Made by a program: the position numbers and the translations under genes | Notes under the pieces: model-generated | Database searches by the model: none | What the model was told of the DNA's origin: nothing | What the model saw: the letters and a program-made list of their open reading frames with translations, nothing else | In this document: in pieces, positions 1 through 57,713 of the stretch | Layout of the letters: each line of letters opens with the position of its first letter | How positions within the stretch are numbered: position 1 is the stretch's first letter | Virus record (IMG/VR): IMGVR_UViG_3300020477_000028 | Coordinates: 1 to 57,713 of that record | Direction: 5' to 3' (one strand) | DNA: 57,713 bases | Origin: a virus | Taxonomy: Duplodnaviria > Caudoviricetes

Positions 1-969
1 AAATATAAACATATACGAAAAGCGGGCGATGAGATAATCAAATATATTGATGACCGTAGACAGGGAACTGTTACTTCTTTAAAAACTAGATGGCAAAAGT
101 TTAACGATGCTATTAATGGTGGATTAGAGTGGGGTTCTATAATTACTATAGCAGGTATGTCTGGCTCGGGAAAATCGTCCATTGCTAATGAGTTAGAAAC
201 AAGTTTATTTGATCATAATTCAGATACTTTTTCTGTGCTATCATTTAATTTTGAAATGCTAGCAATGAAACAAGTAGGTAGAAAATTATCAGGTAAATTA
301 GAATTAACTTCTACTCAATTATACTCAGGCGTGGATAGTTTAAAAGATTTAGATTTTCAACGTGCAAAATATATAATAGAAGATACAATAGATTCGTACG
401 ATATATATTATGTAGATATACCAGGAACAGTAGAACAAATATATAATACTATAAAGAAATTTCATACAACAGAAAAAAAGAAAAAAGGAGATGGTTATGG
501 TTCAGTAATATTTTTAGACCACACTTTATTAACTAAGGGCGCCACGGGCGCACAAGAACGAGAAATACTTTCACGTCTTTATAAAATGTTTATGCTTATA
601 AAGAAAGAATTACGTTTAACTGTTATTATACTTAGTCAATTAAATCGTGGTATAGAATCACCTGAACGCATGAGTAATCCTTTAGTTCACTATCCGATGA
701 AGAAAGATATATTTGGTAGTGATGCTGTATTTCATGGATCAGATGTAGTTATGATAAGTCATAAACCGTATATGCTACATTTACAATCCTATGGACCAAG
801 TCATTTACCTGTAACAAATCCTTTAGAGAATGAACAAGCCATGATTTATTGGCATATCATTAAAAATCGAGAAGGAGAAGCAGGTGTTGTTTTAAGTATG
901 TTGGATAATTTAAAACACTCTAAAATAGATGAATATAATCCAACAGGAAATATAAAATTTGAAGTATGA
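1..969 (+). CDS. dnaB: Replicative DnaB-like (SF4) helicase, 5'-truncated by the window edge
   Basis: Frame is open from base 1 (KYKHIRK...GGLEWGSIITIAGMSGSGKS), so the 157 start is internal. Walker A GMSGSGKS, FEM, Walker B IFLDH, LSQLNR, and IIKNREG arginine finger. Confidence 0.9.
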   Translation, partial: KYKHIRKAGDEIIKYIDDRRQGTVTSLKTRWQKFNDAINGGLEWGSIITIAGMSGSGKSSIANELETSLFDHNSDTFSVLSFNFEMLAMKQVGRKLSGKLELTSTQLYSGVDSLKDLDFQRAKYIIEDTIDSYDIYYVDIPGTVEQIYNTIKKFHTTEKKKKGDGYGSVIFLDHTLLTKGATGAQEREILSRLYKMFMLIKKELRLTVIILSQLNRGIESPERMSNPLVHYPMKKDIFGSDAVFHGSDVVMISHKPYMLHLQSYGPSHLPVTNPLENEQAMIYWHIIKNREGEAGVVLSMLDNLKHSKIDEYNPTGNIKFEV

Positions 970-1235
970 GAAATGCACAATTGATAAAATCTAATGGCGA
1001 AACTATACCCATTAGTATTCCTGAAGAGGGTAAATTAAAGTTTTTGCAAGATAAAGTAGGTGGATATATAGAGATGGTAGAATCCTCTCAAGATCCTAAT
1101 TTATATGTAATTTGTAATGAAGAAGGGAAGATAAATGGTCTTCCAATAAATTATAAAGCTACAGTATTGCACAGATTTAAATACGATCCTCTCGTAGGAG
1201 ACGTAATAATTTGTAATAAAGAATTAATAAATTAA
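966..1235 (+). CDS. DUF3846-like phage protein
   Basis: LQDKVGGYIE..ICNEEGK..LPIN..A...LVGDVII pattern typical of this family. Confidence 0.7.
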   Translation: MRNAQLIKSNGETIPISIPEEGKLKFLQDKVGGYIEMVESSQDPNLYVICNEEGKINGLPINYKATVLHRFKYDPLVGDVIICNKELIN

Positions 1236-1241
1236 ATAAAT

Positions 1242-1925
1242 ATGGCGCAGGAAATATTGATTATTGGGGAATCTGGATCTGGAAAATCAACCAGTATAGA
1301 AAATCTAGACCCGAAATCTACATTTATAATAAATGTAGGTAGGAAACCTATGCCGTTTCGAGGATGGAAATCTAATTATACATCATTATCTAAGGAAAAT
1401 CCTAAAGGTAATTATGTAGAAACAGATAGTCATTCAGTAATAGTTTCTACACTTAAACATATATCAGAAAATATGTCACATATAAAGACAGTTATCATAG
1501 ATGACTTTCAATATTTAATGGCTAATGAATATATGCGTAGAGCTAACGAAAGAGGTTTCGACAAGTTTACAGACATTGGTCTGCATGCTTGGGAAGTTGC
1601 GACTGCAGGTAAAAACATGAGAGATGATATTACATTTGTCATGGTTGGACATGCAGAAACATCGCAAGATTTACAAGGCAATAGAAAATTAAAATTTAAA
1701 ACTATTGGTAAGTTAGTAGATAATGTTATTACTATGGAAGGTATGTTTACTGTTGTATTATTTACAGAAGTAAGCCCAGATCCTGAAGGTAAAATTCAAC
1801 ATTATTTTATAACTCAATCAGATGGTACTACAACTGGCAAAAGTCCGAGAGGAATGTTTGCTGAATTGAAAATACCAAATGATTTGAAATTTGTAATAGA
1901 TAATGTAAATAAATATTATATTTAA
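1242..1925 (+). CDS. AAA_24/Sak4-like P-loop ATPase (recombination/annealing)
   Basis: GESGSGKST Walker A, VIIDDFQY Walker B, KTIGKLVD and GKSPRGMF motifs; lies near an SSB-like gene as in crAss-like replication modules. Confidence 0.8.
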   Translation: MAQEILIIGESGSGKSTSIENLDPKSTFIINVGRKPMPFRGWKSNYTSLSKENPKGNYVETDSHSVIVSTLKHISENMSHIKTVIIDDFQYLMANEYMRRANERGFDKFTDIGLHAWEVATAGKNMRDDITFVMVGHAETSQDLQGNRKLKFKTIGKLVDNVITMEGMFTVVLFTEVSPDPEGKIQHYFITQSDGTTTGKSPRGMFAELKIPNDLKFVIDNVNKYYI

Positions 1926-1929
1926 AATT

Positions 1930-2574
1930 ATGAGATTAGTAGGTAAAAGAGTCGAAAGACTAAATCGTTATGGAGATGACCTATGTATTGAATTAAAAGA
2001 GAAAGGAACTATGCGTATAAGTCCTGCTTTAAAATCGAGAATGGATATTCCTAACTCGGGAAATAAAGTAGGATTTGCATATCCTGAACCTGAAGATGAG
2101 ATGCAACAGGTTATGATGTATGTAGCGCCCGATGGAAATGGGGTTGCTGTAAACACACAAGGGGTATTAAATAATACTCCGCACAATCGTGATCTTAGAT
2201 CACATTATGAAGAATCAGGAACTGAAGATGTCAAACTATTTGTTGCAGAACAATATGTTGAAATAGATGGCTTTGAAGGTTACAAATTCTTTAAAATAAA
2301 ATCACAAACTCAAGTTCATGCTTCGGAAATAGAAACTTTTGTATCTTCACAAAGTGATGAAGATATAATAGAACATGCTGCTACGAATGAATGTTCAAAT
2401 CCTGAAATTGAAGAAGACGTTTTTGGAGAAGAAGATCAAAAATTTCAAAAAGAAGTTAATGATATAGAAGAAAAAGAAGAGAATGACTTAGATTTTATAG
2501 AAAAAGAAACTAAAGTAGAATCTGAATCAAAAACTGTTGTTGAGACAGTTGAAGATCCAGATGATATATGGTAA
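1930..2574 (+). CDS. Hypothetical protein with a long acidic C-terminal tail
   Basis: 214-aa ORF packed in the operon; E/D-rich C-terminal third. Confidence 0.7.
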   Translation: MRLVGKRVERLNRYGDDLCIELKEKGTMRISPALKSRMDIPNSGNKVGFAYPEPEDEMQQVMMYVAPDGNGVAVNTQGVLNNTPHNRDLRSHYEESGTEDVKLFVAEQYVEIDGFEGYKFFKIKSQTQVHASEIETFVSSQSDEDIIEHAATNECSNPEIEEDVFGEEDQKFQKEVNDIEEKEENDLDFIEKETKVESESKTVVETVEDPDDIW

Positions 2575-2600
2575 ATTATTAATAATTAAAAAATTGAAAA

Positions 2601-3176
2601 ATGTATACAATTAATCAATCTTTAAATGTAAATGAAGTAGCTGGAGCTACTCCAATCGCTGTTGGTATTAATGAAAACTGTTTATTAAAAGGTATTCAAA
2701 AGAAAACTGATAAAAACGGGAATGCTTATTTAAGTATTCAATTTATTGATGCTGATGGTAACGAATTAACTCACAATGAGTTTGACATTAACCCTCAATA
2801 TGTGACTCCTAAAGAAGGAGAATCTAAAGAGGATGCTGTTGCTCGTAGAGTTAATAATATGCTTATCAGAATTAAGCATATATGTACTAAATTTATCCCT
2901 AAAGATCAATTTAGTGTAAGTGGGTCTAATTTTGGCGAATTATGTGATGGTATTGTTGCTAGTATGGCAAATGCTAACACAAGTACACCAGTTAGACTTA
3001 AAGTAGTATATGATTATAAAGATTATTCATCTTTACCTAATTATACTCCTTTTATTGAGCCTATGACTACAACTCCTAGTGGGTTAAAAATGACTCAATA
3101 TGACAAATTAGAGAAAACTTCTGCTCCTGCAGCAAGCCAAGCGGCTTCTACAGATGATGCAGATCTTCCTTTCTAA
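2601..3176 (+). CDS. Putative single-stranded DNA-binding protein
   Basis: Beta-rich OB-like body and an acidic tail ending DDADLPF; located between the Sak4-like ATPase and the primase. Confidence 0.7.
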   Translation: MYTINQSLNVNEVAGATPIAVGINENCLLKGIQKKTDKNGNAYLSIQFIDADGNELTHNEFDINPQYVTPKEGESKEDAVARRVNNMLIRIKHICTKFIPKDQFSVSGSNFGELCDGIVASMANANTSTPVRLKVVYDYKDYSSLPNYTPFIEPMTTTPSGLKMTQYDKLEKTSAPAASQAASTDDADLPF

Positions 3177-3194
3177 ATACTTGTTTTTTAATCT

Positions 3195-3261
3195 GAAGAG
3201 GTGCCCAATAGGCGAACTAGGCGATTTATCGACTAAAGTGATGAGGGCTCCTCTTCTTTTT
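3195..3261 (+). terminator. GC-rich stem with structured loop followed by a T-run (terminator/attenuator or small structured RNA)
   Basis: GAAGAGG-T-GCCC (3195-3206) pairs with GGGC-T-CCTCTTC (3245-3256), followed by TTTTT; inner hairpin TAG-g-CGAT-tt-ATCG-a-CTA. Confidence 0.5.
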
Positions 3262-3271
3262 ATTTATATAT

Positions 3272-4276
3272 ATGTATAATTTTGACAATATTCAAGAGAC
3301 TGAAAAACTTACTAAAGATACTATATTAAATAAAGTATCTGAAGAAAGTATTTTCAGACATTACTTAGGATTTGATTTTAAGGTTAACAAACCTTATCAT
3401 AGTCCTTTAAGGGAAGATAAAAACCCTTCGTTTGCTCTTTATTATACTCGAGACCGTGGATTAAGATTTAAAGATTTTAATGGATGCCAAGGAACTTGTT
3501 TTGATTTAGTTATGCACTTACATGGAGTTTCATTTAATGATGCTCTTAAGCTTATAAATAATCATATGGGCTTAAATATAGGTAAAGTAACTAACTTAAA
3601 AGAAGTGACACGAAAGTTAATTTCGCAATACAAACCTGAAGTTCTACCCAAACGAGAACGTTTAATACAATTTAAACCTCAACATTGGACTAAAACTGAT
3701 GCAGAGTATTGGAAACAATATGGTATAACTAGTAAGATATTGAAGAAGTACAATGTATTCTCTTCTAAATATGTCTTTCTAGATAAAGAATTAATATTAA
3801 CATATACAAATGATAATCCTGTATATGCATATAAATTCGGTAAACACGTCAAAATATATAGACCATATGCTGAAAAGAATGGTTTCAAATGGATGAGTAA
3901 TGTCAATAAAGATGATTTACAAGGAATGGATCAATTAGATTTAAACCTAAGTGATACTTTAATTGTAACGAAATCTTTAAAAGATGTAATGTGTTTAAAT
4001 GTTTTAGGATACCAGGCCGTGGCGCCTCAATCTGAAAATACAAGAACACAATTTGAGTTAATAAAGACAGTTGCGCATAATTTCTCTAGAGTTATAATAT
4101 TGTTTGATAATGATGAAGCAGGCCAGGCAGGTGCAGAATTGCTAGTCAACTTTTTTGACTATCCTGTTAAAAATATTATTATTCAAGATAATTCGACTAA
4201 AGATATTAGTGATTATATATCTAAGTACGGAGTAAAAAATGCGTGTAATTTAATTAAAATTTTAATAAATGGCTAA
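3272..4276 (+). CDS. dnaG: DNA primase (DnaG-like, Toprim domain)
   Basis: Degenerate zinc-binding region SPLREDKNPSF..FKDF, TKSLKDVM, Toprim ILFDNDEAG and KDISDY. Confidence 0.85.
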   Translation: MYNFDNIQETEKLTKDTILNKVSEESIFRHYLGFDFKVNKPYHSPLREDKNPSFALYYTRDRGLRFKDFNGCQGTCFDLVMHLHGVSFNDALKLINNHMGLNIGKVTNLKEVTRKLISQYKPEVLPKRERLIQFKPQHWTKTDAEYWKQYGITSKILKKYNVFSSKYVFLDKELILTYTNDNPVYAYKFGKHVKIYRPYAEKNGFKWMSNVNKDDLQGMDQLDLNLSDTLIVTKSLKDVMCLNVLGYQAVAPQSENTRTQFELIKTVAHNFSRVIILFDNDEAGQAGAELLVNFFDYPVKNIIIQDNSTKDISDYISKYGVKNACNLIKILING

Positions 4277-4850
4277 AGTATGGAAAGTAATAATACCTAA
4301 TTATGAGGACAAAGTTCCTATAAGCCAAAGAAGAAGAGCAGTCTACTATAAAAAAGGAGACTACGAAAAAGGAAAAGTACCAAAAAAACACTTAGCAAAA
4401 ATTAAAGATGGAAGTATGAGATTTGATACTAAAGGATATTTAATTGATATGAATAGAAATAGAGTTATATCAAACCCTTTAGTAGCAGGTAAACCTAAAT
4501 ATTGGACAATAAATGGTCAAAGAATTTACGATGGAAGTTTGCATTATACTGCAAGATCCAAAGTTACTCGTTGGGCCCACGAATATTTAGGAGAATTTAT
4601 AGATGATTTACCTGAAATTAAAATTCCTAATGGATGTTTTTTAAGAGTATGGCTAGATATTTACAAACCTGGAGATAGATTAAACTGGGATTGTGATAAT
4701 CAATGGCTATGGATGAAATGGTTCTTAGATACTTTGGTAGAAAAAGGTAAAATTCCTGAAGATAACGTTCAATTCGTTAGAAGTTCAGGACAAATCAATT
4801 ACATTGAATCTGACACTAGACAGTTAGTATTCAATATAACAATAATTTAA
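4269..4850 (+). CDS. Putative RusA-like Holliday junction resolvase
   Basis: WDCDN..MKWFLDTL..GKIPEDNVQFV resembles the RusA D-x-DN..K..D.L..DD catalytic pattern. Confidence 0.55.
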   Translation: MAKVWKVIIPNYEDKVPISQRRRAVYYKKGDYEKGKVPKKHLAKIKDGSMRFDTKGYLIDMNRNRVISNPLVAGKPKYWTINGQRIYDGSLHYTARSKVTRWAHEYLGEFIDDLPEIKIPNGCFLRVWLDIYKPGDRLNWDCDNQWLWMKWFLDTLVEKGKIPEDNVQFVRSSGQINYIESDTRQLVFNITII

Positions 4851-4861
4851 AATTTAAAAGA

Positions 4862-5875
4862 ATGGATAATCCGTTATTAGATCATGTGATGAGTGTCTCG
4901 TCACTTAATCTATTTGCGACTAGTCCTGCTGCTTATCGAGAGCATGTATTACACCCTACAAAAGAAGTTACTACTTATTTTACAAAAGGTAGTGCTGTAG
5001 ATTGTTTAATAACAGAGCCCGATGAGTTTCAGAATAAATTCGCAATAATTAAAACAACGAGACCATCAGGTATGATGGGAGATCTATGTAGACTTTTACA
5101 TGAATATGAAAAAGTTAATACAGAAGGCCTTCCTGAAGAAACCTTATTTAAAGTTGCTTATAAAAAAGTAGGTTTTAAATTAAAAGAAGAATCGGTATTT
5201 AAAAAATACCAAAGTGCTGCTATACAACAATATATGAATTTTCTTAGAAATTCTATTGGTAAAGATGTAATCACAGAAGCAGAAGTAGAACAAGCTAAAG
5301 ATGTAGTAGCAATGCTACAAAATAATCCTAGAACTAAATGGTTTATGAAGGATTGTAAAAGTGAAATACTTTGTGATGTATACGATCAATTAAGAGTAGA
5401 TTTTGTATATGATGATATAGCATGTAAAGGCTTCTTAGATAGAGTGGTTGTAGACCATAATAAAAAAGAAGTACACCCTGTAGATTTAAAAACGACAGGA
5501 AAATCAGTTTTAGAATTTAGAAATAGTTTCATTAAATATGGATATTTCAGACAAGCAGCTTTTTATCAAGAAGGTATAAAGCACTGGATGAAAACACAGC
5601 CAAAAATTTGGGAGTATGAATTAAAGAATTTTAAGTTTATAGTTGCTGAAATGGCCTGTAACCATAACCCTGTAATATTTGAATGTTCAGACGCAGATTT
5701 ACTTGCGGGGAAATTAGGCGGAAACTTTATTGGAGGTTCTAAAAGAGTTAAAGGTTTTGCCGAACTTTTAGAAGATTTAAAATGGCACAGAGAAAATGAC
5801 AATTGGTTTACTACTGCAGATAATGAGAAATCATACGAAGACTGTGGTAGTGTAATTTTAAACATATTTGAATAA
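4862..5875 (+). CDS. PD-(D/E)XK exonuclease (RecE/DUF3799-like)
   Basis: SVSSL, GSAVDCL, KGFLDRV, VDLKTT and YFRQAAFY motifs. Confidence 0.8.
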   Translation: MDNPLLDHVMSVSSLNLFATSPAAYREHVLHPTKEVTTYFTKGSAVDCLITEPDEFQNKFAIIKTTRPSGMMGDLCRLLHEYEKVNTEGLPEETLFKVAYKKVGFKLKEESVFKKYQSAAIQQYMNFLRNSIGKDVITEAEVEQAKDVVAMLQNNPRTKWFMKDCKSEILCDVYDQLRVDFVYDDIACKGFLDRVVVDHNKKEVHPVDLKTTGKSVLEFRNSFIKYGYFRQAAFYQEGIKHWMKTQPKIWEYELKNFKFIVAEMACNHNPVIFECSDADLLAGKLGGNFIGGSKRVKGFAELLEDLKWHRENDNWFTTADNEKSYEDCGSVILNIFE

Positions 5876-5876
5876 A

Positions 5877-6995
5877 ATGGATATAAGAAAAATAAAAACT
5901 AGATTAGTAGGGAAAGACGAAGTCTTTCAACTTTTAGCGTTAGGGGAGGCTACAAAACTTCCTGTATTACTATTGGGGGATCCTGGTGTAGGAAAAACTC
6001 AAGCTTTATTAGATTATGCTGCAGCAAAGTATAATTATAATAAAAAAGAAGTAAGAGATAATACATTTGTTATTGAACTCGATGAAGGAACTAAAACTTC
6101 CGAAATTAAAGGTAGAGTAAATATGAAATCTTTATTAGAAGATAAAGAATATAAAATAGATGCTCCTATAGCTAAGGCTAAATACCTATTAATTAATGAG
6201 GTAGATAAAGGAACTTCAGGTGTTCGTAATACATTATTATCTGTTATGAGAGAGCGTGCATTATTTTATGGAGATGAAATTAAGAAATGTGAGTGGGATG
6301 TAATGGCAGGATCTTGTAATGTAATTCCAAACGATGAATTAGAAAATCCTTTTTGGGATAGATTTGTTCTAACACAAAAAGTGTCTAGAGTAGGTGCAGA
6401 TTCTATGAAAGAAATTTGGAAAGCAAAAGGTAAAATAAATGAATATTCAGTAGAAGTTCCTAGTAAAGCAGAAATTGAAACTTGTACTATTGAGAAAAAG
6501 CATATGAACAAGTTTTTAGATATTGTTTATGGGGCTGCTTCTGACAGAACAGTTTATCATATACCTTTTATAACAAAAGCTATCAAAGTTATATATAAAT
6601 ACTCTGATATAGAAGCAATCCTTAAAGCTTGTGAGCTTATAGCTCCTAGTAAAATTGGGGATTTATCAGCTAAACTTGAAACTAAGAGAGAGAACAATGT
6701 TCGATCAATGGTTAATAGTTTATCAAATGTTATTAATGGAGGAAATGATTCTTATTCTCAATTATATATCGGCCAAGTTGCTGATGCAATCATTGAGATG
6801 GGGAAAGTAGGAAATTATGCAGGTAAATCACTTGCTCTTGCTAATGAAGTTGTAGAAATTATTAGAACTTCAGAATCAAGTAATGATATAGTAACTGAGC
6901 AGGCTACAGCTTTATATACAGAACTTTATAGTAAACTAAAAGGAGAAGATATATATAATGATAGTTTAGATTTAATCAATAATTATAAAAATTAA
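5877..6995 (+). CDS. MoxR-family AAA+ ATPase
   Basis: LVGKDE, LLLGDPGVGKT Walker A, INEVDK Walker B, RNTLLSVMRER, FWDRF. ATG at 5877 preferred over the TTG at 5868. Confidence 0.85.
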   Translation: MDIRKIKTRLVGKDEVFQLLALGEATKLPVLLLGDPGVGKTQALLDYAAAKYNYNKKEVRDNTFVIELDEGTKTSEIKGRVNMKSLLEDKEYKIDAPIAKAKYLLINEVDKGTSGVRNTLLSVMRERALFYGDEIKKCEWDVMAGSCNVIPNDELENPFWDRFVLTQKVSRVGADSMKEIWKAKGKINEYSVEVPSKAEIETCTIEKKHMNKFLDIVYGAASDRTVYHIPFITKAIKVIYKYSDIEAILKACELIAPSKIGDLSAKLETKRENNVRSMVNSLSNVINGGNDSYSQLYIGQVADAIIEMGKVGNYAGKSLALANEVVEIIRTSESSNDIVTEQATALYTELYSKLKGEDIYNDSLDLINNYKN

Positions 6996-7001
6996 TATAT
7001 A

Positions 7002-8321
7002 ATGGAATATTCACTAAGACCGACAAATAGTTGGCGTTCTTATTACAATAGTGGGTCTATATATAGCGAAGAAGGGGCATTATGTGCTCCTTCTCGCAAT
7101 AGATCTATAATTAAAAATAAGTTAAACGACAATCTATCGTCAACAGTCTTTAAGAAATTAAAAGAAAAATCTACTTGTGAACAATTTTTACATACTCAGG
7201 GTACAGGAAGTCTTTTGACAGATGCTTTTAATCATTGGTATCAGAAGGATAAAGATTATGAAATAAATCCTGAAAAGTATTGGTGGCATAGTTTGTTACA
7301 AAAGGTAGATAATCATTTATTACAATTTGCAACTAATGATAATGCAGGATATAGTTATTTAGCTGCAAGTTCAATTGTAAATATTCTTAATAAACTGTAT
7401 AAAAAATACGGAGACGATTTAGTAGATAAAATTAAAGAATATAATGACGCTATTAAAAATGGTAAAGAAGTTCCTTGTAAAGATTTTGAAAAAGATCTAA
7501 ATTCAGGAGCTAATACTGCAAAGAATAGAATTAGAAAAGATTTAGAAACAGCTAATAAAGCTAGTAAAGAAGCAGGTAAAGGAAACGATCCTCAAAATAT
7601 TGAAATGATGGACCTTTTAACAGATCCAAGATTAACAAAACTTGTAAATGTAAAAGAGAATAATATTAGAAATTTTCTTAAAACTACTATAGATTCTGCT
7701 ACTGAAGCAATGTCAGGTAAAGCTGATATTAAAGAAGAGTCTTTATTTGATTCTGATGATATTGAAGATCTAATTAATGTAGAAAATTTTGCTCATATAG
7801 CATTATTTGACGATTTAACAACTAGATTTAAAAAATATCATGTAAGTTTTGATATTTATATAGATGATTCTGGATCTATGGATAGTGGTTTAGAATTAGA
7901 TGGCGTACGTACTAGTTATAGAAATTTAGCACGTATGTTAGCTTTTAAATTGAAAGATTTAAATATATTGAGAGATGCTTATTTATTTTCGCATAAAGAT
8001 ACTATTACTAAAATTGAACATGAACATTTGTTCTCTGCTCATATTGGAGGAGGTACAGATATTGGGCAATGTATTAGAAAAGCAAAAGATGCTAATAGAC
8101 CTTCTATTATAGTAACTGATGGTTGGGATAGAATAGATACAGAAAAAGAATACCATAAAGATAGTTTCTTTCTAATCTTAGATTGTTCTAGAGCAGATAT
8201 AACTTTTAGAAGATTTTCACAAGGAAAACAAATTTTATTCTTTGATTCAAGAGGATTCTCTAAATCAAAAATAGTAGATCATGATGATTACAAGGAGATA
8301 GTAAGAGCAGACTACAATTAA
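7002..8321 (+). CDS. VWA (MIDAS) domain protein, likely MoxR partner
   Basis: YIDDSGSM (DxSxS), GGGTDI and IVTDG motifs; directly downstream of the MoxR gene. Confidence 0.85.
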   Translation: MEYSLRPTNSWRSYYNSGSIYSEEGALCAPSRNRSIIKNKLNDNLSSTVFKKLKEKSTCEQFLHTQGTGSLLTDAFNHWYQKDKDYEINPEKYWWHSLLQKVDNHLLQFATNDNAGYSYLAASSIVNILNKLYKKYGDDLVDKIKEYNDAIKNGKEVPCKDFEKDLNSGANTAKNRIRKDLETANKASKEAGKGNDPQNIEMMDLLTDPRLTKLVNVKENNIRNFLKTTIDSATEAMSGKADIKEESLFDSDDIEDLINVENFAHIALFDDLTTRFKKYHVSFDIYIDDSGSMDSGLELDGVRTSYRNLARMLAFKLKDLNILRDAYLFSHKDTITKIEHEHLFSAHIGGGTDIGQCIRKAKDANRPSIIVTDGWDRIDTEKEYHKDSFFLILDCSRADITFRRFSQGKQILFFDSRGFSKSKIVDHDDYKEIVRADYN

Positions 8322-8336
8322 TAATAAATAAAAGAA

Positions 8337-8466
8337 AGATGGAGTGCCGTGACTGCCTTTAATACTGTTACGTTACGGTCTCAGTGGCATAGCAACCATC
8401 TGGAAATATAGGGCTTAAAGCTTGGAGAAGCATGGATGGGCCTTATATTTCCACCTTTTATTTTTA
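8337..8466 (+). ncRNA. Candidate structured intergenic RNA (two stem-loops then a U-rich tract)
   Basis: AGATGG/CCATCT (8337-42/8396-8401) encloses GTGCC/GGCAT; 14-bp stem TGGAAATATAGGGC/GCCTTATATTTCCA (8401-14/8440-53) with inner GCTT-GGAG-AAGC; GC-rich relative to flanks. Confidence 0.4.
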
Positions 8467-8480
8467 AAATTAGAAATATA

Positions 8481-8801
8481 ATGAATTTAAATAAAAAAAT
8501 ATATAAAAGAGTAAAATACGCTCTAACTCATTACCCTAAAACAAGGGAAAATGACCACACACTTATGGCTGTACTGTGGCATGAAGATATGAAAACAGGT
8601 CCTGTTAGACCTGAAACAGCTATAGGATTTATTCAAACATTATCTGCGGGCGCGTTGACTAATTGGGAAAGTGCAACTAGATCGAGACGAAAGATAATGG
8701 AAGAACATCCTGAACTACGAGGACTCACATATACTATGAGACAAAAAAAGGCAAAAGTTATAAAAAAGCAGATTAAAACTTGGCCAAGTAATGTAAAATA
8801 A
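8481..8801 (+). CDS. Hypothetical phage protein
   Basis: The ORF-track start at 8436 falls inside the hairpin; in-frame ATG at 8481 after an A/T-rich leader is more plausible. Motif ESATRSRRKIMEEHPELRG. Confidence 0.7.
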   Translation: MNLNKKIYKRVKYALTHYPKTRENDHTLMAVLWHEDMKTGPVRPETAIGFIQTLSAGALTNWESATRSRRKIMEEHPELRGLTYTMRQKKAKVIKKQIKTWPSNVK

Positions 8802-8802
8802 T

Positions 8803-8810
8803 TATATTTG
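8803..8810 (+). promoter_or_regulatory. Bacteroidota sigma-70-type -7 element upstream of nrdJ
   Basis: TATATTTG matches TAnnTTTG; TTG about 20 nt upstream; nrdJ starts at 8849. Confidence 0.55.
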
Positions 8811-8848
8811 TTGTCCCTTTATTATTAACTAATTAATTTACTAAACAT

Positions 8849-10702
8849 ATGGATAAAAGTAATCAAATACTTAGCGACATTGTTGTCTTTAACAAGTACG
8901 CAAAGTATCTACCAAACAAGAAAAGAAGAGAGACATGGGAAGAAATTGTAACTCGTTATACAGATATGATGATACAAAAATATCCCGAACAGAAACAGAA
9001 AATATTAGATTACAAACCATATTTAATAGAAAAGAAAGTTCTCATGTCAATGAGAGCTGCACAATTCGCAGGTCCCGCTATTGTAAAATCGGAATCTCGT
9101 GTTTATAATTGTGCTTATCTTCCAATTAATGATTATAGAGGGTTTTCAGAAGCTATGTTTTTACTACTTGGTGGTACAGGAGTAGGATACTCAGTACAAA
9201 AACATCATATAGATCAGCTTCCTGAAATTGTTAAACCTAGAAAATCTCAAAAATATTTAGTTGGAGACTCTATTGAAGGATGGGCAGATGCTGTTAGACA
9301 TTTAATGGCAGCATATTTTGGATTCAGAAAAACTAAACCTGTATTTGATTATTCAGATATTAGACCTAAAGGTTCTAGATTAGTTACCGCTGGAGGGAAA
9401 GCTCCAGGGCCTGATCCATTAAAAAAATGTCTTTTTAATGTAGAACTATTACTTGATAAAAAACAAGATGGTGATAAACTTTCTCCTCTCGAAGTTCATG
9501 ATATAGTTTGTTATATAGCAGACGCTGTACTCGCAGGAGGTATTAGAAGAGCAGCTCTTATATCTTTATTCTCTGCAGGAGATGAAGAAATGATTTCTGC
9601 TAAATCAGGCGCTTGGTGGGAAAATAATCCACAAAGAGGACGTGCTAATAATTCAGCAGTTTTATTAAGACATAAAATTACTAAACAATTCTTTCTTAAT
9701 TTATGGAAAAGAATACAAGCTAGTGGTTCAGGAGAACCTGGTGTATATTTTTCAAATGATAAAGACTGGGGAACTAATCCGTGTTGTGAAATCGCATTGA
9801 GACCGTTTCAGTTTTGTAATTTAACAGAAATCAATGCAGGTAATATAAAAGATCAAGAAGACCTTAATAAACGTGCTGTAGTAGCTGCTTATTTTGGTAC
9901 ATTACAAGCAGGATTTACAAATTTTCATTATTTAAGAAGAGTATGGCAGGAAACAACTGAAAAAGATGCCTTAGTTGGTGTAGGAATGACAGGAATATGC
10001 AATGGTACAGTACTTGCACTTAATTTAACACAGGGAGCAGAAGCTGCAATTATATCTAATGCTAGCACAGCAGAAGAAATAGGTATTAATCGTGCAGCAA
10101 GAGTAACAACAGTTAAACCATCAGGTACAACTAGTTGTGTAGTAGGAACTTCTTCAGGTATACATGCATGGCATTCTCCTTATTATATAAGACGTATGCA
10201 ATGTACTAAAGATGAACAATTATATAAGTATTTAATTAAAAATCATCCTGAATTAGTAGAAGATATGACATTACTTCCTAACTCTGCAGTGATCGAATTA
10301 CCTCAGAAGGCCCCTAAAACAGGGATTTCTAGAAAATTTGAAACAGCTAAACAAATGTTAGAAAGAGTACAGAAATTTAATACAGAATGGGTTGAACCTG
10401 GACATTTAAAAGGAAATAATACTCATAATGTATCAGCTACTGTTTCTATCAAAGAAGAAGAATGGAAAATGGTAGGAAGTTGGATGTGGGAAAATAGAGA
10501 AACATTTAATGGTTTATCTGTATTACCTTATGATGGAGGTACATATGTACAAGCTCCTTTTGAAGAAATAAATGAGAAAAAATTCACTTCAATGTATAGA
10601 AAACTAAAAGAAATTGATTTGACAAAAGTAAAAGAAAAAGAAGATAATACAGATTTACAAGGAGAACTAGCATGTTCTGGTGGATCTTGTGAAATTACAT
10701 AA
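8849..10702 (+). CDS. nrdJ: Class II (adenosylcobalamin-dependent) ribonucleotide reductase, monomeric RTPR type
   Basis: YNCAY, GTGVG, GGIRRAALI, NPCCEI, FCNLTE, TVKPSGT and C-terminal CSGGSCEI; no ATP cone and no adjacent NrdB. Confidence 0.92.
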   Translation: MDKSNQILSDIVVFNKYAKYLPNKKRRETWEEIVTRYTDMMIQKYPEQKQKILDYKPYLIEKKVLMSMRAAQFAGPAIVKSESRVYNCAYLPINDYRGFSEAMFLLLGGTGVGYSVQKHHIDQLPEIVKPRKSQKYLVGDSIEGWADAVRHLMAAYFGFRKTKPVFDYSDIRPKGSRLVTAGGKAPGPDPLKKCLFNVELLLDKKQDGDKLSPLEVHDIVCYIADAVLAGGIRRAALISLFSAGDEEMISAKSGAWWENNPQRGRANNSAVLLRHKITKQFFLNLWKRIQASGSGEPGVYFSNDKDWGTNPCCEIALRPFQFCNLTEINAGNIKDQEDLNKRAVVAAYFGTLQAGFTNFHYLRRVWQETTEKDALVGVGMTGICNGTVLALNLTQGAEAAIISNASTAEEIGINRAARVTTVKPSGTTSCVVGTSSGIHAWHSPYYIRRMQCTKDEQLYKYLIKNHPELVEDMTLLPNSAVIELPQKAPKTGISRKFETAKQMLERVQKFNTEWVEPGHLKGNNTHNVSATVSIKEEEWKMVGSWMWENRETFNGLSVLPYDGGTYVQAPFEEINEKKFTSMYRKLKEIDLTKVKEKEDNTDLQGELACSGGSCEIT

Positions 10703-10709
10703 TTTTTTG

Positions 10710-10717
10710 TATATTTG
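10710..10717 (+). promoter_or_regulatory. Bacteroidota -7 promoter element
   Basis: TTTG-TATATTTG-CA context upstream of the ORF at 10748. Confidence 0.55.
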
Positions 10718-10747
10718 CATTATGAATAATAAAAATATAGTTGTAAT

Positions 10748-10945
10748 ATGGCCTTAGACGAAAAGATACCACAAGAAAATAGATTAGCTTCTTACAGATT
10801 AGAAGGAGAAACATACGAAGAGTATAAAGTACGTAGAAAATTAGCTAAAGAAGCAATTAAGCAATATTTACGTGGTACTGTAGTATGGAATAGTAGTGTT
10901 CAAGGTACATATATACGACCTAAAAATAAAGGCGGGACCGAATAA
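10748..10945 (+). CDS. Small hypothetical phage protein
   Basis: 65 aa, RLEGETYEEYKVRRK..VVWNSSVQGTYI; preceded by a promoter-like element. Confidence 0.7.
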   Translation: MALDEKIPQENRLASYRLEGETYEEYKVRRKLAKEAIKQYLRGTVVWNSSVQGTYIRPKNKGGTE

Positions 10946-11003
10946 TAGTAGGTGCCCAAGCAGAGTACAGTTTTGATTGGTTTCTCTATACTCTGCACCT
11001 AAG

Positions 11004-11038
11004 AAAGGCTAGTAATTAATTTTACTAGCCTTTTTTTT
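11004..11038 (+). terminator. Intrinsic terminator at the convergence of the replication and late modules
   Basis: AAAGGCTAGTAA/TTACTAGCCTTT 12-bp stem ending in a T8 run; possibly bidirectional. Confidence 0.85.
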
Positions 11039-11057
11039 ACCCAATTCCGTAGTAGAT

Positions 11058-11366
11058 CTACAGTTTGTACAAAGTATATTCTATTGTTAATTCTTTTCCT
11101 TGTGCTATACGTTCAGTTGTATATAATATGCGCCACTCTTTACTTTCATTTTCCTTCACCTCACAGTTAGGATGTTCTGAATGATTAATAAATCCGCCAA
11201 GTGGCGTACGTATATAATCATCTTCAAAATCAGGATCGTAAATATGAGTAATTCCTATTTCTATTCCCGCGGGAATGTCTTCTCTTGCAATAATCCCTGC
11301 ACCGTGAATATCAGAAGGACCTATAGCAAGATATTCAGGAAGAGGTTTATAAAGTTTTTTGGCCAT
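11058..11366 (-). CDS. SET-domain protein (putative lysine methyltransferase)
   Basis: SDIHGAGIIA (GxG), GFINHSEHPN (NHSxxPN) and GKELTIEY signature motifs. Confidence 0.85.
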   Translation of the reverse strand: MAKKLYKPLPEYLAIGPSDIHGAGIIAREDIPAGIEIGITHIYDPDFEDDYIRTPLGGFINHSEHPNCEVKENESKEWRILYTTERIAQGKELTIEYTLYKL

Positions 11367-11369
11367 ATA

Positions 11370-14300
11370 CTATTCTCTATAGTGATAACTTAATATATCA
11401 GGAACATATCTCCATCTTTCTGTATGTTTTACAAAAGGAATCATGTCTTTAACAGCCTTTCCAAGTTTAGTATCTCCTTTTCTTCGACCAGATTTATATT
11501 CTTCAAATTCACCATTAAATGCATCTTCAAAAAGTTGAGACCACACTGTAGCTATTCTTTGAGCCATAGTAGTACTAGTAGCAGGTGAAAGTAATAATCT
11601 ATATAATTCGTCTATACTGCTATATGCTCTTAATTCTGTATTTAAACGAACTGCAAAAAAGGCTAAATGATATGAAAGATAATCGTCATCATCATCTCCT
11701 CTGTCTTTGAAGTATAAAGAAATTTGATAAGCTAGCGCTGATACTGCTAATTCAGTTAATGTTCTTTTCACATTAGCTTTTTGATGTTCAGACATATTAC
11801 CCCACTCTTCTTTAGACATTGACAGTAATCCTTTTTTAGCCTCATAAGCATCATCTCTGGTTCTTTGAAATAGCTGTGCTACTTTTTTATAACCGTGATA
11901 CCCCATATATGCAAGAAATTTTAAAGTAGTTACATACATACCTTCTCTCATAGTTTTAGATCTAGGATCATATTGCATTGTAGTACTATCTCCAGAGTCT
12001 TCAGCGTCTTGAAAGAAAGATGCATTAGTTCTATCTTTAATATCTCTTTTTAAATTATAAATCGCTTTGGGCATGCCTTGTAGTCTTCGTCTAAAAGAAG
12101 ATGGAAAGAACTTACGCATACTCCATAAAGCTTGGCCCCACCAGTGTCTCTGCCCTGGAGCCATATTTCTTTCAGAATATGATCCATGCAAATCTTCATT
12201 TGTCATTTGTACCAATCGAGTTATATGCATAATCGCCTCAGCATTTTCCCTCTCCTCCTTGCTACGGATGTTAATATCTGGATTGAATTTTCCTGTAAAA
12301 TTATATGTTGTGTAGGTTTCTCCAGTTCTAACTTGAACTGATCTAACATCTGGATTTACTTCAAGTTTATAGGCATTATCTCCATGTTTAACACGTCTAT
12401 AAGCTTGAGCTAATGACATTGCTTCTTTTACATTAGTAGTGCTTCCGCTGCCGTCTTTATTTAAATACTTACCGTCTGCTCCTAATACCTTAACACTTCT
12501 AAGTATAGCATACATAATTAAATTATGCATATTATGCTCTGCCATACCATTTAAACCATGAAGAGTATTTGTATTAAATAAAGCTTTAAATTTATTATTA
12601 TATGCATAAGTATGTTGTCCCATTCTATAATCATTCATAGGATCATATATAAGACCTAATAAATTAGTTTTAGATTTAGGATAAGGTCTTCCTACATCAT
12701 CAATTATAAGCCCTAAATCCATTCCATAATCTTTTTCAGCATTTAATAAGTCACCATAATTATAAAACTCTGAACCAAGGCCCTCTATAGTAGATAAAGT
12801 TCCTCCTAATAATCTATTAGATATAGTAGTCATCCAGTTACCTGATAGTAAAGTTAATCCTATATATTGTAACCATAAATTCCATAGTTTTCTAACACTA
12901 ATATTACCAATTTTTACTCCTGCTTCCACAATAGCCTGACCAAACATTCTTTGTTCTATCAAATCTCTAGCAGCTTGTAAATTCATATTTGAAGGGTCCT
13001 TTGGAGCCACTTTAGGTTGTCCAACCATTGTATTTTTTACAAATGTTTTAAAACCAGCACTTTGCACTATTTGCCTATCTGCTAACAAAGTCATAAACAT
13101 CTCTAATACAGGAACTAGTTGATTTTTATAATGATAATTATAACTTACTTGTAATCCTACTAAAGCATTATCGTGAACATTAAAAGATTGGTCCTCAAGA
13201 TCTAGTTTTTGTCTATAATAAATAGGAATATGCTGATTTTGTCTTCCCTTAGAATTTGTTCTTACAATACGTTTCCAGGCACCGTCTCTGCTAAAAGTTA
13301 ATTGAGTTTCATTAGCTTCTTGTCCTTGATTTAACTGTACAACACTATCTACATCCTTACCCTTTTTATATTGAACCATTTCACTTAATCCTGTCTTAAC
13401 AAATTTCCAAAAATCTCTCATACTATGTACATCTTCAGTAAATCTTTCATGTAAAGTTTTATATTTACCGATCATTCTATATCTAAGTTTGAACTCTGCA
13501 CCATATAAACTATCAGCCTCTCTAAGACTTTGCATAATTCCTTGATAATATTTATACACAGGACTTTCAGGATCTTCTTTTCGAAGTCTTTCTATTTCTT
13601 TATATTGTTGAGATTCATATTCTTTTACAGATCTTACTACAATTCCAGTTTTTCTTAGAACATAATCTCTAACTGCTACTTTATTTAAATTTTTACTTGG
13701 CACATGTAAAGAATCTTCATATTTAAATAATTCATCTTTTAAAGAATCTTCTAACATGGCTGCTTCAGCCATTACTTTTGCTTTTTCTTCTTTATATGTA
13801 AAAATAGCTTTATCTAATTTTTTAAATTTACGAAGTTGTTCTGTGGTAGGATTTTCTAAAGCTGCGATTCTATTATGTTCTTTTAAAGCAGGTTTTAATA
13901 TTTTATTAATCTCTCTTACTCTCTTCCATTTATTATTTAATTTAAGCTTATTATTTGGTATATGCTCTGTAGAAGCATCATTATCATATGTAGTATTTTG
14001 TGAATATAATTTACTTAAATTCATATATAATTTAAAATTTTCAGGAGACTTAGCCTTATCTATCATTCCCACCTCATCTAAAACAGAATCTTTTTTAATT
14101 TCAGACATTTTTGTTCTAATAGCAGATAATGTTTCATACCACTCACTGTGCCATCTGCTAACATAATATCCAGTTCCTTGAGTTTCAGACAATGCTCCGC
14201 TTTCATCTATTGCACGCTCTGCAATAAATTCAAAAAACTGAACAGGATTTCCAGCACCCTGGCCTCTTTGTTTTTGATACGCTATATAATCTGCATATAA

Positions 14301-15431
14301 TTTATTAAGTTTACTAGCTCGATCGTTAAATCGTAACTTTGCTTTGTCTTCTACGTTTAATATAGCAGCATTTAAAGCTCTTAACATAGGACTAGTCGTT
14401 TGAGAAGCATTTATAGCCCATCTTTGAAGTGATCCTATATCTGTACCTATAGCCAATAAGTTTTTTACATATTCTTTAGCATCGTTTTTATGGCTCATAT
14501 CATTTTTTGCCATTTCTGAATCTACATGCTTTTGAACTCGAAGGCGCCACTGTTGTATATTCTCTTCTTTTTTTCTTTTTCCTTCTGGAGTTTCTATATA
14601 AGATCGCCTATAATACTCTCTTACATTAGCTAACCATTCTTCTCCATTACCTAGTATTTTTTCAGATACAAAATCAACAGCTTTTTCTCTATAAATATTA
14701 TCAATAGTATCTATATCATTAGATAATCTCTGTAATACCCTGATCATATCTTGAGGTAATCCATATTTTTTACCTTTAGGTAAATTTTTATTACTTAATT
14801 CTGTAGCTTCTTTTAAAATATCATTTATATCTCCATATGTATCAAGTATTTGATAGATTTCTTGAAGTTGATGCGCAGTTAAACTATCACCTTTTAGATC
14901 TATAAGCCTTTGTATGGCCTCTATCTCTCGGACTGCATTTTGAATATAAATAGCATACCCTTTCGTTTCAGTAGCATTAGCAATTTCAGCAACAATTTGT
15001 TCAATTTGCAGTTTTAGTTTATTTCTATTATGAACAGTTTGTTTAACTCTTCGTAAATTTTGTAATCTAGTAGTTAAAGATTCAATTACTTTCATTAATC
15101 TATTTGCTGCAGCAGAAGTAGCTATATTAAATTGTTTTATATTAAAACCTTTTTTATTTAAATCCCATTCAGCTTGAAATTTTATTACATCATCAAATAA
15201 AGGCTCCCCATATATATCTAATTTAGAAACACCATCTGTATGTTTTAGTTTATAAAGATCTGGATCTTTTGTCCAATCCCCCCATAAACTTAAAAATCGA
15301 GGAGTAAATAGATTTCTATAAGCTAATTCAGCCTTAGATTGATCACCATACCATTCTTCTAATTCTTTAAATAGCTTACTATCTACTTGTTTTCCTGTTA
15401 CAGGATCTTTTACTTTAAACGTACAGGCCAT
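11370..15431 (-). CDS. Large virion cargo/ejection protein (crAss-like, downstream of RNAP)
   Basis: 1353 aa, helical composition, hydrophobic segments in the C-terminal half; immediately follows the virion RNAP gene as in crAss-like genomes. Confidence 0.7.
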   Translation of the reverse strand: MACTFKVKDPVTGKQVDSKLFKELEEWYGDQSKAELAYRNLFTPRFLSLWGDWTKDPDLYKLKHTDGVSKLDIYGEPLFDDVIKFQAEWDLNKKGFNIKQFNIATSAAANRLMKVIESLTTRLQNLRRVKQTVHNRNKLKLQIEQIVAEIANATETKGYAIYIQNAVREIEAIQRLIDLKGDSLTAHQLQEIYQILDTYGDINDILKEATELSNKNLPKGKKYGLPQDMIRVLQRLSNDIDTIDNIYREKAVDFVSEKILGNGEEWLANVREYYRRSYIETPEGKRKKEENIQQWRLRVQKHVDSEMAKNDMSHKNDAKEYVKNLLAIGTDIGSLQRWAINASQTTSPMLRALNAAILNVEDKAKLRFNDRASKLNKLYADYIAYQKQRGQGAGNPVQFFEFIAERAIDESGALSETQGTGYYVSRWHSEWYETLSAIRTKMSEIKKDSVLDEVGMIDKAKSPENFKLYMNLSKLYSQNTTYDNDASTEHIPNNKLKLNNKWKRVREINKILKPALKEHNRIAALENPTTEQLRKFKKLDKAIFTYKEEKAKVMAEAAMLEDSLKDELFKYEDSLHVPSKNLNKVAVRDYVLRKTGIVVRSVKEYESQQYKEIERLRKEDPESPVYKYYQGIMQSLREADSLYGAEFKLRYRMIGKYKTLHERFTEDVHSMRDFWKFVKTGLSEMVQYKKGKDVDSVVQLNQGQEANETQLTFSRDGAWKRIVRTNSKGRQNQHIPIYYRQKLDLEDQSFNVHDNALVGLQVSYNYHYKNQLVPVLEMFMTLLADRQIVQSAGFKTFVKNTMVGQPKVAPKDPSNMNLQAARDLIEQRMFGQAIVEAGVKIGNISVRKLWNLWLQYIGLTLLSGNWMTTISNRLLGGTLSTIEGLGSEFYNYGDLLNAEKDYGMDLGLIIDDVGRPYPKSKTNLLGLIYDPMNDYRMGQHTYAYNNKFKALFNTNTLHGLNGMAEHNMHNLIMYAILRSVKVLGADGKYLNKDGSGSTTNVKEAMSLAQAYRRVKHGDNAYKLEVNPDVRSVQVRTGETYTTYNFTGKFNPDINIRSKEERENAEAIMHITRLVQMTNEDLHGSYSERNMAPGQRHWWGQALWSMRKFFPSSFRRRLQGMPKAIYNLKRDIKDRTNASFFQDAEDSGDSTTMQYDPRSKTMREGMYVTTLKFLAYMGYHGYKKVAQLFQRTRDDAYEAKKGLLSMSKEEWGNMSEHQKANVKRTLTELAVSALAYQISLYFKDRGDDDDDYLSYHLAFFAVRLNTELRAYSSIDELYRLLLSPATSTTMAQRIATVWSQLFEDAFNGEFEEYKSGRRKGDTKLGKAVKDMIPFVKHTERWRYVPDILSYHYRE

Positions 15432-15433
15432 AA

Positions 15434-18400
15434 TTAATCACATTTTTTATTTGGTTTTCTACTCGCTTTTTCTACTCTACCTAGAGCATCTCTACTATCT
15501 TTATTATTAAAGATAGAACTTATAAAGTTATTTCTTTGAGTTTTTGCATCTCGCAAATCTACGGATTTTTCGACAAATTCATCTACTGTTCTAAATAATA
15601 AATCATATAAACTATCATTTTTTTCTATATTAAATAAATCAAGAAGTGCTTTTACAAAAGATTTCCATAAAGATTGTACATTACCTTGACTATCTGTAAC
15701 TACTGACTTTTTTAATTGTTTTATAACTATAGGATCAGTTAAACCATAAGTAATAAACTCTCCTAACATTTTAGTATGTACAAGCTCATCATTAACAGGA
15801 TCTCCTGTAAAATTATCTGGATTAAGATATTGTGCCAAAGCTTTAGGCATTGTATCCACATGTTCTGTTAAATACATGCTAGCAATTGTTCCTATTTTTT
15901 TTCTAAATTCAGGATTTTTAGAAACTCCCTCAACTGTATAATAATGTAATAATTCATGTAGAACTGCTATTCCTATTTCTTTCTTATTTAATTTTCCATC
16001 TTTTTTAAGTTCTCTAACAATTATCGCTGATTGACTATATTGTTCATTATATTGATACTGTGCTACAATAGTTTTACTTTTACTTAAAAATAATCCGAAT
16101 TCATTCTCAGGTACAAACATTAAATCTATAGGGTTACCTTGTAATTTATTTCTCATAAGATTATAAATTAAAGTATAAGTATTACTATTTCCCATTTCAT
16201 GTTGTAGCATATCTAAAAGAGTTATTGCAGGTATAGAATTGTTAGGAATACTCATCATTTCTCCTTTATATTCATATAAAGCAGCTTCTTCTAAATTCAA
16301 CATATCGATTAGAGTATTATTTCCAATTAAATGTCGTGCTTTATTCATAAAATAACTATATCCTTGATATACACCTTTCTCATTTGCTAAAGATAAATCT
16401 CCTTTAGTATTTAAAAGAGATTCTTTCATCTCTAAATTGTATTTTAAAGCAGAATTAATAGCATCTTCTATACGTACTCCTTTTTCTATAGCTTCTGAAA
16501 TTGTTTTAAATGTACCAAGTTTTATAGCCCCATTGATATTTTGTAAAGGTGCCATAAATGAATTTTTTAATTCATATCCAGGATCTAAAATACTATTTAA
16601 ATCTTGTTTTATATCTATAATATCAAAACTCATAGAAGTAAAATCAGAAGATTCTCCTTGAGTGCTGACAAATCTTTCCCCATCTCTTTCAGAAGACTCA
16701 TTAAATGCTATTCCTAATTCAGAATTAATTTCTAAAGCTTGATTTCTAGAAACTCCTCCTTCTAAATAACTCTCTGTAATATCTAATATACTTTTTTCTT
16801 CTAATAAATATCTTGTTTGTCCTTTTTTATCTACAACAGAAATTTCATTTTCTTTTATTGCAGTAGTTCCTGGAGATTCATATATATTTTTACCTTTATC
16901 ATACCTACCAGTTCTTTCAGCTAATCTATAAACAGCATTTCCTGTTTTATCATAACCTAAATGCTCATATAAATGTCTAGAAGTTCCTTGTTTTAATTCT
17001 AAAAAAGGAGTAAATATAGGATAACCAGTACTATCTTCTAATACAGGAGCTGGATGAGTTACATATCTCATTCTACTTCCTTTTGGCTCTAAAACAATAT
17101 GTAAAGGCATTCCACCTATACCTTTAACATCCATTTTACCTTCTTTACCTTTTAATTGTATCTCAGGAACAAGAGAAGTATTACCTGTTTGACCTCTTAA
17201 AAAATCCATTATCTCTGAACGATTCATTCCTAAGTCTTTAATATTATTTATTAAAATACCATATTCTTGATAAATACCAGTTTCTGTTTCAAAATCAAGA
17301 GGAGCTAATTCATGATAAGAAAATAAAGTATTTTGCATTCCAGATTCTACTAAAGAGACTTTGTATAAATCTTTAGCAAATTTTTGTATATTTTTATCTT
17401 CATGGTTTAATAAAGAATCCCAAGCTTCTGTCAACACATCTTTTTCTTTACCATCTTTTTTAGTTGTTGCAGGACTAGTTATATAATCATATCCGTCTTT
17501 AAGATTTGAAAAATTAGGAGTTAAATATCTAATTAAAGCATTATCTTTAATAGGGCTCTTTTCATCATTTTTATATTTATATAATTTTTGAGCTATTGAA
17601 TCCTTCCCATAAAATAAATCTTCAACATTGATAGATTTCCAATAAGGAGTTTTTGTAAATAAATATGTTTTAAATGCATTATAAGTTTTTCTAAGAAATT
17701 CTTCATCTGTTTTCATTTGCCACTTCTTCCCTACAGTATTACCTATCTCATATATAGATTCTTCAATCATTGGATTTCCTAAAATAAAATAATCTTTAAA
17801 TAAATTATACATAAGATCAGGACCATTACTTTGATATTTACCTAACATTGTTCCTTCAAATCTTTCATTAAATCCTTCAAATGTACTTTCTAAAACAGCT
17901 TGTTCAATAAGATTTCTAGAAATTATTGATCCTAAAAGACCCCTATTAGCTCCTACAGTATCTGCTTTAGAAGCTGAAACTATTTTATTTAAAGAAGACG
18001 CTTTTTTCTTCATATCTAAGAAAAATTTAAATAATACTAATTCTTGATACATATCATTAGTTGTAGTTTTATCTATCATATTATGAAGATCTTTTACAGT
18101 AATAATATCATCAATTTTTAATTCATTATTATTTATCTTTTCTAAAGTTTCTTGATATATTTTTGAATCTTCAATTTCTGTTTTAATGTCATGTTTTGTT
18201 CTAACATAATATTTTGCTAAACTTTCAGGACTTGATAAATTTGTGATTGGAAGAGGGTCTGTTTTTTTCAAACCTCTTTCCTCTTTTAATGCTTTACTAA
18301 GAGCATCTATTATTATATTTTCTGCTTTACTATAATACGTTTTACCATTAATTTCTAATCCTTCAGTACTCCCTCTTAAATATTTCTCGTATTTAACATA

Positions 18401-21400
18401 TTTCTTTATTTGAGGAAGAGACATAAATGAATTAGTCCATGTAGGATTCACACCCATACGATCCATCATAAATACAGTATTTGCTGTAATAGTATTATTA
18501 TTAATATAAAATATATAAGGATCTTTTGCTATATCTACATAAGCATCTAAACGAGAAGATAATGTATTACTTATCATATTTAAACTATTCCTAGTATATA
18601 TTTGACTTAGATCAGTATTATTATTTTTAGTTACATTACCTATTAAAAGATTATCTTCTGCTAAATATAAAGGAGATTCTAGTTCTTGATCTAAAGACCA
18701 TTGTGAAATCATATGATCTACTAAATGTCTAGCTGTTTGTCCCACACCAAATTTACCCCCTAAGAAAGTTTCTTTTAAATGCATTTGATACCCTGGACTA
18801 AACCACTCTAAATCTTGTAAATTAGAAACAATATTAGAGACTGTAGAATAAAATTCAGGAGTACCTTTGGAATTTTCAATTTCATTAATTTGAGCTTGGC
18901 TTAAAAGATGTTTATTTTCTAAATATCTAACCATTGCAGCATCATTTTTCAATCCTACAGAATCTAATGGGCTTACTAACTGCACGAAAGTATTAGAACT
19001 AGTTAAAATTGAATCATATAATTCTAATTTTCTATTTCTAAGAGCTTTTGTATATAATCCCTTATTTTTAGATCTAGCTTCTTTATTTCCATCTACAGTT
19101 CTACGTCCATCATATTCAACATAAAAAGGAGACTTAGTTCCATCATTATTAGTACGAACCCCATAAGAAGCAAGCATAATATAAAGTTTATCTATATCAA
19201 AATCTGCACCTGTTTTAGAAGTAATTTCATCATAAGCTACAACTGTATCTCCCATATGTGCAGGTAAAAATCCTACTACTTCTAGACTATCAATAGAACT
19301 CATTCCTTGATTAGGTATACGATAGCCTATAGCTCTTAATAATCTTTTATCTTTTATATATTTTTTAATTTGAGTTTGAGACATTCCATCTACTCCAGGA
19401 ACCATATCTTTAAACCAACTAGGTAAAAATATTTGAGCTCTTACAACACCATTTTTAGTTACATAAGCAGGCCCTAATTTATTTTCATTAACTCCTTTTA
19501 AGATTTCAGCCTTAGTAGCATTATCTAATTCACTGAATTTACTAGTTTTTTGGAATCCAAAATTACTCATTTGAATATAAGATCCCCCTGGCATTTCTAA
19601 TTTAACTGTTTTTTTAGTTATTAAAGAAGAAATCATATTTCCTATATCTTCAGAAAAAGGATGAGAATCTAATCCTAAATCTCCTCCATACTTCCAAGTC
19701 ATTTTACCTCCTCGCTCTTCTAATTCTAAAGATTTTAATAATTTAGTAGAGGTATTCTCTTTAGAAGCAAAAGATTTAAGTAATATTTTTTGAATTTTTT
19801 CTATATTATTAATCTTATACATAGGCTGATCGTTAACATCTTCTCCAAGATATTCAATCCCCCATTCTTGCTCTAAAGATTCTTTTTGCGCATCAGATAA
19901 TGCTCTATCAATTTCATGAACTTCTTTAACTAAATCCCAACCTGAAACTTCTTTATATCTTTGAATAAAAGTACCATCCTTTTGCTTTTCCATATGAGTA
20001 GGAACTTTAAAGGTAGCTTCTAGATCAATATTACCAATTATATTTTTCTTTACTTGAGACCCTTCTAATTGTAAAGGAGAAACGTGAGGAGACAGTTCTT
20101 GCTGAAGCTTCCAATCTCTATTATCTAATTTAAATGGATTTAAAGTAGCATTCTCTAAAATATCTCCTAAAGTACCTTCTTTATGTATAACACTTGGTAA
20201 TTGAGCTCCTACTTTAATACCTGATTCAAATATAACCTCATCTACATTATTCTTCTCCATTAGTGTTAGAAGATTAGCTAATTCTCTATTTTTAATTAAA
20301 GAAGGAACTAAAACAGCTTGGGAATATTTTAAATAAGTAGGTATTTTAGTATTACTTAAACCTCTACTATCTTTAACTCCGTCTCTTATTCCAAAATACA
20401 TACCTTTTAAAGGCTGTGCAAGTATCATATTTAAATCTTCGACTGTAGGCTGTCCATATTTTTCAGGATCAGATAATCTTTTATACATAGGATCATAAGA
20501 TTCGTCCCATTTACCTAGCATAACCATTAAATCTCTCCACCTCCCCAATGTTATGTACGCTTGAGCGTCTGTAACATTTATATTTTTATAAGGAGAAAGT
20601 ATTTCTTTGGCCTCTGCTTGAGACATTCCTTGTTTCATATACCAAGAAAGATAATTCTTATAGTATTTACTTTCATCTATAATATAGTCTCTAATTATTG
20701 CAACATTAAAATGTTCTTTACCTTCTACAATTCGTAAATCTTGTCCAGGAGCAATTAATTCAGGAAGACGTTTTGCCATGTCATCTAAATTTTTATAAAA
20801 TGCTGGGTCTCCAGATAATAATTTCGTAGTTTCAACAAAACTAACCATATTATTTATCATATACTGACCTATAGCTAATCCTATAGCTGCATTATGCTTA
20901 ATTCCTTGGTCTTGAACTCTCTTTTTTCTTAAAAGTCCTGAATAAATATCTTTATCAATTGATCTGTTAGTTAAAATTTTCAAACCATTAGCATTAACTC
21001 TTTCTCCTATAACACCGTTTTCAATCGCTAATTCTACTTCTTTTAAAAATCTAAGACCTAATATAGCATTTATTCTTGGAGCTAAATAGTCTTTTACCTT
21101 TTCTTGATCAAAATTAACAATGAATTTACCACTTTCAGTCATAACCCCCATATCTTTAAGAGCTTTTTCATTATTTAACGATGGGAACATTACAAATTTT
21201 AATCCATTAGCACTTTTTCTAATAGGTTTACCATTTTTATCAAGTTTTGTATAATGATAATATTCTATTAAATGTTCATCTGCTAATTTATTTTTGCCAA
21301 ACAGCTCTTCATGTACAGATTGAATTCTTATTATCTCATCTATTGCATAGTTAGTAAATATTCTAGTTACTACAGGTCCAAAAGAAACTTCTTTTGTAAT

Positions 21401-24400
21401 ATGATTATATTCAAAACCTTGGCTATCATTTTCATATACATTTATAGGAGCAAATCCCTCAACTAAATACCAAACACTTTTATCTGCCATATTAGGTAAA
21501 GAAAAAGTATTTTTAAGTGTAAGATTTATTCTTGTAGCATGTTCTTGTTGAGGAGACATTGTTATATTACTATTACCTGCATCTCTAGAACCTTGTTCCT
21601 TAAGATTATTAAATGTTCTAATAGCTATATCTTTACCACTCATAAGTAATTGTTTAGCCCATTGAGAGCTTTGGGCCCAAGAATTTTCTTTAAGTCGTTT
21701 TCTTTCATATGCAGAATTATTTACTCGGCCTGCAAATTTAAATAAGTAATTATTTAAAGAATAGATCCAGAAAGTTTTAGATTCTGGTCCTATAATTGTA
21801 GTTTGACTAAAGTTTTCACCAGCTAACGCTTCTGCTTCAGCTAATTCCATAACAAAACTATATGAATAATCGTGAGGAGTTTCTATTGCCCACCCTTTTC
21901 CTCTTAAAGGTAATTTTTTTAATTTTTCTACCTGTACAGTAGCAGCTAATAAATCTTTTAATCCATGTTTTGCTCCTTTTCCTCTCTGACGTGTACCTGA
22001 CATTAATTGTTTTAAGCCTTGTAATTGAGTTTCTTTTGAAGATATTAATAGATCTAAAGCGTCTATAGATATTGATATACCTACATCTGAAAGTAAATCT
22101 ATAATATCATATTTAATAGAATCAGGAACTATTTGATCTTCTATATCTTTATTTTTTAAAGATTTTTCTAAACTAGAATATCTCTCTTTTAAAGAATTCC
22201 ATTTAGATCTAAGTCTATTTACTGTACTTTCATTTATAGTTAATGTATTCTCATCATTTAAATTAAAAATATTAGAGAGTTTTAAATTTTCAGCCCACTC
22301 ATTTTTTAATCTATATTTTCTAGTTTGTACCGCAGGATTAATAAGCTGCCAATAATTATCAATTGTTGCTTTACCATCTTCAGTCATTTTTGAAACTTTG
22401 GATACAATAGATGTAAGAAAGTTCATATCTGTCTTAGAAAAAGTATTAAATAATTGAGTTTTTTGATTATCATCTAATGATTTAACCGCTGCCACAACCT
22501 TTTCAAATGTAGGTTTTGATTTTGCTAGCTCATCAAGAGAATCCATCATTTGATCATATGCATATATATACGCTCCTTGATCGTCATAATAATCTACTAT
22601 ACCTGATAATTTACTTTCTAATATATTCCATAAAGTAGTTGAATTTTCAACCTGTACTAATCCTGTACGAGGATCTATAACTGGTTTACCTTCTCTAGAA
22701 AACTTTGGAAAATATGATAATAATATTTTTGTATTAATATTAGCATTTTGTTTACCTCCGAATTCAAAATGAGCACTCATAGCTTGAGATACATCTTTAT
22801 TATCTTTTTCTTGAGCTTCAGTTGCTATTTCTAAAGAAGAAAGTTTTAACATATCTATAATAGCACCTGATTTAGTTTCAGGATTATAAAAATATGTTAA
22901 ATTTTCAAGTAATACTTTAAGATTTTGTGCAGAAGTTTTATCTCCAGCTGCCTCTGCATCTGTAATTTTACGTTTTAAAAATCCAGTTAAAATATTAGAA
23001 CTTACTTTTATATTAGATAAATCTTTAATATTTTTAAAATTACCAGATTGATTAATTAACATAAGTATTAAACTCTTAGCTATTTCTCCTCTATCTTTAG
23101 AATTAAATCCTGCTTCTTCTAAAGCGGCTTCTCCTGATTTAGTTTTAAAAGAATCTAAACTTGCTGCTATCATAGACTCTTCTTGAGTAGCATAATATCC
23201 TCTAGAAAGCCTAGAATAATATTTTTTAGAACTTGGTTTTCTAAATAAATCAAGTAAATATTTTTCTAAAAGATTATAAAAACGAAGTGATAATCTTCCA
23301 AAGAAAGTTTTTCTTTGAGCCTGATTTGTTAATTCAAAATTTCTATATTCTTCAGATCTTAGCTCTTGCAAATGAATACTACGAGCTTGTTGTTTTGTTA
23401 AATTAAAACCAGTATATTTATCTTGTATTTTTTGTATTTGCTCCGAAGTAGGTTCTCCATATTTTTTAGAAGTTTCTTTATTTAGAGCAGCTATTTCTTT
23501 AGCAGTTAAAAAAGACTCTTCTACAACATGCCAAGCTTCATGATATTCTGCACCTTGTTTAGCTTTATTAGATATAGTAATCATACCTTTACTAAATAAA
23601 GCGAATGCTTTTACACCTTTTTTACCTATTTTTAAGATACCGTCTTTAATTTTTGTAGGTATTACTCCACCAAAAGTTTTATCTAACCATTTTAAAGCAG
23701 CTTCAGTATCTATAAGATCTTCTTCTATAGAATTATCTTTATCAAATTCCATAGTAAATCCAAAATCATCTTTATCAGAATCATATTCATCTTTTTCACT
23801 ATCATCAAAGATAATATCATCGTCTTTATGCTCCTCTTCAGACTTTAGTGTATCATCATCTTTAGCAGTTTTCTTTTTCTTTTTAGGTTTAGATTTAGAC
23901 TTATCACTAGATCTACTTATATTTTGTCCTACAACTACCTGTCTATTATGCTGAACTCTTCCAAACTCATCAAGTTGTATATCAGTAGTTAATATTCCTC
24001 CTGCTTCTATAAAATCTAAATTATAGTCATCATTAACACCAAGTTTATATGTCTTCCCTAAAAAGGTAAATTCTTCTATATTAGTATCTTGAAGTAATGG
24101 CATTCTAAAAATATTTCCATTAAATGCTCCTGAATGAGCATTTCTTTTTTTAGTATACTCTTCATTTAATAATTTATTTCTAAATTTTGCTTTTAATCTA
24201 GCCTCAGAAGATTCTTTAAAACTTCCAGCAGTGAATGCTATATTTCCAACTTGAAAATATGAAGAAGTATTATTAGAAGCAGTTTGAAATCCAAAAATAT
24301 TAGGAGATGAAGATTCAAGTTCTTCAACAGTTGGCATATCTTTAGTAGGAGTTACATGTGTGAGTAATCTTAAATATTGTCCTACAGTTAATCCTGTTTT

Positions 24401-27400
24401 TTTATACTGCATACCCATAGTAAAAGGTTTATCTGTAGTAGACTGTATAAGACCTTTTACTATTTCCCACAACTCATCAACTTCTTTACTATTTAAATCT
24501 CTCTGATTTAATTTAATAGGAATTTTAGTTTTTTCTATAGGATCTGTAAAAATTGCATACCATCTACCACTACCATTATTACTCTCAGAATAAATACGAC
24601 TTCCATCTACAATAATTCCTTTATTATTATATGCAAGTATAGGTTTTGATTTTCTGAATAAACTAGAAATTTTAAAATTACCTCCAGGTCCATATTTTTT
24701 TACTTTTCGATTTTGGTTATTAAACATTCCCCAAGTAGCATATATAATAGAACCATAGATATTCGTTTTAGGATCTGATATATAAGCATTTAAAATCTCT
24801 AAACCTAAATTAAGAGTATTTATACCTTCAGCATTAGACGACATTTCGTTCATAACAAATAAATTTGTCATAACAGATTCACCAGTTTTAGGATCTTCTA
24901 ATTTTACACTAATATCTAAATATTTAGCTATTAAAGTATGATAATTATTACCTTTTTTAGCTTGCTCTTTTAACCATTTTTTAGTTATTGCTTTACCGTC
25001 TTTTATACGCTTCTTAATTATAGGAGGTAATTGAGCATATGATTCTGGGCTTATAATATATTGAACTATTAATGATTTTAAAGCTTTACGAGATCTAGAA
25101 TGTATAAACTTATAAACTTTACTACCAAAATTATCTCTTTCTACATTTAAATTTACATCATCTCTATTATTCTGCTCATCTGAAGAATAAGAATCATAAT
25201 CGTCAGTTTTAGAATCTTCTTCAGGAGCATTAGGAGTTTCATCTACTTTCTTATCATCTTGGTCTTTTTGTTCTTTATTTTGATTTTTAGTCTGATTTTG
25301 TTGTTTGTCATTTCCTTCAGCTGGATTATTTTCTTCAAAGTTTATATCTTCTTTAGTATTTTCTTCTTCAGTAGTTTCTTTGCCCTTCTTTTTATTATCT
25401 CGATTTCTTTTTTTATTTTCTCGTTTTTTCTTTTCTATAGTTTCTTTTACTTCAGATTTAAACTCTTCTTTTGGAGTTCTTTTCTCTAAACCTTTATATT
25501 CTTGATCAGATAAAGCGAATTCCTCTCCAAATTCGTCTACAACTACCCACATAGAATCTCCGTCTTTACCTGTTATTTTTTTAAGAACTCCTCTAACCCT
25601 TCCTCCAGCAGCCCAAACATTATCTCCTTCTTTAACATTTTGGTCATCATCTAGAATACTATTTTCATAGTCTTTAGCATTTTTTATTTGTGCGTTTTTT
25701 CTTTTATTTCTTTCTTTTTGGTTATGTTCTACTTCTTGGAACCAAGGATGTTTTGTTATTCTAAATGCTTGATTTTTATTTAAAATTTGCATTCTAGATT
25801 TATCATGTAATCCTTTATCTAACATTCCCATAAATAGCTCTTCATTAGCTTTTACTATTGCTTTATCATCTTGAAGAGAAGGCAATTCTTTAGCACTTTT
25901 TAAACCTAAAGATTTTAATAATTCTCCAAGTTTTTTCTCAGTTTCTGTTATTTGTTTATCTAAAGTTTCTTTCTTTTGATTATTTTGCCATTTAGTAAAA
26001 GTTTTAGATCCTGGATCTTTACTTTTTAATGGTTTAGTGACAGACTTTTTTAAATTTTTAAGAGCTTGTAACTCTTGAAGTAAATTATAAGCAGGTCTTA
26101 AATTTTCAGGAACATTTGGCTCTGCTTTTGCTTTAAGTTTTGATAATCTTTCTGTGGCTTTAGTAATAGTTTTTGCAGCATTTCTAGATCCCTGTATAGA
26201 AAATCCATTAGCTCTCATAATATCTAACTTTTGTGCATCAGTTAAATGTGTATATTCTTTACCTTCTAATTGATTAAATAAATCTCTTTGAGAGTTTATT
26301 TCACTTTCAACTTGTTTAAAATCTATACCTTCAATTGTTCCAGAACCTCCACTATCATTATATCTTTTAAGCCATGTAAGAGCCTTATACATACGATCTC
26401 CTCCATCATTTTTCATGGCATTATAAATCATTTCAGATCTAGTAAGAGATTGCTCAGCATTTAACATTTCTACCCATTTGGCATCATTAAATTCTGCAAT
26501 CTCATCAGAATATTTATTAAAGACATAATTTTTATGAGCTCTATTAGATAAAGCTTGAGTTTGACTAAAACCAACTCCTAATCCCATACCTAAAACTCCT
26601 CCTGCTCTAACTGAATTTCTAAATTCTTCTGTATGAGGTTCATTTCCAGTCCATCTAGAAATAGCCATTTGTCCCATACCTTTTATAGAACCGAACATAG
26701 ATTGACCTGTAATATTTTCAAAATAAGTACCTCCTTGATCATCATATTGTCCTGTAAGATAATCCTTTTTAGTAAGATATTGGTATCCTTCTTCCCAACC
26801 TTCTATAGCTCCTTGAGCTCCCATCATAAGAGGTATCCTACCAAATCTTTTAACTCTGTCACTCCATTTTTTAGCCATATACGGGATTTTTCCCATTTTA
26901 CCGACAGTTCCTACCCAAGGTATAAATCCTATACCTATTTGAACAACGTCTCCTGCAAGAAGCATTTTATTTTTCTTGAAAACATCTTCAGCTCCTTTCC
27001 GAGCTTGACTTTCTAACATTGCTATTATTTTCTTTCCCTCCTCTGTTTTAGGATCTGGGTTTTTTCCTCCATTCCTTATAGCCCAGTCACGAGTTAAAGC
27101 ATTCTTGCGCTGCTCATACGCACTATACATTTCAGCATGAGATTCATTATCTCTCATTACGACAGAACCTATACCACCTATTATACCTCCAGCTGCAATC
27201 ATAATTCCATAAGCAATTTGTCCGTATCCAGGAACTGAATTTGAACCAGAAGCATATAATGCTGTTGATGCTGCTCCTGCCATAAAACCAGCCCCAAGAG
27301 TTGTTGCTAACCATCCTGCATCTGACATAGCTCCACCGACATCTTCTGCAGCTTCAGCGCTTCCCCAATATTTAAATATACTCGTACCCTCATCTTTTTG

Positions 27401-28060
27401 CTGCTCCCTTGCTTTCATTTTATAATGATCAGATACTCTATCTCTTGACGATATTTTTGATTCTTCTTCTAATACATTTTGATTAGCATCATTTATCTCT
27501 TCTTTTAATTCATTTATTTTCTCAAGAAGAGTATTATCTACATTCCCTTCTTCTACATCTTTTAAAGTCTTTCCTTTATTCTCTAAAAGTTCATCTATAT
27601 CCATTTGAGCTCTTAATGCTTTTCCTTTATATCTATCTATTCTTATCTCAGATGCAGTATTCCACATATGTTGCCACCATTGCGTATCTTCATCCGCATA
27701 ATCATTTAATAACCATTCATGAGTTGCTTTACCTGGTTGAAAAGTATTATCATATGTATTTAAAGGATGAGATAATAATGCATCTTGTACATTTCTACGA
27801 TAAGATTTATATGCTACATTTGTATACGTTTCAGGATTTGATTCGTATAATTGTCGTTTAGTATTACGACCTGTATTACCATCAGGTAATACTAATCCAC
27901 TATTATCTTGATTTCCAAGGGAGTTTGTACGTCTTTTACGAGAAGAATTTGTTAAATCCTCTCTTAAGTCTTCACTTTGTACTACTTCTTTGTCTATAAA
28001 TAAGTCTGTATAATTATCTATAGGACGAGTACGTCTTTTATTCTTATTTCCGTTTGCCAT
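15434..28060 (-). CDS. Giant virion-packaged two-barrel RNA polymerase (phi14:2 gp66-like) with two zincin-like HExxH motifs
   Basis: GYRIPNQG and TGADFDIDKL (19187-19204) catalytic motifs, plus TDAQAY, KYS and YVDIAKDP. HEAWH at 23528-23542 and HELLH at 15944-15958. N-terminal Gly/Ala-rich hydrophobic segments. Confidence 0.92.
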   Translation of the reverse strand: MANGNKNKRRTRPIDNYTDLFIDKEVVQSEDLREDLTNSSRKRRTNSLGNQDNSGLVLPDGNTGRNTKRQLYESNPETYTNVAYKSYRRNVQDALLSHPLNTYDNTFQPGKATHEWLLNDYADEDTQWWQHMWNTASEIRIDRYKGKALRAQMDIDELLENKGKTLKDVEEGNVDNTLLEKINELKEEINDANQNVLEEESKISSRDRVSDHYKMKAREQQKDEGTSIFKYWGSAEAAEDVGGAMSDAGWLATTLGAGFMAGAASTALYASGSNSVPGYGQIAYGIMIAAGGIIGGIGSVVMRDNESHAEMYSAYEQRKNALTRDWAIRNGGKNPDPKTEEGKKIIAMLESQARKGAEDVFKKNKMLLAGDVVQIGIGFIPWVGTVGKMGKIPYMAKKWSDRVKRFGRIPLMMGAQGAIEGWEEGYQYLTKKDYLTGQYDDQGGTYFENITGQSMFGSIKGMGQMAISRWTGNEPHTEEFRNSVRAGGVLGMGLGVGFSQTQALSNRAHKNYVFNKYSDEIAEFNDAKWVEMLNAEQSLTRSEMIYNAMKNDGGDRMYKALTWLKRYNDSGGSGTIEGIDFKQVESEINSQRDLFNQLEGKEYTHLTDAQKLDIMRANGFSIQGSRNAAKTITKATERLSKLKAKAEPNVPENLRPAYNLLQELQALKNLKKSVTKPLKSKDPGSKTFTKWQNNQKKETLDKQITETEKKLGELLKSLGLKSAKELPSLQDDKAIVKANEELFMGMLDKGLHDKSRMQILNKNQAFRITKHPWFQEVEHNQKERNKRKNAQIKNAKDYENSILDDDQNVKEGDNVWAAGGRVRGVLKKITGKDGDSMWVVVDEFGEEFALSDQEYKGLEKRTPKEEFKSEVKETIEKKKRENKKRNRDNKKKGKETTEEENTKEDINFEENNPAEGNDKQQNQTKNQNKEQKDQDDKKVDETPNAPEEDSKTDDYDSYSSDEQNNRDDVNLNVERDNFGSKVYKFIHSRSRKALKSLIVQYIISPESYAQLPPIIKKRIKDGKAITKKWLKEQAKKGNNYHTLIAKYLDISVKLEDPKTGESVMTNLFVMNEMSSNAEGINTLNLGLEILNAYISDPKTNIYGSIIYATWGMFNNQNRKVKKYGPGGNFKISSLFRKSKPILAYNNKGIIVDGSRIYSESNNGSGRWYAIFTDPIEKTKIPIKLNQRDLNSKEVDELWEIVKGLIQSTTDKPFTMGMQYKKTGLTVGQYLRLLTHVTPTKDMPTVEELESSSPNIFGFQTASNNTSSYFQVGNIAFTAGSFKESSEARLKAKFRNKLLNEEYTKKRNAHSGAFNGNIFRMPLLQDTNIEEFTFLGKTYKLGVNDDYNLDFIEAGGILTTDIQLDEFGRVQHNRQVVVGQNISRSSDKSKSKPKKKKKTAKDDDTLKSEEEHKDDDIIFDDSEKDEYDSDKDDFGFTMEFDKDNSIEEDLIDTEAALKWLDKTFGGVIPTKIKDGILKIGKKGVKAFALFSKGMITISNKAKQGAEYHEAWHVVEESFLTAKEIAALNKETSKKYGEPTSEQIQKIQDKYTGFNLTKQQARSIHLQELRSEEYRNFELTNQAQRKTFFGRLSLRFYNLLEKYLLDLFRKPSSKKYYSRLSRGYYATQEESMIAASLDSFKTKSGEAALEEAGFNSKDRGEIAKSLILMLINQSGNFKNIKDLSNIKVSSNILTGFLKRKITDAEAAGDKTSAQNLKVLLENLTYFYNPETKSGAIIDMLKLSSLEIATEAQEKDNKDVSQAMSAHFEFGGKQNANINTKILLSYFPKFSREGKPVIDPRTGLVQVENSTTLWNILESKLSGIVDYYDDQGAYIYAYDQMMDSLDELAKSKPTFEKVVAAVKSLDDNQKTQLFNTFSKTDMNFLTSIVSKVSKMTEDGKATIDNYWQLINPAVQTRKYRLKNEWAENLKLSNIFNLNDENTLTINESTVNRLRSKWNSLKERYSSLEKSLKNKDIEDQIVPDSIKYDIIDLLSDVGISISIDALDLLISSKETQLQGLKQLMSGTRQRGKGAKHGLKDLLAATVQVEKLKKLPLRGKGWAIETPHDYSYSFVMELAEAEALAGENFSQTTIIGPESKTFWIYSLNNYLFKFAGRVNNSAYERKRLKENSWAQSSQWAKQLLMSGKDIAIRTFNNLKEQGSRDAGNSNITMSPQQEHATRINLTLKNTFSLPNMADKSVWYLVEGFAPINVYENDSQGFEYNHITKEVSFGPVVTRIFTNYAIDEIIRIQSVHEELFGKNKLADEHLIEYYHYTKLDKNGKPIRKSANGLKFVMFPSLNNEKALKDMGVMTESGKFIVNFDQEKVKDYLAPRINAILGLRFLKEVELAIENGVIGERVNANGLKILTNRSIDKDIYSGLLRKKRVQDQGIKHNAAIGLAIGQYMINNMVSFVETTKLLSGDPAFYKNLDDMAKRLPELIAPGQDLRIVEGKEHFNVAIIRDYIIDESKYYKNYLSWYMKQGMSQAEAKEILSPYKNINVTDAQAYITLGRWRDLMVMLGKWDESYDPMYKRLSDPEKYGQPTVEDLNMILAQPLKGMYFGIRDGVKDSRGLSNTKIPTYLKYSQAVLVPSLIKNRELANLLTLMEKNNVDEVIFESGIKVGAQLPSVIHKEGTLGDILENATLNPFKLDNRDWKLQQELSPHVSPLQLEGSQVKKNIIGNIDLEATFKVPTHMEKQKDGTFIQRYKEVSGWDLVKEVHEIDRALSDAQKESLEQEWGIEYLGEDVNDQPMYKINNIEKIQKILLKSFASKENTSTKLLKSLELEERGGKMTWKYGGDLGLDSHPFSEDIGNMISSLITKKTVKLEMPGGSYIQMSNFGFQKTSKFSELDNATKAEILKGVNENKLGPAYVTKNGVVRAQIFLPSWFKDMVPGVDGMSQTQIKKYIKDKRLLRAIGYRIPNQGMSSIDSLEVVGFLPAHMGDTVVAYDEITSKTGADFDIDKLYIMLASYGVRTNNDGTKSPFYVEYDGRRTVDGNKEARSKNKGLYTKALRNRKLELYDSILTSSNTFVQLVSPLDSVGLKNDAAMVRYLENKHLLSQAQINEIENSKGTPEFYSTVSNIVSNLQDLEWFSPGYQMHLKETFLGGKFGVGQTARHLVDHMISQWSLDQELESPLYLAEDNLLIGNVTKNNNTDLSQIYTRNSLNMISNTLSSRLDAYVDIAKDPYIFYINNNTITANTVFMMDRMGVNPTWTNSFMSLPQIKKYVKYEKYLRGSTEGLEINGKTYYSKAENIIIDALSKALKEERGLKKTDPLPITNLSSPESLAKYYVRTKHDIKTEIEDSKIYQETLEKINNNELKIDDIITVKDLHNMIDKTTTNDMYQELVLFKFFLDMKKKASSLNKIVSASKADTVGANRGLLGSIISRNLIEQAVLESTFEGFNERFEGTMLGKYQSNGPDLMYNLFKDYFILGNPMIEESIYEIGNTVGKKWQMKTDEEFLRKTYNAFKTYLFTKTPYWKSINVEDLFYGKDSIAQKLYKYKNDEKSPIKDNALIRYLTPNFSNLKDGYDYITSPATTKKDGKEKDVLTEAWDSLLNHEDKNIQKFAKDLYKVSLVESGMQNTLFSYHELAPLDFETETGIYQEYGILINNIKDLGMNRSEIMDFLRGQTGNTSLVPEIQLKGKEGKMDVKGIGGMPLHIVLEPKGSRMRYVTHPAPVLEDSTGYPIFTPFLELKQGTSRHLYEHLGYDKTGNAVYRLAERTGRYDKGKNIYESPGTTAIKENEISVVDKKGQTRYLLEEKSILDITESYLEGGVSRNQALEINSELGIAFNESSERDGERFVSTQGESSDFTSMSFDIIDIKQDLNSILDPGYELKNSFMAPLQNINGAIKLGTFKTISEAIEKGVRIEDAINSALKYNLEMKESLLNTKGDLSLANEKGVYQGYSYFMNKARHLIGNNTLIDMLNLEEAALYEYKGEMMSIPNNSIPAITLLDMLQHEMGNSNTYTLIYNLMRNKLQGNPIDLMFVPENEFGLFLSKSKTIVAQYQYNEQYSQSAIIVRELKKDGKLNKKEIGIAVLHELLHYYTVEGVSKNPEFRKKIGTIASMYLTEHVDTMPKALAQYLNPDNFTGDPVNDELVHTKMLGEFITYGLTDPIVIKQLKKSVVTDSQGNVQSLWKSFVKALLDLFNIEKNDSLYDLLFRTVDEFVEKSVDLRDAKTQRNNFISSIFNNKDSRDALGRVEKASRKPNKKCD

Positions 28061-28117
28061 TTTTATTTAATTTAAAAATTAACTGTTATTTAAATTATTC
28101 GTAAATATACTAAAATA

Positions 28118-31100
28118 TTAGTATATACTTTCAGGTGCTATTTCTATATGATAATGATCAGGTCCAGATTCAAAAATCATATTAACAATACCATTTGCTA
28201 TCATTTCTTGCCTTCCAAAAGAAGTATTCCATTTTGCAAATAATTCATCAGAAGCGGTAGACACTCGTAAATCAAGAGCTCTTCCTTCTGTATGAGATCC
28301 TGTCCCAGGATGAGCAGATTTTCCAACTATTTTATCATATCCTGGAATTCTCATTAAACCTGTAATAGTAAGATTACCTCCAAGATCTAAACCATCTAAA
28401 TACGCTATAGCTTTGTCTGTATTCTTAGATACAAATGGTGCATACATTTTATCACTTATTTCAATAGTTGAATAATTTTGATGATCAAATTCAATTAAAT
28501 TATTTTTAGATGCATAATTTCTACTAGCTTTTCTTAAATTAACTGCATTTGTTACCTCTCCATTTACAATACCTATATCTTCATTAGTATTATTATCATC
28601 TAAATCATAAAATCCTGAAGCAGAATCCATATTATTTACAAAAGCTCTAAACTTTCTTTGTTTTTCATTATTACTAAGGAATACACCTTCATCCCAATCA
28701 CTAGGATTTAACATAGAATGTAAAATAGCTAAATTACTTAAAGATGATTCGAAATCTTCTGCATTTCCAGTTCCATTTACATGTGCATTTAAATCCTCTC
28801 TTAACTCAGTTATAATATCTACCATATCTGTATATACAGCTCCTTTTCCATCTGGAAAAGCTTCATTTAAATGAGTTAAAATTCCTTGTTCAGAATCTTC
28901 AAACCATTGAGTGATATATTTAGGTCTAGCATCAATAAAACTATTAGTTGTCTCATCATAAAGAGTAACGTCTGGGTCACTTATTAATCCTTTAAATCTA
29001 GATTTTGTACCTACTACTCTACTATCTGCTAATTGTATATCTAATTTTTCTGTTTGATTAGCTATATTATTTTGTAATATAGCAACCCATTCATCATTCC
29101 AACCACTAGTAAGATTAGCTATTTGACCTGTTTTATACTGCCCAAATTCTTTATTATAATCATCAGCAAGATTAGCATCTATAGGAATTTCTATAGTAGC
29201 AGGAATTTCAAATAATGGAATTTTTATAGTACCTCCTTTCCCATCTGGTATTGTTTGCATTTGAGTAGACATATGTACTAATTTAGTAACAAAATCTCTA
29301 TCAGTTTCTTGATAAAAATATTCAATCCAATTATCACTTGTCCAATAATCAGGATTCTCTCCTTTCATTAATGCTTGAATAGTATTTAAATCTACTTCAG
29401 CTCCCATTTTTACTCCATTTTCTCCATCAAACCCATTCTCCCTGCTAAAGATTTTATTTAAATCTTGATACCCTAATGTATAATGTCCATCAACTACCAT
29501 TACCATTTTAGGATTACCATCATCCCCCATAACCATTCTGGTAGTTACATTATTACCAGCATTAGGAGTAAAATCAAAACTTGCTCCATTATTATGAAGA
29601 ACTTTATTAAATAATTGTTTATTATTTATTTTAGTTGCATCATTCTCTTCTTTATCTGTATTAACTTTATCAATTAATTTTTTCCATTTTGGATCAAAAG
29701 GATCAACAATTCCTATATTTCTTAGATTTCTTATTTGAGAATTATAATCTAAAACACCATCTCCTGGCGCAACATTTTGATTTATAATAGCACTCTTATT
29801 AGTAAGACTTTCTGACCCAAATTTTGGAATCAAAGCATTTTCAAAATCTGTAAAGAAAGTTGCTAACTCACCATTAGGACCAAAATCTGCACGATCAAAA
29901 CTAATACCATTATTATGTATTGCATGATATTTAGTATGATCAATAGCCATTAAAACATGTTTAGGTATTCTTACCTTATTATGTCTTGTAGGGTGCGCTA
30001 AAAAGTCTTTTATATGTTGAAGACCATCTGGATCTACTTTCCATTCTTGTAACTCTTTTCTTTGATCTGAGTTTATGTTTGTAAGTTCCTCATAATAAGT
30101 ATAATAAGGACTATCCATAAATGTATTAAGAGTTTGTATCTGTAAATTTTGAAGTCGTGCATTTGCTAAATCACCTTCAGTAACAGTTTGTAAAGTATAA
30201 CTTTCACTTTGAGGATCCCATACATACATTTCTGTAGCATCTAATTCGTTATAACTAGTTAAATTACTAGGAGTAACTTGGAAAGCATTAGGAATATTAA
30301 ATTTACTTTCTGTATTACCTGCTAAGAAGTTTATGTTATCAGAATTCATTAAAGCTCCTGTAGGACTTGTTATAATATTTCCAAGATGTTGATTATATAA
30401 AGATTCGGCATAATCCTCATTAGGAACATTATTTTTCTTCTTGTTATTCTTATTTTCCTCTACTATTTGTATATCATATATTTCTCTACCTGTATCAAAT
30501 AGTATATCTTCTGCCATTTTATTAAGTCGACTAGTAGCATTTTGATCTCCCCCTTTAGCTTGCTGATATAAACTGTCTACTAATTTTTGTCCATAAATAT
30601 CAACCAATGCATTATATCCTGGACCACTAGCTACAAATTGAGGAGCTCCTGCTCTAGCTTCAGCTCTTACACCTTGAGCATTTTGATATGCCTCATTCAT
30701 ATTATCAAAATATCTTTCAGCATCATCTCTCCAATTTGCTTGAGGAGTATGCATAAATGAACTTATATTACCTGGTATCTCAGAAGTAGGTGTATCCGAA
30801 TATGGATGTTGAGAATCTGGATGCCATTGTTCATTAGCAATTAAATTCTGTTTAGCCTGCTCTTGAACTACCCAATTATCATAATTAGTAGCTATATCTT
30901 TAACTAACTGATTATTCATAAGCCCATTTATACCTTGAGTTATATAACCTTGAGCATTATGTAAAGGCATATTAGAAGCATTATTCATAAATTCTTCTGC
31001 CTGTCTCCTCAATTCCATAACTGCAGCTGCATCGGCTGGTCTATATTTTAAATCAAGAAATTCATCATACCCTGCTTGTAAACTTTCTAAAGCTTTATCA

Positions 31101-31204
31101 TGACGATCTTGCTTATATTTCATCGCTTTGAATAGTTCATCAAAAGGATATACATAAGCGTAATCTACAGTAGGAGTTTTCGTTGTTTTATAAAATCTGG
31201 ACAT
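28118..31204 (-). CDS. Virion cargo protein with C-terminal peptidase M15-like (LAS) domain
   Basis: C-terminal GLMR..GSHTEGRALDLR..DHYHIE matches the H-x6-D / HxH zinc ligands of M15A-type peptidoglycan peptidases. Confidence 0.7.
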   Translation of the reverse strand: MSRFYKTTKTPTVDYAYVYPFDELFKAMKYKQDRHDKALESLQAGYDEFLDLKYRPADAAAVMELRRQAEEFMNNASNMPLHNAQGYITQGINGLMNNQLVKDIATNYDNWVVQEQAKQNLIANEQWHPDSQHPYSDTPTSEIPGNISSFMHTPQANWRDDAERYFDNMNEAYQNAQGVRAEARAGAPQFVASGPGYNALVDIYGQKLVDSLYQQAKGGDQNATSRLNKMAEDILFDTGREIYDIQIVEENKNNKKKNNVPNEDYAESLYNQHLGNIITSPTGALMNSDNINFLAGNTESKFNIPNAFQVTPSNLTSYNELDATEMYVWDPQSESYTLQTVTEGDLANARLQNLQIQTLNTFMDSPYYTYYEELTNINSDQRKELQEWKVDPDGLQHIKDFLAHPTRHNKVRIPKHVLMAIDHTKYHAIHNNGISFDRADFGPNGELATFFTDFENALIPKFGSESLTNKSAIINQNVAPGDGVLDYNSQIRNLRNIGIVDPFDPKWKKLIDKVNTDKEENDATKINNKQLFNKVLHNNGASFDFTPNAGNNVTTRMVMGDDGNPKMVMVVDGHYTLGYQDLNKIFSRENGFDGENGVKMGAEVDLNTIQALMKGENPDYWTSDNWIEYFYQETDRDFVTKLVHMSTQMQTIPDGKGGTIKIPLFEIPATIEIPIDANLADDYNKEFGQYKTGQIANLTSGWNDEWVAILQNNIANQTEKLDIQLADSRVVGTKSRFKGLISDPDVTLYDETTNSFIDARPKYITQWFEDSEQGILTHLNEAFPDGKGAVYTDMVDIITELREDLNAHVNGTGNAEDFESSLSNLAILHSMLNPSDWDEGVFLSNNEKQRKFRAFVNNMDSASGFYDLDDNNTNEDIGIVNGEVTNAVNLRKASRNYASKNNLIEFDHQNYSTIEISDKMYAPFVSKNTDKAIAYLDGLDLGGNLTITGLMRIPGYDKIVGKSAHPGTGSHTEGRALDLRVSTASDELFAKWNTSFGRQEMIANGIVNMIFESGPDHYHIEIAPESIY

Positions 31205-31205
31205 A

Positions 31206-34200
31206 TTATTTATTTCTATTTTTTAACCATTCTTGAAGACCTTCTATTCTTTTATTACTTTCAGCTCTTCTAGAATTTATTATACTCTCACGTATAGCTC
31301 CTCCATTATATCTAGTATATCCCCCATGTTTTCCTTGAGGAGCTAAATTAATTGAAGTTGCATCTAATCCTGGTATTAAAGTTAATTCATTAGCATCTAT
31401 TTCTTCATTAGCTTGCTCCTTTCTAAGATTGATAAAATCTTGCTCATTCTTAAGTTGAGTTGCTTCAAAACTATCTTGAAATTGTGGCATATAGTCAAAC
31501 ATATCTACTTGAGGATTTAAATTTGCCACATTAGCTCCAAAATTATATTTTCTTGGTTGTCTAATGTCTCCTCCATGTTTTATAATATGCATACCTTCTG
31601 TCATATCATTGATCTCAGGTCCTAATGGGCCTAAAAAGTATGAACCTATAGCATCTCTTATTCCTCTTCTAAAACTACCATCAGCATGTAAGAATCCTTT
31701 TTCTTCTTTATCCTCTTTACCTTCTTTATCGCCTTCCTTTTTCTTACCTCCTCCTAGACCACCTAAAAGAGAAGAGAGATCAAAACCTCCTCCACCTTCT
31801 CCTCCGCCTATACCACCTAAGATAGAAGAAAAATCAAAACCTCCGCCTCCGCTACCACTTCCCATGATTCCTTGTACCATACTTCCCCAATTATATTTTG
31901 GCACATTTCCTCCAAATCTTTGTGCAGGAATACTATCGTTTTCATTTATAATTACTTCCTCTACAGGAACTGTAGATGTATCATTTGGATTAACAATAGT
32001 ATCATTTGAAAATTCTCCTGTAGGAGTAATACCCATTTCTGCATAAAAATCGTCTAATGTTTTTCCTTCATTTTCAGGAAGTTGTGACCACGAAACAAAA
32101 TCTTGTTGAATTTTTTTATTAAATGTTTGCTCATTTCTAGTATTATCAAGTTGCATATAAACTTTATTACCACTTGCATCTATTCCTTCTAAATTACCAT
32201 CCCAATTTTCGTCTATAAGACCTTCATTAAGCATCCAATTATAATACTCATTACCATGAGTATTCCCTAATCTTCTAGTATTTGTTTTATATAATCCAGA
32301 TTCATATTTAGCCGTTCCTCCAGGATTATTATCAACACCTTTCCAATTTTCATCGGTTCCATAATATTCTCCTTCTCCTAATCCAGTTTGACTTAAAAGT
32401 CTTCCTGTAGGATCATTGAAAATGCTATTCCATTCTTGGAAGTGTCCTACAGTACCTGGCGCATACTTACCTGAAAATTCTCTTTGTCCCGTCTCATAGG
32501 TATGTGCATATACATTTTGTTGATTAGTTTGATCATTATTATTAACAGCATTTGGATCTGCAGCTACACATTCACATGTATTTTGGTCTAAGAATGGTAA
32601 TGCTGGATCTTCACATATTTTACCCTCACAAGGAGCATTATTATTATTGTTATTATTGTTATTATTTACTGCGTTAGGATCTATACATTCACAATCTTGA
32701 GACTCAAGTCTTACCCATCCTTCTTGCTCACAAGGTCCTAAATCAGCACATTTATCTCCTCCTTTATTATTATTATTCTCATTATTATTATTATTATTTC
32801 CTTGAACACAGTTACAAGTAGAATCTAAAATCCATCCTTCTCCTTTAGCTTTACAAGCATCTATTTGTTCTTGAGTACAAGGATTTTGATTATTTTCATT
32901 CTTTTTGTGAATTTCATGAGTACATCCAGGTCCTGTACATCCTTCATGATTAAAATATATAATACCATCTGGACCAGGACTATACTGATTACCTTTCAAT
33001 GAATTAGCTAATTGCCAATTTAAGAAAGATTGATTTCTATTTTTACCCATTTCTTGAAGATTCTTAGCAATATTTTGTTTATCTATACCTAGTTGAGTAT
33101 AGTATCCTGCTAAATCTTCTTGATCGTCCTGACGAACATCGAAATCTGCACCTACAGTTAATTTATCAGTATCCCAATATTGATCAGCTAGTTTATCTTG
33201 CTCTCCCATCCTCATTAATCCGTACTTAATATCAGCATCTATTTTATTACCTGCATATGTATTATAAGCATTCTGGTCACGCGCAATTCTATTTCCAAAT
33301 GAACTAGCAGAATCTCTATTAAGACTATATTGTCTGTTTAAATCTTCTCTTAAAGTACGTTCAGTATTTTTTCTAGCTGCTTCTATAAGATCTTCCTTAT
33401 TCTCTAATATAGTTTCAGCTCTATCTCCTACTTCATGTTTACGATAAAAATTCTCATTAGGTAATTCTTGATATTTATCCCAGAATTCTTTTGTATTTGC
33501 AATACCTGCTGTAGAACCATATCCTAAACCTAAATCACCAAGCCAATCTCCAGGACCTCTTCCGTCCCAACTTTGTGTAGAAGAAGATTGATTTTGATTA
33601 TTATTTTGGTTATTTTTATCATTAGGATCTACATCATTAGGATCTACATCAGACTCCTTTTCTTGATTATTAGTTTTCTGAGTTTCATTATAAGCCTCAA
33701 GAGCCTTTTGATATTCTTCCTGGCTTCTATAATGTTTTGGATTTGGTTTTTTACCTTTATCTACATTTTTCTGGGCTTTCTTATCTTGTTTTTTATTTTG
33801 ATTAAATGTTTTCTTTTCGTTTTTCCAATTATCTAAATCATTATTAAAACTTTCTTTATCTACAATTTGTTTTCTATTAGTAAAACTTTCAGGTTGATTT
33901 GGATCAAAATCAGGATTATCAATCATATAGTCCTTTTTATTAGGACGTACTTTAGAAAAATTACCTTTTCTTTCATTTTCTGCAATATCATATTCCTCAT
34001 TTATAGTTTCCCATTGTTTATCTAATTCAGATTTTTGATTTTGTAACTCTGCATTCTTTTCATCCCATACTTTTTTATCCTCATTATATTTAACCATTTC
34101 TTCTTCATACGTTGCTAAATCTGCATTATAAGCTTCTTGACCTCCAGATTTCCATCCTCCTGATCCGTCTGTTCCCCATTTATATTTAGTACTATTTTCG

Positions 34201-37200
34201 GTAGGTTTTTTAGGTTTTTTAGGTTTATTTTTTCTATGCTCCTTATTAGCTGTATTATAATCTTTATATAATTCTTTCTTATCAGATTTTTCAGGTTTAT
34301 TTACCGTTCTATTCTTTTTAAAATCTCTAAAATCTTGTCTAGAAGCATCAGGATTATAATTTTTATAATCTTTATAATTAAGATCTCCATTTTCTATACC
34401 TGCTCTCATACTGGCATCTGTATGTTCAGTAACATATTTAAGAGCTTTAGGATGATCTTGAATAAGCATATTATTAAAAGCTTCTCTGTCAATACTCATA
34501 CCAGCATCTAAATTTGCTTTAATATCATTAACAGCATCAAATTGCCCATTATCCCAAAGATGTTGTAATTCTGCTTCTATATCAAAAGGTGTTGATGTGT
34601 CATTTGGATCTGTTTGTGTTTCTGGAGAAACTGTACCATCAGTATTATCATCAGTATTATCATTACCCTCAGTATTAGATTCAGTAATTTTAAAATCTGG
34701 GTGGTCAGGATTAAAATCTGCACTCTCTCTCCAATTAGACATTGGTCCATTATCCATAGCAGCTATGTATTGCTCTTTTGTTATAGGTCGTCCTCCACAT
34801 GTATATGTATATGAACCATCCGTAGCTCGCTCTATTTGTAAAGAAGCACACTTAAAGTTTTTTACATCATCTCCATTTTCATATTTAGGATAACCTCCCA
34901 TAGCCATTTCAGGATATATAGATTCTTGATAAGCTGTAAGTTTTTTACGTTTACCTTTTTTTACATAACTACCATCTTTAGATATTTTATTACCAGAAAG
35001 TAAACCTTCTAATTCAATTCTTTCTTTAAGCTCATTCCTTTTCTTAATCTCATCCTGCTCAGATCTGTCTGCCCATTCTTCAGATTCAAGAGCCATTAAT
35101 AAACGCATTAATGTATGTTTTCTATAAGGATCAATTAACTCTCCCTGTTCTTGTAGTTCATTTTGTATATTTAAAGCCTCTCTTTCTCTTTTATCTTTTC
35201 TTTCTTTAAAAGTAAATTTAGAACCTTTAGGTTTATTTTTTGAATAAATATATGAATCTCCATATTCATTGACTTCTATTCCCTCACCTTTTTCAGCTTC
35301 TATAATAGTATTACCTTGTCCTTCTGCAGGAACATTCATTAGCGTACCTCCTCTTTCATGGCTATTTCCAACTTCAATAGGCAAATAACCTTGATAATTT
35401 TGATCAAGTGTAAGCATATTACCATCCCAGCTTACTCCTTGTGTATTATTTCCTGATAATAAATTTGCTCCATAAGTTAAATTAGTTATATCATCACTTG
35501 TAAAAGACATAGGATTTTCATTGGAGGTTACCTCTCTATTATTATTAGATACTTGTGTACCCATATTATATCTTCTTGAGTTTCCAGCCACGCGATTACT
35601 TATTCTACCGCCATGTTTTACTACTGGTTGATTTGAATTTGCCATATTAAAATTTTTCATTAAGGTTTTGAAATCCATTCCTCCGCCTCCTTGACCCCCT
35701 GATAATGAGCCTAGCATAGAGCTGAAATCCATTCCACCTCCGCCTCCTCCAGTGATTCCACCTCCACCTCCTGCGCCTAAAAATGATCCTCCTTGAAACA
35801 TTCCTGCTCCTGATCCTCCTGGTGCTCCACCACCTCCAACAAAATTAGAAGCAAGATTACCAATTTTAGCAATTGAAGTTCCTAATTTATTAGACCAATC
35901 ATTTTTAACCCAGTCTTTTTGTGCATCTCTGAAATATGCGTTATTCATATAATTACTTGTTCCTGTTTGCCCAAATTGTTGAGCACCATCTTGACTATAA
36001 TAATCAAGAGGTCTTGCAGCTATTTCTGTTTGTCGTTTTTGTTCGTTAAAAAGGTTTTCTTGAGCTTTAATCATTTGAGGAGTATCAGTTGTCCAAGTAT
36101 TAATTAATCCCCCATCAAAACCTGTCCATTCTCTATTATTTCCTCTATCTAAACCAAATTGATCTCCTACAGTTGGAGTAGTCATTGCTGTACCTAGTGT
36201 ATTAAGTCCACTAGACCAGGCTCCTGCATTTTCTCCCCCAATCATACTTCCAAAATTCCCTAGTATATTACCAAATCCTGTAGAATTAGTTGTACTTCCT
36301 GCCGTTGCACTAGGATTTGATATACCACTAAACATATTTGCAAACTGTCCTCCTCCATCTCCACCTGTATAATTTTTTAATAATCCTGTTAAACTATTAA
36401 TATCTATATTACCTCCCGAAGCTTGTATTTGAGCTAATAAAGATTGAAGGTCAAAGCCTCCAGCAACAGGATAAGTTCCTCCTGATGTGGTAGTAGTAGT
36501 AGTAGTATTTACATTAGTTCCATCATTATATTTTTCTGTTTCTACATCTTCAGTTTTACCTCGATTAAGTATAGCTTCATTTAATTTTATAGATCTTTGT
36601 TTCTTATCTATATTTCCAAAATCATCTATATCACCTGAGAATACAGGAAATTCACCTTTTCCCGTTTGTTTGTTATACATTATAGAGTCTTTAAAGAATA
36701 ATTCTTTAAGTTTTTCTAAATCTCCTGACGCTTCCATAACATCTTTACGTCTAGAGTTTTTCATAAACCAATACTTAAATGTAGGATCTGATACAGCGTC
36801 TTGTCCGTCTTTATCAGATTTTATACTTCCTCCATGCTCACTAACTTGTGCATTTGTATTATCTAATTTACCTTCAGGATCTAGTGTATTAACAGTTTGT
36901 TGAGTTGCTTTTTTACCCATAGTATAAAAAGGACCTCCAAAATAAGTACCTAATATATCAGTAGCAGCGGATCCAACACCAGACGATACATTATCCATTT
37001 TATCCCAACCTCCATAATTAAATTCAGGATCATAGAAATTTCTACCTGTAACAGTTTCAATAGGAGTTAATACTTGATTTAGCATAAACTTCCCTGCATC
37101 CATCATAAAAGTACCCAAGGTATGATTATCTTGCATTTCTACTTTTTGCTGATCAAATCTTCCTCTTACTCCTCTTCCTCCAGCACCAGTAGCAGCCCCT

Positions 37201-37256
37201 CCTTCTGCATATACAGGGTAACGCTTCTGAAAATTTCTATACATTATATCGTTCAT
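31206..37256 (-). CDS. Large low-complexity virion cargo protein (crAss-like, downstream of the muzzle gene)
   Basis: 2016 aa; GNSHERGG..EAEKGE motif, Gly-rich and Asn-rich tracts, charged coiled regions, repeated GG..Y motifs. Confidence 0.7.
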   Translation of the reverse strand: MNDIMYRNFQKRYPVYAEGGAATGAGGRGVRGRFDQQKVEMQDNHTLGTFMMDAGKFMLNQVLTPIETVTGRNFYDPEFNYGGWDKMDNVSSGVGSAATDILGTYFGGPFYTMGKKATQQTVNTLDPEGKLDNTNAQVSEHGGSIKSDKDGQDAVSDPTFKYWFMKNSRRKDVMEASGDLEKLKELFFKDSIMYNKQTGKGEFPVFSGDIDDFGNIDKKQRSIKLNEAILNRGKTEDVETEKYNDGTNVNTTTTTTTSGGTYPVAGGFDLQSLLAQIQASGGNIDINSLTGLLKNYTGGDGGGQFANMFSGISNPSATAGSTTNSTGFGNILGNFGSMIGGENAGAWSSGLNTLGTAMTTPTVGDQFGLDRGNNREWTGFDGGLINTWTTDTPQMIKAQENLFNEQKRQTEIAARPLDYYSQDGAQQFGQTGTSNYMNNAYFRDAQKDWVKNDWSNKLGTSIAKIGNLASNFVGGGGAPGGSGAGMFQGGSFLGAGGGGGITGGGGGGMDFSSMLGSLSGGQGGGGMDFKTLMKNFNMANSNQPVVKHGGRISNRVAGNSRRYNMGTQVSNNNREVTSNENPMSFTSDDITNLTYGANLLSGNNTQGVSWDGNMLTLDQNYQGYLPIEVGNSHERGGTLMNVPAEGQGNTIIEAEKGEGIEVNEYGDSYIYSKNKPKGSKFTFKERKDKREREALNIQNELQEQGELIDPYRKHTLMRLLMALESEEWADRSEQDEIKKRNELKERIELEGLLSGNKISKDGSYVKKGKRKKLTAYQESIYPEMAMGGYPKYENGDDVKNFKCASLQIERATDGSYTYTCGGRPITKEQYIAAMDNGPMSNWRESADFNPDHPDFKITESNTEGNDNTDDNTDGTVSPETQTDPNDTSTPFDIEAELQHLWDNGQFDAVNDIKANLDAGMSIDREAFNNMLIQDHPKALKYVTEHTDASMRAGIENGDLNYKDYKNYNPDASRQDFRDFKKNRTVNKPEKSDKKELYKDYNTANKEHRKNKPKKPKKPTENSTKYKWGTDGSGGWKSGGQEAYNADLATYEEEMVKYNEDKKVWDEKNAELQNQKSELDKQWETINEEYDIAENERKGNFSKVRPNKKDYMIDNPDFDPNQPESFTNRKQIVDKESFNNDLDNWKNEKKTFNQNKKQDKKAQKNVDKGKKPNPKHYRSQEEYQKALEAYNETQKTNNQEKESDVDPNDVDPNDKNNQNNNQNQSSSTQSWDGRGPGDWLGDLGLGYGSTAGIANTKEFWDKYQELPNENFYRKHEVGDRAETILENKEDLIEAARKNTERTLREDLNRQYSLNRDSASSFGNRIARDQNAYNTYAGNKIDADIKYGLMRMGEQDKLADQYWDTDKLTVGADFDVRQDDQEDLAGYYTQLGIDKQNIAKNLQEMGKNRNQSFLNWQLANSLKGNQYSPGPDGIIYFNHEGCTGPGCTHEIHKKNENNQNPCTQEQIDACKAKGEGWILDSTCNCVQGNNNNNNENNNNKGGDKCADLGPCEQEGWVRLESQDCECIDPNAVNNNNNNNNNNAPCEGKICEDPALPFLDQNTCECVAADPNAVNNNDQTNQQNVYAHTYETGQREFSGKYAPGTVGHFQEWNSIFNDPTGRLLSQTGLGEGEYYGTDENWKGVDNNPGGTAKYESGLYKTNTRRLGNTHGNEYYNWMLNEGLIDENWDGNLEGIDASGNKVYMQLDNTRNEQTFNKKIQQDFVSWSQLPENEGKTLDDFYAEMGITPTGEFSNDTIVNPNDTSTVPVEEVIINENDSIPAQRFGGNVPKYNWGSMVQGIMGSGSGGGGFDFSSILGGIGGGEGGGGFDLSSLLGGLGGGKKKEGDKEGKEDKEEKGFLHADGSFRRGIRDAIGSYFLGPLGPEINDMTEGMHIIKHGGDIRQPRKYNFGANVANLNPQVDMFDYMPQFQDSFEATQLKNEQDFINLRKEQANEEIDANELTLIPGLDATSINLAPQGKHGGYTRYNGGAIRESIINSRRAESNKRIEGLQEWLKNRNK
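32560..32945 (-). repeat. Three 4-Cys mini-modules separated by poly-Asn linkers
   Basis: PCTQEQIDAC..STCNCV, KCADLGPC..QDCECID and PCEGKIC..NTCECV; (TTA/TTG)n runs near 32638-32668 and 32765-32798. Confidence 0.7.
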
Positions 37257-37259
37257 TTC

Positions 37260-40200
37260 TTATCTATTATTTTGTTGAGCTGATCCATACATATAAGTTG
37301 TCACGAGCTTGTGGCTTCCTGCTCCTGTCTGACCTGCTAAATTACTAAAAAATAACCTAATACCCAAATATTTATCACGTAAAAATTGTCTTTCTAACCA
37401 ACTTTTTCCAGTATTTACTGCTAAAGGATTAATTACCTTATCTAAATAAGGTTCTGATAATAAATTAGCCCAACTCGAAGTAAATAATGGTACACCTGTA
37501 TCTCTACCTATTGCCATATCTCTAAAGTTATTAAAAGACCATGTTCGTTCTTTTCTATCTAATATACATGATGATGTAGTTTCCTGTACAGATACTTGCA
37601 TCATATTGGCTATTCCTGTATCCTTTACATTAAACTGTAATTGTCCTGTTATTTGATAATCATTATACAAATATACTTTATCAAATGTTATATATCTATC
37701 ATCTACATAGGTACCTGTTGCAAGATTATAATGTGATGCATCTGTAAGAAAGTGGAAAGTATCATATATATTAACATTTAAAGGACTATCATTACTTATA
37801 AAATCTATAATATGAGGATGTGTACATCCATAGTATGTTTGATAGTTAGTATGTGTATCATTTAATCCATGTCTATGTATATATTGTGCATCATTATTTA
37901 ATCCAGAATAAAAATAATTTCTCATACCTAGATAATAATGTGGCATATAACTATGGAAAGAAATCCAATGATTCATACCTAAATGGAAACTTATTGTCCA
38001 TCCTTCACATTTAAAAATATCATTTGGACCGTTAACTGTTACTACATTACCATCATTTAATGTAATACTAAGAGGAGAATTAAATGAATTCTCTCCACAT
38101 GTTTTACAAATTGCATCATCATCATCAAATAATTGATCATACCCACAAGGTAATATTTCTGTAACATGTGCAGTAAAAGTAGTAGGTGTTACAGTAGTAA
38201 CAGATTGTAAAAATAAAGATAAGTCATCTCCTAAATTTGTACCAAAATCTAATCTAGAACGTCTATCCCATCTACCTCCCCATCCTTTTTTAGTAAGATC
38301 CTGATCATTTCTATAAGGATTATTAGTTGTTAATGATTGGGATAAATCTACTGTATAAGTTCCTGATAATCCTGTTTGAAGCGAATTACCATCTACATTA
38401 GGCTGTCCTCCAGATACAGGAACATCTGCTATACCATCTCCATACATACCAGAGAATGCATGTAATACAAACATTTCTTTAACGCTATTCATTGAAGTAC
38501 ATACAGGATATAATAAGTTTTTACATGTACCTCCATTCCCTATATGAGTATCATATTTAGCTACATAAGTATCTCTATCTTCATTCCAAATAGTAGTTTT
38601 TTCTGATGATGAGTAATTACCATTATTAAAATTACCGTGGTATTTATCCTCTGTTTCATCATGAATAACAACACATATAGCATCAGTTGATACTGTACCT
38701 ACTGGAGGTTTAACATCTGAAAATCCTCCCGAATAACTTGCATAAGCATTTACATTTCTATGACCTTCTAAGTCATCTCCCATAGCCATTCTAGGCCATG
38801 CTACCCACTGCTCAGATCTCATTGCAACATGATAAACACTTCCTCCCCAATTAGCTAATATTCCTCCAGGGACATTATTAGCCTGTACCCAATTTTCTAT
38901 AGCATCATGAGCCGCTATAGCTGAATTAGGATCTGTAGAAGTTCTATCATAAAATACCCAAATATCTGCTTGAGGAGATACTGTAGTTATTACATCTCGT
39001 ACAAAACTACCGTCCCAAGTATGTACACATTCTTCTATACCTGTTATAGAGTTGATTGTATTAGTAACTAAATAATTAGTATTAGAAGACCATAAAGGAT
39101 TAGGCGCACAGTTACAATTAGCATTATTACCACCACTTACAACCCATGTACCTGAATAAGGATCTGCACTAATTACTTGATAATAAGGACTATTAGGATC
39201 CGCAGTATCCCAAGGAGATATTAATTTATAATCCCTTTTAGTCATTATATATCTATTATACCTTGCATCATATACTGACACATACCCTGCTCCTGCAGGA
39301 TTAGCAGGATTATCAAAGAATGGAAATTTAGTATCATATATCATCTCATATTGATCATATATTTCTATATTCATATGATTTTCCATCCAATTTTTCATTC
39401 CCACATTAGTTAAATCTTTAGGTGATTCTTGCATTAAGAATACATGACCCTGTCTTTCATCAGGCCATATAACACCTGATTCAGTTTCTAATGTAGCCCA
39501 TTGAGACTGACATCCTAAATATCCAGTTTTAGATTGAAGTATTTCTTGAGGATCATTACTAAAGAAAGCTCCTGTACCAATATAGACACTTCTTTCTCCT
39601 TCAGCTGGATTTACAATTTGTCTAGAAGGATCTATTCTCCATAAAGACTCCGCTGTGTGTACGAATGCTGCATTATTTAATACAAACATATTCCATACTT
39701 CTCCTCTATGGGCAGGGAAATCTCTATAGTTATTAGTTAAGAAAGATTTAAATAAATCTTTAGATTCTTCTTGGAATGATTTTTCAGACCATGCTAATCT
39801 ATAAGGATGTCTTTCTTGGCACTCTGCACAAAAATCAAATTGTAAAGGAAGAGGTTTATATATATTTTCATTATTTATTTTATGATAATCTTCGTTTAAA
39901 GCATAATAATTTGGAGAAGGATTACCTGTATCACTCTCATGATGTGTTGTACCCATATCATGAATACCATGTTCATCTACAAAGCTGAAAGGACCAAATC
40001 CTGCTCCTGCAGATTCGTAATGATAAGGATATATTCTTTGGCCATCAGCATCTTGCCCTAATCTTAACTCACAATTTATTTCTGACTCTGTCCAATACCA
40101 TGATATATTATTAAATAAGGCATATCGATAGGCAACTCCACCTCCACCTGCTGGATCTATTTTTTCAGCATTACCTAAAGCACTAGGCCACCATTTATTA

Positions 40201-43200
40201 TCATAACCAAAGACACCCCATAAAGCACTACTTCCTCCTTCAGCACACTTATCATTATTAGACTTATCTACTTCCATTCCACATCTTCCTCCTTCTTGAG
40301 TTTGTTTAAAAGCTAATCTAGATATAAAAATATTACCTCCATATACCTCACCACTATTTACAACAAGTAAAGGTAAGTCTTGATTTATAGGTATAACACA
40401 ATTATGTGTTGGATTATAAGTTATATTACCTATAGCTCCATAAGAGTTATATGAGTTCTTTTTTAAAGATACATAATAAGCTGTACCTATACCATCAAGG
40501 TCTCCCTCATGATTATTAGTATATGCAGAATCAAGCGGGCATGCTGTTGCTTCAGTATTATTACCAGGCCACGGCCATGCAAAAGGTTTCTTTATAGTTA
40601 CTCCTCCAGGTTTAGTTTTACAAACTAATGGCATAAATTCTTGTTGAGTATAGTTTCTAAAAGGAACGTCTCCCATTGTTGGAATAAATGCATCACCTTG
40701 AAAAGCAGGTAATTGTATATAATCATCTAATCTTATATTAGTTAAATCAAAATTAAACATAGCATCTCGTGCCCATATCTGAGAGTTTTGATCTCCCCAT
40801 CCAAAAATATCCGCAGTTAAAGGATCAGAACAATGTTCCCAATGACTAGCATCTCCTCTATCATACATATCTTGTATACCTGTATCTATTCTAGAATAAG
40901 GTACTACAGATTGTTGATAAGACATTCGTTGATATATATAAGTAGTTCCTGCATCTTCTGTATTAGTTAAATAACCGTCATTTCTATTTCCATCTATTCC
41001 TCCAAATCCAAAACCTACAATACCATAAGAAGATGAAGTAGGAGTATTAAAAGGAGTAGTTTGCCCTGAATCATTAACACAACACGCATTATTAGTCCAG
41101 ATCATATAATTATAACCTAATAAAATTCTTTCTACTTTAACATATTGAGCATTAGGAATACTTTTAAATTTAGCCATAGGACCATGATAAGACTGTACAG
41201 CATTTGGATATACAATAGCAGATGTAAAGTAACCTACATTAACACCTGCTGAAACACTTGAATCAGATCCTAATAAATCTTGAACTCCTCCGTTTCTTCC
41301 CCATCCCCACCAAGGTATAGGATACCCCATACCTCTTCTACTTCTAAAACATTTGCCCCTATCATATTGATCATCGTCTACTGCAGCTTCCCAATAAAAT
41401 CCATGAGATACTATTGCAGGAGCCATAATATTTAAATCATCTTCACTACTATTACAGTTAATACAATCCAGACCTCTCTTATGCGGTCCGCCTCCATCAG
41501 TATTTAACCCGTCTTCATTTAATACCCATCCATTATGAATATAATCTGTCTCATCAAATCCATGACAATACCAATCATCACATAGAATTGTAACAGACCC
41601 ATCGTCTCCCATATCAAGAAAACTAGCAGGATCTGTAGCAAATTCAGTACTATTTACTTTAGCATTTTTATTTGTCATATGGACACAAGCTGAAGCATAC
41701 ATATGTTTATTAAAACAATTTGCTTGAAACTGATAAGCACATTGAGCTGGATATACCCTAGGAGCTTTTCTGCCTATCCACATATTAGCAGCTATAATAG
41801 TATTATAAACTATACCTTTATCAAGTACTGTTTTATCTGTTATATTTTGAACAGCTTTTACAATTTTATAACCTTGTATTCTATCAGCTAAATCTGCAGG
41901 AGGCTGTATATTAGAAACTTCAATTCCTATTGTAGATATTCTAGCTTCTTGATTTGCTACAAAAGGATTATCTCCATGAGTATTTCCTGTCCATGCTCTT
42001 CCGTCAGAAGGCCTACACCCTGTAGAAGTTCTCATTCTTCCTATTTGAGGGTTACCATAAAAATGAGGCTCTAATGTAGTGTCAGGCATTCTATGATGTC
42101 TAACCTGTGCCATTACATAAGGATCTGCCTCAGTACCTGTTCCTGTATGTGGATATATAGGAACTCCTTGACAATCTTTAGTATCAGGATATTTATAATC
42201 TCTACATTCATAATATCCCATTTCTCCTTTTGTTATATATTCTCCAGATATAAGAGCAGCACTTGTTCTAATAGCTGTATTATATACTTCCCATCTTAAT
42301 ATGTCTCCATTTCTATATATATTATCATTTTCATAATGATGAGTATTCATATTATCTGTACTATCTGTCTGAGCATTAGCTACAATTACACTGGTATCCC
42401 AACCTGAAGTTGCAGCAGGCCTATTGTGTTGTCCCATTGTATACCCCGCTTGTCCAGGTCTATTATAATCTCCCGAAGAAATTAATGCTGCTCCTGCAGA
42501 ATCTGTATTTTGAGCTCTTCCTGGTATATGATATACAGGTGTATGAGTACCGTCTTTAAAATACCATACGATACCAAAAGCATATATTTCGTCTCTCATA
42601 TAAGATCTATAATCAAAATAGTATTTACCAGACTGTACACTTTCTCCTTGAGCATCGTCTGCATCTAAAGTACGAGTAGTATATGTAATTCGCATATCAT
42701 TTGCTCTTCTTTGAAAGGCTGCATGATCTACTTCAATTTCTTCTAGATTTGCTAATAATAATCTACCATCAATTTGCTCTATAGTTTTAGCTTTATTAAA
42801 TACTTTTCTATCTATTGTAATTTCATCTCTACTTAAAAATTCTGTTACTTCTGGATTATACTCTCCAAATGTGAAAAATTCTTCAGTAGCTGTAATAGGT
42901 ATTTCAGCTACCATTCTACCTCCTTCAATATTATCTCCTAGTCCTCCTGTAGAGGGCCATACTGCTACTCTTAAAAAAGAGAAAGAAACATCTAAATTAG
43001 AAAACTTAAGAGTAATGGATTTATTAGTTTGATTACCTGCTACTGAAAATCCTGTAGCACTACTTCCATCTTGATTTACAGAACCTGGGCTAGCCCCTTT
43101 AATTCCCATTGCTGTTGCATTAATAGGAGATTCATATACAGGAATAGGTTGTGTAAGATCTGTCCAGTTTGTAGGATTAAAATCTTGATCTAAATACTGT

Positions 43201-43889
43201 ACTGCAAATTGATAAGTACCTGCAGCTAGTCCTCCTCCATCATTAAGTTCTACAAATTCAATACAAGCGTAATCAAAATCAGGCCAAAGCTTCATTCTTT
43301 CACAATCCCATATAGATACGTTATCTGCAGGATCTACAACTATATCCATATAGTTAGTTGGATTCTGAGCTATAAACCTTTCTTTACCTTCAGTTAAGTA
43401 ATCAGTTAAAGAGTCAAGATTAATATGACGTATATCATTAAGATTATCTGTCCAATATATATTACGTTCACATCCGTTTCTTACTCTATATATAGCTTGG
43501 ATTTGATGTGTGATTTTGAAGTTAAGACAATTAGCCGTAATAAGATTTTTTATTGTACAATCTTTTTTAACATATGCTAATCTACCCCATCCATAAATAG
43601 AAGAAGAGGTTGTTCCTTCTACGGGCGCTAAAAAGATAACAGCTTCATCATCAGATATATATACATGTCCTATAACCGCCCAATCTTTACCAACCTCACC
43701 GCATTCATAATTACCTTCTTCATTTACAAGAAAACCTAAATCTCCTGTAGCACTGGCGTTTATAGCATTAAGAGCCCATCTATAACTATCATCTGGTTGA
43801 GCTGCAGCACTAGTATCTGTGTGCATCCCTTTACCAGGACTATTTATAAATTTAGAAGCTCCTCCTTGATTTTTTCCCTGTTCAGCCAT
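37260..43889 (-). CDS. Tail stabilization/muzzle protein (crAss-like) with large insertions
   Basis: 2209 aa; KGMHTD..YRWALNA, IYWTDNLN, GTYQFAVQY, RLLLANL, YMRDEIYAFGI, WTISFH..WISFHSY, KERTW and LRDKY motifs; follows the ring-protein gene. Confidence 0.8.
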   Translation of the reverse strand: MAEQGKNQGGASKFINSPGKGMHTDTSAAAQPDDSYRWALNAINASATGDLGFLVNEEGNYECGEVGKDWAVIGHVYISDDEAVIFLAPVEGTTSSSIYGWGRLAYVKKDCTIKNLITANCLNFKITHQIQAIYRVRNGCERNIYWTDNLNDIRHINLDSLTDYLTEGKERFIAQNPTNYMDIVVDPADNVSIWDCERMKLWPDFDYACIEFVELNDGGGLAAGTYQFAVQYLDQDFNPTNWTDLTQPIPVYESPINATAMGIKGASPGSVNQDGSSATGFSVAGNQTNKSITLKFSNLDVSFSFLRVAVWPSTGGLGDNIEGGRMVAEIPITATEEFFTFGEYNPEVTEFLSRDEITIDRKVFNKAKTIEQIDGRLLLANLEEIEVDHAAFQRRANDMRITYTTRTLDADDAQGESVQSGKYYFDYRSYMRDEIYAFGIVWYFKDGTHTPVYHIPGRAQNTDSAGAALISSGDYNRPGQAGYTMGQHNRPAATSGWDTSVIVANAQTDSTDNMNTHHYENDNIYRNGDILRWEVYNTAIRTSAALISGEYITKGEMGYYECRDYKYPDTKDCQGVPIYPHTGTGTEADPYVMAQVRHHRMPDTTLEPHFYGNPQIGRMRTSTGCRPSDGRAWTGNTHGDNPFVANQEARISTIGIEVSNIQPPADLADRIQGYKIVKAVQNITDKTVLDKGIVYNTIIAANMWIGRKAPRVYPAQCAYQFQANCFNKHMYASACVHMTNKNAKVNSTEFATDPASFLDMGDDGSVTILCDDWYCHGFDETDYIHNGWVLNEDGLNTDGGGPHKRGLDCINCNSSEDDLNIMAPAIVSHGFYWEAAVDDDQYDRGKCFRSRRGMGYPIPWWGWGRNGGVQDLLGSDSSVSAGVNVGYFTSAIVYPNAVQSYHGPMAKFKSIPNAQYVKVERILLGYNYMIWTNNACCVNDSGQTTPFNTPTSSSYGIVGFGFGGIDGNRNDGYLTNTEDAGTTYIYQRMSYQQSVVPYSRIDTGIQDMYDRGDASHWEHCSDPLTADIFGWGDQNSQIWARDAMFNFDLTNIRLDDYIQLPAFQGDAFIPTMGDVPFRNYTQQEFMPLVCKTKPGGVTIKKPFAWPWPGNNTEATACPLDSAYTNNHEGDLDGIGTAYYVSLKKNSYNSYGAIGNITYNPTHNCVIPINQDLPLLVVNSGEVYGGNIFISRLAFKQTQEGGRCGMEVDKSNNDKCAEGGSSALWGVFGYDNKWWPSALGNAEKIDPAGGGGVAYRYALFNNISWYWTESEINCELRLGQDADGQRIYPYHYESAGAGFGPFSFVDEHGIHDMGTTHHESDTGNPSPNYYALNEDYHKINNENIYKPLPLQFDFCAECQERHPYRLAWSEKSFQEESKDLFKSFLTNNYRDFPAHRGEVWNMFVLNNAAFVHTAESLWRIDPSRQIVNPAEGERSVYIGTGAFFSNDPQEILQSKTGYLGCQSQWATLETESGVIWPDERQGHVFLMQESPKDLTNVGMKNWMENHMNIEIYDQYEMIYDTKFPFFDNPANPAGAGYVSVYDARYNRYIMTKRDYKLISPWDTADPNSPYYQVISADPYSGTWVVSGGNNANCNCAPNPLWSSNTNYLVTNTINSITGIEECVHTWDGSFVRDVITTVSPQADIWVFYDRTSTDPNSAIAAHDAIENWVQANNVPGGILANWGGSVYHVAMRSEQWVAWPRMAMGDDLEGHRNVNAYASYSGGFSDVKPPVGTVSTDAICVVIHDETEDKYHGNFNNGNYSSSEKTTIWNEDRDTYVAKYDTHIGNGGTCKNLLYPVCTSMNSVKEMFVLHAFSGMYGDGIADVPVSGGQPNVDGNSLQTGLSGTYTVDLSQSLTTNNPYRNDQDLTKKGWGGRWDRRSRLDFGTNLGDDLSLFLQSVTTVTPTTFTAHVTEILPCGYDQLFDDDDAICKTCGENSFNSPLSITLNDGNVVTVNGPNDIFKCEGWTISFHLGMNHWISFHSYMPHYYLGMRNYFYSGLNNDAQYIHRHGLNDTHTNYQTYYGCTHPHIIDFISNDSPLNVNIYDTFHFLTDASHYNLATGTYVDDRYITFDKVYLYNDYQITGQLQFNVKDTGIANMMQVSVQETTSSCILDRKERTWSFNNFRDMAIGRDTGVPLFTSSWANLLSEPYLDKVINPLAVNTGKSWLERQFLRDKYLGIRLFFSNLAGQTGAGSHKLVTTYMYGSAQQNNR

Positions 43890-43892
43890 GTT

Positions 43893-44810
43893 TTAGTTCT
43901 TTAAATCTAGTTTCTCAGGACTCTGTAAATGCCCAAAGAATTTATCATATCTATGAGGTTTAGGTAAGAGTCTAATATGTTGTTTACGTATACCTTCTAA
44001 CTCATCTATAGTTTTAGGCATGTTAGCTTTATTTCTTGCTTGCTGGCAATACCAATGCCAATCATCTTCTAATTTCATATATAGTTGAGCAGGAAGATGT
44101 CCTTGTAAAAATTCAGAATATTTTACTTTATATGTTATATATCTTTTAATGGCTTCTATATAAGATACTTCATCAGGTATCATAGGGTATCCGCGGTCAT
44201 CTAATGCCGTGGAAACATATGCAATACAGATATTACCCTTTTTAAAAGAAGTTCTAATATATGGCCAATCTAAAGCATATTCTTGTTGACATGTTGGAGA
44301 AATGTCTGTACAATTTGAGCAATGATTAGTATAAGGAGTAGTGAATGGCCCAGATGCTTTAGGAAGAGGTCTATAATTATCATAATAATAAGCAGTCGCT
44401 CTAAATGTATTTGGTTTATAATATTGTAAGAATAATTCAGCATTTTGTATTAATTGAGCAGATGTAGCACATACACTTGCACAACTAGAGCAATCAGGAT
44501 CAGTACAAGGATCATCACAGGTAATACAGTTATCTGCTGTAGTTAAAAGAGCAGTTGTAGTATTAGCTCCTTCAGTATACTTATACGCCATCATTACTAT
44601 TTGTTTCATACCAGAAGGTACCAACGTTCTATAATCATCGACTTCGAGATGTGCTACTTTCTCTATAAGCTGTGTGTAAGCTCCTATAAACTCTAGGGCT
44701 TCACCTGCCCATTCTATCATGTCTGTTTCATTAAGCTCTACAACAGGCTTTAAATCTCTATAAAGTCCAGATATAACTCTTTCTATACTTGTTAATTGTA
44801 CTTGACTCAT
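43893..44810 (-). CDS. Tail ring (tubular) protein
   Basis: EWAGEAL..IGA, GYPMIPD and W..YCQQAR motifs; position between the IHF-like and muzzle genes. Confidence 0.65.
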   Translation of the reverse strand: MSQVQLTSIERVISGLYRDLKPVVELNETDMIEWAGEALEFIGAYTQLIEKVAHLEVDDYRTLVPSGMKQIVMMAYKYTEGANTTTALLTTADNCITCDDPCTDPDCSSCASVCATSAQLIQNAELFLQYYKPNTFRATAYYYDNYRPLPKASGPFTTPYTNHCSNCTDISPTCQQEYALDWPYIRTSFKKGNICIAYVSTALDDRGYPMIPDEVSYIEAIKRYITYKVKYSEFLQGHLPAQLYMKLEDDWHWYCQQARNKANMPKTIDELEGIRKQHIRLLPKPHRYDKFFGHLQSPEKLDLKN

Positions 44811-44815
44811 AATTT

Positions 44816-45256
44816 CTATTCAAAAAATTCTACACTATTACTTTTTAAAAGACTTGCTAACGTTCGTTTATTCTCTCTTGTAGGAGAGAATGAATAAGCT
44901 GATTTATTTGTAAATATAGCTTTCTTCTTATGCCAGAACCATTTAAAGTAATATCCATCTGTATGAAAATTTAAATGGAATACTTTAATATTATGTTCTT
45001 TTGTAGATTTCCAATCTACACGTCTCTTATTACTATTTGTAATCTTTTTAATTCTAACTATTCCTAAACCTGCAGGAAGTTTAAATTCAAAAGAATTCTC
45101 GATAATAGCTTTAGATACCATTTTATTAAACCTAATACATATATCTCTGTATATAGATTTATCTATACTAGACATAAGTTTTTCATTTTTAAATTCTTTT
45201 TCAAAATCTACATATGCATCTACTAAAGTCTTATTTCTTTTCTTTTTTCTACTCAT
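44816..45256 (-). CDS. Basic IHF/HU-like protein of the crAss tail module
   Basis: Highly basic; FKLPAGLGIVRIKK, VDWKST, HLNFHTDGY; conserved position among tail genes. Confidence 0.55.
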   Translation of the reverse strand: MSRKKKRNKTLVDAYVDFEKEFKNEKLMSSIDKSIYRDICIRFNKMVSKAIIENSFEFKLPAGLGIVRIKKITNSNKRRVDWKSTKEHNIKVFHLNFHTDGYYFKWFWHKKKAIFTNKSAYSFSPTRENKRTLASLLKSNSVEFFE

Positions 45257-45969
45257 TATCCTTGTGGTGTTTGTGCAGGCCTAGGCGCGGGAGGTGCTCC
45301 TCCTGAATCTTCAGCTGCATTATTAAAGTTGTCTTTTGGTACTGCTTTAAATGTTCCTACAAGCTCTTGTACAGCTCCTTGTACAACAGCATCTAATAAA
45401 TGTCCATCTACTGGAAATTCTTCATCATGAGGATAAATACACCCTGTTAAACACGCGTTTACATATAAAGGCTCTAAAGGATCTTCAAATACTCCGCTTA
45501 TGGAAATGTATTTTAGAAGAGAGTTGGTAGTAATGAATAAATAACCGTCCTTTATAAAGTAATCTGGTTCTCCAGAAGTGTATTTGTCCCCTGATTTATA
45601 CTTCTTCTTTACCCAATCAGTTTTGGAATATATGACGCTTCCGTCCTGGTTAGAGACTGCCTCTAGCTCAGCTCCAACAACAGATTGTACAGGTTTAGGT
45701 ACTTTTTTCTTAGAACGTAACATTTTACACCCTGGGGCAGGGGCACATGGACACTCGTTAGGAAGTGCCTCCTGGAGTTCTAAGCAAGCAATTGTTTGTA
45801 CAATCCAATCTGAAACTTGTCGTTTCTTGTCTATTTCTCTTTTTATAAGTAGTGCTCTAGATGCACATATTTTTTCATAAATAAGTCTATCAGATAATCT
45901 TATGTCATCTGATGCAGTTCCTTTACCATATAAGGCTCTTACTCTTGATATTATATCGTTAATTGTCAT
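45256..45969 (-). CDS. Putative tail ring protein
   Basis: SDDIRLSDR..RALLIK, QTIACLEL, LRSKKKVP, GVFEDP and EFPVD pattern; overlaps its neighbours by 1 nt. Confidence 0.55.
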   Translation of the reverse strand: MTINDIISRVRALYGKGTASDDIRLSDRLIYEKICASRALLIKREIDKKRQVSDWIVQTIACLELQEALPNECPCAPAPGCKMLRSKKKVPKPVQSVVGAELEAVSNQDGSVIYSKTDWVKKKYKSGDKYTSGEPDYFIKDGYLFITTNSLLKYISISGVFEDPLEPLYVNACLTGCIYPHDEEFPVDGHLLDAVVQGAVQELVGTFKAVPKDNFNNAAEDSGGAPPAPRPAQTPQG

Positions 45970-46907
45970 TATTCAAATATTTCGTCTAAAGTTGGTATTA
46001 TATTATGATATATTCCATAATTTGTCCAAGCACTAGTACTATTTACTAATTCAGTTATTGCTGCATTTCCTTGCCAAGTAGCTACTTCACTTCCTTCTTT
46101 AAATTGCCATTGACTAGGAGCAAACTGTTGACTACAACAGTTACTTTCTCTAATAAACATTATATCTTTATTAGCACCACTTCTATCTTGATCATGGAAG
46201 TATTCCATAATACTATCTTTTTTCTTTCTAACTATTACATAATTTAGAGGAAGTATATATAAGAACATACACTCTCTTTCTTCATCATCTATATAAGTGT
46301 CTGACCATTTATTCATCATAGATCCTACTGCAGAAATATCTCTTTGGTCGGTAATTTGTAAAGTAACTGAATCATTAGTTCTAGCACTTATTCTAATATT
46401 ATGTGCTGCTATAGTTTCTTTAACGACCCAATGCCCCTGAGAATCTGTATGTTCCCATGCGTGATTTACATCATCCCATCTAGGAACTCTTAAAGCAAGT
46501 TGAGCTTTATGTGATGTAGTAGTACTAGTAAAAGCTCCTGTTTTTGTTATTACTACTTGTAATCCTGTATTCTTTATATCACCATTTGGATTAGTGACTT
46601 TTATAGGAGTCACTACAGCAGTGCCAGTTAAACCATTAGCAGCATTATATTTAACAGGTTCTAAATAAACAATATCACCTTTTACAGAAGATTGCACTGG
46701 ATTAAAACTACGTCTTCTTCCTGGTTGTCCTGGACCACTTCCATCTTCATTCAATGGTTTATTAGGACCTATTGGACCTATTGGACCTGGATTTCTATCG
46801 TCTTTTTCCTGATTCTCTAGTCTTTCATCTAGTTTTTTACGCTTCTCTTGCTCCTGTTTGTACTTATTGTACTTATCTGCATAATATGAATTATCTTCAG
46901 TTGTCAT
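45969..46907 (-). CDS. Hypothetical protein
   Basis: 312-aa ORF, start/stop overlapping both neighbours; short GPI repeat near the N-terminus. Confidence 0.7.
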   Translation of the reverse strand: MTTEDNSYYADKYNKYKQEQEKRKKLDERLENQEKDDRNPGPIGPIGPNKPLNEDGSGPGQPGRRRSFNPVQSSVKGDIVYLEPVKYNAANGLTGTAVVTPIKVTNPNGDIKNTGLQVVITKTGAFTSTTTSHKAQLALRVPRWDDVNHAWEHTDSQGHWVVKETIAAHNIRISARTNDSVTLQITDQRDISAVGSMMNKWSDTYIDDEERECMFLYILPLNYVIVRKKKDSIMEYFHDQDRSGANKDIMFIRESNCCSQQFAPSQWQFKEGSEVATWQGNAAITELVNSTSAWTNYGIYHNIIPTLDEIFE

Positions 46908-47167
46908 TATTCATTATCTTCTATATCAGGTTCATGTTCTGTAGTAAAACTTTTTAATACAAATTCTTTTACAGCTTCAGACTGTACTTCTGGATCAATA
47001 GCAGCTTCTTCTTTAGCTTCTTTTAATCCTAGTTTAGTAGTTCCTTTTCCTCTGTAAGAAAGTCCTACATCTCCAGAGTATATTCCTCCAAATTGCATAT
47101 CATGTCTTTCTTTAAAGCAGTAAGGACATTGATCAGAGGGTTCGAATTCATGTATACATTTAGCCAT
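46907..47167 (-). CDS. Small hypothetical protein (CxH..CxxC)
   Basis: 86 aa; CIHEF..CPYC may bind zinc. Confidence 0.6.
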   Translation of the reverse strand: MAKCIHEFEPSDQCPYCFKERHDMQFGGIYSGDVGLSYRGKGTTKLGLKEAKEEAAIDPEVQSEAVKEFVLKSFTTEHEPDIEDNE

Positions 47168-48434
47168 TGTTTAATTCATTTATGTTAATTTGAAAATGAC
47201 CTTTATAGCCATTCTCTTTACTATATACATAAGCTTGTGCAGCTCTTGTATTTCCTACATATCCTTTTTCATGGTGCCAAGCATCGGTTCCTGATAAGGA
47301 AGGTAATATTCTTACTACAGTTCCAAACCTCTCGTCAATGTCAACCCAATTCATAGACTTCGATTTATGTAAATGGCCTATATGCCACTCAGTATGTTTC
47401 GCTTTAGCCCATAATTCAGGTCTTTCAGACGCCATAATTAATGGTAGATCAGCTTGTTTCTCTGCAGATCCATGTGTAAGTCCTAATAAATTTACCCCGT
47501 AAGTTATATACTTTCTAGGTGAAGGACTATTATCTACATTCACTTCTTCACAATTATGATACCATGCATATATAACATCTCCTATATAAAACATTCGTTC
47601 ATAATCATGATTTCCAGGTACGACAATAACATCTACAGGCGCTACTTGTCTTAACCTATCAATTGCTTCTACAAGCATTTCTCTACATAATGTAAAAGAA
47701 CGTTGCCATCTTACATCGTCATGTTGAGGAGTACCTTTTGTAGTTGACATATTTAATCCATCTGAATTTAATAAATCATTCCCAATTGGAAAGATTATTT
47801 TTTCAATATTAAAACTACTTGAATATTCAAGTAATCTATCAACTGCTTCAGCAAAAATTGATCTAGCTATATTTACATCATAACTATGACCAACCTCTTT
47901 GCCCCAACCTAATTTACCTAAATGTAAATCAGGTAAATTAACTTCATAAGCGACTTTTGTTTTGTTAGAAGATTTAGGGTATTTGACGGCTTTGTATTTA
48001 GGAGCATGCTGTTTAGCTGCTTCTATAAACTCTTCACGTACTGTATCTCTAGCTTCTTTACTTTGATCAAATTGTGCTCTTACAGCATATTTAGTATCTC
48101 CGTTAAAGTCTTGCCAGGTAGATGCCCTAAAACTTTTAACATCCCAGAAATCTAAGTTAACACCAACAGTATCAACTAAGTCTTCTAGACTGGTAATTTC
48201 CGAACTAGTGTAGTCAATAAACTTTTTACCGTTCTCATTAACTACTTTAGGTAAGTTACTACCAGATTTTGGGTCTCTAGAAACTTTTAAAGATCTCCAG
48301 ATTCCTCTAACTCTTTCTCCTGAAATAACTCCATGTTTATCAGTTATTCCAAATTCTTGTGCTAATTGACTATAGCTTTTATCTCTTCCATTCAAAAGAA
48401 GATATTCCTTAAGGTTTTTAATTTTTTGTTTCAT
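47160..48434 (-). CDS. Calcineurin-like metallophosphoesterase with N-terminal putative HTH
   Basis: PDLHLG, GNDLLN, PGNHD, THG and GHLH motifs; N-terminal SYSQLAQEFG..GERVRG. Confidence 0.85.
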   Translation of the reverse strand: MKQKIKNLKEYLLLNGRDKSYSQLAQEFGITDKHGVISGERVRGIWRSLKVSRDPKSGSNLPKVVNENGKKFIDYTSSEITSLEDLVDTVGVNLDFWDVKSFRASTWQDFNGDTKYAVRAQFDQSKEARDTVREEFIEAAKQHAPKYKAVKYPKSSNKTKVAYEVNLPDLHLGKLGWGKEVGHSYDVNIARSIFAEAVDRLLEYSSSFNIEKIIFPIGNDLLNSDGLNMSTTKGTPQHDDVRWQRSFTLCREMLVEAIDRLRQVAPVDVIVVPGNHDYERMFYIGDVIYAWYHNCEEVNVDNSPSPRKYITYGVNLLGLTHGSAEKQADLPLIMASERPELWAKAKHTEWHIGHLHKSKSMNWVDIDERFGTVVRILPSLSGTDAWHHEKGYVGNTRAAQAYVYSKENGYKGHFQININELNNG

Positions 48435-48464
48435 AATTTAATTTGGTTATTTATTCGATAACCG

Positions 48465-48472
48465 CAAAAATA
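48465..48472 (-). promoter_or_regulatory. Bacteroidota -7 element upstream of the phosphoesterase gene
   Basis: Minus strand reads TATTTTTG-CG, about 30 nt upstream of the ATG at 48434. Confidence 0.45.
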
Positions 48473-48492
48473 TTAAAAACTTTTAAAATATC

Positions 48493-48747
48493 CTAATCAA
48501 GAGTGTTTAATTCATCAGCACGTTTTTCAGATGGCCATCCACAATTAGGCCCTACACTGATCTTACCATTACTCGCCATATGGTCCATAAATGCGTAAGT
48601 TCTGTGGTTAACTCCTGAACAACATCCTGTATTTTTCAAACATCTTCTTGCATGTAATCTTGCTATTAAATGCCCATTCGCAGAAACCCTTTTTGAAGGA
48701 TAATGAGATGGGTTACAAGCACACATATCTAATTTTGCTAAACTCAT
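48493..48747 (-). CDS. Small Cys/His-rich hypothetical protein
   Basis: 84 aa; overlaps the holin stop (ATGA coupling). Confidence 0.55.
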   Translation of the reverse strand: MSLAKLDMCACNPSHYPSKRVSANGHLIARLHARRCLKNTGCCSGVNHRTYAFMDHMASNGKISVGPNCGWPSEKRADELNTLD

Positions 48748-49139
48748 TTCTTTTTGGTTTTTTCAAGCGATCTTCCTCCAAAATAGGCTCCAATCACTGT
48801 TATTAATACTAATTGTAAAAGATCTGTCCATTTTTCTTCTACTTCAAATGCAATAGTACCAGCATCAATAAAAATTAATAACATAGTACATACTATTAAA
48901 AATATAAGAACTAAAGGTCTTACATTTTTAGAAAGCCAGGAATCAGAGTTCATATCAGCTGTCCATCTATCTGTTATATTTTTTTCCATAGCAGCTTCAT
49001 GGCTTGCAATAAGTTCCTGCATTTTTTGTTTAGCTTCTAGCTTTTCAGCTTTAGATGTATGTAAGTTATCTATAACTCCTCCTACACCCTCAACTAATTG
49101 AGCAGCTCCTCCACTAAATATTTTACTTAATATATTCAT
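48744..49139 (-). CDS. Holin (3TM, GTA-holin-like family)
   Basis: RWTADMNSDSWLSKNVRP, two hydrophobic helices, GAYFGGRSLEK and a basic tail. Confidence 0.8.
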   Translation of the reverse strand: MNILSKIFSGGAAQLVEGVGGVIDNLHTSKAEKLEAKQKMQELIASHEAAMEKNITDRWTADMNSDSWLSKNVRPLVLIFLIVCTMLLIFIDAGTIAFEVEEKWTDLLQLVLITVIGAYFGGRSLEKTKKK

Positions 49140-49145
49140 ATTTTT

Positions 49146-49232
49146 TTATTTACAACATTTTGATTTACACCATTTAAGGCAGACTTTACCAAATGTTATT
49201 GTACAAACTGCTTTACAAATAAATTTTTTCAT
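49146..49232 (-). CDS. Uncalled 28-aa cationic Cys-rich peptide MKKFICKAVCTITFGKVCLKWCKSKCCK
   Basis: Translated by hand: ATG at 49232, TAA at 49146-48; fills the gap between the 49237 ORF and the holin with 4- and 6-nt spacers. Confidence 0.6.
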   Translation of the reverse strand: MKKFICKAVCTITFGKVCLKWCKSKCCK

Positions 49233-49236
49233 ATTT

Positions 49237-49455
49237 TTATTTTTTGTTTGCGAATTTTTCAACTCCAGCTATACCGAAGCATCCTAATACAACCCATACA
49301 AATGAGTTATATACAAATTCATTTATTACTAAATCTTTGCCTACATAACCTGTAAGAAGATCTGCGAGCATTATTAAACACATAATTACAAATGCTACAA
49401 AGCCTATTATAGACTTTTCATTCCAATCGTTACTGTCTTTAAATATATTCATCAT
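49237..49455 (-). CDS. Small two-TM membrane protein (holin-like)
   Basis: Two hydrophobic stretches; C-terminal FGIAGVEKF and basic tail. Confidence 0.65.
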   Translation of the reverse strand: MMNIFKDSNDWNEKSIIGFVAFVIMCLIMLADLLTGYVGKDLVINEFVYNSFVWVVLGCFGIAGVEKFANKK

Positions 49456-51758
49456 TCTAAAATTATTTTATCAATTTTTATTATTTTATCTCTTACTTTT
49501 ATTACAGCTGTATATAACCCTTTACTAAAAGGCGTTATATCAATTCTATTCACATTTTCTTTGGAGAGTATTCTCTCTCCTAGTATAGTGTATAGCTCTA
49601 CGTCTACAAATATACTAAAATTCAAGGTACTTTTTGCTGGATTTGGCCATATAGTTAAATAATTATTAGCTTCTGTTATCGCGGTAGGCCATCCTTGCTG
49701 ACAATAGTTATATAAAATTTGACAACTATTATCCCACGCAGTGTTACAACAATAATTATCTACATCAATTACCCATGCATAACATCCATCATTTAACCAA
49801 TATGGATTACCTGGACCAGTTATACAACCTGCGTCATATAAACAAGAAGTAGAATCATCTACATTAGCTAATGGATCGTAGTTCCACGCATCTTGGTCCA
49901 TACAGCCTTCGACCACATCAATACACGAACCATTGTCAGTATTAGCCAACGAATCATAATTAAGAGCAGTACTATCGGTACAACCATAAATGTAAGGTAT
50001 ACAGCTAAAATCTTCGGTATTAGCGGATGGGTTGTAATTGAGCATAGAAGGATCAGTACAACCATAGATATAAGGAATACAAGTGTTATTGTCAGCATTG
50101 GCTAAAGGATTAAAGTTAAACATAGTAGAGTCCATACAGCCATATACAAAAGGCTCACAACTCCCATCATCTGTGTTACATGTATCACAATAATTATACA
50201 TAGTTGCATCTATACATCCATATATGAGTGGGATACATGTTGAATCGTCTACATTAGCATTTGGATTGTAATTAAAAGCTAATGGATTCATACACCCATA
50301 TATAATTGATATACATGATCCTGTAAGCTGAACATTCGCATTAGGATCATAATTTAAGGCTGTACTATCCATACAACCTACTACTATTAAAGTAGAACAA
50401 GAACCATCATCAAAATCAGCAGTAGAATCATATTCTAGATATAAAGGATTCATACATCCTGCTACATAATAACAAGATCCATCATCTGTATTTGCAGAAT
50501 CAATATAGTTTAAAGCAGTTGAATCTATACATCCAAATACTTTTTCTATACAAGTATTACCACAATTAGTTATTGCTGTATATGGAAATAAAGGCTGTAT
50601 AAAAGGAGGCTGAACGCTTATAAGAACATCACCTTCTGGATTCATTAATGTAAATCCACATTCTATAGTTGTTAAAGATGCTTGAGCAGTAATTAAAAAC
50701 CTTGCTACTATAAGTTCTGGAGCTGTTAAATCTAAATAATAAACATCATCAAATCCTCCTGTATGAGTAAATTGATATATCGAATCTTGAAATGTTATCT
50801 CTAAAGTAGATCCTACCCATCCATTACCCATTAAGTCATGAAGTATAAGAGTATATTGACAACTATCTATAAGATCCATTGAGTTAGCATTTGGATCATA
50901 ATTATACATAGTAGAGTCGGTACATCCAAATATTTTTAATACTTGGCAGCTACTATCATCTACAGTTGCAAATGGGTTAAATTCTAAATATGCAGGATCC
51001 ATACATCCGTATATAGGAAGGCAAGTATCAGATACAAATATATGAGTTGAATCACTTCCAAATGCTGGATCTATACCGTATACTAAAGTATCATTACATT
51101 GTGTTATATAATAAGAACCGTCTTGTCCTTGCCATAATGATCCATTTAATCCATCTCCATATGAATCAAAAATGGTAAAGTTTAAAGGTCCTACAGGAAT
51201 ACATACAGGGACAATAACAGTTCCATAGTCTGGTTGAGCTCCATAATTACCTCCAGAAGCTACTACAATGCCTAATGTATCTGTAATTTCCCAAGATGTT
51301 TCTGATTGATATTGATCTAAATTTATAATAACTGTAGCAGGAACACAAGGTCCAGGAGGAGGATTAGGCATACATTGAGGTACTGTTCTAGTTGAATATA
51401 AACCAGTTGTAAAACTAACAGTTGGATAATTTATAATAGTATCCTCACAAACTGCTACATAATAACTACCATCCATTCCATCACCATATGTATCTCTCAT
51501 TAAGAAAACAATAGTAGATGTACTATCAGGTATATAACATGTATCTGAATATGTTGTATTTGGAGCTGTATAATGCCCCGCAGATACTTCAGCTATAGTA
51601 TCTCCATAAAGAGAATCCTGCATTAGTATCCAATAAGTCTCTGAAGGATATGAATCAGTTGTTAAACTAACAACAGTTTGTTTTTGTCCAAAAGCAAACT
51701 GTATTGATAACAACATAAATATAAAAATTGCTAATATTGTATATAATATATTCTTCAT
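49452..51758 (-). CDS. Secreted repeat protein with signal peptide and T9SS type A-like C-terminal sorting domain
   Basis: N-terminal MKNILYTILAIFIFMLLSIQFAFG|Q; 11 GCxD/N..N(Y/F).P.A..DDGSC-type repeats; C-terminal TIWPNPA..YTILGE..IDI..FSKGLY..KIILE. Confidence 0.8.
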   Translation of the reverse strand: MKNILYTILAIFIFMLLSIQFAFGQKQTVVSLTTDSYPSETYWILMQDSLYGDTIAEVSAGHYTAPNTTYSDTCYIPDSTSTIVFLMRDTYGDGMDGSYYVAVCEDTIINYPTVSFTTGLYSTRTVPQCMPNPPPGPCVPATVIINLDQYQSETSWEITDTLGIVVASGGNYGAQPDYGTVIVPVCIPVGPLNFTIFDSYGDGLNGSLWQGQDGSYYITQCNDTLVYGIDPAFGSDSTHIFVSDTCLPIYGCMDPAYLEFNPFATVDDSSCQVLKIFGCTDSTMYNYDPNANSMDLIDSCQYTLILHDLMGNGWVGSTLEITFQDSIYQFTHTGGFDDVYYLDLTAPELIVARFLITAQASLTTIECGFTLMNPEGDVLISVQPPFIQPLFPYTAITNCGNTCIEKVFGCIDSTALNYIDSANTDDGSCYYVAGCMNPLYLEYDSTADFDDGSCSTLIVVGCMDSTALNYDPNANVQLTGSCISIIYGCMNPLAFNYNPNANVDDSTCIPLIYGCIDATMYNYCDTCNTDDGSCEPFVYGCMDSTMFNFNPLANADNNTCIPYIYGCTDPSMLNYNPSANTEDFSCIPYIYGCTDSTALNYDSLANTDNGSCIDVVEGCMDQDAWNYDPLANVDDSTSCLYDAGCITGPGNPYWLNDGCYAWVIDVDNYCCNTAWDNSCQILYNYCQQGWPTAITEANNYLTIWPNPAKSTLNFSIFVDVELYTILGERILSKENVNRIDITPFSKGLYTAVIKVRDKIIKIDKIILE
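49840..51012 (-). repeat. Array of about 26-aa GC(M/T/I)D..NY.P.A..DDGSC repeats (2 + 9 copies)
   Basis: Counted in the translation; two further copies lie at about 57510-57650 in the last ORF. Confidence 0.85.
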
Positions 51759-52103
51759 TTATTTTTTCTTTTTACCTCCCCAGTATTCGACAGCAAATCC
51801 TTCTTTAACTAGAGTTTCATTAATATTCATATCGTCTATATGAAGCGTGCCTAAAACTCGCCCATATTTTCCAACTTCTTTACTTTTTAATATAAATTCT
51901 CCTCCTTCTAAAAGTTCTTCTAATCTTGCTTTAGAAGCTAATCCTCTAGCTTTTTCTTCAAGATCTCTAGTTCTAGATTCTGGAGTATCTATTCCTGCAA
52001 GTCTTATTCTTTTAGATATAGTTATATCAAAGCCCAAATCTATATGGGCATCTACGGTATCTCCGTCAATTATTCTATCTAATTTTGCACTATAAGTATA
52101 CAT
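51759..52103 (-). CDS. Staphylococcal nuclease-like (thermonuclease) protein
   Basis: IIDGDTV, IRLAGIDTPE, GKYGRVLG and INETLVKEGFA motifs. Confidence 0.9.
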   Translation of the reverse strand: MYTYSAKLDRIIDGDTVDAHIDLGFDITISKRIRLAGIDTPESRTRDLEEKARGLASKARLEELLEGGEFILKSKEVGKYGRVLGTLHIDDMNINETLVKEGFAVEYWGGKKKK

Positions 52104-52105
52104 TA

Positions 52106-52462
52106 TTAAAAATCACTCATTAATAACTCGTCAATAGTACCTTGTACTTCTTTTCTAGTAGCTTTCATGCTAAAAGATATATCTGCTTGAAATCTCTTTA
52201 CTTCTTCTCCATCTTTAAATATAATAATAGTAGGTACTACAACTATTTCATATTTTTTTTGAATTTTTGGATCAGCTGCTATATCTATATATTTTATTTT
52301 ATCTACATCTGTTAATTCTTTTAACCATGTAACTTTATTTGCATCATTCCATTCTGCATTATATTGAGCTACAATTACTTGTGCTGAAGCCATAGAAGAG
52401 CTAAATAATAAAAATAATATTATCAGATACCCTGCAAGTATTTTCCAAACTGGATCTTTCAT
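52106..52462 (-). CDS. Exported thioredoxin-fold protein lacking CxxC
   Basis: Signal peptide ending ASA|Q; QYNAEWN in place of WCxxC; YEIVVVPTIIIFKDGEEVKRF cis-Pro region. Confidence 0.75.
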   Translation of the reverse strand: MKDPVWKILAGYLIILFLLFSSSMASAQVIVAQYNAEWNDANKVTWLKELTDVDKIKYIDIAADPKIQKKYEIVVVPTIIIFKDGEEVKRFQADISFSMKATRKEVQGTIDELLMSDF

Positions 52463-52466
52463 AATT

Positions 52467-52835
52467 TTATACGAAAGTCCCGTATTCTACCATAGTATCA
52501 GCTGCTGATGCCCACACTGTTATATCTACTGCCGCTTTCCAAGGAAAAAATGCCCATTCACCTGCACCTATTACTAAATCTACTTGAGCTACTGTAGCTG
52601 TAAATTTAACATTTAGTGTATTACTTGCGTGTTTATTCCTTATATATACTTTAGTACCTTCAGCATGATCCGCTTGTCCTAATAATAGTACTGCTGCACC
52701 ATCTGTAGTAGCATCCACTTCTTTTAATAGTATTCCTCCCTGTGTTACAGTCAAATCTTTTACTGTAGAACTTGCTAAGTTTGCAGTTGTTAGATCTGAA
52801 GAAGAAAGGGTTACTGTTGTTTTTAAAGTTCCCAT
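52467..52835 (-). CDS. Small beta-rich protein, paralog of 52864-53238
   Basis: SDLTT, VYIRN, GEWAFFPW and EYG shared with its neighbour. Confidence 0.7.
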   Translation of the reverse strand: MGTLKTTVTLSSSDLTTANLASSTVKDLTVTQGGILLKEVDATTDGAAVLLLGQADHAEGTKVYIRNKHASNTLNVKFTATVAQVDLVIGAGEWAFFPWKAAVDITVWASAADTMVEYGTFV

Positions 52836-52863
52836 TTTTTATATTTTTTTAATCGTTAATAAT

Positions 52864-53238
52864 TTATGCTCCAAATATTCCATACTCAATAATAGAGCCT
52901 TGAGTTGTTGCATATGCATTTATATCATCTCCTGCTGCTGACCATGGAAACCATGCCCACTCGCCTGGAGCTAATACCATATTATCTGCACCTCCTATTT
53001 CTAAATACACATTGTCTGTAGTTCCAGATTGACAGTTTTTTACATATACATAAGCACTTCCTGCATAATGAGTTTCTTCTGCAAGTTCTTCTTGTGAGCC
53101 TGTAGCAGTTCCCCAAAGTTTTCTACGATGGAGTCCTCCAGTAACTATAGATGTCAAAGTATTAAGAACAGTCACATCTAATGAATCTGTAGTCAGATCT
53201 GTAGATGTTAGTTTTAATGTTGATTTTACTGTTGCCAT
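52864..53238 (-). CDS. Small beta-rich protein, paralog of 52467-52835
   Basis: TDLTT, VYVKN, GEWAWFPW and EYG. Confidence 0.7.
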   Translation of the reverse strand: MATVKSTLKLTSTDLTTDSLDVTVLNTLTSIVTGGLHRRKLWGTATGSQEELAEETHYAGSAYVYVKNCQSGTTDNVYLEIGGADNMVLAPGEWAWFPWSAAGDDINAYATTQGSIIEYGIFGA

Positions 53239-53264
53239 TTTTATTTATTTTTAAAAGTTAATAA

Positions 53265-53540
53265 TTATTTTAATTCGTCTATTTTGTCTTCAATACGTCT
53301 TAAGTCTTCTTTGATTTCTTTAACATCATCTTCCGTATTTTCGATAGATTGACGTATATTAACATCTTTCATGTTAAATTCCATCCTAGTTACATCTGGT
53401 GCTGGAAGTTCTTTAGCGTCTTGTATATCAGATTGTAACATGAAATACATACTTATAAGAGTTGCCATTCCTATACCTATACCTATTAAAGTTTTTATGC
53501 TTAATTTAAAGCTAGTATCTTCGTTTAATTCTTTTGCCAT
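53265..53540 (-). CDS. Single-TM protein with C-terminal coiled coil
   Basis: Hydrophobic LIGIGIGMATLISMYFML followed by a heptad-rich tail. Confidence 0.65.
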   Translation of the reverse strand: MAKELNEDTSFKLSIKTLIGIGIGMATLISMYFMLQSDIQDAKELPAPDVTRMEFNMKDVNIRQSIENTEDDVKEIKEDLRRIEDKIDELK

Positions 53541-53541
53541 T

Positions 53542-53751
53542 TTAATCCCAAAATATTAAAGTTCCTATAATTCCTAATATCGCTACCCATACAGACCATA
53601 ATGTCTTTTGAGTACTCTTTCTAAAAGAAGTGTTTTTATTCACTCTCGCTATTGTACCATCATCAGGATCTAGAAGTCTTTTTTTAATAAATCTTACATC
53701 TTCTTTTAAATCCTGTATATCCTCATGTATCTGTTGGTTAGTTATTTTCAT
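53542..53751 (-). CDS. Small coiled-coil protein with C-terminal TM anchor
   Basis: IHEDIQDLKEDV.. then LWSVWVAILGIIGTLIFW. Confidence 0.65.
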   Translation of the reverse strand: MKITNQQIHEDIQDLKEDVRFIKKRLLDPDDGTIARVNKNTSFRKSTQKTLWSVWVAILGIIGTLIFWD

Positions 53752-54800
53752 AATATTATATAATTTATTCCAAATTTAAAATCATACCATTTTCTATTCC
53801 AGTATTTATTATATTTTCCTTCTATAAATGTTCCTAAACTTTTATTTATTTTCCATCCATATATTAAACCTCCTGAATAATCAGTCCATTGTCCGTCATT
53901 AAACTTATGATATGAATATTCATTTCCATCATCATAATGACGAGGTAATACATTTGCCCAACTATGAAACCAAAAGTTTTTAGTATAATGATAAAAATCA
54001 AATCCTATTACTAAAGAATGATTCCACTGTGGAGGTAAAGCATTTCTTTTCTTTTCTACATAATCTGATAATACTGTAGGTATTATTACTTCTTCCCATA
54101 TAGTAGTATTTGTAGCAACTATATTACCATTAGGATCTTTATATTCACTATTAAATACATCAATTTCATATCCTTCTTCTATTGCTAAATTGGTATAATG
54201 TATATCTCCTGTAGATAATACCCATTCTGCTAAAGGATCATATCCATAAGGTTCAGCAATACGTTGTACAGATCCTATATTAAAAGAAAGTTTTTTTCCT
54301 AATTTTTGTCTATATCTTTGTGAAGACTCAAAATATTCTATATCTGCAAATCCATCTTGTAAATATTCAGTTTTTACAATCCAACGATTAGCTACATATC
54401 TTAAAAAATGATGTTGATCTACATAATTTATTCCTTGTTGTCTTTTATAATCAGCTTCAAATAAGAATTCTAATCCTGATACTTTTCCTAAAGTAGCTGC
54501 ATCTGAAAAAGATGTTTCAGTTCCATCATAAAATGTATTAGCTCTATTTTCATATCCAAAACGAGCTATTTTACGTATTCCTACTGTAATAGAATAATCA
54601 AAAGGAGTTTCAATAGTTGAAGTTTCTAATCCATTTGTAACAGAAAATACATCTACATCTGAAATAGAATTTCCTCCATTTACAGCTCCATAAAAAGTAG
54701 AAAATTTAAAATATTTTTTAAATTTATTTTTTTTCGGAGCATCTTGTCCTATAGCAGCAAAACTACCTAATAAAAATAATATGAATAATAATTTTTTCAT
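53748..54800 (-). CDS. Putative outer-membrane beta-barrel protein
   Basis: Signal peptide MKKLLFILFLLGSFAAIG|Q, alternating aromatic/hydrophobic strands, C-terminal YDFKFGINYIIL resembling a beta-signal. Confidence 0.65.
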   Translation of the reverse strand: MKKLLFILFLLGSFAAIGQDAPKKNKFKKYFKFSTFYGAVNGGNSISDVDVFSVTNGLETSTIETPFDYSITVGIRKIARFGYENRANTFYDGTETSFSDAATLGKVSGLEFLFEADYKRQQGINYVDQHHFLRYVANRWIVKTEYLQDGFADIEYFESSQRYRQKLGKKLSFNIGSVQRIAEPYGYDPLAEWVLSTGDIHYTNLAIEEGYEIDVFNSEYKDPNGNIVATNTTIWEEVIIPTVLSDYVEKKRNALPPQWNHSLVIGFDFYHYTKNFWFHSWANVLPRHYDDGNEYSYHKFNDGQWTDYSGGLIYGWKINKSLGTFIEGKYNKYWNRKWYDFKFGINYIIL

Positions 54801-55121
54801 TTAACAACCTTCACTTAATTCTTCCTCTATACGTTCTATTAATTCACAGCTATATGGACAGGCATCATGAGGAAATGCATATACCATATTTGTTGAAGCT
54901 GGAGGTCCATAATTTTCAGCAGTTTGATTCTGAGCTCTTAATAACCAAAAAGCTTTTGAAAATAAATGTATTTTTTTCTCAGCTACAGGTTCACAAAGAT
55001 GCATAACTGCTGCATAATCAAACCATCTTTTTAATAAATTTGAATTCCATTTATCACAAGCAAAAATTTGACCTAAATCTTCGGAACAATTACAACAATC
55101 TGGGGATATATTAGCACTCAT
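54801..55121 (-). CDS. Cys-rich hypothetical protein
   Basis: 106-aa ORF abutting both neighbours. Confidence 0.6.
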   Translation of the reverse strand: MSANISPDCCNCSEDLGQIFACDKWNSNLLKRWFDYAAVMHLCEPVAEKKIHLFSKAFWLLRAQNQTAENYGPPASTNMVYAFPHDACPYSCELIERIEEELSEGC

Positions 55122-55123
55122 AA

Positions 55124-57712
55124 TTAACAGGTTTCATCACATTCAGCTGAGGCTGCACAAGCAGAACACAACTTTTGTAGGTTAGCAATCGCTTTATCTA
55201 TCCAAGGTTCTAAGCCACAGTCTATACCTGTAACTTTTAAAACTCTGTATAGTGTATAACATTTTTCATAAGCATCATAAGGAGCTGTACATTTAGGACA
55301 GCACTCAATAGCTAATGTATATCTTTCAAATGCATCTAATAATTTTGCATAAGAATCACATAGAATTAAGAAACATAATTCTACAGTTTCTCCTCCAACT
55401 AAATATAATACAATTTTATATCTACCATCAGGTATTTCAGTATTTGGTTGAAAGAAAGAACTATTTTTTAAAGTTGTATCTAAAGTGATACTTCCAGTTA
55501 ATGGTCCTGGATTATCAGGGTCATAAATTATATCATTTGTAACTCCTGTAGTTTCATTTGTAATAGTTCCATAACTTGTTTCTCCTGAATCACAATCTCC
55601 AACAATTTGTATATCTTCTCCTACAGATATAATTATCTCAGGATTTCCTCCACATCCACAAGTAATTTGAGTAGTAATTATACAATCAGAATATGTATCC
55701 ATATCCTCTCTAAATAATGTAACAATATATTCAGAACATTCTCCTACTGTTTCTATAGTTACATTTGAAGAAGGATCTAAAAGTTGATGTATTCCTGGAG
55801 AAACTGTAACTGCTGTTTGAGTATATGTATCTGCAGGTATAACAGCACCTGTAACTGCATCTTTAATTATAACAGTTAAACAATCTGTACCATTACATGA
55901 TGCTCCTCCCGATAATAAAGAATTTAAAGTGTTACCAAATTGACCTCCTGTAAATACTCCTGCAATACTATTAGTACCTGGGAGTCCTACAGTAGGATCC
56001 ATACTCCATCCATATTGATCTAATCCATCAAATCCTTGAACCACATAAGGATTATTCGCTAATGTTAAAGCATTTAAATTACCATATACATTAGTCCCTT
56101 GTGCAGCTGTTTGTGTTACATTTACTTCAGCACTTATTACAGGATTTACAGGAACAGGTCCGTCTGTAGATACGTTCCATACACCACTATGTATACCTGC
56201 CAATGAGCATAAAATAAATGACATTTTACCATTATGAGGATTTCCTACAGTCGTTGGTACTCCACATCCAGCAGATCCAGTATGTATACCAGGAATTACA
56301 GGGTATAAAAATCCTTTAAAAAAGTCATAAGATGGGTGTTTAGCTACAAATGAATTATAATCTGTTTTCCATTTTTGATGAGGAGCTCCTCCAAAATCAC
56401 CTATAACACCATATGGAGGTTGTTCATAATTACTACCATCTGGGCTTCTATCATGATAAGCACCTCCTCCTTGCGGCCCTTCTGCTTCATCAAAGAAACA
56501 TAAAACAACAGCTTTAGTATCTGATTGTCCTCCTCCTGCTAAACCTCTATCAGAATAAGAAGCTCCTGGCCTTAAATATGGGAGAGCTCCTGTTCCTGTA
56601 ACAATATCGTTAAATGCTGCAGATCCTGCTTTAGGGCCGTACATTTGTTGAGTTACTATAGTATTAGTAGTACCAATAGTACTTCTGTCTAAAACATTAA
56701 CAGTTAATGTTGTTGAATAACCAGAATTACCTCCTAATAAATCATTACTAGCACTATTTACTAAAGAAGTAGTTCCATTTTTAAACTGTTGATCGATAGG
56801 ATATTCTCCACAAGCAAGCCATTTCTCTCCATGAACAGGAATATGATAAACATCTCCTGTATAAGAAGGATCATTTATAACTTTACTTTGATACCAAAGT
56901 TCAACTGCATTTACAATCTCAACAATATCTTCTTTACACGTTGAAGTTACATCGTAGAAACAGTATATATTTGTATCATTAGGAATGGTTTCCATTCCAC
57001 ATGCAAGTAAATTTTTATCTATATTTATAGGACCACAATAAGTAGTTACATCTAAACTTTTTCCTCTTATATCTCCAATGATAGTGTCTGCGGTTGGAGA
57101 TTGAAAATTCCATGAACCTCCTGTTAATTTAGTCATTATCTCTAAAGCATCTGGTTTAGGTGATAATAATATATTTGTACAAGGTCCTGATATATCCGCT
57201 CCACATAAAGTTGCAGAGGTTTCAGATTGAGTTTGAGTAGAATCTCCATCTGTTCCTGTATAATTAAAACAGGAATCACATTGATACTTATTCATCAATC
57301 TTGTGATCATAGGAAATAGAGCTCTTAATTCCTCTATTTTACCACAATCTATTAACATGTAAACTTGAGCAAGTATAGCTTCTAATTCTCTAAAATCATT
57401 TTCTAACTCGGTAAGTTTTTCAGGTTCCCCACATTCTGTATGACATTCTTTTAATATCTCTTTTGCCATTGCTATTAAAACACATTCTATAATAGGGGGA
57501 ATTAATTGACAACTACCATCATCACATGTTGCTAAAGGATCATAATTAAGTGCCAATGGATCTGTACATCCCCATTCACAGTATTCACAACTTCCGTCAT
57601 CTACATTAGCATTAGGGTTATAATTCATAGCTGTAGGATCAGTACATCCTAAAATACATTCTTTACTAACAGTAAATTCCTTTTCAAATGTTACTATTTT
57701 AAATAAATATTG
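55124..57712 (-). CDS. Large Cys-rich putative structural protein with DDGSC repeats and a VWA-like domain, 5'-truncated
   Basis: Frame stays open from 57628 to the window end (QYLFKIVTFEKEFTVSKECILGCTDPTA|MNY...), so the true start lies outside the window. Confidence 0.75.
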   Translation of the reverse strand, partial: QYLFKIVTFEKEFTVSKECILGCTDPTAMNYNPNANVDDGSCEYCEWGCTDPLALNYDPLATCDDGSCQLIPPIIECVLIAMAKEILKECHTECGEPEKLTELENDFRELEAILAQVYMLIDCGKIEELRALFPMITRLMNKYQCDSCFNYTGTDGDSTQTQSETSATLCGADISGPCTNILLSPKPDALEIMTKLTGGSWNFQSPTADTIIGDIRGKSLDVTTYCGPINIDKNLLACGMETIPNDTNIYCFYDVTSTCKEDIVEIVNAVELWYQSKVINDPSYTGDVYHIPVHGEKWLACGEYPIDQQFKNGTTSLVNSASNDLLGGNSGYSTTLTVNVLDRSTIGTTNTIVTQQMYGPKAGSAAFNDIVTGTGALPYLRPGASYSDRGLAGGGQSDTKAVVLCFFDEAEGPQGGGAYHDRSPDGSNYEQPPYGVIGDFGGAPHQKWKTDYNSFVAKHPSYDFFKGFLYPVIPGIHTGSAGCGVPTTVGNPHNGKMSFILCSLAGIHSGVWNVSTDGPVPVNPVISAEVNVTQTAAQGTNVYGNLNALTLANNPYVVQGFDGLDQYGWSMDPTVGLPGTNSIAGVFTGGQFGNTLNSLLSGGASCNGTDCLTVIIKDAVTGAVIPADTYTQTAVTVSPGIHQLLDPSSNVTIETVGECSEYIVTLFREDMDTYSDCIITTQITCGCGGNPEIIISVGEDIQIVGDCDSGETSYGTITNETTGVTNDIIYDPDNPGPLTGSITLDTTLKNSSFFQPNTEIPDGRYKIVLYLVGGETVELCFLILCDSYAKLLDAFERYTLAIECCPKCTAPYDAYEKCYTLYRVLKVTGIDCGLEPWIDKAIANLQKLCSACAASAECDETC

Positions 57713-57713
57713 A

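What the first reader, a model, noticed from the sequence alone, without database searches (positions are those of the whole stretch)
49452..51758. Phage-encoded substrate of the host type IX secretion system
Seen: a Sec-type signal peptide ending before Gln, two D(S/Q)YxSETxW..D(T/S)YGDG domains, 11 DDGSC-type repeats, and a terminal segment of about 70 aa with WPNPA..YxxxG..KGLY..KII. Known: this matches the Bacteroidota T9SS type A CTD pattern, which routes proteins through SprA/PorV to the surface or medium. Inference: a phage gene embedded in the late operon, overlapping or abutting its neighbours, uses the host T9SS to display or release an acidic, possibly Ca-binding adhesin-like protein. 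Possible roles are superinfection exclusion, receptor masking, aggregation or blocking the translocon.
Basis: partly seen in the sequence, partly recalled or inferred. Interest (0 to 1): 0.85.

Follow-up and report, generated by a model that had tools for sequence, protein, structure and literature searches.

The report
Marine phage protein exported through host T9SS
An uncultured marine phage of Flavobacteriales encodes a cysteine-rich, acidic binding-type protein carrying both an export signal and the tag that Bacteroidota use for type IX secretion, so the phage very probably makes its host put this protein on or outside the cell.

Summary
ORF 49452-51758 (-) encodes 768 aa: a Sec-type signal peptide cut before Gln25, three beta-sandwich domains, 11 Cys-bridged ~26-aa repeats, a Cys-rich helical module, and a C-terminal domain that passes the curated cut-offs of PF18962 and TIGR04183 (T9SS type A CTD).

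The window is a 62%-complete IMG/VR phage contig whose kin are Flavobacterium FpV4-like and Crassvirales phages. The gene is not a chimera. Relatives of it occur in 31 related viral contigs. It is the only CTD gene in four near-complete 110-120 kb relatives, and independent metagenome contigs bridge both of its junctions.

It lies in a conserved cassette of exported proteins: an outer-membrane beta-barrel, a thioredoxin-fold protein without CxxC, and a membrane-anchored coiled coil. The holin and structural genes are nearby.

Phage-encoded T9SS cargo has been noted in two papers, so this is a new member of a known kind. Its function (surface coating or receptor masking) is inferred.

By-product: in 65 of the 120 closest homologues the CTD is replaced by a ~40-aa tail. 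This tail also ends signal-peptide proteins in 123 of 301 Flavobacteriales genomes sampled, which makes it a candidate unrecognised sorting signal.

The parts
49452..51758 (-). Whole gene: 768-aa phage-encoded T9SS type A cargo protein
   Evidence: ORF listing. Relatives in 31 viral contigs.
51687..51758 (-). Sec-type signal peptide, residues 1-24, cut as AFG|Q25
   Evidence: Hydropathy profile. Q25 is invariant in 60 of 60 homologues. Modelled as a helix, residues 2-22. SignalP was not available.
51369..51686 (-). Beta-sandwich domain 1 (residues 25-130), carrying DSYPSETYW and DTYGDG
   Evidence: AF2 strands with pLDDT 85-93. Motifs located.
51021..51353 (-). Beta-sandwich domain 2 (residues 136-246), carrying DQYQSETSW and DSYGDG. 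Homologous to an accessory domain of T9SS-secreted peptidases of Flavobacteriales.
   Evidence: Structure model. Cellular homologues found. Of 10 cellular proteins scanned, 8 carry PF18962 and 6 carry a peptidase domain above its cut-off.
50859..51008 (-). Cys repeats 1-2 (residues 251-300)
50544..50858 (-). Beta-sandwich domain 3 (residues 301-405), a degenerate copy carrying HDLMGNGW
   Evidence: AF2 strands 299-396 with pLDDT 78-89.
49842..50534 (-). Cys repeats 3-11 (residues 409-639), period 25-27 aa, 20 Cys and 33 Asp+Glu
   Evidence: Poorly modelled, with pLDDT below 50. Repeat number is 5-22 in orthologues.
49689..49838 (-). Cys-rich helical module (residues 641-690; GPGNPYWLND..YCC..WD..C..Y..C)
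   Evidence: Helices at 658-687. Many invariant Cys, Trp and Asp columns.
49458..49652 (-). T9SS type A C-terminal sorting domain (residues 703-767)
   Evidence: PF18962 30.1 bits against cut-off 27. TIGR04183 29.6 bits against cut-off 23. DNA-level hit at exactly these coordinates. AF2 beta-sandwich with pLDDT around 90. Profile match to the solved CTD chain 8glk_D.
52106..52462 (-). Cassette neighbour: 118-aa thioredoxin-fold protein with a signal peptide and no CxxC (AEWNDAN in its place)
   Evidence: PF00085 23.5 bits, equal to the cut-off. TIGR01068 E 4e-7, below its cut-off. Found in 28 of 31 related loci, mostly just upstream of the cargo gene. W-N-x-x-N replaces CxxC in most of them.
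53748..54800 (-). Cassette neighbour: 350-aa signal-peptide protein modelled as an outer-membrane beta-barrel
   Evidence: AF2 pLDDT 74.8, pTM 0.66, about 12 long strands. Foldseek hits to NanC, NalP, PorB and FadL at probability 1.0 and TMq 0.23-0.39. No Pfam, NCBIfam or PHROG family. Present in 24 of 31 loci.
53265..53540 (-). Cassette neighbour: 91-aa protein with an N-terminal membrane anchor and a coiled-coil tail
   Evidence: Read from the sequence. Present in 27 of 31 loci.
49237..49455 (-). 72-aa membrane protein overlapping the cargo gene's stop codon by 4 nt
   Evidence: Seen in 3 of 31 loci by tblastn.
48744..49139 (-). Holin
   Evidence: phrog_3427, E 4.5e-31. Lies downstream of the cargo gene in 9 of 31 loci.
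51759..52103 (-). Small nuclease gene wedged between the thioredoxin-fold gene and the cargo gene. Probably not part of the cassette.
   Evidence: phrog_452, E 1.8e-39. Where a match to it was found in related loci it lies elsewhere (L005, L006, L008).
55124..57712 (-). Large ORF cut by the contig end that carries two copies of the same Cys repeat. No signal peptide is seen in the part present.
   Evidence: Translation. Weak hit to phrog_37948, 'virion structural protein', E 3e-4.

Best explanation
The gene encodes a cargo protein of the host's type IX secretion system, made by a crAss-like/FpV4-like marine phage of Flavobacteriales. It is probably expressed with the structural and lysis genes.

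Proposed path:
1. The signal peptide takes the protein through Sec and is cut before Gln25. This follows the +1 Gln habit of Bacteroidota signal peptides, which I recall from the literature.
2. In the periplasm the three beta-sandwich domains and the disulfide-rich repeats fold. The adjacent CxxC-less thioredoxin-fold protein may help.
3. The 65-aa type A CTD is then recognised by the host's PorV/SprA translocon, and the protein is exported and either released or fixed to the cell surface.

The passenger has no catalytic domain. It is built from modules that serve in cellular proteins as accessory domains of T9SS-secreted peptidases, plus a repeat that also occurs in large signal-peptide-less phage proteins that are probably virion proteins. 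So the most likely activity is binding: an acidic, perhaps Ca-dependent, coat on the infected cell or its debris. I think this coat most probably masks the phage's own attachment ligand, which would exclude superinfection or protect progeny from being lost on debris.

Shown: gene, domains, CTD family membership, phage context, conservation.
Inferred: export route, timing, binding, biological role.
For: CTD and signal peptide:
- The CTD passes both curated cut-offs and sits at the extreme C-terminus.
- It is modelled as a confident beta-sandwich.
- The family profile matches the solved 75-aa CTD chain 8glk_D at E 0.0013, from the PorV-translocon study.
- The signal peptide has Gln25 invariant in 60 of 60 homologues.
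- 40 Cys fit an exported protein.

Phage context:
- The window is an IMG/VR record carrying phage replication, holin and virion PHROGs.
- Its kin are F. psychrophilum FpV4-like phages and Crassvirales.
- Relatives of the gene occur in 31 viral contigs, mostly in the same neighbourhood.
- Four relatives judged 94-100% complete each have exactly one CTD hit.
- Independent metagenome contigs bridge both junctions.

Host lineage:
- TIGR04183 is found in 300 of 301 genomes of the order that holds the cellular homologues.
- Cellular homologues of domain 2 sit in proteins with a signal peptide. Of 10 scanned, 8 carry PF18962 and 6 carry a peptidase domain above cut-off, with one more trypsin-like hit below cut-off.

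Other:
- The same Cys repeat occurs in big phage ORFs without a signal peptide.
- The neighbours are exported proteins and the holin.
Against: - The HMM scores are only modestly above the cut-offs (30.1 against 27; 29.6 against 23).
- There is no experimental evidence of secretion, and the host has not been identified.
- 65 of the 120 closest homologues lack a recognisable type A CTD, so the family's function does not strictly need the canonical tag.
- Virion proteins also carry Ig-like end domains.
- The receptor-masking role rests only on a shared repeat, and the repeat-bearing ORFs are not shown to be virion proteins.
- The signal peptide was judged without SignalP.
Confidence: 0.72

Rival explanations
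1. The protein is T9SS cargo, but it benefits the infected host's lifestyle rather than phage exclusion. It would be an adhesin that keeps the infected cell attached to particles, algal surfaces or neighbouring cells, favouring nutrient supply or spread to neighbours.
For: The passenger consists of binding-type modules shared with secreted Flavobacteriales proteins. It is acidic and repeat-rich. Repeat number varies from 5 to 22 among orthologues, as in adhesins. Bellas et al. proposed similar roles for phage-encoded T9SS cargo (passages read).
Against: The gene sits with lysis and structural genes rather than early genes. No ligand is known. The repeat it shares with other phage proteins points to a phage-related ligand.
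Confidence: 0.2
2. The protein belongs to an envelope-disruption (lysis) cassette. Together with the phage outer-membrane barrel and the membrane-anchored coiled-coil proteins it would weaken or open the outer membrane at lysis, a job done by spanins in other phages.
For: The holin lies 300 nt downstream. The cassette combines an inner-membrane-anchored coiled coil, an outer-membrane barrel and periplasmic proteins. No spanin-like PHROG was found in the neighbours scanned.
Against: The barrel changes position relative to the cargo gene among loci, and the holin is nearby in only 9 of 31. An 82-kDa exported repeat protein with a secretion tag is unlike any known lysis protein (recalled). No endolysin was identified next to it.
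Confidence: 0.1
3. The protein is a virion (fibre or decoration) protein. Its C-terminal beta-sandwich would merely resemble a CTD, and the hydrophobic N-terminus would not be a cleaved signal peptide.
For: Ig-like end domains are common on phage structural proteins (cited in de Jonge et al., passages read). The gene lies in the structural-gene strand. The Cys repeat occurs in other large phage ORFs.
Against: All 27 complete orthologues in the viral loci start with a signal peptide ending ...(A/G/S)Q. 40 Cys suit an oxidising compartment. The neighbours also carry signal peptides. The CTD passes family cut-offs. There is no PHROG structural hit.
Confidence: 0.06
4. The CTD is a non-functional leftover from capture of a host gene, and the protein acts in the periplasm.
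For: About half of the family has no canonical CTD. The HMM scores are modest.
Against: The CTD keeps its PNP, G-L-Y and K-rich end motifs. It is conserved across the 54 CTD-bearing homologues. The alternative tail is itself the C-terminal element of cellular extracellular-type proteins and is distantly similar to type A CTDs. That argues for swapping between working tags, not decay.
Confidence: 0.08

Closest known systems
Cellular T9SS type A cargo of Bacteroidota (for example F. johnsoniae NucA and RemA, whose CTDs were solved bound to PorV/SprA; Lauber et al. 2024, PMC10994853, passages read)
   Same: An N-terminal Sec signal peptide, passenger domains, and a 65-75 aa TIGR04183/PF18962 beta-sandwich at the extreme C-terminus. 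The family profile aligns to the solved CTD chain 8glk_D.
   Different: It is encoded by a phage. The passenger has no enzyme domain and no Pfam or PHROG family. It sits in a phage cassette with its own outer-membrane barrel and a CxxC-less thioredoxin-fold protein.
'Cryophage' T9SS-CTD genes from glacier cryoconite metagenomes (Bellas et al. 2020, PMC7468147, passages read)
   Same: Phage-encoded proteins with type A sorting domains, variable between phage variants, proposed to hijack the host T9SS.
   Different: Those are enzymes or a PA14 protein (endoglucanase, GH39) described as flexible island genes. Here the protein is a non-enzymatic Cys-repeat protein that is single-copy and positionally conserved in a marine crAss-like/FpV4-like clade.
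T9SS sorting-domain ORFs in gut crAss-like 'cluster 2' contigs (de Jonge et al. 2019, PMC6949934, passages read)
   Same: Phages related to Crassvirales that carry T9SS sorting-domain proteins near the head and structural genes.
   Different: Those are gut phages with BACON-repeat passengers, and no cassette or alternative tail was described in the passages read. tblastn of this protein against GenBank phages finds nothing.
UniProt auto-annotated viral proteins in BFVD: A0A7S9XDT1 (Virus NIOZ-UU157), A0A218MM41 ('Secretion system C-terminal sorting domain-containing protein', uncultured virus) and A0A218ML01 ('Putative peptidase', uncultured virus)
   Same: Foldseek and sequence relatives at 54%, 26% and 31% identity. 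NIOZ-UU157 also holds a 'Crassvirus muzzle protein' domain protein.
   Different: These are database entries only. The two papers that mention NIOZ-UU157 were seen only as search listings and do not appear to be about this gene.
Phage-encoded envelope proteins that block the phage's own receptor (for example T5 Llp; recalled, not tested)
   Same: It works like them under my preferred reading: a phage protein is exported to the envelope and hides the attachment site.
   Different: The export route (T9SS), size and architecture all differ. No receptor is known here.

Membership tests
T9SS type A cargo (TIGR04183 / PF18962) | C-terminal domain scores above the curated family cut-off | tested here: met
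   PF18962 30.1 bits against 27. TIGR04183 29.6 bits against 23. Almost the whole model is covered.
T9SS type A cargo (TIGR04183 / PF18962) | The domain lies at the extreme C-terminus and keeps the conserved PNP, GxY and K-rich end motifs | tested here: met
   Residues 703-767 of 768. WPNPA at 704, KGLY at 746, and the end reads KIIKIDKIILE. The motif scheme comes from the review PMC10202324 (passages read).
T9SS type A cargo (TIGR04183 / PF18962) | Beta-sandwich (Ig-like) fold of the CTD | tested here: met
   AF2 strands at 711-767 with pLDDT around 90. Sequence-profile match to the solved CTD 8glk_D at E 0.0013. The domain alone was not fold-searched.
T9SS type A cargo (TIGR04183 / PF18962) | N-terminal Sec signal peptide | tested here: met
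   Hydropathy profile and the AFG|Q site. Gln25 invariant in 60 of 60. All 27 complete orthologues have one. Heuristic only, without SignalP.
T9SS type A cargo (TIGR04183 / PF18962) | The producing cell has a T9SS | tested here: inconclusive
   The host is unidentified. Kin phages infect Flavobacterium or belong to Crassvirales. TIGR04183 occurs in 300 of 301 genomes of the order that holds the cellular homologues.
T9SS type A cargo (TIGR04183 / PF18962) | Export depends on T9SS components and the CTD is cleaved | not testable with these tools
   Needs expression in wild type against sprA, porV and gldNO mutants.
Phage gene (not host DNA or an assembly chimera) | Same gene in the same neighbourhood in independent related phage genomes, with junctions supported by independent data | tested here: met
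   Relatives in 31 viral contigs, with cassette synteny. One CTD hit in each of 4 relatives judged 94-100% complete. Contigs from runs X3, X4 and X6 bridge 49452 and/or 51758.
PorP/SprF or PorV family (considered for the neighbouring 350-aa barrel) | Match to a family model | tested here: not met
   No Pfam or NCBIfam family at E<=1 for the window protein. No barrel family among 10 distant relatives either. Only generic barrel fold matches.
Thioredoxin (considered for the neighbouring 118-aa protein) | Thioredoxin fold with a CxxC active site | tested here: not met
   PF00085 scores exactly at its cut-off of 23.5 bits. The CxxC position reads W-N-D-A-N, and W-N-x-x-N in most of the 28 relatives.

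The most novel reading that the evidence does not exclude
The interchangeable C-termini of this phage gene family point to a fourth, unrecognised sorting signal of Flavobacteriales: a 'mini-CTD' of about 40 aa, with consensus K.LI.ITDLLGR(P/E)....N.L.FYIYdDGs.EKK.. and its core motif about 31 residues from the stop codon.

- It replaces the type A CTD in 65 of the 120 closest homologues.
- It has swapped with the type A CTD at least 11 times on the passenger tree.
- It ends proteins with signal peptides and extracellular-type passengers in 123 of 301 genomes of one order, against 0 of 201 genomes in an unrelated class.
- It is distantly similar to the middle and end of type A CTDs but lacks the PNP and GxY regions.

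If it is a T9SS signal, the phage family is a natural domain-swap experiment, and the phage cassette (its own outer-membrane barrel plus a CxxC-less thioredoxin-fold protein) may be a self-supplied helper set for export.
Probability: 0.3. Interest if true: 0.8.

Novelty: new member of a known kind. Interest (0 to 1): 0.55.

Why it matters
T9SS is the main route by which Bacteroidota dress their surface, glide and feed. Flavobacteriales are key degraders of algal-bloom carbon, and phages are a major cause of their death.

A conserved, single-copy phage gene that sends a large binding protein through the host's T9SS would mean that infection rewrites the cell surface. That could affect superinfection, aggregation and particle attachment in the sea.

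The family is abundant in marine metagenomes. 4531 proteins scored E<=0.001 among the 8000 candidates examined, although some of these may match only through the repeats. It therefore offers many natural variants for study.

The alternative short tail, if it is a secretion tag, would extend the catalogue of T9SS signals (types A, B and C per the 2023 review). It would also improve cargo prediction in about 40% of the Flavobacteriales genomes sampled.

Tried and rejected
- Complex prediction on the barrel (residues 19-350) with the CTD (residues 690-768) returned 'no answer', score 0.04 against a mark of 0.32. This is no evidence either way.
- The look-up of sequencing runs listed no RNA holder, so nothing can be said about expression.
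- Foldseek of the whole 768-aa model against PDB gave only low-TM multi-domain matches such as ferlin C2 arrays and galectins. These are uninformative for the passenger.
- The Protein Atlas search on residues 136-246 gave only unnamed clusters.
- Megablast and tblastn of the region or the protein against GenBank phages found no match. The barrel gave no match, and the thioredoxin-fold protein matched only weakly to Streptomyces phage thioredoxins.
- No PHROG family was found for the cargo or for three other repeat-bearing large ORFs.
- hhalign of the short tail against the family's own CTD alignment aligned only 15 columns, probability 4%. A broader cellular CTD alignment gave probability 58.7%, E 9.4e-5, against 0.2% for a reversed control. 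I treat this as suggestive only.
- No tRNA was found in the window.
- One genome search failed on a parameter and was redone correctly.
- Supplementary files of papers were not consulted. The supplements of Bellas 2020 and de Jonge 2019 may list more phage CTD genes.
- I considered the barrel as a PorV or PorP/SprF homologue and rejected it, because no family model matches.
Full report
**1. What is there.**

The ORF is exactly as reported: 49452..51758 on the minus strand, ATG start, 768 aa. It overlaps the next small ORF by 4 nt and abuts the preceding nuclease gene.

- Signal peptide: M-K plus about 20 hydrophobic residues, ending A-F-G before Gln25. Gln25 is invariant in 60 of 60 aligned homologues. 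SignalP was not available, so this is a heuristic reading.
- The two DxYxSETxW/DxYGDG motif pairs, the 11 Cys repeats and the WPNPA, YTILG, KGLY and KII landmarks are at the stated places.
- The repeat pattern occurs 11 times, against a mean of 0.02 and a maximum of 2 in 2000 shuffles.
- The protein has 40 Cys and 90 acidic against 17 basic residues. The mature pI is 4.05.

**2. The sorting domain.**

- Pfam PF18962 scores 30.1 bits (cut-off 27) over residues 703-766.
- NCBIfam TIGR04183 scores 29.6 bits (cut-off 23) over residues 703-767. Each match covers almost the whole model.
- A DNA-level search of the record finds the same single place.
- An AlphaFold2 model built on 60 homologues (mean pLDDT 65.4) gives three confident beta-sandwich domains (25-125, 139-243, 299-396), an unmodelled repeat array, a short Cys-rich helical module (657-687), and a C-terminal beta-sandwich with pLDDT around 90.
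- A profile of the family matches the 75-aa chain 8glk_D at E 0.0013. PDB 8GLK belongs to the cryo-EM study of F. johnsoniae PorV/SprA translocon complexes with substrate CTDs (PMC10994853, passages read).

**3. Phage and host lineage.**

- The window is a linear IMG/VR virus record, 62% complete by CheckV.
- It carries Sak4-like, primase, exonuclease, ribonucleotide reductase, holin and virion-protein PHROGs. It also has giant minus-strand ORFs of up to 4208 aa.
- A structural-region protein finds 73 GenBank phage records. 29 are Flavobacterium phages (FpV4-like, about 29% identity). Most of the rest are 'uncultured' records or phages named as Bacteroides, IAS, Kolpuevirus and Bohxovirus. Kolpuevirus is a genus of Crassvirales.
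- BFVD holds a 54%-identical protein from 'Virus NIOZ-UU157', which also has a 'Crassvirus muzzle protein' domain protein.

**4. Not a chimera; a conserved gene.**

- The search for related loci returned 31 viral contigs with relatives at 41-68% identity, on contigs of up to 120 kb.
- Four relatives judged 94-100% complete (110-120 kb) each have exactly one TIGR04183 hit, which is the orthologue. FpV4 has none.
- The stretch 48500-53000 is held by 11 marine metagenome runs from 6 studies, of which two may be the source.
- Contigs from runs X3, X4 and X6 cross the gene's junctions with few or no differences.
- The protein search scored 4531 proteins at E<=0.001 among 8000 candidates. The top 120 come from metagenome collections (Tara, JGI, ENA and others).

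**5. The neighbourhood.**

tblastn and phmmer of window ORFs against the 31 loci show a recurrent cassette.

- A 118-aa thioredoxin-fold protein with a signal peptide occurs in 28 of 31 loci, mostly just upstream of the cargo gene. The three misses have little upstream sequence.
- A 91-aa membrane-anchored coiled-coil protein occurs in 27 of 31.
- A 350-aa signal-peptide protein occurs in 24 of 31, upstream or immediately downstream.

The thioredoxin-fold protein reaches PF00085 exactly at its cut-off, but it has W-N-D-A-N where CxxC should be. Most relatives have the same replacement.

The 350-aa protein has no family. It is modelled as a beta-barrel of about 12 strands (pLDDT 74.8, pTM 0.66). 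Its fold matches outer-membrane barrels such as NanC, NalP, PorB and FadL at probability 1.0 and TMq 0.23-0.39. A profile of it finds 407 representative clusters at E<=0.001. Ten distant members show no barrel family.

Neither the barrel nor the cargo is found in GenBank phages.

The holin lies downstream in the window and in 9 of 31 loci. Virion-protein genes follow in the same order in L003, L022 and L024.

**6. What the passenger suggests.**

- The protein has no Pfam or PHROG family apart from the CTD.
- Cellular relatives of domain 2 are common in MAGs titled Flavobacteriales, Crocinitomicaceae, Cryomorphaceae, Fluviicola and Wandonia.
- Full-length relatives in genome contigs are confined to four contigs (L033-L036). 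One is a 120-kb contig in a 'Rickettsiales' MAG. These look like mis-binned phage.
- Of 10 cellular proteins scanned, 8 carry PF18962. 6 carry a peptidase domain above its cut-off (S8, M43 or trypsin-like), and one more has a trypsin-like hit below cut-off. The domain is therefore an accessory module of T9SS-secreted peptidases.
- The Cys repeat also occurs in the large ORF at 55124-57712 and in 1201-1588-aa phage ORFs in L003, L022 and L024 whose N-termini lack a signal peptide. Only a weak 'virion structural protein' PHROG hit supports a virion role for these.
- Repeat number ranges from 5 to 22 among orthologues.

**7. Mechanism.**

I commit to this chain: Sec export, then periplasmic folding with disulfides, then CTD-dependent passage through the host's T9SS, then a binding coat on the cell or in the medium (confidence 0.72 for the export route).

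For the biological role, my first choice is masking of the phage's own attachment ligand, which would give superinfection exclusion or protect progeny. This rests only on the shared repeat, so I put it at about 0.3. The rivals are:

- a host-lifestyle adhesin (0.2);
- a part in outer-membrane disruption at lysis (0.1);
- a vestigial tag on a periplasmic protein (0.08);
- a virion protein (0.06).

**8. An unexpected by-product.**

Among the 120 closest homologues, 54 end in a type A CTD, 65 end in a ~40-aa tail (K.LI.ITDLLGRP....N.LLFYIYDDGsVEKK..), and 1 is truncated.

- Eight short-tail proteins have no NCBIfam hit even at E<=10.
- On a quick maximum-likelihood tree of the passenger part (60 rows, tail columns excluded), the tail type changes 13 times. 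Well-supported branches force at least 11 changes. The shuffled mean is 18.6, and 2 of 500 shuffles were as low. Recombination and the quick method are caveats.
- A profile of 13 phage tails finds matches at E<=0.001 in 123 of 301 genomes of the order of a Crocinitomicaceae MAG. It finds 4 of 301 in a phylum-wide sample and 0 of 201 in an unrelated class.
- TIGR04183 is present in 300 of 301 genomes of the same order sample.
- In 11 of the 12 best loci the motif lies 30-32 residues from the stop codon of an ORF. Nine of those ORFs open with a signal peptide and two open differently.
- Ten cellular tail-bearing proteins were scanned. Passengers include three extracellular PHA-depolymerase-like esterases, a 'choice-of-anchor J' domain and an LRR protein. 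No model covers the tail.
- Against a broad cellular CTD alignment, the tail aligns over 44 columns at probability 58.7% and E 9.4e-5, against 0.2% for a reversed control. It skips the PNP and GxY regions.
- The 2023 review lists only CTD types A, B and C (PMC10202324, passages read).

I regard the tail as a candidate shortened CTD or new sorting signal. Its export route is untested.

**9. Novelty.**

Searches of the held library found two papers that mention phage-encoded T9SS CTD proteins.

- Bellas et al. 2020 (PMC7468147) calls three such genes in 'Cryophage' a unique occurrence.
- de Jonge et al. 2019 (PMC6949934) notes sorting-domain ORFs in gut crAss-like contigs.

I read passages of both. 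UniProt already auto-names one related viral protein as a sorting-domain protein. I found no functional study. Supplements were closed and may list more cases.

The window gene is therefore a new member of a known kind. The cassette and the tail swapping are new observations.

**10. Verdict.**

The role remains open. Interest is moderate, at 0.55. It would be higher if the short tail proves to be a T9SS signal.

Noticed in passing
Relatives: L003-L005, L009-L012, L016, L017, L019, L020, L029, L030, L034 (C-termini of the orthologous gene); cellular loci L118-L137: A ~40-aa C-terminal tail (..ITDLLGRP....N.LLFYIYDDGsVEKK..) replaces the type A CTD in 65 of the 120 closest homologues. The same tail ends proteins, most opening with a signal peptide, in 123 of 301 genomes of one Flavobacteriales-level order, against 0 of 201 in an unrelated class. 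No NCBIfam model covers it. It is a candidate new sorting signal.
   Followed up: yes
window 52106-52462 (-): An exported thioredoxin-fold protein in which W-N-D-A-N replaces the CxxC active site. It is conserved next to the Cys-rich cargo gene in 28 of 31 related loci. It may be a redox-inactive chaperone.
   Followed up: partly
window 53748-54800 (-): A phage-encoded 350-aa outer-membrane beta-barrel of about 12 strands with a helical insert at 183-257 and no known family. Some relatives have a lipoprotein-like ..SC..KKCCGQ N-terminus instead of a plain signal peptide.
   Followed up: partly
window 51687-51758, 52376-52462, 54744-54800 (-): All three exported cassette proteins have a signal peptide whose predicted cut is directly before Gln (AFG|Q, ASA|Q, AIG|Q). 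This fits the +1 Gln habit of Bacteroidota signal peptides (recalled) and is therefore a host-lineage mark carried in phage genes.
   Followed up: partly
window 51759-52103 (-): A small nuclease gene (phrog_452) sits between the thioredoxin-fold gene and the cargo gene in this window. Where a match to it was found in related loci it lies elsewhere (L005, L006, L008), so it looks like a mobile insertion.
   Followed up: no
window 55124-57712 (-); L003:499-5109, L022:1158-4763, L024:428-5194: The same GC.D..NY..AN.DDGSC repeat occurs in large phage ORFs. The three in the loci start without a signal peptide, and the window ORF is cut at its 5' end. They may be virion proteins. Cys-bridged repeats in cytoplasm-assembled proteins would be odd.
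   Followed up: partly
window 11370-43889 (-): A run of giant ORFs (1353, 4208, 1028, 2016 and 2209 aa), as in crAss-like phages. Not examined.
   Followed up: no
window 52467-52835 and 52864-53238 (-): Two adjacent 122- and 124-aa ORFs whose matches overlap at the same places in related loci, so they are probably paralogues. No family is known. Relatives occur in many related loci.
   Followed up: no
L033, L034, L035, L036, L042: Phage-like contigs carrying this gene are binned into MAGs titled Parvibaculum, Rickettsiales, Sphingobacteriales and Winogradskyella. A MAG titled 'Luminiphilus sp.' falls inside the order sample centred on a Crocinitomicaceae MAG. This suggests mis-binning or mislabelling in public MAGs.
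   Followed up: partly
window 49842-50534 (-): Metagenome contigs show in-frame skips inside the repeat array (174, 270, 321 and 399 nt), and orthologues have 5-22 repeats. The array expands and contracts among strains. The short anchors of these joints make single events uncertain.
   Followed up: partly
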